Assembly: GCF_000315625.1 (NCBI RefSeq)
Contig: NW_005434634.1
Location: 272,531 to 336,530, forward strand
Length of the DNA stretch: 64,000 nt
Direction: 5' to 3'
Origin: Guillardia theta CCMP2712
Lineage: Eukaryota > Protista > Cryptophyta
The notes beneath the pieces are model-generated. The model saw only the letters and a program-made list of their open reading frames with translations, was not told where the DNA came from and ran no database searches. The position numbers were made by a program, and so were the translations under genes. Shown in pieces: positions 1 through 64,000 of this stretch; the first letter of the stretch is position 1, and every line of letters begins with the position of its first letter.

Positions 1-2
1 TC

Positions 3-3000
3 CTCATCATCGATTTTCGAAGCATGGCCGCTATTGATGGCGGATTGTGTCTGCTGGACTCTGCTTCAGTATGCACTGGATTGCAGCCTGAGCTGTCGAT
101 TATCTATTCAGCAATCAACAATGGTTCGGTCAGTCAAGTGAAATCAATTTGCAAAAATCAATGCACAGGAGCTGTTTACTCCCTGTCAAGGGAACAAACA
201 GGTCTTAGTAGGTCATCCACGACCAAAACAAAAATAATACCTTACAATGATCGCCCATCAATAGGTGGTGCCGGATTTGCAATGAGATTTGACGGAATTG
301 ATGATTTCATCGCGGGTTCTGTCGATGTCTTTCCTTCCGAGGAATTCACGATCATGTTGTGGGTGAGGTGCTCAGACAATGAAAGGCTGGGGCAGGGGAT
401 TATGCAATATATCTCTGAAAGCTATGGATTAGAGTTTGCACTGTTCACTCCAGAAAATCTTGAATTCACATTGCAAGGATCTTCGTCGGGTCCGACTGGA
501 ATTAATGTGAACGATCTCCAGTGGCATCACATTGCTGTGACTTGGGTGCAAAACCAAACTTTTCTATCTGATCACACTTTGCATCAAGCCCAATATGCCA
601 AGCTCTTCATAGATTGTTTTATGTTGTTAGATCGTGCAAATCCGAGGCAATCACAATCGACGTATCCAGGTGGCAATGCAGAGATTCTCTGCAGTCAGGC
701 TGTAAACGAAGAAGGCTGGGCATGGAGTGGAAAACTTGATCTGCAATCGAAGATTGGTAAGACGGGAGAATTTTCTGTTGGACAACGGCTTGCCTGCAAT
801 TCTTCAACAAAGGACATCAGAAACAGGTACGAACGATCCATCGGATTGAACCAGAACTCGACCTTCTGCAGAAGTATAGTGAATGATACATGTGACCCTG
901 CATTCAATAGTACCCCAAGTGTGTACATTCCTGGCATTTACGTTCCAGACCCGAGTTGTAGAAAGACAGCTTCAGGAATATATATGAAAGTTCAACAGCA
1001 AATCAATTGCACAAATACGACGGACCCTTATGCAACACGAACGTATGGTGCTGTTCAACAGATAATTGCTGCAAACAGAATGTTTTCAAACGATAACATG
1101 TTAAACACTGGAAATGTTGCTACAGAGTATAGCATACCTGAAATTTCGCGTGCTGAGCAACAGATCAGGATTCAATCCTTCTGCATATCAGGATGTTTTG
1201 ACTCAAGCAATGCGTTTCTAGGACTGATTGACGATGTTCGAATATACAACTTTTCCATGACGAGCAGACAGATTTCTTTTCGAAACCAGTATTCTGCTCG
1301 TGATGGGGTAAACTGCGAGAATGTGCAAGTGCCACAAGTAGGAAAGTCCGCATTCCAAGGTTGTAGTCACATGATAGACACTTCTTACAAGTATGGTCTG
1401 GTTCTGTACTGGCCATTCGATGATTCTTTTTCACTGTACGGGACGTCTTCCACTTCTCAGAATGGTCTAGCTTCACCCATCAACAACCTTGAGTCATATG
1501 ATGTCGCTCAAGTATCCTACAACAAAATTGGAAACTTTGCTAGTGGATCAAAGTACGCTTTGAACATGGGAATGGGTTTCAACAGTACAGCACCAATGAG
1601 GGTGCCTTCCAGTGCACCGGTCTATGGGTCGAAGCTGGACTTCTTGTATTATGCGTCTGGGACTACTCAACTTGTCGAATTGAAGATCAAAGACGTGGAC
1701 ACTTGTGTGAATACGTTCGATTTCCTCAACACAGGCTCTGATACCTACCCGACATACACTTGTACGACTGTTACCGAGTGTTCTGACAGCCCTTGTGTGA
1801 ACTTCAGGATCCTTTTGTATTCTTCCAATTTAGCAGGTCTGTGTAGGCTTACGTGCTTCGGAATCGTGACGTATCCGCGAGTCAAGAGTGAATGTGTTTA
1901 CAACTTGCCATCCACCATCTTTCCAACTCAGCCTGTTTATATTTGCTCCCCTTTTCCAAATTGCCAAGGAGAAAAATGTTTTGTGGATTCCAAAATCACG
2001 ATATCCTACTCCAACCCAACTGTGAACAAGTGAGTTGTATCGATTGCTGTGAATCTGATTAATGAAGTGTTGCAGCTTTTACGTCTACACTGGCAGTTGG
2101 GTGGACCAAGGAGATCTAAGGCTAATCGGGCAACAATCTCAGTGCCTGTGCATCTCTCAACCTTGCACGGCCTCGAGCTTCGAGCTGTCTGCCCTTGCAC
2201 GAGCCAGCTCTCCTGGACGATCAGATAGTTACATCGGCTACTCTGTCAAGCTGCAATACGGTGACAAGATAGAGTATAGAAACATTGTCTGCCAAGGAGC
2301 GCAAGAATGTTCTTCAACAACTGCGTTCGCTCCCTCGGGAAGAATTATCACTGTAGACAACCCATTCTCATTTGTTCCAAACTCGCAGACAAATTATTGG
2401 ATATTCAAAGGAAACTACACTGTGAAATGGTACTTGTACTACACAAGCGAGATTATTGGAGGCTCAGATACGACTGCAGACGCCATTACTTACGAAGTTA
2501 CGGATACTCCAGGTGAAGCTGGAACTGTTTTCAGCAGCATACAACCAATCAGCTCGTATCAGACTCTGCAGATGCTCCCCGACGTGTCTACAGACACCAG
2601 CTATCTTGCTGCTTGGAATCAACCACAGATGGAAGGAAAGATTGTTATTGCTCCTTCGACAGTTCCAATTCCCATGTCATACAACTTGACTTTGTCTCCA
2701 AATCTCGTATCTGTCATCTTTCTCGATATAATTTTAGACGATGACTCATTCACAAACACCTTCAATGTCACAGTGAATGGACCACAGCAGATGGATTTGC
2801 TGGAAACAGGCAACTTCCAGCAGTCGGGGAATCAGAGCGGAGCATTGTACCAAACGATTGAAGTTTCTTGTGGCCTCGTGTCATCTGCCTCAACATGCTC
2901 CATACTATCGAAACAGCAACTCTTGAGAAGTAGCGGGTACGGTGTTGAAAACGCATCCACAAATACGACCTTTTGTGACGACAAAACATACGTTCGATCT

Positions 3001-6000
3001 ACCAGCCTCATGAACGAGTTGATGAACAGTCACCCCGTGTTCAGATATGGATTGATATCAAAACTTTGTACATACAATGTGAATAACACCGAGATTTACA
3101 ATGTCACAGGTTACAACTACACTTGTTTACCGCCCTGCTCCCCCACGCTATATACGTATCAGATTTTGGCTCAAGGATGTATACGAAATTGCACTAATCC
3201 AGGGCTGATTTGTCACAACACATACGGGCTTTACCCAAACGAGTATGCCTGCTTCGGTGGAATATACAACGGTCAACCTTGTCTGGGACCGAACGATGCT
3301 GCCTCTTGTTTTTCTCCGTTAAGTCCTACAGCATCATGTCAGTTGAGAGACCTTCAGCCTGGCATTAGTGGACCAGACTTGAAAAACAGTCTCGACAAGT
3401 CCGACCCATCCTTGATCGTCCATGCGGTATACAATGGCGATTTGCACTTCTTGGACTGGCTCCATCGAGGAGTTCAGGCAGTGTGGAACGAAGTTGCAAC
3501 AGATGTGGCTGCGGGGTTGGGGTATCAGCTGATCTTGGAGTACCTGATCCGCAATGGATGTCCCTGGCGAGATTCAGCGATTGAAAACGCAAAGTTACGA
3601 GGGCATGCAACGATAGCCCAATACCTTACAGCCTTGAAACCTCCAACAGGCTCGCCGAACTACGAGTGTGGGTGCGCCGGGTTCTCCTTGTTCTCCGTCA
3701 CCGTTGGGATCTCGAGGTGCATCCCGTTCTCGAGTGGCTTCGAGTGTGTGCAGAAGTGCGGAACCTCCCTCGCAGACGACCCCTCCTGCATCGAAGGGAA
3801 GAGCAACTACCTCAACGACTACCAAGACTCCTCCCTCAGTTCTCAATCCTCCCTCTTCCAACTCCTCGTCGTCACGACACCTCCAGCTCTTGCAAGATGC
3901 TCGACCGGGAGCTCACGAGCATTGATCCGAGGGCCTATGAGCGTGTTTCTTTCCAACGAAACGAGCTTTCGGGAGCGATCTTGGAGTGGCTCGCGAGAAG
4001 GGTTCTCTGATCAAGTCGTGACTTGTCATGGTCAAGAAGCTGTTGCACGAGGTCAAGCTCCAAAGCTCTTCTGCTCGACCCCAGGGCCACTCATTACCAC
4101 CGGAATCACCTTCGACTTTCTCAATTACCATCTCTCCGATAAATATTTCCGTGTTATCTATATTCCTGCCCAAGGTGTAACAGGTCGAGTAGCCCAATTT
4201 AATTTTACGACATCAAGAATAGCTCAATATCCTCAGCAGGATTATCTTGCTTGCGCTTCTTTCAGCACCTCGCCATGTTCAAACCAGATACCTATTGCAG
4301 CTCGGTTTGGATTTGTCAACATTACAATTGAAGGAACAGACTCAAATCCAACTCCAGAGAAACCAAGCTCCAGCTACAAACTGCTGGAGGATCAAATCAC
4401 CTTCATGAAGCTTCGGCTGCTTAATTACCCCACATTTCCTAACAAAGTATCAGGTTACATCAAAGATTTTCCCAAGTACGGTACACTCTATCAAGTGAGG
4501 CATGTCAGCAAGCAGCTGAATCTTACCGTAGAACCATTCTTCAACACCTCTGCATCTTTTCTGAGCCCAGACAAGTGCGTCACCACATCAATGGATTGCG
4601 AGTCAGGAAATTGTGATCACCCTCTGCACGATTGCTATTACGTCAAAGAGACCTTCATCCTGGGAGAACCAATACCATATGAAGATGAAACTATAGAACA
4701 GGCACCGAAGTCAATTCTGAATTCTACTGCCCACATCGAGAATCTGTTTGATGCTTCTCAAGGCTCTAATTGTTTCCTTACAGACAGATACGGAAATTCC
4801 TTTGTTAACATGTGGGCAGGAGAGATGAGTTGTGACCTCATTTCTCAAGATATCGTTGGAAGCTACTCCTTTCCGTCGCATTGTCAAAGATGCATGAAGG
4901 TCGATCGCTCTGAATTTCCTATCCCCAATGGCTCATGGACAGGCAACCTCCATTACCGAAACATCTTCGTTTCAAGGTACAAGTCTAACTACGCCATACA
5001 AGCTCCCAACGATCCTGATCAAGGCGGACGATGCAGCGTCAAAGAGTTGTGCAGATTGGGCAGCAACACGGCGTCGAAGAGTACTTGTGTGCCTTGGGAG
5101 CTGCTCGGACCTGACGGCAGGCCGACCGCGAACGGCAGGCCGCCGGTGGTGGACGGAAGTGCCTTCAGCTGGAGTGACCTGAACCCTCAAGCCCAGGGCC
5201 TGCCATGTCAAGGGGTCAATGACCAGCAGGTCTGCTCAAGGAACGTGTCCTACCTGTGGCCTCCCGAGTTTGACCCATACCAGTCAACCGTGCCGACTGA
5301 AGTCAATCTTACCGAGTATGGCGACCCAGAGGATCCCAACGACTTCTACTCCATCTGCGGTCAACGTGGAATCAATCAAGTGATGGCGGAATATTCTACT
5401 CCAGTTTACATGACAGGGTTTGATATACATCATGAGTTGGCGGACAATGTCTTCTTTCGGGTTTTGGCGTACACTGAAGAGTTCGTAACACAAGATGAGT
5501 ACGTGTTTGAGAGTTTTGTGAACAAGTCAACATACACTGTGAACTCACAAACAGTATTTCACTTTGCATCCCATGATACCAGGATGGTCAGAAACAGAAC
5601 TTTCTCTGCTTGCAGTGGTCTTGAGTGGAGAGAAGTGTGGAGAGGGTATGCCAGCGAGGGCAGGCTGGCGGATTCATTCTATGAGTCCATCATGCAAGGG
5701 AGATCTCCTGAGTTCTCCCATCTGAGGATAAGAATTAACCCAACAAACTTCTCGACAAAGAAATTACTCATTCAAAGTTGTGGGTTGATGTACGAAGGCC
5801 CGGGCAACGAGTTCGGGGGTAACGTGCTAGAAGGCTTGCAAACCCTCGTCCTTGTCGGGACTGTTGGGAACTGGCCTAGAGGATGGATTTCGAACCCTGA
5901 GATCAGACTTGCCTATGTGCCCTTCCCAAACTTCAATGGATTGGATTCGTTTTCTTTCTATGCAAGGAACTTCAGCTGCCAAGCTTGTCAGTACTCGGAG

Positions 6001-9000
6001 CCAGACGTTGAGGTCATCGATCTCCAGGTAGCCAACGTCAATGATGTGCCCGAAGCCATCTGGAAGGAGCTGACGAGCAGTCAGGGGGTCAGTGTGGACT
6101 TCGAGCTGCAAGGCGTTGACGCCTCCCCGGATGGACTTGACGGGTGGGTTCAAGGTGGCGACCTGGCTGAGGGAGCAGGCCAGGGCTCCGTTGCAGGCGT
6201 CGGGCCCTTTGGCCCTGTAGGGTTCAACAGTCGGAGCAGCCCCGATCATGAGCCAGACAGTCAGCTGTCGAGCGAGATCCTCTCCTACCCGCAGCTGGGA
6301 ACGCTGCAGTCACTGGGCCAGAACTTGTACAGGTACACACCCCCAGCAGGAGGGGGAGGAAATCCCTTGGCCGTGGTCACATTTGTGATGAGGGATAGTC
6401 AAGGCAATACATCAAGTCCTGGTAGGATCTACTTGAACTACAAGTGCCAGCCCGGGTACAGGATCGATCAAACCTCCAAGACTTGCATCCCCTGTGCTCC
6501 AGGATATTTCAAGGCGCAAGAGGACAGCAGGACTGCCTGTTTGGCGTGCCAGGCTGGCACGTACTCTCTCTACGAGGGTTCTACCGCATGCCTCGCTTGC
6601 CCCCCGGGGAAGTTCACAAGTCAAGGAGCTTCCAACTTTTGTACCTCCTGTGCGCGGGGAACGTTTGCGCCAACAGCAGAATCAAAGGCGTGTCAGGCAT
6701 GTGCTGCAGGAACCTACGCGCCGAGAGCCGGAGCATCATCCTGCTACCAGTGCGGTCAACTGTCGTATGCTCCTCTGCCGGGCATGTTCAGGTGTTACGA
6801 TTGTCCGAGGCTGTCAAGGTCGGCGATCCCAGCAAACACCAACGTGTCCAACTGTCAATGTGTCTACCAATCCTATCGCAACGCCATCTTCGACAACCGT
6901 TCCATCCAGCTGTGGTCGCCGACGGGGGTAGGGGTCCCCAATGAATCCTTCATAGCACCCAGCGTGCTGGCCATCGAGAGCCCATGGCCCGTGCAGCTCA
7001 ACCTCTTCGGGTCTAACTGCTCTTCCTGCCCGGACGGCTCGTTCTGCCATGGACTCAACTTGTACCCCGTCACAAGGATAGCATACTGGACTGACTGGTC
7101 CAGCCCCGACAAGGTGTTTTGGCCAGACCATCTCACACCGCAGTTCTACAAGTGCAACTACAAGAACGTCAGGGAAGTTTGCCTCGGGTATCCCTTGCTG
7201 GATCTCCAAGAGCAGCTTCATATCTGTCATTTCAGAAAGAACTATGCTTTCTGCCCCAACTGGCCGAACCTGACCAATGTCTCCTTCACACACAAGGATC
7301 CTGCAAGGTGCAAGGCTGGCTATGACGGGGTGATCTGCAGCCAGTGCCTTGCTTACCAACTGCAGCAATGCGTGCCCAGAGGCTCCGACCCAGCGGACGG
7401 ATGGTTTTCTTGGAAGCGATTCACCCAGTACAGGGGGCAGCTCGCGCAAAGGAACGTGGACATTGTAGACTGTTACAGCCTGGGGGAGTGTAGGAGCAAC
7501 ACTGATGCGGCAAACTGCTCAGAGGCTCAACAGCGCTGCCTCTCCAACGGAGATGTCTGCACGTGGCAGACTGGACACTACTACCGATCTTTTGACAACT
7601 TCTGCGAGAAATGTCCAGTGGATGTCAAGGAAGGGTTCTTGGTCTACTTGATCTGGTTTGCAAGCTACGCGTTTGTGGTGCTTGTGATTATCTGGATCTA
7701 CCTCATCGACTTGAACTCCTACTTCATCATGTTGACTTTCTGGCAGACTGCTGCTCTGCTCGTCGAGTTCCGCATTGCCTGGCCTCAACAAGTTCTTTCC
7801 CTGCTCAGCTTGTACTCCATCTCAAACCTCAACATCATGGCCGTCCCTTGGATGTGCTTCTTCAACTGGCAGCCCAACTTTCTTCAGAGGTGGATCCTGA
7901 CAAACCTGGTTCTCTTCGGCGTCGTGTCCATGCGTGTCTTGTTGTGGATCTTGCCATTCCTGATCTTGCCTCCAAAGATGAAAACAGTGTTCGATTGCTT
8001 GGTCAGAGTCTTCACACGAAAATCCAATAGGAGGAACTACGAGGACCATGCAACTCAGAAGAAAGACGGGGAAGGAGAAGGACAAGGAGAAGGAGAGGGA
8101 GAGGAGGGCGATGTAGAAATGGAGCAGGCGGAAGGTGGGGCCGAGGATGGTGAAGATGGGCAGACGGCGACTCGGAAAGAAGCGTTTCTGATCAGCAGGT
8201 CAGAGGACCAGGACAGCCAGCATGTTCCAGATGAGATCACTCCGATCGAAGCGTTCGATGAATCGTCAGCTGATTGGGTTCAGACCCCATCGAGAAAGAA
8301 TCGCCGGAAGGAAGGATGGACTGAGTACAGTGTGCATAATGTTTACCAGACGCATATCCCAAAGATGATCAGAAAGCAAGAGAAACATCCCAACTCATGG
8401 ATCGACTTCTCGGTTCCATCGACAGCAGTAGATTGGAGGATGAGGAAGAAATACTTTGACATGGCATGGAGGGAGGCTGTGGCAGTCTTGAATCTGCTGT
8501 ACATCATGGGATCTGTGAAGACGCTAGAGGTAAAGTACTACTTGTTTGCGCGCTTCTGATGTGATGCCAGGCTTTCAAATGGACTTACTGGACATCCAAG
8601 ATTGCTCTTCTAGATGCAGATCCCAGTGTGCAACCGTTTGATACACAACACACGGCAGTGTTCTCCCTAGCTCTCATCGTACTTCCCATCACGGTTTTCG
8701 GACCCGTCATCAACTTTGTTCTCCTGTACATCGGACATCGGCTGAGAATGTTGGATGACCCGAGCTTCCGCATTAGGTTCGGGTTCCTGCTGGATCCGTT
8801 TGAGAGGAGATTTTGGTACTGGAACTTGGTAGTGTCCCTCCGAAAGATGATCTTCGTCTTGTCGCTTGTGTTTTTACAGCACAATCTCTTCCTTCAGAAG
8901 TTTTTTCCTCTCCTTGCAGTTTGCATCAACTTCATCTTAAACATCGTTTTCAGACCCTACAATCTGGAAAGGAACAACCTGCTGGAAAATTTCCTGCTCC

Positions 9001-9994
9001 TGATCTTGATGCTGCTGCTCCTACTCGGCATGATCAGCCCGATAGACATCGCGCTGTATCATGATACCAATGGCAGGAATGATCCTGGTCCATATGAAAC
9101 AAAGATCATTTTGGTCACCATTGCAGCTCAGTTTCTCGTTCAAGTCGTTTCTATCAGATGTATCATATCTGAGGTCGTGGAGGCGCAACTGCGAATGCCG
9201 CTGTGGGCTAGAGCTCCCCTGATGATTATCCTTGCAGCGCTCTCATCCCTGAAAGGACTAGTCAGTATGACAAAGATCATGTCAGCATACATCTTGAAAC
9301 CAACGTCAGACCCCGAGGAAGTGAAGGATTCCAAACCTGCCAAGTTACACTACAAGGCAAGTGACGAGGGCCAGGTGATCACTGGTGATCACTACGCCGA
9401 CATCTGGTGGCAGAAGTTGTTCAAGATGCGCAAGACAAAGGACGCGCTGAGCAACGACGCCTTCCGTGTCAAGAAGTTAAAGGAGGTGCATTGGCTTCAG
9501 AACAGATTCACCATTCGCAAGCGAGCCTTCCACCTGGAGAGAAGGATGGAGCAAATATATCAGATCGACAGCAAGTCCATGCAGATCCTGCGGTTGGAAC
9601 GCGAGCTCTCAGAAGCCCTCGATGCAGCCATCGCTTACGCGCGTCGAGAGGAGGGCGAGTATGCTGATCAGATGTACGACCTGGAGACGGAGCATGAAAT
9701 TCTTTGCAAAGATTACGAGGAGGCTAAGAGGAAGTATGACGAAGAAGCTGAGAGACTGAGCGAGATCGAAGATGAAACCAACTTCTACCAAGCTCAGTTG
9801 GATGCTAACATAAGGAAGGTTGGTCAAAGTGAGGAGTGGAAGGGGAAGTTTCTTAGTGAAAAGGTGAGTCTCGATCCCTGGCCTCTCACTCTCTTACACT
9901 CGCACAGGCAAAGCGTGAGAGACTGGAGCAAGAGATTGTTGATTTACAAGCTCAAATCAATCAGATTAATCTGGCAGGCCCCAAGGAAGACTGA
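3..9994 (+). CDS. Giant multi-pass membrane receptor-like protein (LamG/pentraxin-like, ankyrin-like insert, cadherin/Big_9-like, GCC2_GCC3 Cys repeats, TRP-C-like multi-TM domain, coiled-coil tail); probably 5'-partial
   Basis: ORFs 24-2033, 2062-8559 and 8628-10052 join in frame through GT-AG introns 2030-2075, 8530-8570 and 9864-9907; stop TGA 9992-9994; frame open to the window start. Motifs: FDGIDD...WHHIAVTW...GLIDDVRIYN (LamG); YVPFPNFNGLDSFSF...VANVNDVP (cadherin-like); repeated CxxCxAGTY; RFGFLLDPFERRFWYWNLVVSLRK...RPY..N.LE TM block. Confidence 0.85.
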
Positions 9995-10006
9995 CTTGCT
10001 CGACCT

Positions 10007-13000
10007 TCAGCGCTGCGGGTCGACGGTCGTCTGCATGAGGCCAACCACATGAGCGAGCACACCTGACAGGATGTCAACACAAGCAGCAGCAACCCACTGC
10101 CATCCTTACTGGTTGCCAGGGCTCCCGGCGTTCTCTTGTTGGCGCTGCTGCGAGTAATGCGCTTAGCGCCCATTGTGAAGGGCGTGCGATGCAGGTGGTA
10201 TCCTCCCTCGAGCATCGAGATGATTCTCCCCTGCGTTGCAACTTGTCACGGGCGATGGCGAGGGGAAGGATACAAGGTACCTCACTGTACCGATCTGCTA
10301 TCTCGCCAACCCGAAGCGTGAACCACTTGAAGTCTTCTTCTGTCAGCTGCAGCCCTCCGTCGTTACCCAGCACGTCCTCAGCATGCCCGTCAAAGCCCGA
10401 GGAGAGGAAGATGAGGTTGGGTCGGAACGCGGCGAGGTGGGGGAGCATCTGGTTAGCTGCAATCTCTCGGAATCGATTTGATTCGGTTCCCCGGGGGAGA
10501 GGGATCGACAAGATGTTCGGGTTGCCGTCCACCACCCCTACTTGTCGGCTGTCAGGGTAGAACCCGTCGTCCTGCAAGTGGATGGAGGCAAAGAACACCT
10601 AGCGGGCAGTCAGAGGGAGGGGTCGGGCCAGTCAAACTGCTCACGTTCTCGGGGTCCGTCTCGTCGAGCCAGGGCTTGTAAGATAGAGTGCTGAACTGCA
10701 CGCCGAACCTTAAAGGAGGAACATCAGACTGCAGACTCTTCAGTCACACGTTTACCCGGCGTTACGCAGCCGATAGCGAGGCCGAAGGTTCATGACGCAG
10801 GCAGCCGTCCCGTCGCCATAATGAGCATCGAAGTCTATGATGGCAATTCGCTGTAGAATCCCCTTGTAATTGTACCTGTGAGATAAAGAGTGACTGACAG
10901 TGACAGCCTTGCTTCACGGCGCCAACCTCGCATACGCTGCTGCGATCGCAACCGAGTTGAGCAGGCAAAACCCCTGGGAGGGAGACAAGCGCCCTGCATC
11001 ATCTGCCACCTGACCCGACGGTCCAGCATGGTGCCCAGGAGGACGGCAGGGCACAAACACCCTCTTTGGCCCTCCTATCTGCATCACCCGATCTACAGCA
11101 TAGCAACCTGCTCCTGCACAGACGGCGGCAGCATGGAAGGACGAGCTGCAGATGTTCGTCTCCTGTACTTCATGGTCAACCACTCCAAGGCCGAGAGATA
11201 AGTCACCCCGTCTCCGAGCTCAGCAACCATCCCCGAAGTCAACGTAGAGCACTTTCCCTGTAGCTCGCACACATACTCCCAGCTGCGCGAGGTCATCAAA
11301 TGTTGAGGATGAGGAAGAGAAGAGGAGAGAGCGGAGGAGAGAGGAAGAAGAAGAGAAGGAAAGAGGGCGAAGAGGAGAAGGGGAAGGAGTAGCAAGACTT
11401 TACTCGTGTACACGCAGGATGTCTGCCATCGGCGCTTCCAAGTTCCATTGCTCCCACAGGAGATGATCGCGCAGCGGATGCTGAGACGAATTTGAGTCTC
11501 TTCTCTTCACTCTTGTCCCATGCCCTCAAAGCTCACCTGTGAGAGGACTCCTCCTTCCCCGATGAGCACGTCCATCCTCTCCTCGGCCTCCTGGTGATCT
11601 TTCTTGACGCGATGCATCTGAAACGCCCCGCTGCTCGCAGAGGTCAAGGTCAAGCTCCCATCCTCCTCCTCCTCCTCATTCTCTTCCTCGTCCTCGTCCT
11701 CCTCCCTCACCTGTAGACAATCAGGACCTGTGGCTGGTAGCTGCTGTCTTGTGGATGCTTCTCCGTAGTCATAAGAATCTCCTTCTCGTCCAAGTGCTTG
11801 CTATGAGGGAGGCTCGACGATAAGTGGCCGATGGCTTTGGTCACCACGTTCAGCCCCTGGGTGACATGGTCTAGTTTCCAGGACATGACCTGCAGGGCCT
11901 CCTGATCCACCAGCTGGGAGTTGGGGCCCTTGGGAGGAGGATAAACACTTTCTCGTTGAAGCTCCTGCTGCTGTAGGTAGGCAGAGCTCCTGCTTCTGAG
12001 CATCGCCACGTCTTCCCCTGGTCTGATCTGCTCCCCTCGTGCAAACGAGTACTCTTTCGGAGGGAGGCTGGGATGCATGCTGCTGAACGTGTAGCGCTTG
12101 TCCGGGTCCGAGGCCTCATACCTCCTCCCAACCACGTCGCTCCCCTGCCTGTAGCTCTCCTCCTGCAGATGGATGTCTGCTCGCCTTGCGAGGGGATCGT
12201 CGATTCCAGCAGGAGGGGCATGAAAAGTCTTGGGGGGAGAAGCCATGCTATCGGCACCATAGATCCGCTTGCTGTACTGCGGTGATATGTCAGTGTACGG
12301 CACACTGGCCATCTTGGCAGCAGCTGCTGATTGAATGCTGGCGGCAAGCTGGGGATCATGGAGCTTCATGCTCGCTTCTTGCGAGGGAGTAGCAAACTCT
12401 TGGTAACCCTCGTACACAGCGTTGGAAGGCAGCTTGCTGTCCTCCTGATATCTGCTCCTCTCCTGCTGATACCCCTTCCTGTAGGAAGGAAACGAGGTTT
12501 TCATCCTTGGGCTCGACGACTTCCCTCGTTGAAATTCTTGCTGCTGCCCATGCATGCTCGAAAGAACCTCCGCCTGCTGGCTGTTTGCTTGCGGGGCTGC
12601 TGTGCTGGGCGGTTGTTTCTGGCCAGTAGAGGATGACAGTTTCTCAACGAGCTGGAGGAGACGCTGAGCTTCCTGTGGAACCTCCCGACCTTCGCCGGTC
12701 TCCCCTGACTTTGACTGACCCGTCTGGGAGATGAAGGGCTGGATGTAGGACAGCGGATCCTGAGGAGCAAGACCGGACAAGAAGTAGTTCACCCTGCCCT
12801 TGAGCTTTTCTACAGATTCCCTGGACCCAGTGATCACAATCGACAACTTGTCATCGCCTCCATCCTCCACATTCTCAGCATCCTTGCTGCTGTTTTGTGA
12901 CTGAGGGCTCCACGAGGGGATGTAGATGTGCGATCGCAACATCTTTGCCTGTGCTTATCATCAAACGTGCATTGCGCTTGTTCGAACTTTCACCTCATGG

Positions 13001-14512
13001 CACAGCAGTCGCGCATTCTTACCGTGAGTTCCTATGACCAGACCCACCTTCGACCTGGACACAGGAACTTCAACTCGGACCTGGTCTCCTATCAACCCAG
13101 TCATCTCCAAGTAAATCACCATTGCAGGATCAGTACGGTGCGATTGGATGGCCGGGAGAGCAGGTTGAGGAGCAACGGCAGGACCGGGAGGAGGAGAGGT
13201 TGCCAGCGAGTTGTTTGACTCTGTATATACATTCAGGTCACTTGGGGGAGGAAAGAGGAACAACAACCGTCGGAACTGGACTTGTGATGAATTTCTGCTG
13301 GACTAGAACGAGCGAGGAAAGCCTCATATCCTCCCTCTGTCAAGGTGTCAAGCACCTGCCAAGTGAACTCAGGACGGGAAGTGTACTGGATAATTGACAC
13401 GAAGGGGCAGATTAGCAGGAGAAGTCTTGTAGGGGATTGCTGGGACGGTGAGAGGAGAGATTCGACACGCGAATGGAAAGGGAGAGGGAGAGAGAAGAGC
13501 GGGAGATAGGGAGAGAGGGGGAGGGGGGGAAGGGGGGGAGGAGAGAGAGAGAGAAGGGGGAGGCAAGCAAGTGAAACATGAGACCGGAGGAGCTGGGAGG
13601 GGTTGGAGAAGACATGGGATCTAGATGGGTATACATAGCTCAATGTAAGGGTCTCAGCTCCTTTCTTGGATGATGCGCTTCGTTTCATACGACTGCCATT
13701 GATCCAGACCGAGCAGCAGAATTGGATAAGTTCGTGGGGTAGTCCGACGCGAGAAACCTCAACTTTGGGCTGGATGCAAGCACGGGTAAGGAAGGAGAAA
13801 AATGGGAAATGGAGACGGGAGACGGGGAGGTACAGTAGAGACTTGCAATATGAGAGTGGAGGGATGGTTCGAAGGGAGTGAATGAGATGAACAAACTCAC
13901 ATCAGAAAGCGAGTTCGCCCTGCAGTATGACTGAATCCCTTCGAAGAGCTCCGAGGAACTTCGTGGGTTTATTGATTGCGCGCGAGGGGTACCAGTACCC
14001 GGCCCTTGAGCCCCCGTGTCGTTGGGACCCGACAAGATCTGTAGCAGACGGCTCTGATTCACCATCGTTGCATCCTGCGTTCCATTGAGTTGCTCCTCCC
14101 TCCCATCGCCGGCACTCGAGCTTTCATCTCCGTCGTCCACGTTGAGGAACAACTTTGCAGCGGGAGAAAGCTTCAGCCTGTCGTCGATCTTCTGCTCCTT
14201 GTCAGCTACAGAGGCAGTTGACCTCTCCTTCTGTCCTCCCTCTCCAGCCGGGTCGGTTGACTCTTCGCTATCCATCGAGCTCAGGTCGTCATAGAAGTCG
14301 CCTCGAGATTTGCGAGGAAGACCCCCTCCTCCCCGCATGTGCAGCAGCAGAGGGTCCCTGTACCGACCAGCGGATAGGCTCGACAGGAGCTGAGCTTCTC
14401 TGAAGCAGCATCTCCCTGCTATGCTACCTCCTCCTCCTCCTCCTCCTCCTTCCCCTGCCCCCGCCCCCGCCATTGCGAGCATTGTCGCCAGCATACATTG
14501 CGCCCATTGCAT
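10007..14512 (-). CDS. Class II histone deacetylase with N-terminal dsRNA-binding domain and KH domain, plus signal-peptide-like leader
   Basis: Spliced HDAC motifs HQEAEERM, APMADILRVH, RPPGHHA, GFCLLNSVAIAA, IIDFDAHYGDGT, FFASIH, SSGFDGH, LEGGY, LATSVLAHVVGL; stop at 10007-10009. KH: VPVSRSKVGLVIGTHGKN...IVITGSRESVEK. dsRBD: IQSYCRANSLSD|PKVEVSRVGLPHELIQFCCSVWING...SSKKGAETLTLSY|VLDTL. Junctions checked are in-frame GT-AG. Confidence 0.85.
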
Positions 14513-14619
14513 TCGGCCCCCGGAAACCCATGGGGCACAAGCTGAAAACTACCTCAACTTGTCGTATACAACTTTACTGCCCCATACCCTCCGCCTCAGT
14601 TGGCGTCAATGGCAGAAGG

Positions 14620-16138
14620 ATGAGCAGGAGAGGAAGGGCGGCAGTGCCGCTGCTGCTGCTGCTGCTCATGTGCTACTTTGTGCCATGCTCGACGAGCAAG
14701 GAGCAGGAACGAGATCAGGCGGCGCAGAGCTCCAGACTGTTGAGAGAGTCGCTGCGAGCTGAGGCAGAGGGCAGGTTGAACGATGCCATCGCCTTGGCTG
14801 CAAAGATGCCGCAAGATGTTTTCGCGGTGTTCAGACAGGGGAAACTGATGATGAAGAAAGGAGACTTCAGAGCAGCACATGCTGCGTTCTCTGCCGTAGA
14901 ACAGGTAGAGCCCTCCTTTCCTTCCTTGCTCAGCCACATCGCTTTCTTGTACTTCAAGGTACAGGAGATGAAGGCAAGCATCGCCTATTGTTTGAAAGCG
15001 CTTCAAGTTTCTCCCCTTGATCTGCGTGCAAACAGCATCTTGAAGAGGATTTTGAGAGCACCTGGTCCTTTTCCGCTCGAGGTGCAAGAGGTGCAGAGGC
15101 AGTCTCAAAACGCCATATTACAATCCCACCTCCGAGGTGGCTTCGTTCATCAGCATGAAAGAATGCAGAGTAAAGTTACAGACATCTCCTACAATGGTAA
15201 ATGAATCTATAAGAGGACACTATTGTTGCATGACGATCATGTTTGCAGGTAAACAAGTGCGGCTGGTGTCTTCTGCTAATTCTCTTTATTTCCAATGCCT
15301 CGCAAACCTCGTTGGATCCATTCAGCTCCGAGAGCCGAACTTGAACATCACTATCTACGACATGGGATTCGATGAGCTGGAGAGTATGGTTGTCAGCGAC
15401 TGGAAAAATGTTCAACTCGTTCGATTCCCCTTTGAAAGCTACCCTCCGCATGTCCGAAACCTGAGGAACTATGCTTGGAAGCCCTTGGTGTATCGTGAAG
15501 CGCTCATGAGAGATTCGATGATCCTGTATCAGGTCTGTCTTGCAGACTCTTCTCCAGCCTCGAGCTCTCTGACGAACCCTTGATAGGATGCTGGACAGGA
15601 GCTCTGGCAACCTGTCGGTCTCATCGAGGACATCATAGCCAGAGATGGTTATTTCTTCGTCATGCAGGGTGAGAAGACCTTGCCGGAAAAGATACATCCT
15701 GCGAGCATGCAGTTTCTGGGGTTCGAGGCCAACGATTTGCGTGGGAAGGATATGTGCGCTGGCGGCATTCAGGGGTACATGAACACGAGCCGTGCAGTAC
15801 AGGAGGTGCTGGGAAGCACAATCAAATGCGCCCTCGATGAAGACTGTATCGCCCCGAAGAAAGCTGATCAGTCGAACCATCGTTTTGACCAGGCCATCTT
15901 CTCCATGTTCATGTCAAGACACTTATACAGGTTGAGAAGTGTTGACTTCACTATCACCGTTGACAACCTGCCCAGGTGCCACTGCTCATGGATCTTTCGA
16001 GCGTATTTGGAAACTGCGCGATTGAAGGAAGCAGATGTATTCGATGTCCGTGACGGATTTGGACATTTCTATCCTCTTCTCTTCTCAAGGAGATGCGGGA
16101 GCAATCAAAGCTACTTCCCAATTTTCCGACACATGTAA
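14620..16138 (+). CDS. Secreted/Golgi TPR-repeat + DUF1647 (glycosyltransferase-like) protein
   Basis: Signal peptide MSRRGRAAVPLLLLLLMCYFVPCSTS; TPR-like helices; LVSSANSLYF...IYDMGF...FPFESYPPHV...YAWKP...DAG...CIAP...HRFDQA typical of DUF1647; short GT-AG introns. Confidence 0.75.
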
Positions 16139-16261
16139 ATTAATTTCCGCTGATCGCATGTATTCAATGTGAATGCCAAGGCTCTTCGATGTTAGTGTCG
16201 CCATCTCGGCTTTCATGATGTCACTATGCGCATTTCTCTAGAGTTGTCGTCACTTAGGGTG

Positions 16262-16799
16262 TCACTTGCGGTTCTCCATAACGTGCTTTAGCTTCTTCCC
16301 TGTGTTCATCTGATCCCATGCGTAATCCACCATTCCACTCAAGAAGATGGAGCAAACAATAAGAGGAAACGCCACCATCGCCCCAGTGATGGTGCCCCGC
16401 CTCCATGACGTCTGGTAGCCTGGTTGAGGGCCTTGTGCCCAGCTCGACTCCCATGATGCTCCGCTCCTGCTGCGCCATGCCCCAGCAGCACGCGTTGCTT
16501 GAGAAGCAGACATTCCTGAGTGATAGCCGTACATAGATCTGCTGTCATACTCCTTCCTCTTCAGCGGATCTCCCAACACCTTCTCGCAATGTCAAATCGG
16601 GAAGCAAAGGCGCATGATCGTGCTTGAGATTTACCTCATACGCAGCATTCACTTCCTTGAACCTAACCTCCGCTGTCTTGCGTTGGTCCTCAGGAGCAAC
16701 GTCTGGATGAAACTTCTGCGCGGCTTGTAGATAAGCTTTCTTGACTTCTTGCTGAGTTGCGTTCTTTGCAACACCCAAGATAGAGTAGTACTCCATCAT
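16262..16799 (-). CDS. Small DnaJ (type III J-domain) protein with C-terminal TM segment; ends approximate
   Basis: YYSILGV...[15 protein letters not shown]...[10 protein letters not shown]|[12 protein letters not shown]; hydrophobic [17 protein letters not shown]. Confidence 0.85.
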
Positions 16800-17133
16800 T
16801 TGCTGGTAGACGTCCCTGATGAGACCAATTCGTGGATATGTTGTGTTACAACTCTATCAATCACAGTATCTTCCTCTTTTCTTATATCTTCTAAGGCTGT
16901 CCACTTAGCTCATGAATGTTTCCTCTCCTCTTTTCGCCCGCACCAGCATTCACAAACCTCGCGGCATGGCGTCTTGGAAGGTGTCAGAATTATAGTAAAG
17001 TGGCACGGAGTCCGGGCCCGGCGCCGGGCCCGGGCCGCGAGCCTCCGCTCACGTCAGACTTTGCGCGGACTGAAAGGACTCAGTCTTTTAATACTGATGA
17101 CAACTGAGACTCTACTTAGTTACATGCCAGGAC

Positions 17134-19596
17134 TCAATCACCTCGGATCTTCTCCTCGATCTGCTCGAGAGTCAAGCCCCTGCGTTCCATGTCAGCATAC
17201 TATGATACCGTGACGTATGGACTGGGCGACAGCAGGTGGTCACCACCTAGTTTCAGGGACCATCTTAAATTCAAAAGCAACGGCAGCGACTGCGATCGCA
17301 GCGAACTGAAGGAACAGCAATGTCTCTCCGAGACTCTGTCGTTCACTTTCAAAAGCGAGAGTGACCTTGAGGTAGGTCAGCACGAGCCTCGGAGAGCATG
17401 AGGGTAAGGGATCAGTACCAGGACGTTGGAGCCAAAGTTTGCAAGGGTGCCAACGGACACGGCAGCAGCTCGGATCTTGAGGGGAAACACTTCCGAGAGA
17501 ATTAGCCAGCTGGGAGAGATGGTGTCACTCACTAAGCCATTCAAGCTCAGCTGGGGCTCACGTGATGGGCCCAAAGCCAATCTGGTAACAGCCGACGTAT
17601 GCAACGATGGAGGCGATCACCGCAGACTGCTCCAAGTCAGCTCAAGGGGCAGCACGGCGACTGCTGCACTAGCAGAAGCTCACTTGATTGATTGAGTCCG
17701 CTCCTCCTGAAAATAGAGCCGCCAGCACCAGCAGAGAAACGGCCATGCCTGCTCAAAGTCAGGAAAGCGGCTGAGAACAGGATCCGCCACCAGAGGTGCC
17801 CAGCAGCAGCAAAGGCCTCCGACCCCACTTCGGGTCTTCAACAAGGTTCACGGATAAGAGGGTCATGATTGCCTGCAGGAATCATCACTCCTCCTCCTCA
17901 ATGGCTGCTCTCCCTTCCTTGAACAGCCCTACTCCAACCGCTGCTTCGAACCCCAGCCCGGCCCTTTCAAAGATCCTGTTGGCGTAGTAGAGGACTGAAG
18001 GCTGTTTGGATCAGTCAGTCAAGTACATCTCTTGAACAACCAGTTAACCTGTCCCGAGAGCTGCTGAAATAGAACGAGTCCCACACCAATGGTTAAGGCC
18101 TTGCGGTTGGTTGAGTCGGAGACCAAGCTGGAAGGAGGATGAGTAAAGGTAATCAAAAAAGCATCAAGAAAACGAGAGACCGTGAGAATGATTCTTGGAA
18201 AGATTGTTGTTTCTCGTTCGGATCAACCATGGATGCCATGGAAGTGACTTGAATCTTTGCCTCGTCTGAACTCACTTTGGACAACTGGAGAACACTTTGA
18301 ATCTGGTAGAATTTTGAGAATTCTTACAGCTTGGACTGCTTCCTCCGCTTCTTGAGTTCTGCCACGCAGAGCCAACCAGCGTGCTGATTCGGGGATGAAA
18401 GTAGTTCCTTTTGTAACCCTCAGGAACGCATGAGATACTTGGAGATGGAAAACCTAGAATCATCGCAGCTTCGATTGGTAGAGCTGCAGCCAAGACGTTC
18501 CTCCAAGCCCTGACAAGTCCACGTTAAGTCTTCTGCTCCCCCATAAAATTTCGCTTGACCCGTCATCTCCAAAAGCTGCTCCTGTGGCGTAGCCAGCAAC
18601 GATGCCCAACACGATGGCTGCCTCCTTGAGAGATACGAGCTTGCCACTACAGAGAAGCACTTGAGCAAGGAGACGTTCATATCCTCTCATTACCGCAGCT
18701 CCGACGGTGCCGTCTCAGCAATGTAAAGAGGGGCTGCATGCATGGCTGTTCCGATCCCCAACCCGTAGAGGATTCGACTACCGATGAGCATGCCGAAGCT
18801 CGAAGAAGCCGCCTACAGGAGGAATGGCTTGAGGTCGCACACGAGCAGCCAGCGATGAACCTGCAGGGCCGTTCCCAACGTGTAGAGAAAACCAGAAGCT
18901 ATTAGCTCCTGCTTTCTACCGAAGTATCTATCCCCGATCTGAAACAGCAGCGTCACATGAGAAGAACCTTCATCTGAGAAGCAAGATCACAAAGATAAGA
19001 GCCCCGGAAGCCGCAACTGCTCCGAACAAACTTCCACTTGCGACCAGGCCGAGCTGAACTGGATCCAGAGTCCCGAAGAGAGTTTGTTTCTCGCCGAGAA
19101 TCCGCACGACCTATCAAGCAGAACTCAGTGATCAGGGTCACCCATCACTGTCATCCCTCACCGCACTGGATGCTCCGATGTCGTACCCAAAGAGCGCTCC
19201 TCCCGCAGCCGGCACCAAGAATGGCACGAGCCTAAAGCCAGTAGGATCACTGTGCTGCAGAGAAATTCCATGCTTCACCAGGGAGGGATTCCGTTGGGAG
19301 CTGCTGCAGAAGCTGAGGATCCGGAATCGTTCTCGTTGGGATTGGACTGCATGCAAACTTCCATGCCCTCGTGAGCCAGGCAACAGCATCGTTGCACACA
19401 ATTTCGACTCACAATGCAAGGTACTTCTTCCCGGATACGGTCGAATCTTTCCTCTTCTTCTGTCAACCATGCTCGCAAGGCACGAGCTCGCCGTCCGCAT
19501 CAGTACTCCCTTGCTCGGAGCATTGGGGATGAAACACTGTGCCATGCTGGGCAGACATAGAACGCAGGTCAAGAGGGCGAGAGCCATGCGCGCCAT
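17134..19596 (-). CDS. MFS sugar porter (D-xylose-proton symporter/VGT-like) with bipartite targeting leader
   Basis: PAAGGALFGYDIGASS, APLYIAE, LVSLKEAAIVLG, QQLSGQ|PSVLYYA, ISWLILSEVFPLKIRAAA, VPETR|GLTLEQIE; leader MARMALALLTCVLCLPSMAQC-F; stop 17134-17136. Confidence 0.9.
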
Positions 19597-19664
19597 TTCT
19601 GGAGGTGAGAAGAAGAAGAGGAAGAGAAACAAAGTTAGATCAAATCTTTCAATCGGCCATGGCG

Positions 19665-19750
19665 CTCTAGGATACAGTCGTTGCATCTTCATGGGACTCT
19701 AGGATACAGTCGTTGCATCTTCATAGCACTCTAGGATACAGTCGTTGCAC
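19665..19750. repeat. 32-bp tandem repeat x2.7 (CTCTAGGATACAGTCGTTGCATCTTCAT core)
   Basis: Three consecutive near-identical copies read directly. Confidence 0.9.
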
Positions 19751-19948
19751 CTTTTCCCTCCTCTCCTTGTCCTTCGCCCTTCCTCTCTCCATCTGCGACT
19801 GCCCGTTCCTTTCATACTTCCTCCATTTTCTTGCTTACGGCTCACAGAGGAGTATAAGCGGGTATAAGCCGTGTATGAGCAATATAAAAAGGTCTAATGG
19901 ACGCATTGTGTCACGAGGATATCGGAGAGATAAGGGCGAGGGAGGACA

Positions 19949-20380
19949 AGAAAAGAAAGAGAAGAAGAGAAGAAGAGAAGAAGAGAAGAAGAGAAGAAGA
20001 AGAAAAGAAGAGAAGAGAGAGAAGAAGAGAAGAAAGAGAAGAAAGAGAAGAGAGAGAAGAAGAGAAGAGAGAGAAGAAGAGAAGAAAGAGAAGAAAGAGA
20101 AGAGAGAGAAGAAGAGAAGAGAGAGAAGAAGAGAAGAAAGAGAAGAAAGAGAAGAGAGAGAAGAAGAGAAGAGAGAGAAGAAGAGAAGAAAGAGAAGAAA
20201 GAGAAGAGAGAGAAGAAGAGAAGAGAGAGAAGAAGAGAAGAAAGAGAAAAAGAGAAGCGAGAGAAGAAGAAGAGAAGAGAGAGAAGAAGAGAAGAAGAGA
20301 AGAAGAGGAGAGAAGCAGAGGAGAGAAGCAGAGGAGAAGAAGAGAAGAGAAGCAGAGAAGAATCAGAGAAGAAGAGAAAA
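19949..20380 (+). repeat. Polypurine (A/G) low-complexity tract, ~430 bp
   Basis: Almost exclusively A and G (AGA/GAGA/AAG units) between the divergent sugar porter and TcdA genes. Confidence 0.95.
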
Positions 20381-20510
20381 CTGAGCAGATGAGGAACTTT
20401 GAGGGTGTTGGGGGGTTGCCAATTTATTTCGTGTTTGTGACTTTCAGAGCAGAAACATGCTGAGTCCTGATTCTGGAGCATCGTAGAGTGACAACAGATC
20501 GCTAAGTATC

Positions 20511-22453
20511 ATGTCAACTGTATTGCAACATCAGTTGCAAGTAGGAGCTTCGCTGACCTTGGGTGCTATCTCCTTGTACTACATTTACAAGCGGTGAGTG
20601 TTTGATGTCAAGTTTATTGGGTTCTGATGCGTTTCCAGCCTTGCCAGTCATGTTGCCGATGACAGGGTCCATCATCTCAACAAGACAGGTGATGTTGTTA
20701 CTCTGCTTATCTGCTAGTGACATGTCATGCACAGTCAAAAGTGACATAGGAAGTACAGACAGTGAGTTGCCCAGCGCTTTTCCGCATAGTGACCCTTGTT
20801 GCTCCTGAGCAGCCTCAGATGCCTGGCTTGAGAGAGCGAAGCTGCTCATCGGAGATAGTGGCATCCAGAACTTGAAAGACGCTCATGTTCTTGTCGTTGG
20901 AATGGGTGGAGTTGGAAGGTGAGATGCTCTCGACAACAGTACTAGTTTGAGTGACCTGAGTTTGCTCGGCAGTTTTGCAGCGGAATTTCTGGTTCGAGCA
21001 GGTAAGGGAGAAAGCAAATGACTTGAAGATAAATCACTTCAAGATGTGATTGTCGGGTTGACAGGAGTTGGAAAACTTACCATCATAGACGGAGATGACG
21101 TCGACCCGACGAATCGTAACAGGTTTGCTCTGCTCCGCGTAGTTGAGAAAGTCATGTTGATGGGTTAACAGACAGCTCTGTGCGCTTGTCTCCACCCATC
21201 ACAAGTACAAGGCACCAGCTCTTATCTCACACGTTCACACCTCACTTGCTTGCCCCTCCTCGTGCAGGTGGACGTGATGAAGGAAAGGCTGCTAGACGTC
21301 AACCCGGCCGTCAAGATCGAAGGCACAATATTGACTGCACGCAAGGGGAGTCGAAGTGACTTGCAAGCAGCTCTGGCCAAGTTCTTAGAATGCGAGGAGT
21401 GCTTGACTCTGATCGGTCAGCTCATGCTGGTGAACAAGCTCTCTGCTCCCGTCTGACGTTCGAGCTTCAGAGAGCGGCGGGTTCGACTACGTCGTGGACT
21501 GTATCGACAGGTGACCTCACCTCAAGCTTTCTCTGCCTCATGTCTACGTCCTGCAGCCTCCAGCCAAAGTTGCACCTGATGCATGTGAGGCAAGCGATGG
21601 AGCTCGACGGGTTTGACGGAGCTGACAGGCGGCCCTCAAGAGCTGTGTGCCGATCGTGAGCTCCATGGGAGCTGGCGGCAAGGTGGACCCATCCAAGGTC
21701 TGAGCTGAAAGGTTGCACGGCGGGCTTGTCAAAGTGTAGCTACAGGTGGACCTAGCGGACATCTCGAAGACTGACATGGACCCGTTCGCTAAGTTCATAC
21801 GTGAGTGGAGCAAGGAGGATAGGTCGGGAGAGCCTGATGGCAATGGAACCTTGTGGCAGGAAAGAGACTGCGCAGGCAGTTTGGGATTTTGAGGTGGCGG
21901 AAGTTTTGACCCATATCGTGTGTGCTCACTGGTTGCTGTAGCGGAGTTGCCTGCGTGTTCTCGACGGAGAAACCAGACCCGAATTCAATCAAAGTCACTG
22001 ACGGTGAGGGTGAGTATGATGTTAAAGGTACTTGACCAGTCGACAGGCTCGCGGTACAAGAAATCTTACTACGGCACTATCTCTTACTTGCCCGCCGTCT
22101 TCGGCATCCATGCCGCGTCTCTCGTCATAAGGTAGCGCATGCTCTCACTCTCTGCCCCGGTCCGTGAAGATGCTGGCAGAGAGCTGGGGTACAAGAAGAA
22201 GATCGTCTACACCAAGACAAAGCGACATCTGCTCAAACAGGTTCCTCCTTTCTCCCTCCCTCTCCTCGTCCTCCTCGTCCTCCTTCTCTTCCTCGCCTCT
22301 TCCTCCTCCTCTTCCTCCTCTTCTTCTTCCTCTTCTTCTCAAACCGATTGTTCATCTCGTCAGGGAAGATCCGCAGCCTACAACTCCGACTTCCTCACAC
22401 GTCAGCGAGGAGAGCAGGAGGGAGAGCAGGACGATGACGAGGATGAGCCTTAG
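20511..22453 (+). CDS. tcdA: tRNA threonylcarbamoyladenosine dehydratase (ThiF/E1-like, TcdA/Tcd1-2 family)
   Basis: N-terminal anchor MSTVLQ...GAISLYYIYKR; WLERAKLLIG..GIQNLKDAHVLVVGMGGVG|SFAAEFLVRAG|VGKLTIIDGDDVDPTNRNRQL; DYVVDCID; SSMGAGGKVDPS; DPFAK; YGTISYLPAVFG. Confidence 0.9.
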
Positions 22454-22942
22454 CAGAATCTTGCTCGAACACTGAACCCTCCTCGGCCCTCTCATTCCTC
22501 GTTGGGCTAGCCAGGAGGAGATTCATTGTGCTACCTTACCATCACTAATCAGATTTTCCCTATCCCTTCTTTTATGAATTTCCGGTCATTAGCAACCCAG
22601 ACTTGGAAACTTCCATTTGGCCGGCAAAATGATGAATTTTCTTTCAGAATCTCCTAAGAAGTTTTAAGACGAAAGAACAAGATTTCAAGATTGGTCAATC
22701 ATGAAGTTCAGGGTGTGATACCACCTGTTCGTCTCATTTCACTTTGTTTGATTTCAGTCCACTAGTTTTGTATTATTCAGACATTAACGCGCCATCAAAC
22801 CTGCTCCTACTTTCCCGTCCTCCTCCCTCCCTCCCCCTCTCGCGCCCTCCTCTTTCCTCCTTCAACCTCCGTCTCCGAGCTCTATTCCTCCTCTCCTTCC
22901 TCTCCCTCTCTTTCCCTCTGTCTTGCGATCTTCGGCGACTCA

Positions 22943-25497
22943 TCAAAACATGGCACTTTGTGATCCGTCCATGGAGTTTCGCACAGGGCAGCATTGCGGG
23001 TGATATGGCGCACCCGTTACGATATCTCGTCCTGCATCCCAGTCATGTCTTTCTCAAAGCAAACAGAAAGTCAACCTGCGCAAGGCAAGTACGTGTGCTT
23101 GCCAACCTCTGTCGGGCTATCGGCGATCAGAATTTTCCTGAGGATCTCGTGAGAGAGGGCGGGGAGAGGAGGAAAAGGAGGAGGAAGAAGGAGGAAGAGG
23201 AGGAGGAGGGAGGAGGAGGGCAGTGGACTGCCATACTTGCAATAGATGCACTTGGTGGAGAAGAGCGAGCGGAAGTGAGAGAGCCAGATGACAAAGTCAG
23301 AGAGGACTTGCTCCTGCGAGCTTGAACGGTTCCTGGACATCAACACGTGAGGAAGCGAGGACCGATGAAACTGTCAGAAGCACCTTGAACGCAAGGTGTG
23401 CAAGACAGCATAGGCTTCCTGCAGCAGAATGTGAGTACGACGAGACATCTTCGAGCTGACGCCACCTGGTTGATAGCCCGAAAGATTGCATGGGAGGACA
23501 AGTCCCAGGGGCCCAAACTCTCTGTGATCCCGCTGATACTTATCGCGTCCATTCGAAGGAACCCTGTACCTGTATTGACCGTCACTCTCCCACGGCGTGC
23601 GGTCTCCTGTTGACGTACCGCTGCTGAACTGACCCTTGTCGCTGCCAAGAACTCCGTCGCCGCCATCCTGAGACCTTTCAGCACACGGGAGCGAAGGAGA
23701 ACACAAGGCTGCACGTGCGAGTCATGCTGGTCGATGTGCATCATGTCTTCCACGTTGTCAGACATGAGCGCGTTCCCGTCTCTTGACGAGTCGGGTCGAG
23801 GAGTTCCTGCACGACATGTCTTGAGTCGCAAGAGTTGTCACATCTGCATCTCACCCGATCCAGCAGCACCCGTGTTGGGTGTACCTACCGCCGCCATCTT
23901 GCTCTTGGCCTCGAAGTCTTCTGCATGGAATCGACTGGATCCACAGGGTCAGATACCAGAATCTCCGCATCAACGAAGAGATGCTCACCGAATCGACAAA
24001 CGAGCAGTCAAAACACCCTGAAAGATCTCCAGGTGAGAATCTGCAGGAGCACGGGAACCTCTCTCCGATCACCTGCACCCCGATGACAAGAACGAACCTC
24101 TTGGGGTTCGTTGTGGAGGAGGAAAGGTCCGCCGGGGACGCCCTGTTCGTTGAGAGGATCAAGATGCAGCTAGACGCCGCTGACTTGTCTCACCGTTCCA
24201 ACAAGACAGAGATGTTGGGGATTCGTCTGAGGGCCGAAACATAATGGACCAAGGAATTCATCTGCAGAGCCACTTCATGAAATTTCCTCAGTGACTTTCG
24301 AACGTCACCGTGATAGTCATCAGTGGCTGCCCTTGCCTGACTATCTCCCCCTCCTTCACCAGGTGGACGGATATGACACCTTCAGCTGCCGCTACGACGT
24401 TGACCACCTGGCTGTCCTTTGCTTGCTGCATGTCCTATCCTTACAAGAGACATCACAGCTGCAAACGCTCACCATAATCTGCGCTGCCAAGATCCCCTTC
24501 TTCATGTTCATTCCCGCCCGTTGCAACTTCACAACGCGACCAGCCACCTGATGGAAGAGTGAGCGCAGACCGTCCCTGGAGCCGCACGAGGAGGAGTCAG
24601 GACTGACTCACCGCCGCTGCCATCTCGCTCCTCGAATCCGGCAGCAGCTCAGCATCGGGGTCGTCGGTCAGTCGGGGCCTCTTGGATTTCAAGCAAGTCG
24701 TTGGGAATTTCTGTGCTCTGAACTTTGCGAAAGAATTTGCTGCGACTCCCAGTGACTTGGGCAATCGATTCCATGCCTCTATCCTCTGTTGCGCCGTCTG
24801 CATCAGCTCAGCGACTCGCGAATCCATTCCCTTGAAAACAAACGCATCAGGTAACAACCTTCCCTGTCTTTCAGTCCCTTACATCAAGCCCAGTTCCAAA
24901 CTGCTCGTAGCTCTGAGCAGCCACATCAACGTTTTGAGATGAAGTTGGTCGATCAATACGCTCAAATATCTTCAAACTCCATGTCAAAAAAAGTACATCA
25001 CATTTTTGAAAATGGGTCACCTCACTGACACTGGAAGGCAGAATAGTCTGCGCATTCGAGCTAAGATTGGCGATCCTCTCCAAACTCGATTGCACGCGTG
25101 AAACTATCTTAGCCTGGTTCAGCTGACAAGGACAAAACTTCAGCGCGTGTTCTGCGGTGTTGAAAATTCCGCCATACCTGAGCCTCTGCACCGATGGAGA
25201 AGCCACTGATGAACTGAACCATCGACGCCCTGACGCAAACTAGTCAGAGAACAAACAAGATCTCCAAGAGGGCCAGCAAGACGAAGGAGGCTTCAGAGAC
25301 TGAGAGGACTCGCTCAGATCCCCTCCTGGTTCACTGAGGTCGCTTGGAGGGCACAAAGGCAGGACGATGGAGGCAGGGAGCATGAAGAGCCCGGGGGAGA
25401 GGGAGAGGAAGAAGAGCCCTAGCAAGGACATGGCGAACCTGATCGACGAGATCTCCGCCATCATCTCCTCCAGCGTCTCCTCCGCCATCCCCTCCAT
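22943..25497 (-). CDS. MED27: Mediator subunit 27-like protein
   Basis: C-terminus WDLSSHAIFRAINQVA...LSDFVIWLSHFRSLFSTKCIYCK|KIL...YLP...APYHPQC matches the MED27 C-terminal Zn-binding pattern; N-terminal helix EISSI|RASMVQF; multi-exon model. Confidence 0.7.
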
Positions 25498-25830
25498 CCT
25501 CGTCCTCTCGGCCACTGCGCTCCCGGGGACACGAGCGGGGATGTGGGTTGGGGTTTGCCCTGGGGATGTGGGGGGATGTGGGAATAAAGTTGCGACCATG
25601 GTCATTGTGGAGGAAGGGAAGGACGAGGAGGGCGAGGGGATGTAGATTATGGTGATATGAACGTAGAAGTGTATGTAGATGATGATGTCGATGTAGATGA
25701 TGATGATGTAGATGATGATAAGAACGGATGGGCAGCACGAGAGAGGATGAAGAGTATTATCAGAGGCGGTCTACGAAAACTGCCATGCATCCTGCCCTCG
25801 CCTTGCGGCATATGGAAGAACCCATCGCGC

Positions 25831-27517
25831 ATGCTCGTCGCGTTCCTCCTCTTCAGTGGGATCTCTCTCTCTTCTGGAGAGGCAGTCAGCGCGTTCGCGC
25901 CAGGCGCCATGGACTTGTACGTGGAAACAACTGATGGAAAGTATCTTGGGATGAAAGAGATGGCGGAGGGTCAAGACTCGGTCACCCTGGTGGAGCACTG
26001 TTGTGATCTTATGTCCACCTTTCGCGTGAAAGAGTTCCCTGAGGGAAGGCATGCCCTGCAGAACGTTTATTCCGACAGGGTGCTGAGCATGACTGAAGGC
26101 AATTTCGTTTTCGTGCATGTTGAAAGCAACCGAAGCCAGTCGAATTCAACAGCAGAAATCATGTGGATCAACGACGAGCTGCTAGGATCGCACACTTGTA
26201 GCTTCAGGAGCGACGCTGGTTTGCTGTTGGGCTTCGACGAACAGGGAAAGCCGCGCGCACACGAGGTTGCAAGTGCTGGGCTGAGAGCGATGTTTCTTCT
26301 GAGAGACGAAGCTCACTATCGCAAACTTGATGAGCTGAGAGTGTCTGGTTTCACGGTCCTTGAGGTCGCTCATTGACATGCATGTGGCCCTTGCTTACCT
26401 TTCATCGGCTCTCAGGTGCTCGAGCCTTCAGAGGCTGAAGATGCTCGTGACGCGCTTCAGGGCATCCTCGAACGAAGCACAGGTGGGAGCGACGGTTATC
26501 AGATCAGGATACCCGACGTCGCTGTCCATCATCCCCTCTTCGGCGAACTCCTCGTGCACCCTGTGATCCTGGTCATGCTCAATGCCTCCCTTGTTGACTC
26601 TGACGATGAAAGTAGTTCCTTGTCCGAAGTTACCTCGGTCGTTACGCTCGATGTGCAACCTGGTCCAGCAACACACTGCTGCCGAAGATGGATCACCCGC
26701 GACTTGGCTGGCATGTAGGTAGGAGGATCAAAGGTTGTCATTTCACTCCGCTTCTAGGTAGATTACCCATACCATGACATCGAGATCGGAATGTGGCCGG
26801 ACCTTCCTCTGGGACTCCAGGTTTCAGAGAGGTTGTGCGAGACTGCATTGAACTGCTCCTGGCTCAGGTCCTGTGGCTCTTGGACAATTTCACATCTGAG
26901 AATGGCGGCACCATGTTTTACCCAGGTGCTCGAGTGGTTGAAAGCAGACAGCGGACCGAGGGTTGATCGTCCCTTTTGCCAGGGTCCCACGAATTCTTCT
27001 CTCCCCCCAACATCGAGCAGTTTAGCACGCCTGAAGTAGCTCAGGCACGTGACGGAGCCAACACACTGACTGCATATCACCTTACTTGTCGCACGTTCAG
27101 ATCCTAACGGCACCTGCTGGAAGCGTGCTGGTGGCTCACTCTGCCTGGTGGCACAGGCAAACGCAGAACAAATCTCCCAACCCCAGGCATGCCCTGCTGG
27201 GATGTTTCACGAGGTGCGATGATTGTAAGAACTGTCAGTCGACCAAGTGGAAGATCTCGGAGGCTCGGTCGGAGACCCGTCCCACTAAACGCAAGTATTG
27301 CAGGGGATTCGTTGTTCCCAAAGCAGACATGGAAACTCAATTTGACAAGATTTCTCAGGTAAAGCAAGTGACAATCTGTTCACAGGCGGGGCTCATTGCT
27401 TCTGCTTTTGCCCAGATGTCTTCATACTGGGCAAATCTCGATCCTCGACAACAGGCTGATCTGCAGCAACTGATGTTGGGCAGTCATTCGAGGGCTCTAC
27501 GCGACGTGCAAGCCTAG
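25831..27517 (+). CDS. Phytanoyl-CoA dioxygenase (PhyH)-family 2OG-Fe(II) oxygenase with N-terminal beta-rich (beta-trefoil-like) domain and signal peptide
   Basis: LRVSGFTVLE, GWH|VDYPY (HxD), LDNFTSENGGTMFYPG, APAGSVLVAHSAWWHRQTQNKSPNPRHALL; leader MLVAFLLFSGISLSSGEAVSA-FAP. Start codon uncertain. Confidence 0.85.
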
Positions 27518-28058
27518 TCCTGTGTATCGTACAGCTGATCTTGAGGCGGGTCGATATTCATTGTAATTAATGGTAGCAAAGTCTGTAGCAAAGTACGATT
27601 CATGGAATCGGGGGAGAGGGGGGGGGGGGGGGGGGGGGCTATCTTGACATCCTGCATGCAGGGTGAGAGACTTGGAGCAGCAGGACATGAACACACGCAC
27701 AGCGATCGCTGGTTTCGCAAGCCCCTTGATCGCGTTCTCCATCACGATCCATTCTTGCTTCTCTCCGGATTTATCGTCTACAATCGTGCGCGTTCTGATC
27801 GCCACGTCACTGCACATGCCAACGGAGGAATGCGTCTTGCCCGTGAAATTTCGGAACGAAGCGAGAGAGGAAGGGATGATTGACAGCATCCTGAGGGCAA
27901 GCATTACACATGCCACGGCAAAATCAGCGTGTTGGCGCTTGCTAGCAAAGAGAGGAGAGGAGAACCTTGAGGAAATCGATTTCTTTCCTGCCACGAGCAC
28001 CGGACTGCACAATCTTCAAGACAACCTTCGAGCAGCATGGAGCATGTTACTAACAGTT
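27497..28058 (-). CDS. Possible 3' part of a hypothetical protein, truncated by assembly gap
   Basis: 171-aa open stretch with intron-like segments running into the N-gap; no motif recognised. Confidence 0.35.
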
Positions 28059-28158
28059 NNNNNNNNNNNNNNNNNNNNNNNNNNNNNNNNNNNNNNNNNN
28101 NNNNNNNNNNNNNNNNNNNNNNNNNNNNNNNNNNNNNNNNNNNNNNNNNNNNNNNNNN
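28059..28158. other. Assembly gap (100 N)
   Basis: Run of N. Confidence 1.
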
Positions 28159-28964
28159 CGCATGGTGGATCGACGGAGTCAGCTGGTTCTGTCCCCCACC
28201 AGCCTCCCGAACGAGACCTGCGGTGGCGGGGGGTGTGATAGCAAGGGGGTACTTCTCGCTTGAAATTGGTGGGGTTATCAATAGAGAAAAAGAAGCACAA
28301 GAAGGGGTAGGTGTCCCGATCCTGACTTCAAATTTTGAAGGGGTGGGTACGCCGTTTTCCGGAAATACCACCATGTTCGAGATCCTGGCAGAAGCCGCGT
28401 GGCAGAAGATCCTGAGCAAGTGAGGACAACTGTGTTGTGAAAACAACAAACACCAAACAAACAACTACAACAACAACTTGATCCTGCTCCTGCTCCTTCC
28501 CATGCTCCTATCCCACCATGGTTATTCTTCCTGTTCACCTGCTTGCTTTGTATCGTTGTAGTGCACGAACCAATCTCTTTCACCATATACCAACGTCTAC
28601 TTCCTCTTCCATGTGCTTGCTCATCTACTTCAATCGATGTCTCTTCCTGCATCATTGTCATTTTGTTTTTTGGATATGTTGGCTTCTTTTTCTTTCCAAT
28701 CCGATCACCTGAGCATCCCCGTTGTTTGTCTGCTCACGTCTTGATGGCTCCTTCCCATCCTGGAAGCAAATGAGCTCAATCCATGACTCTTTCTTGCAGT
28801 GTTAAGGGGCCATTGGGTAAGTTCTACAACGACTCCGGGGCATCTGATCCCATGGCCGGAGGACATCCTTGAACGTGACAAGCAAATCTGATGATATTTT
28901 CTCAATAAACTTTCTTTCCATCTCACAAAGCGATGTTCAAAGAAGCAGACAGCTTGTTGGAGAT

Positions 28965-31610
28965 TTATTTTACGAAAAAATTCTTCTGCAATGGCGAACG
29001 TTGGATCTCACGAGGGTCTATTCTTGTGAGGAGCTGCGTTAACAGATATCATTTGCTTCCACCACCTTTCCTCTTTCAAAAGAACGTGCAGCCTTCCCAT
29101 ACCTCAGCGCTGGCAGCGACAGTCTTGGTATCTGCAAGGAACCTGTTGAATTCATGATTAGTTGCAAAGCCACCCTGATGGCTTTTCTCCTAGAATGCAG
29201 ACCTGTCGTAGTCCTTGTAGAGAACTCGTTCGTATCCTTCACTCGGCAGATGCTTCCTGAGCACAAATGTGCTATGGAACTGCTGGGCAAATTCGACCAT
29301 CTTCGAGATGTATGCGTCATTGCGAGGCAGCTTGAGGATGGCGATTCCTGCACCAGTTACTCTTGTCATCTCAGGCGGTTCGATCAGAACAGTAAACCTT
29401 TCAAGGCCGTACATGACATGAAATTCACTGCCCGGCATTGAGGACCCAGGCACAACATCTCTAGCTGCAGCTGAGTGAAGCTTCAGCTCGGGTGATACAG
29501 TTAGACAAAGATCACCTGCGGAATGTGCCATGGGGCGATCTCAAGATACGGCTCAACGTCGGAGATGGAGAAAGCCCCTGGTTTCCTAGTGTATAACGAT
29601 CAATGACAAAGAAGAACAATGCGCATAATGTACGTGCTCTTCGCAGTTGACCCTCCTGTTCGGAACGGAGCGTGATTTTTCACCTGCTCGGCAGTTACAT
29701 CATCTTCGTTATCACGCGACCTCCTTGACCTCGATTGCCTCGATGGTGCCATCGGGAAAAGTTACAATTGCATCGGGAGACGCTCCCATCAAAGGAATCG
29801 TCTGACCCCAGGAGACTTGACGGGATTTCAGGCATGCCACGTTATCCAAAGGCTGAGTTTCCAGCGGACACAATCCTATCTCGTGTACCACACCTCCAAG
29901 GCTCCCAAAGAAGTTCACAGCTGCCAGAATCGAAGTAGCTTCCTTCACGTTGCCAACAGATTCGTCAGAGCGTTTCTATCGTAACAAAGACATTTACTTG
30001 TGTGCTCCCCCATATCATTCTTGCCTGACCGACTGTCTGAACGTGGAATGTTGATCGCTGCACATTTCTAGGAAGCGGAGCATAATCATAGGGAAAAGTG
30101 GCTGTCGATGACGATGTCCAAACGTCATCGGCGCTACATGCCGCACAGACTATAGTAAGCCGGTAATATCAGAATCAAATTTGAAAAACCTGCTTGGCGA
30201 AAATGATCTGGCCGTTTCCGTCTGTAGCTTGGACCTTTGCTTTCCCCGGTGACGGCGTGCAGCTCCTTTGGATTGGAAGGACTTGGCTGGCTGCTCTTCC
30301 ATTCTTTCCTGCTGCATCACATATGTCGACTTGACAAGATCCTGAAGGGTGCATGGCGTTGCGATTAAGTGTTGCCAGGCATCGAGGACCTTTTCAAAGT
30401 GAGCAGAACAACTGAAACGGTTGTCAGAACATTGGTACTCTACCTTATGATGACCAGACAAAGATCGTGGAATGTTCAACAACTTAGACGCCCACGGCTC
30501 GTAAAAGCCCAGAATGGACGCCATCCGACTTGCTCAGCGTCAGCTAAGGACTACTCGCACTTCTAAAACCTGGTCGTCAGTCGTCCGTTGTGGAGTAGAG
30601 CCCATTGTAATGAATCTTGTCGGAACCTATGAAAGTCTTGCGGACCATTCACAGCAACTTCTGAGGGATCTGGTAGCTCTTGAAACAGAGGATGAGCCCT
30701 CAAATCCTCCATGTCAACCTAAAGCATCTGTCACAGCTATTGCCTTGGCAATCTCAGAACACAACCGCTCTCCAAAGCAAATTAGGATAATTCCCGGACA
30801 ATGGCCCGGTCCAAAGTCGATCATCTTGGCTTGCTTGAGATTTCCTGCTAGAACCCTTCTTTTCACGTCTTGAAGTTGAGCTCAACACCGTAGTTGTTGT
30901 GTTTGCGGAATTCGCCTCAGGATGGTCAGGCAATGCAGCGATCTGAATAGAATCGTCCGTCGACGCAAGGATATCCTCGTCAGAGAGGTGTTGGAACTTG
31001 AAGTTCTTCATGGGATTTATTGGAGCCGCTTCCTCAGATTCGCAGATTTCAGCCTGTACATCCGATCCCTTAGAGGTTGCTGGTAGTTGACAACCGTTGG
31101 CATGCTTCTGAAGTAGCTTCAAGCCCTTGAAATAATTGATTTGTACGTGCGGATTTTGTTTCATCGCTGTTCGTACAATCTGCTGATTATTTTTGTCGGG
31201 ATTCAAACGTCGGGTAGCTTGTAAGATGGCAAGCAGGTCGTCTGGAAAAAAACTTCCATTCAGCCTCACGTTTTCTCTTGTACAACTCACCTGAATTCGT
31301 GGGGTCTCTGAGGGAAGCCTGCATTGCTGACTCCATTTTCTAACAAGATAATTCTTATGCGTGTGCTGCTGCAAAAATCTCTCTTTCACCTTGTGGAGGC
31401 TGAGACTTCTGACTTGGCCCGGCTGAAAGACACACAGGAAAGCCTCGCTTGAATCCACAACGATCAAAAGCACAAGAACTTGGTAACAGAAGTCAGTTTC
31501 TTCATATCAATTTATCACATGTTATTCTTGTGATGATCAGAAGGAAAATGTTTGCTGACTACGGCACTTTTCTCAAAGAATCGTACAAGATTCACTTCCG
31601 ACCCTTCCAT
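28965..31610 (-). CDS. YqaJ/lambda-exonuclease-like PD-(D/E)xK nuclease domain protein; 5' end uncertain
   Basis: ASRMASILGF, ARMIWG.., EATSI, HEIGL, LMGASPDAIV...AIEVK, WHIPQ|LQLEMLC, RNDAYISKM; intron-containing; proposed stop TAA 28965-28967. Confidence 0.75.
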
Positions 31611-32606
31611 TCCTGTCCTAAATGTGTCCCGCGCATGCCCCGCCCCGCGATGCAAGTCACAGCCATCCCGCTTCTTTCTTTTCTTCTCATCGAATCCTCG
31701 GCATTCTTCTCTGCTGTCTCTCCCCCGCCATCGCTCTTACCCGCAAGTTTCATCTTCACGAAGCCATGACCATCGCTCTTTACAAGACTGCACAAAAAAA
31801 GAAGAGGGACAGCAAAGTTCTCCTAGGCTGGGAGATACGCCAAATGTCTCCTGTGTGCAAATCTGAAATATTGCTTTAAATTTCAAATTATAACGAAAAT
31901 TCAAGGGCAACCCCACAAATGATTGAAACGACTCGTACGGGTCCTCTCCATGAAATATTACTAGGGGGTTGCCTTGCCTCACTGAAATCATGCAAAGGGG
32001 TGGGGTGATCAAGTAGGCTAGTTCAGAGGGGTAGTGGTCTGGTTGTTGGCCATGGCAGGTGGTGGGTTCAAGAAGGGAGTAATGGGGTAGTGGCGTGTCA
32101 GGTACTTCAGGATAAGGGTAGGCGGTCATATTATAGGGGATCAGGGCCAACAGGATAGGGTGGTGGTGGTGGTGGTGTAGATTGAAATTCTTCGGGGTGT
32201 AGAGAGTCAGCAATAAAGCATGGGTAAATTGAGTATGGTGGGTGGGTAGGAAACGATGTGGGTGGGTAGCTCCGTTTTATGGTGGGGTGAAGGAATGTTA
32301 CAGTTGGGTAGGGTCAAACAGTGGGGTGGGGGTCATGTTTGGAAATGTATGAAAGTATGGTGGGGTACAGGTAAATAGTTGGAGGAAGAGGTTTGAAGCA
32401 GGGGAACGTTTCAGGGGTGGGGTGGTATGTGGAGCCCTAGGGGTGGAGTACCCTAGTGTGAATCATGGATGCTCGACATATGGAAAAGGTGGGTAGCAAT
32501 CGCACCGTACCGGGGGTACCACAAGATTGTAACAGAAGGGGGTAGGGGTGGTTGGCTTTGTTCTTCAGGGAGGGTGGGTAGGGTAGGGACGCAAGCAGAG
32601 CACAGC

Positions 32607-35021
32607 ATGCTGACCCGCTTCCGACCGGCAGCCGCCCGCATGGTGAGAAAAACTGAAGAGAACAGGCAGAGCATTGGAGAACCTGTTGTCCTTACAACTA
32701 GGACATGCTTGCTCCACGTTCTCAGTCTATCTGCAACTCATCTCGAACTTTCCCCCCTTGCAACTCAAACCTTGTGGCCCCTCCAGATTTCGTGCATGCC
32801 CTGTACTTGCTGCCGGTGCAAGATCACGAAATTGAATTTTTCGCATGAAGTTTGTATCGTGACATATAGGTTTCTGTTTACACCATGTCCATTGGTTCTC
32901 GAACGACCGCCAAAGTTGAAGGAACATGATGTGACGTATGCTTTCAGGTGTGCGGCAAGCATGCGAAAAAATTCATCAGGGCATTTTCGTCAGAAGCTGT
33001 TAGTTGCTACGATGATATATTTCTTTGCTGATGAAAGCTTGCAGAGCCTCAAGGATGTTTTCTCGGACAAAATTCCAAAGTGGCAGAAGGAGATCGCCGA
33101 CATCAAATCCATGTACGGTGACAAGGTGCTGGGCACGTGCACGGTGGAGCAAGCGTACGGTGGGATGAGGAGCGTCAAGTCTCTTGTTTACGAGACATCT
33201 TTGCTGGATCCTGTTGAGGTTGGACTATCGCTCTCTGAGGAGACGAGGAGACTGATTGTGAGCCAGGGAATCCGATTTCGAGGGTATTCCATTCCCGAAT
33301 GCCAGAAAGTTCTGCCTAAGGCTCCTGTGAGGATCGTGATTTGATTCATGGACTGTTCTAATCGTATTGTGATGAAGGGTGGTGAAGAACCTCTTCCTGA
33401 AGCGCTTCTATGGCTTCTGATGACGGGTGATGTTCCCACGGACTCCCAAGTGAAGGTACCGGTGGATCTCGGAAGGTTGAGTTGCATGCCGATTTCTTGA
33501 GGCAGAACCTCATCGATGACATGAATAAGAGGGCCGTCCTTCCTGAATGGATCGAGAAGACGTATGTCACGAAGAGCAACGATGTTTTTCTGAGCACCTG
33601 GGCAGGATTTTGAACTTTCCAAAGGACCTCCACCCCATGACCCAGTTTTCTATGGGAATCTTAGCCTGCCAGAAGGAGTCGCAGTTTGCAGCAGCGTACT
33701 GAGATGCGCTCTTGATGTCTCACACATGAACATGAACTTTTCAGATACCAGCGTGGTATCAAGAAATCGGAATACTGGACTTATTGCTTTGAGGACATGC
33801 TCACCTGCATTGCACGTCTGCCCCGAATTGCAGCCTTGATTTACAGAAATGTGTTCAAAGATGGAAAGATTACTCCCATGGTACTCTTTCCACACACGTT
33901 TGGAGGAATGGTGATTTGAATTTCTTGACAGGAAAACAAGTCCGACATGTCAGCAAACTTCTGCAAGATGCTCGGTAAATGGATCTTGATCGAAGGGGAA
34001 GGTGCAAGATCTGATTTCTTTGTCTTAGGATTTTCTGATGCAAACTTCATCGAGCTGATGCGTCTGTACCTGACTATCCACTCTGATCATGAGGGAGGCA
34101 ATGTTTCTGCACACACCTGCCATTTGGTGGGCTCTGCCTTGTCCGACCCGTACCTTGCTCTTTCTGCGTCCATGAATGGACTGGCTGGTCCCTTGCACGG
34201 TATGAGAGATTTTGGATCTCTTGCTTGTCCTGTTGTCAAGTGATTGTTCTTCTGTAGGTCTTGCCAACCAGGAAGTCTTGCGTTTCATCAAACAATTCAA
34301 GGCAGACATGGGTTCAAAACAGATTACACCGGATTCAGTGAAAGAACAATGTTGGAAGGTGGATTGTGAGCCGCAGCTACATATTGAAGCATAATCCATC
34401 TGTAGGTGTTGAACAGTGGGCGTGTGATTCCAGGATACGGTCACGCTGTCTTGAGAAAAACGGATCCTCGCTTCACCTGCCAAGTAAGCATGAGGACATC
34501 ATGGCGGCCAAGGTTGGCTCAGTTCGAATCTTTTGTCTAAGACATCTCTCAGGCGGAGTTTGCCAAGAAGCACATCAAGAATGACGAGTTGGTTGACCTT
34601 GTCAGCCTCATGTATGAGGTGATCCTTCCCCATGCCAAAGATGGACTCTGATCGTCCTTCAGGTGGCTCCCCAAGTCTTGACAGAGCATGGAAAGACCAA
34701 GAATCCATGGCCCAACGTTGATGCCCACAGTGGGGTGCTGTTGGTACACTATGGCTTGGTAAGGAATGCATGCTCTGCAAGACGAACATTGAGCTTTCGT
34801 ATTAGACGGAAGAAAATTTCTACACGGTGATGTTCGGAGTGGGGCGAGCCCTTGGAGTTCTTCCCATGTTGACCATCAGGTATGTTCTGAATGCAAACCA
34901 AGATTGTTTTGTGATCGGGTGCAGTCGTGCTTTGGGATTCTCGTTGGAGCGACCAAAGTCTCTGACTACTGAGGCTATCAAGAAGTCAATGGAAATCATG
35001 TATCCTCACGGACACACTTAA
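32607..35021 (+). CDS. CS: Mitochondrial citrate synthase
   Basis: Presequence [12 protein letters not shown]; [23 protein letters not shown]|[48 protein letters not shown]|[37 protein letters not shown]. Confidence 0.97.
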
Positions 35022-35232
35022 ACCGCGCTGCGTATGGTTGTATTGCCAAAGGGTTAATGATGATCGGCTCGTCAAAGCTCTAGAGCTCATAAATTATTGT
35101 GATTGTTTTCTCGCTTTGCGCGTTGTCTATTCCAATCTTGGCAACGAGAGCGGAACTCAATTTAGTGTCGATGCACATTAATGAAGATTGCTGAAAGTTT
35201 CTTTTGTACAATCAACTAGAAACATTCCTCGT

Positions 35233-35912
35233 CTAGAACTTGATTTCTTCTAGATCGTCGTCATCAAGAATGCTGGTCTTTCCTAGGTCGTCAACTCGAA
35301 ACTTTGAAGCTTCTGCGGTCGTGCGCGGCTGAGCTTCCACCCGTGCATTCACCCCCTTGTTCGTCATGTGTATCCTCGGCATGACACTCTTGAGAGCGCT
35401 GCTCACTTTGCTACCAGCATTCTTAACGCCGTGAAGGCCCGAGTGATACCTTGTGGAGTCTTCGATGTAGACCTCACCCTCCTCGTCCTCCATCATCCCG
35501 ACCTCATCTCCTCTAGACGTGTGGCTGGTGTTGAGATGCTTCAACTTGTCTCCGAGTTTCGCAATCGTCTGACGTCGCCTGCTGCCTTCCTGTCCAAGGA
35601 TCGCTGTTGCAACACTTGTCGACAAGTGTTGCTCGCTGTTTTGCCTCATGGAATCGTTTTTCTCTTCTGTACAAGAGGAGGGAGTAAGGGTGGTAGGAAG
35701 GGGGCAGGGAGGGAGAATCATGAGAATTTACGTGTATGGTGCGGGGTTGGTAAGAGGAGGGAGGGTAGGCAGATACGCATTGGCAACAGGAAGTGGGTGA
35801 ATCGAATTCAAAGCACCATACCTTTCGTCAATCCAAGGAACTTTCTTCGCCTATGGTTCACCTTGAGCAATTGTTTTGAGGTCTCAAGTATCATACCTGC
35901 TTCCATCCTTTC
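35233..35912 (-). CDS. Hypothetical protein (last exon ~35233-35670 plus short upstream exons)
   Basis: Long ORF ending SILDDDDLEEIKF*, with plausible GT-AG flanked mini-exons upstream; no motif recognised. Confidence 0.5.
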
Positions 35913-36376
35913 CTAGAAAAGCCAGAGAAAGCTTGGAATGGTCTTGAATAACATGTTCCCCCTTTTGACAAACGCGATTTCAGCTTGTTCAAAACAAAAG
36001 AAGAATTTGAAATGGGATCAAGCAAACCAAGAGATGACAGAGATAGAAAGGATATCCTGACAGATATATCTTGATACCATGAAAGATTGTACCTTGCATG
36101 CACAGTTGCCGAGCAACGGAAGCGGACAAAACATTAAAACAACACAAAACAAAAGGGGGCACAACAGCGAAGAGCGTGGCATGACATCAGAATACAGGTT
36201 AACACGTTGATACGAGAGATATCGAGTGTCTTCACATCAGCATCATCAGCATGCTTCATTCTGCTGCTCCTCTTCTCTTCCCTCCACCACTCAACACCCC
36301 ATCGGGCTTACCTCTCCATGTTGCGCCATCGTACCAGGTGTAATAGCGGATGTTGGCAGACCAGGGGACAAACCAC

Positions 36377-36430
36377 CCCCCACCCTGCCCCCACCCTGCC
36401 CCCACCCTGCCCCCACCCTGCCCCCACCCC
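36377..36430. repeat. 11-bp tandem repeat CCCCCACCCTG x~5 (G-quadruplex-capable on minus strand)
   Basis: Direct reading. Confidence 0.9.
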
Positions 36431-36549
36431 TCGGTGTACCAAATAGACACCTCGTGAACTATTTTTCCCCACCCCCTGCACCCCCTCACCCTAGACTTTT
36501 CCAGATATTTTCCGTTTTACCTGTACCCTTGTAGTCCAGATTTACTGAA

Positions 36550-39188
36550 ATGTACCCCTTATTGGTATACCCACCCCCCAAGAAGACTCACAGTGTCAAA
36601 CCAATGACCCAGGCTTCGTCAACAACCTTACCCCTTCCCAAAAATGGTTTGACCACCAATGGCGTACGACGGACAAGAGAGGCGGAGGAGGGCGAGGGGC
36701 GAGGAGACACCTGGACGACATGTGGAGGTAAGGCAACGAAGCTTGATGGCCTTGTTGAGATAGAGACTCTCGCTCGCTCACGGTTGGTTCACTCATCCTT
36801 ACAAGCCAAGGGCCATTGGTTTATGCCGAATGAGATTCTGCAAGACGTTCTTTACTCTCAAGCATCATCAGATTTCACTTTCAAGGAAGACCATGAGATA
36901 TCTCCTAGCCCGGGGATCTGTTGCAACGAAACCAAGTCATACAAAATGTTAGAAATACGGCAGGAAATGCACAACATTCGACCGCATACCAGCGCGAACA
37001 TACATGCAGAGTTCTGCTCCGCGATGGCCGATGCTGCTAGGGAGAAGGTGTATCAGGACGCGATGAACGAGCTGCATGAGGTGATCATCCAACACAAGAA
37101 CGACAACTTAGAGCGCAGTATGACCCCATTTGAAGTTGAAAGCACCCACCGAATAACTTTGACCCCCGAGTCATCACCGGAGATTCCTCCGTCCAACGAG
37201 ACCGAGGATGAGATTCAGGAGGTGGACGATAAGTACAGGATCTTTCGTACAGAGTCTCCTTTGAGACACATCGGCTTCAAAGAGCTCACTCCCGTGACCT
37301 ACGTCCCGCCGCCGCTGCTGCAGGTCCTTTCTCCCCAGGCATCGTTCCGCGCAGGACCGCAGCAGCTTCTCAGTACGATAGAAATTCAGCCAATAAATCT
37401 CCTTGAGGAGAAGAAAGCAGCTGAGGAGGAACAAGTTGCTCCGACGGAGCTTGTCCAAACCTTCAGTCGAGTGATGAAGGTCAGGAGCGATAATTTGATA
37501 AATGTGAGCTTAACTCTCTGTGCATTTTCTTATAGTTTCTGACATCATGACCTTGTTCAAACAACAGGACACTGGCAGCTTGTTTGAGGCTATTCAGAAT
37601 GAAGATACACGCCGAGTATTCTGACAAAATCTATCTTGTGGGTAATTGATTGGCGTCTATTAGGTGAAAGACCTAATAACACATGGAGTTGATTTGCATT
37701 CAACCTATGGACTGGTAATTCCTATCCTAATCATATGACCAGTGTCCTATTTGATGGTTTCCTGGTATTCTTGTACATCTCTGTGTCATATTCGCGCACA
37801 CAGATCGTTGACTTGCGATCCGCTAGTACAACTGCACTGCATTGCACAAAGCTTCAGGGATTGGATGTCTAGAGATTACAAAACTTCTGCTCGAACGTGG
37901 GGCCAACATCAATGCACGGGATTGCTCAGACCAAACTCCTCTTGATTGGTTAGATACACTTGCACTGTCACATATCGACATTGATCCTCGATCAGGGCTT
38001 GTATGGGGCTGGGATGTGAATTTGATGGAAAGGATAGCCGCTACAAGCCATTGTATCCTCTCTTTCTCAATGTCTTGCTGATCTTGTGACATGTGGTGCT
38101 GTAGATCGAGAACAGAAGTTGGTCGAAGCTTTGTTGACGGACTAGGAGTGAGCCACAGTTCGCCTGAATTCAACTGTCCTTACGTACTTGTATAAGGTCC
38201 AAACAAGATTGAACAACTTTCGGAGAGCCAATATTAGTGCTGTGAGATTTGCAAGTCATGAACTCTCTGTCTCATTGTTTGAGAGCAGATTAGTGATACT
38301 GGGAGGGGTTACGTTGAAGCCGCCACTCTCAAAGGTTTCTATTACATAATCGCATGTGGGAAGGTGATTTATCTTGTCTGTTCAATCTTGTGCTAAAAAT
38401 TACCGTCGTGCAGATTGATCAAATCGTCAATCAGTTCACGCCGGGGATGACACTTGATGAATACATGTAGTACTTTTCTCTCTCACTTTCTTTATGCCCC
38501 ATGCAACACACTGCAATGACATCTTGCCGTGAAAACTAGAAAACTAAATTTCCCCGTCGTGCATCGTAAATCTGAAGCAGAAAGGTGATGCAGGGTAAAA
38601 GAAACAAATTCTGGCTGATTTGAATGAGCAGATGGGTTGCGAAACTGTTCACCATCGCCGAGCTTCGGCGAGGAGGAGGTCTCCGACAGCTTGAGCTTCA
38701 CTTGCTCGAGAGGGCAGAGGCCCTTGTACAGAGACTCCTTGCGGGCTCATGGTAGACGAGAGCTTTCCCCCTTGCCTGTCTCCTGACTTTCACCACTTGA
38801 TTCTCTCCTCCTCTCTTAGCCTTATACTGATTTGCACGAGTGACACAATCACAGGAGCAAGAAAATGAAGATCCCTGCGAGGCAACGGGGAAAGCAGCTC
38901 CAGTAATCTCTACTGTTGTGCACGGTCTAATCCGTAATGATTACTTCTCAGATATGCCATCGTAAGGATGAAGAACCTACTTTCTTCTGAACATGTCTGT
39001 CACGTGCACATGATCTCTCAGTGAGACAAACTTAACTATTCTCTGACCAAGCCTGATTGTCGCTTCTTTCCAGGTTTGAAGAAGAGATGAGAGACATCGA
39101 ATTAGAGCCTATGGTTCGTCATTATGAGAGATGGTGCGATGTGGCTAGTGCTTCAGATCTCCGAAATTCAAGATGTTCGATAATGTAA
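36550..39188 (+). CDS. Ankyrin-repeat-containing hypothetical protein; boundaries approximate
   Basis: 330-aa first ORF, then spliced TALHKASGIGCLEITKLLLERGANINARDCSDQTPLDW (ankyrin); downstream exons inferred from GT-AG pairs. Confidence 0.6.
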
Positions 39189-39224
39189 ATGTATAATAAA
39201 AATGTTGTAAACAGCTATTTTCTA

Positions 39225-40108
39225 TCATGAGATCAAGGGCAAAATCCGTTTTGGCAATGAAAGTCGTAACTCAAGAAAAATCAAGATCAGAATTACGCAA
39301 TGAAATACGAGTAGAAATGGTTTGATGAACGTGAATGCTTGGGTGATGCACAAGCCGATTGCACCTGATTCTGTCAACGACTCAAAGGCTCGCACCTCCG
39401 TTGTGGACGATGAAGATTCGGAAGTTGTAAATTCCCTTAAAACAGCAGAATTCTTCTCTGGAGTAGATTGTTGACTGATCTCTGAAAGATCTTCTTGAAG
39501 AATATTCTTCGACTCATTGAAAAGTTGCTTTCTTGCCTTCTTGAGGCGCTTGGCATCTAACGCTTGACCAAGGTTCCGTGCAATTCTTTGTCTTTCACTT
39601 TCTTGCATGGATTCAAGAACTGATTTTTCCTTCAAAAAGCCATGAGATTCAGTAAGTGATCAAGATGCTTTACCTTCTCGTGCGTGGAAATCAGCTCCAT
39701 TCGATAGGCCTTCTGATCATCTGTCGGAATCACAATGCCTTTGTCAACTTTGTAATACACCCCATCCCTGAGGTCAAGTTGATCATTAAACTTGCATTCT
39801 TCGAGGGAATCGGACTGTTGTTTGCCATCCATCGATTTTTCATCATTGTCTGCCAAAGAGAGCGTTGTGAACTCGGAGAGTAGCAACATTGCATCGTCAT
39901 CATATTCATCCATTGATGTCAGAAGCTTTCCATCTCCAACATTGCATGCTACTTCTTCATGTACCGCAACGAATTCTTCGGATTTCTGCATGACAAAGTT
40001 GTCGAGCTTGCGGGGCAGCTTCCATGTGACCACCGACGGCAGCATTGGACCACAAACTTTTTGGCGGGCTCGGTCAATCTGTCCAATAAAACCACCCCAC
40101 CCCTCCAA
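39225..40108 (-). CDS. Hypothetical protein (two or more exons, charged helical region)
   Basis: ORFs 39632-40108 and 39225-39635 joinable by a short GT-AG intron after ISTHEK. Confidence 0.55.
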
Positions 40109-40299
40109 GTATCAATGAATACCCCTACCCCTCTAGTATCGACAAGCGAGGAAATGCAGCGAGCTCGCGGCGCGAGCAGGGATGCCAGGAAGAAGATCAG
40201 GTGGTGGGTGAAGGGGAGCAGGGGGAGGAGAGGGGCGGGGGGATGTAAGGAAACAAAAAATACATTGATTGCATGTTATTTGTTGTATATTTTCCATCC

Positions 40300-42730
40300 T
40301 CAACGCTTCTTCCTGCGCTGCCTCCGAGAATCTGGGCAGTGTTAAACTCAAAGAGCATCGATATCCCATGATTCATGTACCTGCACTGTCAAGGTTCAGC
40401 TCATGACCCTTCTCCTTCAGATGGCAGAATCTGCTCGATTTTCAGCTTCTTGCGAATGAGCAATAGCGCACGACAGTTTGTTCCTTGATTTGAAAGAGAG
40501 CTTGCAGACATTGCATGAGTATGCCGCACCCTTGTCCTCCTTCTAAAGCAAGTGTCATCACAACAGGAAGTAATCATCTGCATTTACCGCAGATGAGTCC
40601 TCAGCTGTTTGGATGGCGGGTTTTCTCTTCGCAGGTTTTCCTATCGAGCAATATTCAGGTCTTAGTGAACCAAGTGATCTCCCCACAGACGTTTGTTCGC
40701 CGCTTCAGCCCTCATAGGCAGCACCGACTGAGCATCTTCAGAGTGGCTCGGGTCAATCGCTGCGTTGTCGGACAACTGCGAATCTGTTGGCAGTGTCTCG
40801 TTTGCTTCTCTCCCCGGTGAGCTTCCACGTTCTCGGATCTGCGATGTTGAGTGCTTTGCCGTCTGCAGTTCCTGCAAGCACGAACTCCCTTGGACAGATT
40901 CTTGTGCGTCAAGAATCAAAGTTGAGATCTGATCGGCCACTTGTTCCAGGCCTGGAGATATCGGTCTTTCAACACCATCTTGACTGATTCCCGATTCCTT
41001 TGTGCGATTCAAGGTTTCAACTTGACCTTTGGTTTTCTCTCCCTGAACCACTTTTTCCTGCTGCTTCTTCTTCGATTTTTTCATGGCTTTTCTTTCTTTT
41101 TCCTGAAACTCACATCAAATAGTGAAACACTTCATCTGGAATTGTATCCTCATGTGACGATACCTCCATTAGAAAGTTGTTCAACATACTGTCCAGAATA
41201 GCCTGATAATCCGCGTCGAAGTAATCTACACGTGCGGTTTCATTCGTCCTTTCTGGCTTCTCCTCAGGTTTCACTTTCTGTTTCTGGACTGAAGATGATT
41301 AAATCAAGTATCAGGATTCAGGGCAGGTGGGAACGGAAGAGTACCCTTTTGAGGTTTCGCCTTGGCTTTTGAGAGCTCATGGATGAAAACTCGCGGATCT
41401 TGCTGGATTGCCAATTCTCTCAGCCAAGTCCTGAAGCACTATTTGATGTACCTGATAAACGATTCCAACGACATGCCTCACCTGTTGTTGAACTCTTGAT
41501 CAGTGCTTTGAAATCAAATCGGCTGAGCAACCTTTTCATTGTAATTTTTCTGGGCGTTGAACATTTCTCTCCTTTCGTTGAAAGCAGTGAGTATTCATCT
41601 CATTCCATTTGCTCGTTAGAGATGGACCTGTTCTCTTCATCCATCCTCCGTCTCATCCATCTGTTTTCAGCATTCTTGGTGTTCCATTTGGCCTTTTCCT
41701 GGAAGTTCTGAACAGCAAACTTTGCAGTGAACATCCGCGAACATCGACTTGGAGTTCTCACCCTTTCGGTTGTAAAAGCATTCCAAAAGGAGTAAAACTT
41801 TTGCACATGACCATAGGGTGAGGTTGAGTTCCCAAACGAAGGATAGCTCCGTTGGTTCATGTTTTCACTGGTCTTCCGCTTCTCAAGATCCACGATCTGT
41901 TGGAAGAAATTCCTGCCCGATGCGCATACAAACATCAATCAATCTGCGGGCATGGATCAAACACTGACCGATAGACTTCGTAGAATCCCCATGCTCCATC
42001 ATGAAATCCATCAAATGCGGAGGGGCTGGGACATGGGATGGAATCCATGGTGAGCAACTCTACTTTAGAATACTTAGACAATCCAACGCACACCTGCAAA
42101 ACTTATCGAAGTCCGAATCCTCTTCTTGTGACAACTCATTCATATCATTATCACTGATTATTCAGACTAGTCAGCCGGTCGGAGAGAGACAGTAAACAAC
42201 CACGATGATCGTTTACCTCCTTTCCCTGTCTTTCAACTTGGAATCGTACCATGCTCGTTCTTGCTCGTCATTGAGAACCTCATACGCATGTTGGCTACAA
42301 TTGAACATGTGACATTACAAGCTTGTATCACAATCATGGATCAAAGTTACATTTCTTTGAATCTTATCGCTGCTTGCTCTTGCTCCTCAAGGTTCTTGTC
42401 TGGATGCAGCCGCCTCGCACAAGAAAGATAGGCTTGTCTGATCTACACGTGAAAACAATCATTCAAGTAATGAAGAGGAACGATCAGCCTTGGCTGCCCA
42501 TCTTATCCACGTTGCGTGTCTCTCACCTCCTGTTGCGTGCAGTGTCTGGACAGTCCAAGGAGGGCATACAGGTCTTGGCCTTCTCCTCCTCTCAGCCGCC
42601 ACCTCATGGCAAGCAGACGAGCCGCAAGCTTGTTTGCATTGTATGTTGTTGCATGCACGGCCAAATCTGTGCTGCTTCTGCCCGCCCCCCATGTCACCAA
42701 CATCGCAAGCGCTATCGCACATCTTGCCAT
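40300..42730 (-). CDS. DNAJC21: DNAJC21/Jjj1-like J-protein with C-terminal C2H2 zinc finger and signal peptide + LRGG leader
   Basis: DLYALLGL..HPDKN..HAYEVLNDEQERAWYD; AFDGFHDGAWGFYEVY; YPSFGNS..FYSFWNAFTTER; AENRWMRRRMDEENR; CNVCKLSFKSRNKL|FCHLKEKGH; stop 40300-40302. Confidence 0.88.
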
Positions 42731-42746
42731 GCCCCGATGGATCGGA

Positions 42747-42834
42747 ATCTGGAACACATCTGGAACACATCTGGAACACATCTGGAACACATCTGGAACA
42801 CATCTGGAACACATCTGGAACACATCTGGAACAC
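42747..42834. repeat. Perfect 11-bp minisatellite ATCTGGAACAC x8
   Basis: Eight exact copies starting 16 nt upstream of the DNAJC21 ATG. Confidence 0.97.
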
Positions 42835-43141
42835 ACCTGATATTGACGGTTTCAATGTAACGGACTCAATCTGGTTATAGCATAGAGCCGCGTCAGCGGG
42901 AAAAATGTGGTTGGGAAGAATTGGGAGAACGTGTAGCCGGTGGAGTAGGAGAACAAGTAGGAGAGGACAGGAGAGGAGAGTAGGTAGAGGAGCAGAGCAG
43001 AGCATGAAGTGCTGAGGTCAAGAATTTGAATTGTGATCAAAAAAAAGGTGAATGGTATCAGAACGTTCAGTTTCACTGGCGAGCGAACGAAGTTGTAATC
43101 GAAGATGATACGACAGTTGGATCTGACCGGATGTCTTCCAG

Positions 43142-44762
43142 ATGGACGTTGCGAGGACTGCTTTGAGATCGGCAGCAGCAATGGAGTCGATACCGGGATC
43201 GAACGGAGGAGCCGCTGCGGCCATTTCCAAGTTAGCCCCCCACGTCGATGTGCAAGAGCTGCAGAGGATAGGAGCTCAGTGGACGAGCAAGATAGCAGAA
43301 GTGACCAAGGAAAGCTTCTCGGTAGATCACTGCAGCATGTTAGCGAACGTTGGCTGAGTTGTTGTTTGTTGTCTCAGTCGCTCATGAGCTCAAACTGGGA
43401 CCCCCTTGGCCCGCCTGTGGTTGGAGCTAGCGGGCCCGTGGCTAGAGCGGCGAGTCAGGTGTACGAGGCTACCTTCACGTTCCACAAGGAGGTGAGGAAA
43501 CGTTCTCACGTGATATCCCCTCTGTGTGTGTTTGTGTGTTTGTGTGTTTGTGTGTGGTACATGGTCGCGTGTATCCTGATGAGATCTTGTTGTCGAGTCC
43601 GTTTACTTCGCGTACTGAAGTAGATTCGAAGGTGACGAACGAGGCCAACGCAATGGTGAAGAACTACGAGAAGAGATGCTCCCGGTGAAGCTTCGGGATG
43701 CTCGTCCACGACCGCAGGTCTGATCCAACATGTCAGGTACGAAGTTCAGCTGAAAGAGGCAGAAGCAAGTTTGGAGAAGTGCAAAGGTTTGCGACCTCAG
43801 CTTTACATGCCATGCATTGACACACGATGCAGCTGAATCAGAAACTTGTGCCGAGAAAGCGAAGAGCATCTCCAAGGTAAAACTTCACAGGGGAACAGAG
43901 GACGAGGCTGAGGTCGGGGAGCTTGGGAAAAGGAATGGGAGGAGGAGGGAGGGAGGGAGAGGAGGAGGAGGAGGAGGAGAAGGAGGAGGAGGAGGAGGAG
44001 GAGCACGACGACGAGGAAGAAAGAAATGAGTATATACTCAATCTTCTGCAGGTGAATGATGAGATCAGAAGCGCGTGCAAGGCGATCCAGGTGAGCTCGA
44101 TCCTTCGTTGTCTCTTCGCAAGTTGAACCACTTGACAGTCTGCGTTGGAGTGCGATGCAAGCATCGAGGCGGAACGATCGAAAGATGTAACGAAGACCTG
44201 CTCCTGCTCCTTCTCCTGCTCCTCCTCCTCCTCCTCCCAGTCGCCTGTTCCGCATCTTATTTCACGCCCCCAAGCCACCCCTTTCACTTCTCTCTTCTTT
44301 CTCGCAAATCATCCCTTCTCCTCTTTTCTCAAGACTCTCTTCCTCCTCGAGTCCCATGGCACTCACTGCTCCTCAGGTCGCCGCTCGTGCCAAAGTGATG
44401 ATGGAGGAGAAGGAGAAATTTGTGAGGAACCTTATCATGCTCGTCGAACCGAGGCAGGGGGGGAAAACTTATGGAGCGCGGCAGGTTGCGGAGATCAACA
44501 AGAAGAGGGAGGCGATTGAAGTTGAGAGCAAGGAGAAGGAAGCTGAGCTTGTTGAGAAGTGAGATACTCCTCCTCCTCCTCTCCTTCTCCTGCTTCTTCT
44601 CTTTCTCCTTCTCCTTTCTCTCTGATCTTCCTCCTCTCTCCTCTGCTCCTTCTCCAATGCACTCGCCTTGTCTCAGTTACTCCAACATCTTACTCCACGT
44701 TCTCTGTCCTGACATCCTTCAAATCCAGGTACAAGAAGGAAGGAACCGAGGGATTTGTATGA
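43142..44762 (+). CDS. BLOC-1 subunit 5 (Muted)-like coiled-coil protein
   Basis: Spliced VYEATFTFHKE|VTNEANAMVKNYEKR and C-terminal EINKKREAIEVESKEKEAELVEK|Y resemble BLOC1S5 helices (recalled similarity, by eye). Confidence 0.5.
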
Positions 44763-44911
44763 GGCATAGCAAACCCTGAAACCTAAACCTTCCCCCTCCC
44801 GCCCTCCCACGTTTCCTCCTCTCCTCCTTCTCTCGCCTCTCTCCCCCCTCCTCCATCATGCTTCTCCTTCCGCACACGAGGCGAGAGATAGATAAACTTC
44901 GACCTTCACCT

Positions 44912-45570
44912 TCACCCATTTGCATGTCCTCTCCTCAACAAGTTCGACCTCGACCGCATCGCTGCTGTCCCGCTCCCTCCACTCTGTAGCGACTCAACGG
45001 CCAGGTAGGGAGGACGCGTCATGCTGCTGGCGCTGCTGGAGCAGGAAAAGCTCATGGCGCTGACCGGCAGCTCTAGCTTTCCCCTTACAAGAAGGTTCAC
45101 TCTGCGAGGGAGAGTGAGGGAGGGGTCGAAGGGGAGTTGGCATGAACAGTGAGAGAAAGGACGAGACGGGGGGACGGGGGAGAGATCAGGAGCGATGGAG
45201 GAGAGGGAGAGGAGGAAGGGAGGAGGAGAGGGAAGGGAGGGGATCCACATACCTCTGCAGCTTCTCCAGAGGGAGAGGACAGAGTAGGTAGAGCGTCCTC
45301 CTCGAGGGGTTGACTGCACGGACTAATCCGACGCCCAGGCACGCGCCATGCTGCCTCGAAGAAGAGGAGGAGCCGTTTGCGACGCAGAGGCCAACGAGCG
45401 TGGCGTTGATGGCAACGAGGACCTGGAGGAGGAGGAAGGTAAGACTGAGGGATACGTGAAGCAGTAAGGGGCCGAGGAGGAACGAAGGGAAGAGCGAAGG
45501 GGAGGAGCAAGATGAGGAGGAGTGGAGAAGGAGAGCAGGAGCAGGAGCAGGAGCAGGGGCAGGAGCAGGG

Positions 45571-45652
<82 letters not shown>

Positions 45653-45954
45653 ATACCCTTGAAGACATGCGTGAATGGAGGACCCAGGAGAGGTTTCGAG
45701 ATAATATTGACGGACATCATTCCTGGAGGTGAAAATTCCGCCTGCCGATCTTTCAGATGCTGGGGAAAAGAAGAGCAAGAGCGCAAGGAGGTGAACAGGG
45801 AGAAAAACAACGACAGAGAGGAGCAGGAGCAGGAGCAGGAGCAGAATGAGCAGGAGGGCAAGGACAAGGGCAAGGACAGGGGCAAGGATCAGGATCAGGA
45901 TCAGGATCAGGATCAGGATCAGGATCAGGATCAGGATCAGGATCAGGACAAGAA

Positions 45955-46050
<96 letters not shown>

Positions 46051-46612
46051 AAGGACGAGGACGAGGACAAGGACGAGGACAAGGACGAGGACAAGTACGA
46101 AGACGAGGATGGGGAGAAAGGCAAGGAGGAGGAGTCACCTGTCCCACGTCGGTGTCGAAGTAGATGACCGCAGGCCATCGAGTGAGCAGCAGGTTGATCA
46201 GGAAGCGACTGAGCGTCGACTGCATAGCAAGATCAGCGAGGAGTCGAAGGAAGGGCGAACAGGGAGCAGACAAGAAAACAAAGCAGCACCAGCACCAGCA
46301 CCAGCACCAGCACCAGCACCAGCACCAGCACCAGCACCAGCACCAGCACCAGCACCAGAATCAGCACCAGCACCAGCACCAGCACCAGAATCAGCACCAG
46401 CAGGTCTGTTTCTAACCTTCCCGCTCCCCTTGGCTCCAACGAGTGCAAGCTTGAGCTCCTGCTCGCTCCTTCCTGGCTGTCCGAACATACCGAGCACAGC
46501 GTCTCCTATCGCCCTCCAGTCCGCAGGAATCTGAAAACCAGTCAATACAGCACGGGAAGGGACAGAGGTGAGGAAAGGAAGAGGTGAATATCAGCAACAG
46601 CAGCTACTACAC

Positions 46613-46667
<55 letters not shown>

Positions 46668-47989
46668 GCAAGGAGAGAATGGGCTGGAGGAGGGAAGAGA
46701 CCTGCATGGGCTGCTGCTTGCAGCTAGAAGAGCTCAAGATGATGTTGCAGCCGCAGCTGCTGCGGAGCAAGGAAGCTGCCTCCTCCTCTTCTGCCCCCAC
46801 ATCCTTCCAGCTGTACTTCCTCCCTCTCCTCCTTCCCGCCATCTCCTCCTTCCCGCTCTCCGATGTATACTTGCAGAGGACCAAGATGCAGGCGACCTGC
46901 TGCTCCTGGATCTTGTCCCTTACCATCCTCGCAAGATCCTCCGCGCCCCCTTCCTCCCCCTCCTCCTCCTCCTCCCATCTCGCGTTGCTGAATTGAGAGA
47001 TGGAGGAGGAACCGGCCTCTACTCCAATGGGCCCGTAAGGAGGGACCTGTGGAAGAAGAGAATGAGAGAAGAGTGCACTTAAACTTTCTCTAACACTCCC
47101 TCCTGCTCCTTCCCTCCCTCCCTCCCTCCCTCCCTCCCTCCCTCCCTCCCTCCCTCCCTCCTCTTCTTCTACCCTCAACCGTAGCCTCCTCTCCTCTCTT
47201 CATCCTCTCTTCTCCTCTCCTCTATTCTTCTCTCCCCGCAGATTCCTCTTCCTCTCCTCTCACCGCATGGATCGTATTCCTTCCCGTCTCCTTTGTCATC
47301 TTGGCCCCGAAGACTGTGCAGGTGCCCTCCAGCACCTTGATCCACGCGTGTCCTTGGATATAGATGGTCTCCCAGGGCTGCAGGAAGAAGATCCCCTCCT
47401 CTCCCTCCCTGCTCACTATCACATTTCTCTTCTGCGGCTTCCAGCAGTTAAGCAGTTCGAACGCTTCACTGTCCTCCTGGTTCGGCTGCTTCGAGTCCCT
47501 GAAGCTATCATCTGCAAGGTCCCCATCCTCGATCTCGAAGAAGTCTCCGTTGTGTTCTGCCTCCTCCTGCATCCTGGTTTCCGTCATTTCTGCATCAGAC
47601 TCGCGTCCTGACGGCACCGACTCGTCGTCGTTCTGCTCTTCCTGGTCCCCTCCCTGCTGGGATGGCTCATCCATCTCCTCAGGGTCACCACCTTCTTCAT
47701 CTTTCTCTATCTCTGCATTTGCAGTAGGAGTGCTGCTCACACCGTCTGCTTCCTCGGCCTCATCAGGTCTAGTCTTGTCACGGTCTTTGTCCTTATCACT
47801 TCCCTGCTTCTGTGCCTTGGACTTCTTTGCTGGCGTCAAGCTTGCCTGTGCGGCCGTCTCTTCTCCGACAGCCCTGCTAGCAGCTTTCTCCTTCTTTCTC
47901 TGTCGCTCCCCTCTCTCCTTCTCCTCCTCCTTCTTCTTCTCCGGCGTCTTCCCTCCCTCCCTCCTCCTCTTCGCCCCGCCAAAGCCCAT
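44912..47989 (-). CDS. NOL9: Polynucleotide 5'-hydroxyl kinase NOL9/Grc3 (central part apparently missing)
   Basis: LALVGAKGSGK|STLSRFLINLL (P-loop), FDTDVGQ|AEFSPPG, PLLGPPFTH, AINATLVGLC, CLGVGLVRAV..LYLLCP, VNLLVRGKLELP, MRSRSNLLR; charged N-terminus. Confidence 0.88.
45533..46666. repeat. Cluster of intronic microsatellites: (GAGCAG)n 45533-45652, (GATCAG)n ~45887-45946, (GACGAG)n ~45958-46050, (GCACCA)n ~46285-46400, (CAG)n ~46616-46666
   Basis: Direct reading; all lie inside NOL9 introns. Confidence 0.95.
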
Positions 47990-48349
47990 TCCGCACGTGA
48001 CAGTAATGCAGCGAAAACTGAAGAGAAAAGTAGGATTCAGGCCGGGCCCTGAGGCGGGGACTTACCAAAGTTGAGACAAAGTTTAGTTTTAAAAATCAGT
48101 ACGAGGACAATCAGGAGAGCGGAGCTGCTGAGTTGCCAACCGGCCCGGGCTGCACTGATGCCGCCGGTCCGAGGGGGCCTGCACCCGGACGGCCCGGGAA
48201 GTTCAGGAGCTCGGGCGAAGGCCCCGGGATCCGTTATGCCGTTGGTATCAGGATGGGATCTCAGAGGATGAGCATACAAGAGGGCGAGAGTTTTCATTGG
48301 AAAATAAAAATGTTTTGATGTACACATAAGGGGACAGGAAGCCCAAAAA

Positions 48350-49781
48350 TCAGATGGTTGACGAGTGTACCAGAACAACCTCCTGCCTCGCTTGCAATGC
48401 CAGCTCCTCGGCCCGGTGTTTGGGGCTCTGATTTGGAGTGACCTCTTGCCATGGCTTCGCGGCTCTGATTTCATCCGGCGTAATAGCTGGGGACTAGGTG
48501 GCGAAGTCAGTGAGCGCAACACGTGGAACACACGACAGGTACCATAGCATAGTCTTGGTCCCAGACGGCGTTCTCACGCTCGAGGGTAATTCGATACAAG
48601 GGATCACTTTGCGAGGTCCCTCCTGAGTTGCAGTCAGCACCGCAGAGGATAATCGACACGAGCATACGCTTGAGGCCTAGCTCCACTTTGCTTCCTTCGT
48701 TGCCGGGAATCAAGTGCAAAATGATCTTGATGTCGGCCCGGTGAACGGCTCGCCCGTCTACCTCATGTAGGATGTCGCCAAGGCGTATGACGCCGTTGTG
48801 GTACGCGGGGCTGCCAGGAGCGATGGCTCTCACCACCTTCACACCATCAGCTCAGCGCCTGGGATCGCATCCAAACTTCCTCACCAGCGATCGGTCCTCG
48901 CTCTCCTCAAACGTCAGACCGACACCGCACAAGCGACTGGTCTGCTTGGGCCCAACCAGCAGGCTGGAAGCCGAATCAGAGGTAAAAACGGTCGATCGGT
49001 CTCTTACCGATCATTGCTGATCCCTTCGTCCATCTGCTCCAAGACCTCCTGCGCAATGGTGCCCAGGTAGATGACGGCGACGAACGTACCCAAAATGCCC
49101 GCTGACAGCATAGCGATCTGGCAAAGAGTCAAGAACGAGAAGTAGTCACTATTAGAAGCTCACCTTGAACCAGTCAAGAGCAAGGCTGTTGGTCTCTGCC
49201 GCCAATAGAGCTGAGCCAGTCAAAACTCCAAAGAATATGTGAGGGGATTGTCCGATCAAAAATGTAACAAGAAAAACGTGCTCATTGATCTCGGTGATCC
49301 CCATAGCGTAGCAGTGAAGACAGAACGCAAGAGGGGTGAAGGAGAACAAGAGATTCACTTTCGCTCCCTCCTTTGGATCCTTCACGTACTGGGCCATTCC
49401 TTCCACAAGCCTGTGCTCTCGGAGCCATTGTTCTACAGCAGGACGAAACCAATATCTAGCGCCATTGAACATCAAGAACGCCGCAAGAGTGTAGATGCTG
49501 AACAAGAAGATGACAGTTAAGAAGTGAAACCCAAACAAATAACCCGTGGCGACCACAAACGGCTGAGCAGGAAGAAACATTGCGGTGGCGAAAAGGAATG
49601 TGATTACAAATCCGACGAGAGACCATGGTTCGTAGTCGTGAAACCAATGGTGCTCGCCTTCTATCCAGTGAGTCACTTCTCTTGCAAAGAATGCATAGAA
49701 TGCAAAGGTTGCCACCATCACTACAGCAAGGAGGAGAACCAGCCCAATGCTCCTTGGATTGGCGAATTGCGTGCTCACCAT
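48350..49781 (-). CDS. VTT/DedA (TVP38/TMEM64, SNARE-associated Golgi) membrane protein fused to a C-terminal PDZ domain
   Basis: FLPAQPFVVATGYLFG...GARYWFR...FTPLAF...YAMGITEI...FLIG; in-frame splicing to LCGVGLTF...|VVRAIAPGSPAYHNGVIRLGDILHEVDG...GNEGSKVELGLKR. 3' end approximate. Confidence 0.85.
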
Positions 49782-50044
49782 GGTGCTCAATGATCAGCCC
49801 CAAGGGAGAAGAGGAGAGGAGAGGAGAGGAGAGGAACCGGTGCCAATAGAGGAAGAGGAGAAGAGACACCGGAGGACCTGCGATCACAGGAGGAAGCGCC
49901 AAGGACCCAGCCGCGAGCTTACAGCTGTCGGCCGCTCTCCTGCATTGAGCGAAGGGGCAACTCAGCGAGCCTGCCTCGTTTCCCTTTTTAATGCTCGTTG
50001 GATCCCCTCTTCCCCACTAAAGCCCGTGTGGAATCAGAGCTTCA

Positions 50045-52300
50045 ATGCTGGGCGGCCAACAGCGGGCTCAGCAGCGGTATGAGCGGCGGGTGATGGAGAG
50101 AATGATGGAGAGGAGCATGATGGAAGAGACAGCAGATGGTGATACGAGGATGGTGGGCAGCGCGATGGGTGGATGGGTTGTTGAGGGGAGGAAGAAGAGC
50201 TTTCTAGCACCTCCGAGGAGCGCTGCTCATAGTCCGTCACAGTCACATCCATCGAGAGACTGGTCGAGCGAAGATGGGCACGCGAGGGATCGTACTGCGC
50301 ACATCAGATTTGCTCGAGGACAAGAGGAAGACGAGAGTCTCGATGAGCACCAAACATTCGACGTGAGACTTCCGTTCGACACTGACGAAGACCTGTCGGA
50401 AACCCCAAGGTCCCTGTATTCAGCGACAGGTCATACATCTGATAGAGACTTCATTGAGGAGAATCGAATAGCTGCTGTGCAAGCAAGTCGTCGGCCTAGA
50501 TCAGCTTCTACGCGCCAGGAGCTCTCAGAACCTCGAGCGCAGCCTGCGTGGAAGGTGAAGCGCATTATCTCCAATATGTTGAGCAAATCTGAGGCTTCCA
50601 ACCTCACTACAATGGACCTATCGCACACGAGGATCGGCAACGAGTCTCTGAAGCTCCTGTGCTCTGCTGCATTCTCCGGTCGCTTTTCCAGCTTGAATCT
50701 TACTAACTGTGGGCTCTCCGCGCATTTCCCTCAGAGCTGTTTGGATTGTTGGGAGGAGAATGGGAAAGAGTGCAAGGTCGAACAGTGCTTCTTGGGAGTG
50801 AATCCCTCTATGTCTGTCGCTATGGATGTCCTCGCCCAGTGGATAGGAAACAACTCCTTCCTAAGAGTGTTGGACCTGCAACTGAACAGGATCGGGGACG
50901 AAGGTTGCCGGCACCTGGCTTCTGCGATCGCTGTCAACCGAGGGATCGAGGCCATGAACCTTCAGGGGAACTGCATCACTAGGTCGGGACTTGCTGCTCT
51001 CGTAGAGGCCTTGACGGGTCAAGGAGATAAGAGCTCACTCAAAGAGATCTTCTTGGGGTTCAACCCCATCGGGGACGGTGGGGTCGACGTGTTGTGGGAC
51101 ATTTTCTGCGGGGTCGCGGATACCAACTTGGAGACTCTGTGCTTGTGTAAGTGTGACATCACCGAAAAAGGAGGGTCTCTGATAGCAGAGGCGGCAGAGT
51201 CTGGCGCGTGTCCTCTTACCCGGCTAGACCTTGTAAGTTGTTTCGATTGCCGCATATCGATGGTGGACTGAGAGGATTACCAGAGCTACAACGCGGTTTC
51301 TGAGTCAGTGTCGGCTAGACTGAGGAAGAGAAAGCTCCTCTGGATCAACTTGGCGAGTGGAATTGAGTTTGGTGGCCCCGCCGAGGTTAGCGATAAAGAT
51401 GTCGAGGACTTCCATGTGGGCAGAAAGGCAGGATCTGCATTGCAAGAGCAAGTGGAGGAGGCTAGGAAGGTGGGGAAGGCTGCTAGTGACAGTGGAGGTG
51501 GAGGTATGAATGCTTCTTCAGGTGTCTCTCGGGACATTCGCTGCTCAGAAGCATGTTCAAACATGGAGGAAGATGCCTCCGCGGTTAGAGTCAAGGAACA
51601 CTACGAGGATCCCGGAAAGGGGACAAACTCAAACTCTTCAAAGAGATGTAAACCGTGAATCAGCCCCTCGCTCACTCTCTCCTTGATCTATGAGATCTCA
51701 GAGCTCTGCTAAATTTCTTTCACATCGTCAGCTTGACAAACTTTCAACGGTCTGAACTTTCCCCAGGTCACTCTCGGACCTCTCTACGGTGGCTCCTTGG
51801 CTCCTGCCAACGCTCTACGCAAGGAGATCAAACACTTTCCGAGGGATCATTACCTTCATGGCCCTTTGAGGTAGACGAATCCCTTCTCTCCGTTTCTGTC
51901 TCAATCCCCCGCCAGTGTTGGACGAGACGCCCACAACCAGCTGTTGGGGCCCAAGAAGGGAGCGATCAAGTTCGGAGAGGGCCTGGACTTCCTCAAGGAC
52001 AACATGTGACCCTGACAACCTTCGACTCTCTCCTTATATCCTCTCAGGGATCGTGGAACGCTCTACGGGTGGATAGGAGGAGAGTTCGAGGGCTTGAGGC
52101 CAGTGGCACAGGACGTGGGGCATGGGAAGGTGATGCATGCTGGTGTGCCTTCTGACCGACATGTTCTGAGCGGTGCGAAGGGTTTGAACAAGAACAATCG
52201 CAGAGGGCTCAGAGGAGCGCCCGTGAACACGTGGCTGGTGATTGTGTGTAGAACAGATAAGAAGGACGCTGATATGCTCGAGCAGGGGAAGGGAGTCTGA
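50045..52300 (+). CDS. RNI-like leucine-rich repeat protein
   Basis: LTTMDLSHTRIGNE, LRVLDLQLNRIGDEGCRHLA, MNLQGNCITRSG, IFLGFNPIGDGG, LCLCKCDITEKG; 3' exons approximate. Confidence 0.85.
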
Positions 52301-53460
52301 AGGGTCTCAGGCACAAGCGGAAGAGAACTTCCGAAACGCCTTCACAATGTACAGTTTGTGTAACTTATACTCAGTAATCAAGCTTGTAAATACCGCACTG
52401 CTCGCCAGCAGAACGATCGGTTACGGTTAGGGCCCGGGCCAGTCGAACGGTCAGCCACTGGAACTTGACACTGAATACGTGACTCTGTCCCGTGATACTA
52501 TGATAGGCAGCGCTTCGAGTGTATAAGTCCGACGGTCACTCCGACTCAGTCCACAGCGTGACCGGAGTCCGATCGCCGCCCGGCCAGGCCGGTGGCCCGG
52601 GGCCCGGCACAGTGAGCCGGCGCGCCCGCCGGCGCCCGGCGGCTACTAAATAACTGCTAAAACCTTGAAACGGTTTGAAAATTAGTCGTGAAAATTTGAA
52701 AATAGCGATTAAAATGGCTGCCCTGAAATAGAAAAGCACCACTACCCTTGTGCCCCACCATATCAGATTTCGTTTCACCCCACCCTCCTCATCTACGCCC
52801 TTTCATAGTCCTCTAGACCCGTACACCCAAGTTTCCCCACCCGGTACTAGGATGTAAGAACTGAAGGGGTAGGTCCAGTTGGGACCTCTTGACACCGGAA
52901 AAGGGCAAGGTTGGCCGAGAATTTCAAGCTCTTGGGGAAATTTTGTAAAATAATCTGAAATTTTATAGGTAATATTGGCGTAAAGTTTTCAAATTTAATT
53001 TCATTGAAGCCAACTACCAATAGTTTCATTTCGTTCTGAAAGGGTGGGTCACCTAGAATGGTAGGGTAGATGTTCCCTGGCAGGGGTCCTTTGACTAACT
53101 TTCGGAGACCGATGACGGGGTGTATTGTATGAAATAGCGTAGGGTGGGTAGGGTGACAGGGTGATGCAGGATAGGGTAGGGTACTGGTGTACGTCTGGTT
53201 GACGATGCAATGAACTGAATATGGGACGGCAACAAGGGAGGGAAGAGGAGGAGGAGGAGGAGGAGATAGAGAAGGAGAAGGATGGAGAGATGCTTTAGAT
53301 TCATTAAGAGCCAGTGTGGGAGAAGCAAGAAGTGAGTGATATCATGGCGATAAGGTCAAATGGATGTTGAAATTGAACGCCGAGGTCAAATCCTCTTGAG
53401 ACGCGTTGAATTTTGATAAGGTAGTCAGCTGTGGAGCAAGTCAGATGGAAGGCGCCATAT

Positions 53461-53496
53461 TCAGAATATCAGTGTGTCAGAATATCAGTGTGTCAG
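53461..53496. repeat. 16-bp direct duplication TCAGAATATCAGTGTG upstream of V-ATPase a
   Basis: Direct reading. Confidence 0.8.
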
Positions 53497-53752
53497 GGGG
53501 GTCTTTTCCAGAATTTTCGTTGTCGTTGAAACACCGGAAAAATTTGTCGAATGCCTGGAGTGAAAGCTGACTGGGCGTGTAAGGTACTTCGCTCTGTTGC
53601 GACGAGGTGGAAAAGCGGACAAATCCTACTCGCCTATCCCTTCCAACCAACGGCGTAGCCGCCGAATCCCTCGTGCTCTACTAGCCGGAAGGTGCGACAT
53701 GGCATTCGTGATTTGCCTTATTTCTAAACTCTTTCTCAGGAGTGGGTCAACC

Positions 53753-56700
53753 ATGTCTCAGTTTCGCAGTGAGGAGATGCAGCTGCTGCAGCTGTACATT
53801 CAGAGCGATGCTGCGCATGACACTCTGTATGAGTTGGGGGCCCTTGGAGCGATCCAGTTCAAGGACGTGAGAATGCTGTCAACTGGGACGTGTTGCATCG
53901 TGACATGGTTTGCAGCTCAATAACGACAAGAGCGCCTTTCAAAGGATCTTCGTGCAGGATGTTCGAAAGTGTGAGGACATGCTCCGAATCCTCAGATATT
54001 TGAAAGGCCACTTCGATAAGGTGATTCCATATATACAGCCACACCGCGTGGTGATGGCGGCAATGCAGGAGAAAATTATTACTGGAGATGGTAGTCGGCA
54101 CGATGTTGCTCCACTCACCTCACTCAATGAGCTCCATGATCGACTTCAGGAACTGGAGAAGGAGATGAAGGTAGAGATGACCAAGATGCCCGATGTTGTT
54201 TGCGCTGATTGTTGGCAAAGGATCACTCGGACAAGTACGGGCAACTTGTGAAGCAGAGAACCGAGCTGGAGGAGCATGTGCAAGTCTTGAAACATGCCTC
54301 CAAGTGGTTCGGACAGGCAAACAGGTACTTGAACGCCTTGCTCGAGGTATGTCTGATTCAGCTCGGGGAAGGAGTGGGATCGCCTTCACTGCTCCGTCCC
54401 TGGAGGAGGAAGGGAGGCATGAAATGTCTTCGCTCCTCGACGAGAATGAGGTCAGGATCGATGCTCGAGCAGGACGGGGCTGAGGTGAGGTTGCAGGCGG
54501 GGATCACCAGAAGACCTCCTTCTATGTTGGGTCACATCGCAGGATGTATCCCCTCCGCCAATATGCGAGATTTTACTGTGAAGCATCGAAAGAGTATTTC
54601 ATACTTTGTTGAAGTTCTGCTCAGGTCACGCTCTTTCGTGCGACAAGAGGAAACATGCACTTGCAGCATGAGGAGCTTGACACCTCGGAGAATGTGAACT
54701 TGTTTGGTGTACATCACGTGTTCTGATCGCATCTCCCACAGCTCTCAGAGACTGAGTTGAAGTCAGTCTTCATCGTCTACTTCAGTGGAGAGAGATCCCG
54801 AGCTAAGATCGAGAAGATTTGTGAATCGTGAGGATTAGTCCGTTATCGACAAGTCGTTCTGTGACCTTCCTACTATCAGGTTCGGTGCAACCAAGTACCG
54901 TTTGCCCGAGGGGACCTCTGCAAGAGAGAAGGTATGGCAGGTTTACTAGGGCCTTGTCACATGATTTGATATGGAATGGATGAAGGACGTTCAAGATCTC
55001 TGCGAGCGCCTCAAGGATCTCGAGATTGTGATCCGAAGCACCTCAGAGTACAAGCGCAACAGGCTGAGGGCCATCGCCAACAGGTGAGACAAGACACTTT
55101 CGGTTTCAACGAAGCTGACGGCAGTGTAGCTTCGAGCTTTGGATCGAGCAAGTGACGAGGGAGAAGGCCATTTTTCACACGCTGAATCTCTTCAACTATG
55201 ACGTCACCCATAAGTGCCTCATCGCTGAGGGATGGTGCCCAGTGTCGAGTATGTCGGATGTTCGAGATGCTCTTCGCCGTGCAACGCTCAAGAGCGGGGC
55301 AAGCGTGCAAACGGTGGTTGAGGTGATCAAGTCTAGGCAGACTCCTCCAACCTTCTTCAAGACCACCAAAGTGACTGCGGGCTTTCAAGCCATCGTCGAT
55401 GCATACGGGATGGCTCGTTACCAGGAGTTCAACCCAGCTGTGTTCACGGTCATCACGTTTCCCTTCCTGTTTGGCGTCATGTTCGGGGATATCGGGCACG
55501 GCTTCATGATGTCCATGACCGGCGCCCTGCTGTGCTTGTTCGAGCAGAGACTTTCTTCTGCAGCCAACAACGAGATGTTCGGCACCCTGTACCACGGGAG
55601 GTACAACATCCTGCTCATGGGGCTGTTCGCCATCTATTGCGGCTTCATCTACAACGAACTCTTCTCGGTGCCTCTGGAGATCTTCGGGAGCACGGCCTGG
55701 TGCAGCGGGGAGATGGACGACCCTCAGTGCTCGAGGATCCCTGGAACTTCCCCGGACTCCACCCAGAAGTGGCTGAGGAGCAACCTGAACGAGGCCTTCG
55801 ACTTCGCCACGGGCAAGTCGAACGAGATCGAGGTCACAGCTCAGGTGTATCCCTTCGGCTCGGATCCTGGGTGGTCGCACACCAGCAACAAGCTCAATTC
55901 AGCCAACTCGTTCAAGATGAAGTTCGCCATTGTTGCCGGAGTCTGCCAGATGGTACTGGGCATCTGCTGCAAGCTGATGAACACCCTCTACTTCAAGGAC
56001 TCCATCACCCTCTACTTCGTCTTCATCCCCGAGATCATCTTCATCAACTCGATCTTCGGCTACCTCGTCCTCCTCATCCTCACCAAGTGGACGACCAACT
56101 GGAACACAGCCTTCGTCCTCAACAACGACGAGATCGTCCACATCCCGCAGGTTTACTGCAACGATCAGCTCTCCAATCTCCCGTGCTGGACGGCTCCCTT
56201 CCGCTACGATCGCTCCTCCATCGCTGGCTATGGCTCGAAGCTTGCTGAGCTCCCGGAGTACATGTGGTGCATGAAGGACAAGAGCGCCACGGCTGGATGC
56301 GCGGTGTTTGACTGGAAAGGGAAGATCATAGTAGAGAGCAACGTGTACGGGAACGCGTCGTTGACGCAGTTCGCCAACTACAACCCGACGAGCTGCCAGG
56401 AGGACATCTCAGGCTGTGTCATGTGGAAGCAGAGCCCTCCCTCGCTCCTCGACTCGCTGATCAAGATGTTCATGGAGCCAGGCTACGTCGCCATCGAGAA
56501 CCAGCTCATCCCCGGGCAAGGCGGCCTCCAGGCCTTCCTCATCCTCCTCGCCTTCGTCTCCGTCCCAATGCTTCTGTTCCCCAAGCCCTTCCTGCTCAAG
56601 AGGCAGCATGAAGAGAACATGGCGCGCAGAGGAGGCTTCCAGGCCCTGCAGGAGCGATCCGACCTGGTGGACGGCGATGTCGAGACGGGTGAGTTGAAGG

Positions 56701-57268
56701 GATGGCGTTTGCAGCTGCGCTGACTGACGTGCAGGATCAGGTGACAGCAGCCACGGGCACGGGCATGGCGAGGAGTTCGAGTTCGGGGAGGTGATGGTCC
56801 ATCAGATGATCCACACGATCGAGTACGTGCTGGGTTGTATTTCCAACACTGCCTCCTACCTCCGTCTCTGGGCTCTTTCCCTTGCTCACGCCCAGCTGTC
56901 GGAAGTGTTCTGGGAGAAGACGGTGATTGAAGTTGGTCTGGAGAGCTCGAGCGCAGGTGAGGAGGGCGAGGAACAGGAGGGGGGAGAAGGGAACAAGGGA
57001 GGGAGGGAAGGGGAGGGAGGGAGGTGTAAAAAAAGGGGTTGGAGGAGGAGTCATCTAGTTTTCTGATGCCGTGTTTGCAGCTCTTCTCTTCATCACTATC
57101 GGAGCATGGTCTCTCTTCACTGTTGGAGTGCTCATGGGTATGGAGAGCTTGTCTGCCTTCCTTCACGCTCTCCGTCTGCACTGGGTGGAGTTCATGAACA
57201 AGTTCTACGACGGCGACGGTTACCCCTTCCGTCCCTTCAGCTTCCTGACGCTGGGGGCTGACGAGTAG
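53753..57268 (+). CDS. ATP6V0A: V-type proton ATPase subunit a
   Basis: [121 protein letters not shown]. Confidence 0.98.
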
Positions 57269-57460
57269 GAGCCAAAGGATTCGCGCCGTGAGGGGGAGAG
57301 AGAGCTTGCAGCTTCGCTTGTTAACAACATTTCCTCTCCCCTCTATCTGTCTCTTCCTCTCCTCCACTTGTCCCAACCTTGGCATCCCCATTCCTCCCCC
57401 TCCTCCGTCTCATTCTCCCCCTCCTCCCTGTCCGCTTGGGTCCGTCTTGTCCTCCATCCC

Positions 57461-59887
57461 CTAGACGCCCGCGAAGACTTTGCTCTGTCGACAGATGCTG
57501 CGAGAGAATCAGTCCAACCGAAGAGATGGCAGGAGGAGGAGAGAGGGCAGGAGGAGGGATGGGAGGAGGAGAGAGGGCAGGAGGAGGGATGGGAGGAGGA
57601 GAGAGGGCAGGAGCAGACGAGGGGAGGGAATGATGGATAGCGGATAGGAAACGAGGGATAACAAGTGGTACCTTGGTCCGTACTCCTCGTACTGTTCTTT
57701 CGTGACACAAGCAGTGACGAACTCCGGCTGGATAATGATTGAGAAGTAAAGGAGAAGCGCCAGAATGAGGTGAGGGAGGGAACGACAGAAAGGGGAAGAG
57801 AGGGAGGAGGGAGGAGGGAGGAGGGAGGAGGGAGGAGGGAGGAGGGAGGAGTCGATTTACCGAGTTTCCTATGAGACTTCCACCAAACCAGACGGCATAA
57901 CGTTGAAACTCATGCGAAACGACGTCGATGTCGACCGCACTCCTCTACAACATCACGTGAGCTCCTCCTCCTTCACTCCCACCAGTCTCCTGCTTCCCCC
58001 TCCTCCCCCAAACTTCTATCCCCTCCTCCTCCCCCTCTCCCTCACCGCGATCTCTGCGGCCGCTGCTCCTGACCGTGAAACGCTTGACTGATGGCGTGTC
58101 AGATCATCTGGGCGAACGCAAGAGGAAAAGGCAAGAGGAACGAAGATGCAGGCGCAAGATGGGGTAGAGAATCGGCGGGAAGAGAAGGGAAGAGAAGGAG
58201 ACCAGAGCAGAGCAGAGCAGAGCAGAGCAGAGCAGAGCAGAGCAGAGCAGAGCAGAGGGGAGGAGGAGAGAAGAGGGAGCAATCACAATACCTGGATCCT
58301 ACGGTCAACAATCTTCTTCAGATCTTTCTTCAATTTCTTATCAAAATCCTTGAACATCGTCGATCCTCCTGAAAGAACCACGTTCCCGTACAGCCCTCTG
58401 ACAAACTTGTTATAGCAAACCGTCCCTCACTCCTGCCCCTCCCCCCTTCACGTCTCCACCTCCCCTCCTCTCCCTCCTCCTTCCGCCAACCTCTCCTCCT
58501 CTCTGTACCTTCTCGTATCTATCGGGCAACTTTGAATCATCTCGTCTATCAGAACAGGGAGAGGCTTCAAATAATCGCTGCTGTACATCTCAGGGCTGCC
58601 AAAAGAAACATCAGAACAAGTTCTCTGCCTCTCCCTCTCTCTTGTTCTCTGCCTCTCCCTCTCTCTTGTTCTCTCCACTTCCGTCACACCCGTCACTTCC
58701 TCCTCTTCCACTCCTTCAATGCTACATATCTTCAGCAGCTGCAACACTCGACCCCCTCTAGCCTCCTCCCTCACATTCGTATGAATGTCATCTCCCCTTC
58801 CTCCCCCCTNNNNNNNNNNNNNNNNNNNNNNNNNNNNNNNNNNNNNNNNNNNNNNNNNNNNNNNNNNNNNNNNNNNNNNNNNNNNNNNNNNNNNNNNNNN
58901 NNNNNNNNNNNNNNNNNNNNNNNNNNNNNNNNNNNNNNNNNNNNNNNNNNNNNNNNNNNNNNNNNNNNNNNNNNNNNNNNNNNNNNNNNNNNNNNNNNNN
59001 NNNNNNNNNNNNNNNNNNNNNNNNNNNNNNNNNNNNNNNNNNNNNNNNNNNNNNNNNNGAATGAAGGTCTTTTCCCTTTCTCCCTCCCTCCCTCCCCTCC
59101 CTCCCCCCCTCTTCCCCCCTTCCTCCCCTCCCTCCCCTCCCTCCCCCCCCCCCCACCACCTCCTCCTCCACCTCATCCCCTTCCTCCTCCTTCAACCTGA
59201 AGAAGATTTCCGGTGCTAAGAATCGCTCATATGCCACGTCACACTGCCATGGCTGGGAACGACGTGATTTCAACTCAATTTTTCCCTCCTCCTCCTCCTC
59301 CTCCTGTTCTTCCTCCTCCCATACCTGGCTCGTGACCGGGTTGACTGACTTGTAGGTCTTGATCCATTTGTCGGGGTCGGTATCGTATTTCTTGAACTCC
59401 TTCACGATGTCTGGGCAGACGTACGAGTAGCGCTCCTGCACCGATCCCAGTCATCTCCTCCTCCTTCCATTTCCGTCACATATCTCCTCATAGCCTTGCG
59501 CTATCCCACCATGTCTTCTACTTCATCTCTTCTCTCCTACCTTCCTCTCCATTCCTCTGTTTCCTCCTGCAGACTTTCCCCTTCTCTCTCTCCTCCGCAC
59601 GGTTGCGCTGCCTTCACCCTCCCTTCACCTCCTCTCTCACCTTGATTCGCTTTGCAGTCTCTAGCGACTGATCTGCTGGAATCGGCTCTCCTCGCTCACG
59701 AAGAAGCTGGTGTGCAAGTGAGGAAGAGAAGGGGAGGGGGGCAAGGGGAGAACTTCACCTGCTGGATGAAAAGCGTCATGTCTCGTCCTGCGATGGGCAT
59801 GCTCTTGATGCTTGAGCCGATGACGTATCCTTCCGCCACGGGGATCACGTGGGTCACTCCGTCCCCAGAATCCACGACACAGCCCTG
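57461..59887 (-). CDS. ARP3: Actin-related protein 3 (5' part not present, likely in gap)
   Basis: [97 protein letters not shown]|SICR; stop 57461-57463. Confidence 0.95.
58810..59058. other. Assembly gap inside an ARP3 intron
   Basis: Run of N; flanking exons PEIFF|SPEMY join without missing coding sequence. Confidence 1.
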
Positions 59888-60002
59888 CAGGAGGAGGAGG
59901 AGGATGATGAAGGTGACGAGGAGGAGGAGGAGGAGGAGGAGGAGGAGGAGGAGGAGGAGGAGGAGGAGGAGGAGGAGGAGGAGGAGGAGGAGGAGGAGGA
60001 GG

Positions 60003-60280
60003 NNNNNNNNNNNNNNNNNNNNNNNNNNNNNNNNNNNNNNNNNNNNNNNNNNNNNNNNNNNNNNNNNNNNNNNNNNNNNNNNNNNNNNNNNNNNNNNNNN
60101 NNNNNNNNNNNNNNNNNNNNNNNNNNNNNNNNNNNNNNNNNNNNNNNNNNNNNNNNNNNNNNNNNNNNNNNNNNNNNNNNNNNNNNNNNNNNNNNNNNNN
60201 NNNNNNNNNNNNNNNNNNNNNNNNNNNNNNNNNNNNNNNNNNNNNNNNNNNNNNNNNNNNNNNNNNNNNNNNNNNNNNNN
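60003..60280. other. Assembly gap flanked by (GGA)n and (CTCCTG)n repeats
   Basis: Run of 278 N. Confidence 1.
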
Positions 60281-60295
60281 TCCTCGCTGCTCCTG

Positions 60296-60335
<40 letters not shown>

Positions 60336-60365
60336 ATCCTGCTCCTCCTGCTCCTTCTCCTGCGC

Positions 60366-60396
<31 letters not shown>

Positions 60397-61019
60397 TGCT
60401 CCTCGCCCTCTCTGTGCGCATCTTTGCCACAGCATTGATGACGAGCACCCACCCCACCCCTACCCCCCATAAAACCATATGATACATACCCCTGCATTCA
60501 TCGGAAATTTGGTAGATCAGAGTAGGTACTCTGTACCTCCCTACCCCTCTGAAATCCTTCCCAAATTCTAGACTTATTTCAATTATGAGCAAGAAATATT
60601 CAAAGTTAATTTCAAATATTTAGACATAATTTTGAAGTTCCAAATTTGTATGGGCTGGCCGGCGGTCAAATGGCGGTAAGTTTGTACGTTGTTCACTCAT
60701 TCCTGATCTGCTGACCAACAACTCAACACTAACTGATCAGAAACATATGCTATGAGGTTGTAGTTGAGCTCCTGATGTTTGTAGGCACCAAGTGAAGGGA
60801 GATTGAGAGAATATCAGGGCAAGGAGTACGATAGAAAACGACGACTTTACTCAACACTCAAGTGAAAATCCACAAGCTCGGAAATGAGTTCTTCCATCTC
60901 AGGATTTTTGATCATTTCTTCAAAGATTGAACTTCCTCTATTATGTCGAGCATATCTTACTTTTGTCAGGGGATCAGGTGGACCTAACCAAACCAAGATT
61001 GCAGGAGGAGAGAAACCAA

Positions 61020-61668
61020 TTATTCCAACAACGGCTCCGAATCATTCTTCCCCCCCCTTTTGCAACTTTGTACAACTTGGATGTGTTCCCTCGGCTTGCC
61101 ATTCTCGAAGAAGTTGTGCTTGACAAGCTGAATGTCAGGGCAGACTTGCTCGTCGACAAGGACAAGGTCATACAAGTCCTCTTTTCCGACCCTGCAGCTA
61201 TGTTTGTTCCCTAGCTTAGCATGAAGCCCTCGCACATGACACTGATCCGAGTCCCAAACAACTTCGCAACATCCCAATTCCTCTTCTTCGTCGAAGATGG
61301 CTGTGACAGTTCCCTCCCCATGGGAAATCAAACCAGGGGCCATCCTTACGCGCATCCCAACTTGGCATGGTACATCCTTTCCAACATACAAAAGCTCTCC
61401 TTCCTCATAAGACTCTCTCACCTGCAACACAGCTAAGAGTCAGCGCATTCTCCTCCGAAAGAAACCAAGACAAATTAGCGCAAATCTTTCTAACCGGGGG
61501 GCAAACAGGCATGGATGCCCTCTCTGCAGGAGATATCTCATGAGGCTGTCTGCGCTCCTCTAGAGCTTCATCGTGGTCGGACTTTGCCTTTGCAAGACAG
61601 ATGCTTCCCACCGCTGCGGCGCCCGCAACGATGCATACGGGTCAGAAAGGCCGCCCGCCACCGCCCAT
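61020..61668 (-). CDS. Mib_herc2-like domain protein with putative N-acylated terminus; 3' end uncertain
   Basis: VGMRVR...GEGTVTAI...CEVVWD...CRVGKEDLYDLVLV; spliced start MGAVGSICL via a 48-nt GT-AG intron. Confidence 0.55.
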
Positions 61669-62246
61669 TCTAGTTTGTGAAGAGCACCCTGATGTGTGGG
61701 TGGGGTACCGAGATGTCAAAGGGGTGGTTTGTGTAGCTGACCACTGGGAAATAGGGGGGTACAAGGGTAGCAAGGTCCTAAACACGCTTGGAGGAGGACA
61801 AGGGTAGAGGTTGGGGAGGTGGGGTGATCGCCTTACCTTGAACCGGTGGTTGATTGTGGAAAAGACTTCTATGAATACGGTAGGGTACTCCTCATCAAGA
61901 AAGATTCAAAGGGGTGGGTGGTACGGGATGGGGCTATGACCACGTATGATGGTAAACCTGAGTAAACCACGTATGATGGTCGACCACAAACTTCACGTGT
62001 CCAATGCAGTGCAGATGCCGCAGATGCCAGTGTCCATGCTTAGTATGGTTGCCCCGTCCCTATGCTTGTCTCCATGCGACGGCGCTTGTACAGGAGAACA
62101 TGGGAGGAAACGAAGAGAAGCAGAGGAGAGCAGAAGATATGAGGAGAAGGTTGAGCAGAGTAGAAGGAGAAGAGCAGTGCAGAGAAGGGCACATTTTTGT
62201 AGCTGGCGTTTCGTGACTTCTGGGTACAGGTCCGAGGTTGTCGAAG

Positions 62247-63730
62247 ATGAAGTGGAAGAAACCGAAGAAAGAAGGGTCGGTGGGAGAGGATGGCGAAGCT
62301 GCTAAGCCGAAGAAAAAGATGGCGAAGAGGCAAGAGCGTAAAGTCACTACAACGCCGCAGCAGGACTTGATCTCCTCTCAAGTGGTCGCCCTGCAGAGAC
62401 TGACACAGGCTGGGCCGAAACGGATCGGCCCGTAAGTGTTGTGAACGATTGCTGCGGAGAGTGATGTCGGGAGCAGGTACTCGAGGAACCACAAGATCCT
62501 TCTGGTCGGAGAAGGGGATTTCAGTTTTTCCTTGGCCCTGGCTTCAAACCTCGGCGGCGAAAACCTTGTTTGCACCTCCCTTGACAAGCTGACGCAGCTC
62601 CAGGTGAACGAGTGTGTCTGAGAGTAGCGCTCACCTCGATGCTCTTGCAGGTCAAGTACGAGGGCAAAGTGAACGGGGCCCTTGGAACCCTACAGAGCTT
62701 GCGGGCAGAGATTCATCACAACGTCGATGCCACTGTCAGCACTTGCTCTCACCTGACTACCCGCATTGACAAGAGGCTGCAGACGCTGAGTGATTATGAG
62801 TTCACACACTTGCCCGACGGCTCCCTGCGCAAGTTTGATAGGATCGTCTTCAATGTGCGGATGTGCTCCTGTGTCGAGCTGCGGGTTGACAAGAGGTCTT
62901 TCAGTTCCCGTGTGTCGGGTTGTTGGAGGAGCAGCAGAAGCAGGCAATGGAGGTTTGTTGCAGCCTGACACTCGACAGCGGGTTGACTTTCACGGCTCTC
63001 AGGAGAACATGCAGAAGAAACTGCAAAGAAGAGGAATTCGGAAAAAGGAAGAACCGGAGAAAAAGAAGGTTGACACAACGCTTCTTCTTGCCCCAGTCTT
63101 ACCATCCGCCCCCCAGCCAGATGGAAAGCACGATATCAAGAAAAGCCAAGAGATGGCGAAGGAGAAACGGGATATCAAGGACCGGAAGCTGCACTCAGAC
63201 AAGCAATTGATCGAGGTAACCACAACGATAGGAGGGGAAAGAAGGTCAGGAGATGATCTGCACCTCCAGGGCTTTCTCAAGAGCGCATGCGAATTGCTCG
63301 AGGACGAGAGCAGCGAGATCCATATGAGGATCCGCGACGCTACGGTGAGACGTGGAGCAGCAGATCGCAGTCATGGCGAGAGGACTGATATTGTACGTGT
63401 TCCCAGCTCAGTGTGGTGGACGTGGATGACCTCGTAGGCGAAGCTGCGGTCCACTGTGTAGACCAGCATGATTTCCATCCAGCGCAGTTTTCAGGGTAAG
63501 TGGTTTTGCTAGAGCAGCTAGAGGAGCGTCCTGCGGTGAACCATGATCAGGTACAAGCCCCAGCAGACTCATCCGAATGGGAAGGGACTGCAGCCGCTCA
63601 CTCCAGCAACGACTCTGATGTACCTGCCTTTCTTCCTTTTGAACTCTCTGACATGCAGACAAAAGATTCCGAAGAAAATCCTCCGAAGACGAGGATCACC
63701 ATGAAGGTCCTGCATGACCAACCCCCCTGA
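62247..63730 (+). CDS. 25S rRNA uridine-N3 methyltransferase BMT5-like (DUF2431)
   Basis: KILLVGEGDFSFSLALA...CTSLD...KY...HNVDAT...KFDRIVFN|FPCVG...GFLKSACELL...EIH. Confidence 0.88.
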
Positions 63731-64000
63731 GTGTGTCGCTGATCTCCTTGCCAGCAGAAAGCAATGAGGGCAAAGTGAGTAGCACAAAGAAGAAGAACAA
63801 GAAGAAGAACAAGAAGAGAAAGCGAATCGACGACGACGATTTCTTCGACGATGCTCCTGGTCTCTATTCACAACATTCATTCTTCGCTAAACCATCATGA
63901 CAGGTGTTCGACCACAGAGCGAGGCACATGCGCAGGCTCTCCGTGCATGTGCATTCCTCCTAGGACGATAAAACCATGCGCTCACTGTCGAATAAAATCA

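Follow-up and report, generated by a model that had tools for sequence, protein, structure and literature searches.

The 64,000-nucleotide window analysed here, the whole stretch of DNA under study, comes from Guillardia theta CCMP2712. On its minus strand lies one nuclear gene that, in the reading we consider likely, encodes a protein of ~1,137 residues combining a dsRBD, a KH domain and a complete class II deacetylase, with the two RNA modules serving for targeting. dsRBD and KH are RNA-binding domains, and RNA-guided chromatin silencing and RNP regulation normally recruit deacetylases to RNA via separate adaptor proteins. If this reading is true, the joining of two RNA-binding domains and an apparently active class II deacetylase in a single chain would provide a minimal and directly testable link between RNA and deacetylation. 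The only public model, XP_005831462.1, is a 217-aa partial, and the revised model, given below in window positions, mends this heavily fragmented annotation.

Whole coding region, 14512 to 10007, minus strand: 15 exons and 14 GT-AG introns; 1137 codons plus TGA at 10009-10007
Exon 1, 13901..14512, minus strand: ATG at 14512; leader, poly-Gly, acidic/Ser-rich region, then helix 1 of the probable dsRBD
Exon 2, 13635..13769, minus strand: strands 1-3 and start of helix 2 of the probable dsRBD; both flanking junctions in RNA
Exon 3, 13268..13355, minus strand: end of helix 2 of the probable dsRBD (VLDTL..), then linker; junctions in RNA contigs
Exon 4, 13137..13220, minus strand: Pro/Ala-rich linker; in RNA contigs
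Exon 5, 12994..13088, minus strand: first half of the KH domain, with strand 1, helix 1, GxxG loop GTHG and helix 2
Exon 6, 11711..12948, minus strand: second half of the KH domain, linker, first deacetylase strand; spliced on both sides in RNA
Exons 7-11, 11630-11537, 11480-11404, 11282-11207, 11162-10927 and 10875-10756, minus strand: N-terminal half of the deacetylase; all junctions in RNA
Exons 12-15, 10708-10645, 10598-10281, 10230-10110 and 10062-10007, minus strand: C-terminal half of the deacetylase; splicing from homology

Ten minus-strand GT-AG introns were seen in RNA, in spliced contigs of the independent runs X1, X2 and X3. Two of these, 13770-13900 (131 nt) and 13356-13634 (279 nt), had been proposed in a preliminary description of the locus and are skipped exactly in contigs from the three runs; the other eight are additional. 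Exon 1 through exon 11 are chained by RNA contigs in a single open frame; X1 record 1 covers exons 3-11 and X2 record 7 exons 1-4, both in spliced form, and the two overlap at exons 3-4. Exon 1 is covered by RNA contigs over 13901-14418 and joined to exon 2, and exons 1-6 show similar contig depth in X2 (10.9-12.3). From the ATG, the frame stays free of stops for 951 codons over the ten RNA-confirmed junctions. The peptide that the preliminary description had placed just before KH turned out to be in part intron read-through, the true exon 4 being the linker at 13220-13137. All Pfam, homology and profile searches were run per exon. No database protein spanning the full gene length was found by homologue searches with the 204- and 412-residue exon queries, the length window of which leaves 700-950-residue proteins covering exons 1-11 outside.

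The layout of dsRBD, KH, linker and deacetylase was found again in Hanusia phi and in one uncultured relative. The Hanusia phi sequence P0152 shows 54% identity across the whole of exon 1, with SYCRANSLSD identical, and P0151 shows 71% identity across the whole of exon 6. The Hanusia ORFs for exons 1 and 6 bear the numbers.AAC.4 and.AAC.3 under one shared contig name; an exact look-up of P0151 in assemblies returned no record. On the metagenome contig L001, dsRBD-like, KH, linker-motif and deacetylase pieces follow one another in the G. theta order. The original proposal of one gene read in one frame thus agrees with the RNA contigs, with the frame arithmetic and with the conservation in these two cryptophyte-like sequences. 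That an RNA-binding protein and a deacetylase are encoded by two genes, joined merely by contig assembly, appears very improbable. The same contigs do fuse the deacetylase gene with a convergent neighbour, so contig continuity by itself is no proof of one transcript. However, the ten introns are all on the same strand with the frame open over each junction, the order is the same in Hanusia and L001, and exon 6 alone, as noticed at the outset, spans both the second half of KH and strand 1 of the deacetylase, between which no stop or start signal is required.

The C-terminal domain is, as judged from profile matches, certainly a zinc-dependent deacetylase. PF00850 was matched on three separate exons, with 52.3 and 28.1 bits from exons 7-11 and 66.7 bits from exons 12-15 (curated cut-off 27.9 bits), and a six-frame genome scan also picked the domain up, at C40:282796-283698. 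Together with the 951-codon frame over ten junctions, these scores place the gene model beyond chance. The deacetylase exons tile the relatives P0006 and P0008 gap-free: exons 7-11 cover residues 307-467 of P0006, and exons 12-15 align to its residues 481-495, 496-601, 602-612 and 626-636, which are adjacent stretches. The catalytic motifs named in the preliminary description are intact, RPPGHHA being in exon 10, DFDAH in exon 11, SSGFDGH in exon 13 and LEGGY in exon 14, the latter two exons with predicted splicing. Besides RPPGHHA, exons 7-11 contain GFCLLNSVAIAAAYA and the longer DFDAHYGDGT, while exons 12-15 contain the KPWLD insert, SIH and the last helix in addition to SSGFDGH and LEGGY. 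With all catalytic residues in place, the deacetylase is apparently active. Among solved structures, the closest in sequence are HDAC6, HDAH-like enzymes, Clr3, Hda1 and HDAC4, which points to class II and not class I or IV; within it, the sequence of the domain is HDAC6/Hda1/Clr3-like.

Two sets of features at the 3' end bear on whether this catalytic domain is made in full.

Introns 10755-10709, 10644-10599, 10280-10231 and 10109-10063, minus strand: 47, 46, 50 and 47 nt; GT-AG, from homology only
Convergent neighbour, 8628..9994, plus strand: outside the fusion; last intron 9864-9907, stop ends at 9994

The 64-nt exon 10708-10645 was recognised between two short introns through the family-specific insert of the relatives; a donor/acceptor pair 10755/10599 after exon 11 was rejected because the frame was broken. 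XP_005831462.1 (NCBI) uses the 50-nt intron 10280-10231. With the 47-nt intron 10109-10063 taken out, the conserved last helix is regained and the stop moves to 10009-10007, where the originally described region begins; a C-terminus with a stop at 9961-9963 was rejected for its mismatch to the relatives. In the contigs of X1, X2 and X3 the stretch 9906-10873 is unspliced, with every intron upstream of it spliced, and the MMETSP-derived ORF P0002 retains the 50-nt intron and begins downstream of the 46-nt intron. A contig of the relative, L014, is without the four upstream introns of L001, yet retains the exon 12|13 intron. These observations would fit a truncated main product in which the last four introns are kept and a stop at 10752-10754 leaves the dsRBD-KH part and the N-terminal half of the deacetylase, without the other half of the catalytic domain. 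Such a product would bind RNA but catalyse nothing, or its transcript would be withheld by regulated intron retention. We consider this unlikely, as in exons 12-15, which abut adjacent residues of the relatives, the GFD zinc ligand, D..H..D, LEGGY and the final helix are all preserved, and as the four introns are bounded by GT and AG and, at 46-50 nt, are of the size usual for this gene. Moreover, the stops of the neighbour and of the deacetylase gene are 12 nt apart on opposite strands; the 3' UTR of the neighbour must run antisense through exons 12-15 and so provides unspliced RNA over exactly these exons. It is probably this overlap that makes the four introns look unspliced. Contig depth over the unspliced stretch is 20, compared to 5-12 elsewhere, and assembled contigs retain only the commoner path. 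The raw X21 reads (51, short, mostly partial and of one strand) are stacked at 10535-10868 without joints.

Upstream of the deacetylase, the assignment of a type I KH domain is well supported, since both halves match KH models and an orthologue scores above the Pfam cut-off. The first half, including the GTHG loop already recognised in the preliminary description, is found in exon 5, where IGTHGK is present. As a half-domain query, exon 5 alone gave 19.2 bits with Pfam KH_1 (E 0.001, model positions 2-25 of 66, cut-off 21.5) and 19.5 bits with KhpA-B, whereas its L001 orthologue reached 23.8 bits, above 21.5. The second half (..LSIVITGSRESVEKLK..) begins exon 6, at ~12948-12770, and has a ~25-residue insert in the variable loop. 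Its matches cover the C-terminal strand-helix that is the hallmark of type I in all three organisms: KH_Vigilin for the first 60 residues of exon 6 (15 bits, model 22-38), KH_1 for Hanusia P0151 (11.8 bits, model 42-64) and KH_PARP14_6 for the L001 piece (15.2 bits, model 30-67). Exon 6, at 12948-11711, corresponds to the 411-codon ORF first described, at 12942-11707, and its end, ..QVLIVY, aligns with the first deacetylase strand of the relatives (VLIVY at 11727-11713). The linker within this exon comprises ~330 residues, is Ser/Gln/Pro-rich and carries the conserved motifs QDPLSYIQPF, PQEAQRLLQLVEKL and KLDHVTQGLNVVTKAIG; among 281 pattern matches to these motifs in metagenomes, none was confirmed.

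The N-terminal domain is a probable dsRBD. The spliced peptide supported by the RNA junctions reads ...SYCRANSLSD (exon 1), PKVEV...TLTLSY (exon 2) and VLDTL... (exon 3), and both this peptide and its profile register uphold the dsRBD originally proposed, whereas the single-exon Pfam score is below the cut-off. Helix 1 corresponds to the last ~17 codons of exon 1 (13951-13901, ..IQSYCRANSLSD), which fall in register on dsRBD columns 5-15 (hhalign, E 0.004). Exon 2, as part of a domain split over three exons, has dsrm as its sole Pfam match, with 15.7 bits (E 0.024, model 20-56 of 66, cut-off 23), and aligns to nine G. theta dsRBDs with 87% probability (hhalign, E 3.8e-6, columns 18-56). The dsRBD-like pieces of L001 lie on columns 7-31 and 31-54 (hhalign). 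The head of exon 3, the end of helix 2, gave no alignment to the dsRBD profile and is too short to score alone. RNA-contact motifs in exon 2 are GLPHE, the His loop that links strands 1 and 2, and SSKKGAE, the KK-x-AE motif at the start of helix 2; the L001 equivalents are GLPHE and SSSKRAA. The genome-wide six-frame scan did not pick out the dsRBD and KH.

It could be argued that only the KH and deacetylase domains are real and that the dsRBD-like stretch is degenerate or due to chance and does not bind dsRNA. Besides the score of exon 2 and the unaligned head of exon 3, this is consistent with the lack of any phmmer match of exon 2 to PDB sequences, of a usable match for it in the protein atlas, and of a Pfam match for the L001 pieces. 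We nevertheless find it quite unlikely that a chance or degenerate resemblance accounts for four pieces from two species in the correct order and register, for the G-x-P-H loop and KK-x-AE motif kept in G. theta with their counterparts in L001, and for a helix 1 identical in Hanusia, the more so as dsrm and the dsRBDs of the same genome are what exon 2 matches.

In the preferred reading, the dsRBD and KH would form a targeting module at the position that ankyrin or PHD modules take in the sister family described below. Through them the deacetylase would be anchored on RNPs or on RNA, either structured or still nascent, and the tethered enzyme could then deacetylate lysines of nearby proteins, be it RNA-associated proteins or the histones of transcribed chromatin, with the long flexible linker setting its reach. 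RNA binding might also gate the activity by analogy with PKR, in which it turns the enzyme on. From the domain content we infer, in line with the preliminary description, an enzyme that would read double- and single-stranded RNA and deacetylate nearby chromatin or RNPs.

By sequence, HDAC6, S. pombe Clr3, yeast Hda1 and bacterial HDAH belong to the same fold family as the G. theta enzyme, with the tandem His, the Asp/His/Asp zinc ligands and the EGGY Tyr (not the class IIa His) in common; unlike the G. theta protein, they are without an RNA-binding domain. Separate SHREC-complex proteins bring Clr3 to RNAi-dependent heterochromatin, and partners bring HDAC6 into contact with RNP granules. An RNA-binding domain and a modifying enzyme do share one chain in the kinase PKR, the deaminase ADAR, the plant phosphatase CPL1 and the KH-bearing PARP14, but their catalytic domains differ from the G. 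theta deacetylase. We know of no deacetylase among dsRBD- or KH-enzyme fusions, and literature searches yielded none among dsRBD-enzyme or KH-modifier fusions; they also returned nothing relevant on a deacetylase fused to a dsRBD or KH domain, or on a periplastid-targeted Guillardia deacetylase.

Exon 1 opens with a hydrophobic leader (MQWAQCMLATMLAMAGAGAG), followed by poly-Gly and then the acidic/Ser-rich region, and this leader may direct the protein to a place other than the host nucleus. We see a slim chance that the protein, as a deacetylase gated by RNA or tethered to it, works at an unusual site or is under unusual control. As for the workplace, the conserved leader might serve as signal peptide within a bipartite targeting signal of the cryptophyte type, in which case the protein would work in the periplastidial compartment or the nucleomorph, the chromatin of which relies partly on imported factors. 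As for control, dsRNA formed by the gene's own 3' exons and the neighbour's 3' UTR might regulate the gene; this sense-antisense dsRNA, at the region of the four unspliced introns, could be recognised by the dsRBD of the protein itself. An RNA-bound non-protein substrate would be a more remote option.

Finally, the closest catalytic domain is that of the ankyrin class II deacetylases of diatoms, apicomplexans and other protists (P0006, P0008, P0015), with 40-46% identity per exon. They share with G. theta an insert ending KPWLD..D.EN ahead of the S-x-H strand, the GFCLLN.VAI.A.YA motif and a terminal V.AHV..LM helix, whereas the second His of DxDxHH is replaced by Tyr in G. theta and L001. The overall plan is also the same, with an N-terminal targeting module, a spacer and a C-terminal deacetylase, but the module is ankyrin (in a few PHD/ADD), which binds proteins or chromatin, instead of dsRBD and KH. 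Among the ~140 nearest deacetylase relatives (26 long ones scanned in this analysis and 120 taken with their precomputed Pfam domains, scored as Ank + HDAC, PHD/ADD + HDAC or HDAC alone), most have ankyrin repeats, three have PHD-type fingers and the others consist of the deacetylase alone. None has dsrm or KH, so the three-domain architecture, unfamiliar when first described, is absent from this set. The deacetylase clade would thus swap its targeting module between ankyrin, PHD and dsRBD plus KH, a finding limited in value by the narrow spread of the last form (Guillardia, Hanusia and one uncultured relative). The Cryptosporidium felis 'histone deacetylase' P0280 is itself a member of the ankyrin-repeat class II group.

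A single public protein overlaps the deacetylase locus, the 217-residue XP_005831462.1 of Guillardia theta CCMP2712 ('hypothetical protein GUITHDRAFT_55637, partial'), and the current annotation covers just a piece of the deacetylase domain. RNA evidence over 9700-14700 of the window (C40:272531-336530 of the G. theta genome, which comprises 669 contigs and 87.1 Mb) was taken from assembled contigs of the RNA runs X1, X2 and X3 (three studies, older runs) and from raw reads of run X21 (2026). The contigs are spliced and therefore RNA-derived. They skipped ten stretches, all GT..AG on the minus strand, and the first two coincided exactly with introns proposed in the preliminary description.

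Introns skipped by the RNA contigs
13770-13900, minus strand, GT-AG intron
13356-13634, minus strand, GT-AG intron
13221-13267, minus strand, GT-AG intron
13089-13136, minus strand, GT-AG intron
12949-12993, minus strand, GT-AG intron
11631-11710, minus strand, GT-AG intron
11481-11536, minus strand, GT-AG intron
11283-11403, minus strand, GT-AG intron
11163-11206, minus strand, GT-AG intron
10876-10926, minus strand, GT-AG intron

Every junction between exon 3 and exon 11 is spliced in X1 record 1, which spans these exons. X2 record 7 covers exons 1 to 4, so the two records have exons 3-4 in common, junction included; the X2 pieces over exons 1-6 have similar depths (10.9-12.3). From the ATG at 14512, 951 codons stay open across the ten junctions, far beyond chance, with no stop among the split codons by frame arithmetic per exon. 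The peptides quoted in the preliminary description are each visible in the three-frame minus-strand translation.

Downstream of exon 11 the contigs of all three runs were unspliced to 9906 (window 9906-10873); upstream introns were all spliced. The unspliced 3' form reaches a stop at 10752-10754. In relatives, the deacetylase domain carries an insert ending KPWLD..D.EN directly before the S-x-H strand, which served as a guide for placing four further short introns.

Predicted 3' introns, placed by homology to relatives
10755-10709, minus strand, 47 nt, GT-AG
10644-10599, minus strand, 46 nt, GT-AG
10280-10231, minus strand, 50 nt, GT-AG, used in the NCBI model too
10109-10063, minus strand, 47 nt, GT-AG

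Their removal would give a complete deacetylase domain. The resulting 3' exons match residues 481-495, 496-601, 602-612 and 626-636 of P0006, an ankyrin-repeat class II deacetylase, so each predicted junction connects neighbouring residues of this relative. The complete gene model comprises 15 exons with 1,137 codons in all; its stop codon (10009-10007) ends at 10007, the boundary proposed earlier.

In the same contigs the convergent neighbour on the plus strand has its own 44-nt GT-AG intron (9864-9907). Splicing of this intron places the neighbour's stop at 9994 instead of 10052, leaving 12 nt between the stop codons of the two genes. The neighbour's 3' UTR must therefore cross exons 12-15 antisense, making the two transcripts antisense pairs. 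Assembled contigs retain the commoner path only, and over the unspliced stretch they are deeper (about 20 versus 5-12 for exons 1-6). The unspliced 3' RNA is therefore most likely the neighbour's antisense 3' UTR, being the path that the contigs keep. The main rival reading is true retention of the four introns in deacetylase transcripts. P0002, an MMETSP-derived ORF of the locus, retains introns, consistent with the antisense UTR. Reads of X21 piled up only at 10535-10868, mostly as partial matches and with all first mates on the plus strand, a pattern that could reflect either regulated intron retention or the 3' limit of the long UTR of the neighbour. The neighbour itself (8628-9994, plus strand) has a membrane-like N-terminus and a coiled-coil C-terminus.

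HMM, profile and database searches used single exons or open frames as queries. PF00850 matched three exons (52.3, 28.1 and 66.7 bits), and RPPGHHA, DFDAH, GFDGH and LEGGY are all present, bearing out the HDAC with catalytic motifs that had been described. The closest solved relatives by sequence, HDAC6, HDAH-like bacterial enzymes, Clr3 and Hda1, place the domain in class II. Catalytically active members have the tyrosine seen in its EGGY motif. About ten further PF00850 loci occur in the genome, three of them full-length intron-free open frames with 288-322 bits (C43:376798, C109:142927 and C43:188319).

The KH domain is split between exon 5 (KH_1, 19.2 bits, model 2-25, GxxG loop GTHG) and exon 6, whose first 60 residues match KH_Vigilin (model 22-38). 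The Hanusia orthologue matches KH_1 (model 42-64), and in L001, a 36.9-kb metagenome contig of an uncultured relative, the first half alone scored 23.8 bits, above the 21.5 cut-off, and the second matches KH_PARP14_6 (model 30-67). Since the two halves occur in order in three taxa, we interpret the domain as a KH of type I, as in the preliminary description, whose variable loop has an insert of about 25 residues. The link between KH and HDAC in that description also holds: exon 6 opens with the second KH half and ends in ..QVLIVY, which together with exon 7 (..FQMH..., ..ERMDVL..GGVL) aligns with the first strand and E-x-P-x-R helix of relatives.

The dsRBD is probable, not certain. The sole Pfam match of exon 2 alone was dsrm (15.7 bits, E 0.024, model 20-56). 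Against a profile of nine good G. theta dsRBDs, exon 2 matched columns 18-56 (87% probability, E 3.8e-6), the exon 1 tail (IQSYCRANSLS) columns 5-15, and two pieces of the L001 orthologue columns 7-31 and 31-54. Both RNA-contact motifs, His loop and KK-x-AE, are retained; the part of helix 2 that lies in exon 3 is too short to align. Exon 2 found no match in the PDB sequence search or the atlas search. The earlier domain reading was largely right, with its dsRBD part standing as probable.

The 279-nt intron 13356-13634 within dsRBD helix 2 is a 93-codon open frame in phase with both flanking exons, and X1 includes a contig of low depth (13326-13662, depth 7) that keeps this intron; a minor isoform would gain 93 Pro/Leu/Ser-rich residues within the dsRBD, frame intact. 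Clusters of tandem dsRBD-coding stretches with the common signature LIN.C.R..L..P.F.T...GPDH.P.F.CTVT.G occur elsewhere in the genome.

Tandem dsRBD-coding stretches in G. theta
C52:287376-292778
C49:448137-449129
C19:913595-913789
C40:201259-201435

One such stretch lies 84 kb upstream of the deacetylase gene on the same contig; this copy and that on C19 resemble the second dsRBD piece of L001 (QFECIATIGESTFYG against QFSCTVTIGQQTFYG).

Two unspliced Hanusia phi ORFs from EukProt correspond to exon 1 (P0152, 54% identity, leader and SYCRANSLSD retained) and exon 6 (P0151, 71% along its entire length); both bear the same contig name, with the numbers.AAC.4 and.AAC.3. L001 holds the gene pieces in the order and strand of G. 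theta, with deacetylase exons at 47-75% identity and intron positions partly common, partly not.

Gene pieces on L001
10-117 and 560-700, dsRBD-like pieces
2539-2625 and 3113-3205, KH halves
linker motifs QDPLAYIEP and HEAARLLELIQKL
5293-8108, deacetylase exons

A second metagenome contig (L014:1-1700) is 91-95% identical in DNA to L001:4393-7375 and exactly lacks four L001 introns but keeps the exon 12|13 intron, which lies downstream of all four; L014 is either transcript-derived or reflects recent intron loss. Introns at L001:150-2200 and 2680-3300 are full of (GT/CA)n, (CT)n and (GGN)n microsatellites, which gene callers rendered as poly-Pro, poly-Ser and poly-Leu 'proteins', and a KVGLPHERIQ-coding stretch is locally duplicated over about 100 bp (46-90 and 153-182).

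Besides G. theta, an exhaustive exon 13 search returned only short cryptophyte-like fragments (46-54% identity), then long proteins (40-44%). Most of the 26 long relatives scanned combine ankyrin repeats with the deacetylase and some have the deacetylase alone; two carry a PHD and one an ADD/PHD-like finger. The best 120 P0006 relatives with precomputed Pfam, whose sources are diatoms, Cryptosporidium and numerous uncultured protists, were all ankyrin plus deacetylase or deacetylase alone. Neither dsrm nor KH occurred in these two sets. The homologue search used a length window, outside which a 700-950-residue transcript-derived protein over exons 1-11 would fall. From the relatives' architectures the clade plan appears to be a targeting module plus deacetylase, the module being RNA-binding in the Guillardia lineage. 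Judged by domain matches, this is a new architecture inside a known enzyme family, narrow in taxonomic spread, and the original observation is confirmed.

With this architecture and intact catalytic motifs, an RNA-tethered deacetylase function can reasonably be inferred. The dsRBD and KH would bind structured and single-stranded RNA, positioning the deacetylase, via the flexible linker of about 330 residues, beside proteins that are bound to RNA or lie close to it; its substrates could be RNP proteins or the histones of transcribed chromatin. Tail-to-tail overlapping genes, many in G. theta and including this locus, would be expected to supply dsRNA as a plausible ligand, and by analogy with PKR the activity might be RNA-gated.

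As to the workplace, Marinov and Lynch (PMC4822330) point out that every nucleomorph has a single deacetylase gene and that the identity of chromatin factors imported into the periplastidial compartment or nucleomorph is unknown. The conserved hydrophobic N-terminus may be a signal peptide, in which case the enzyme could work there and not in the host nucleus. The leader (14453-14512, MQWAQCMLATMLAMAGAGAG) reaches a mean Kyte-Doolittle value of 1.76 over 11 residues and is followed by poly-Gly and an Arg/Ser/Gly-rich stretch, the whole spanning 14327-14512. The region, conserved in Hanusia phi (MPWAQWMLVITLAMAGAG..., LLLHLRGGRGLPRKSR), resembles a signal peptide plus a transit-peptide-like part, with no aromatic residue directly past the hydrophobic core.
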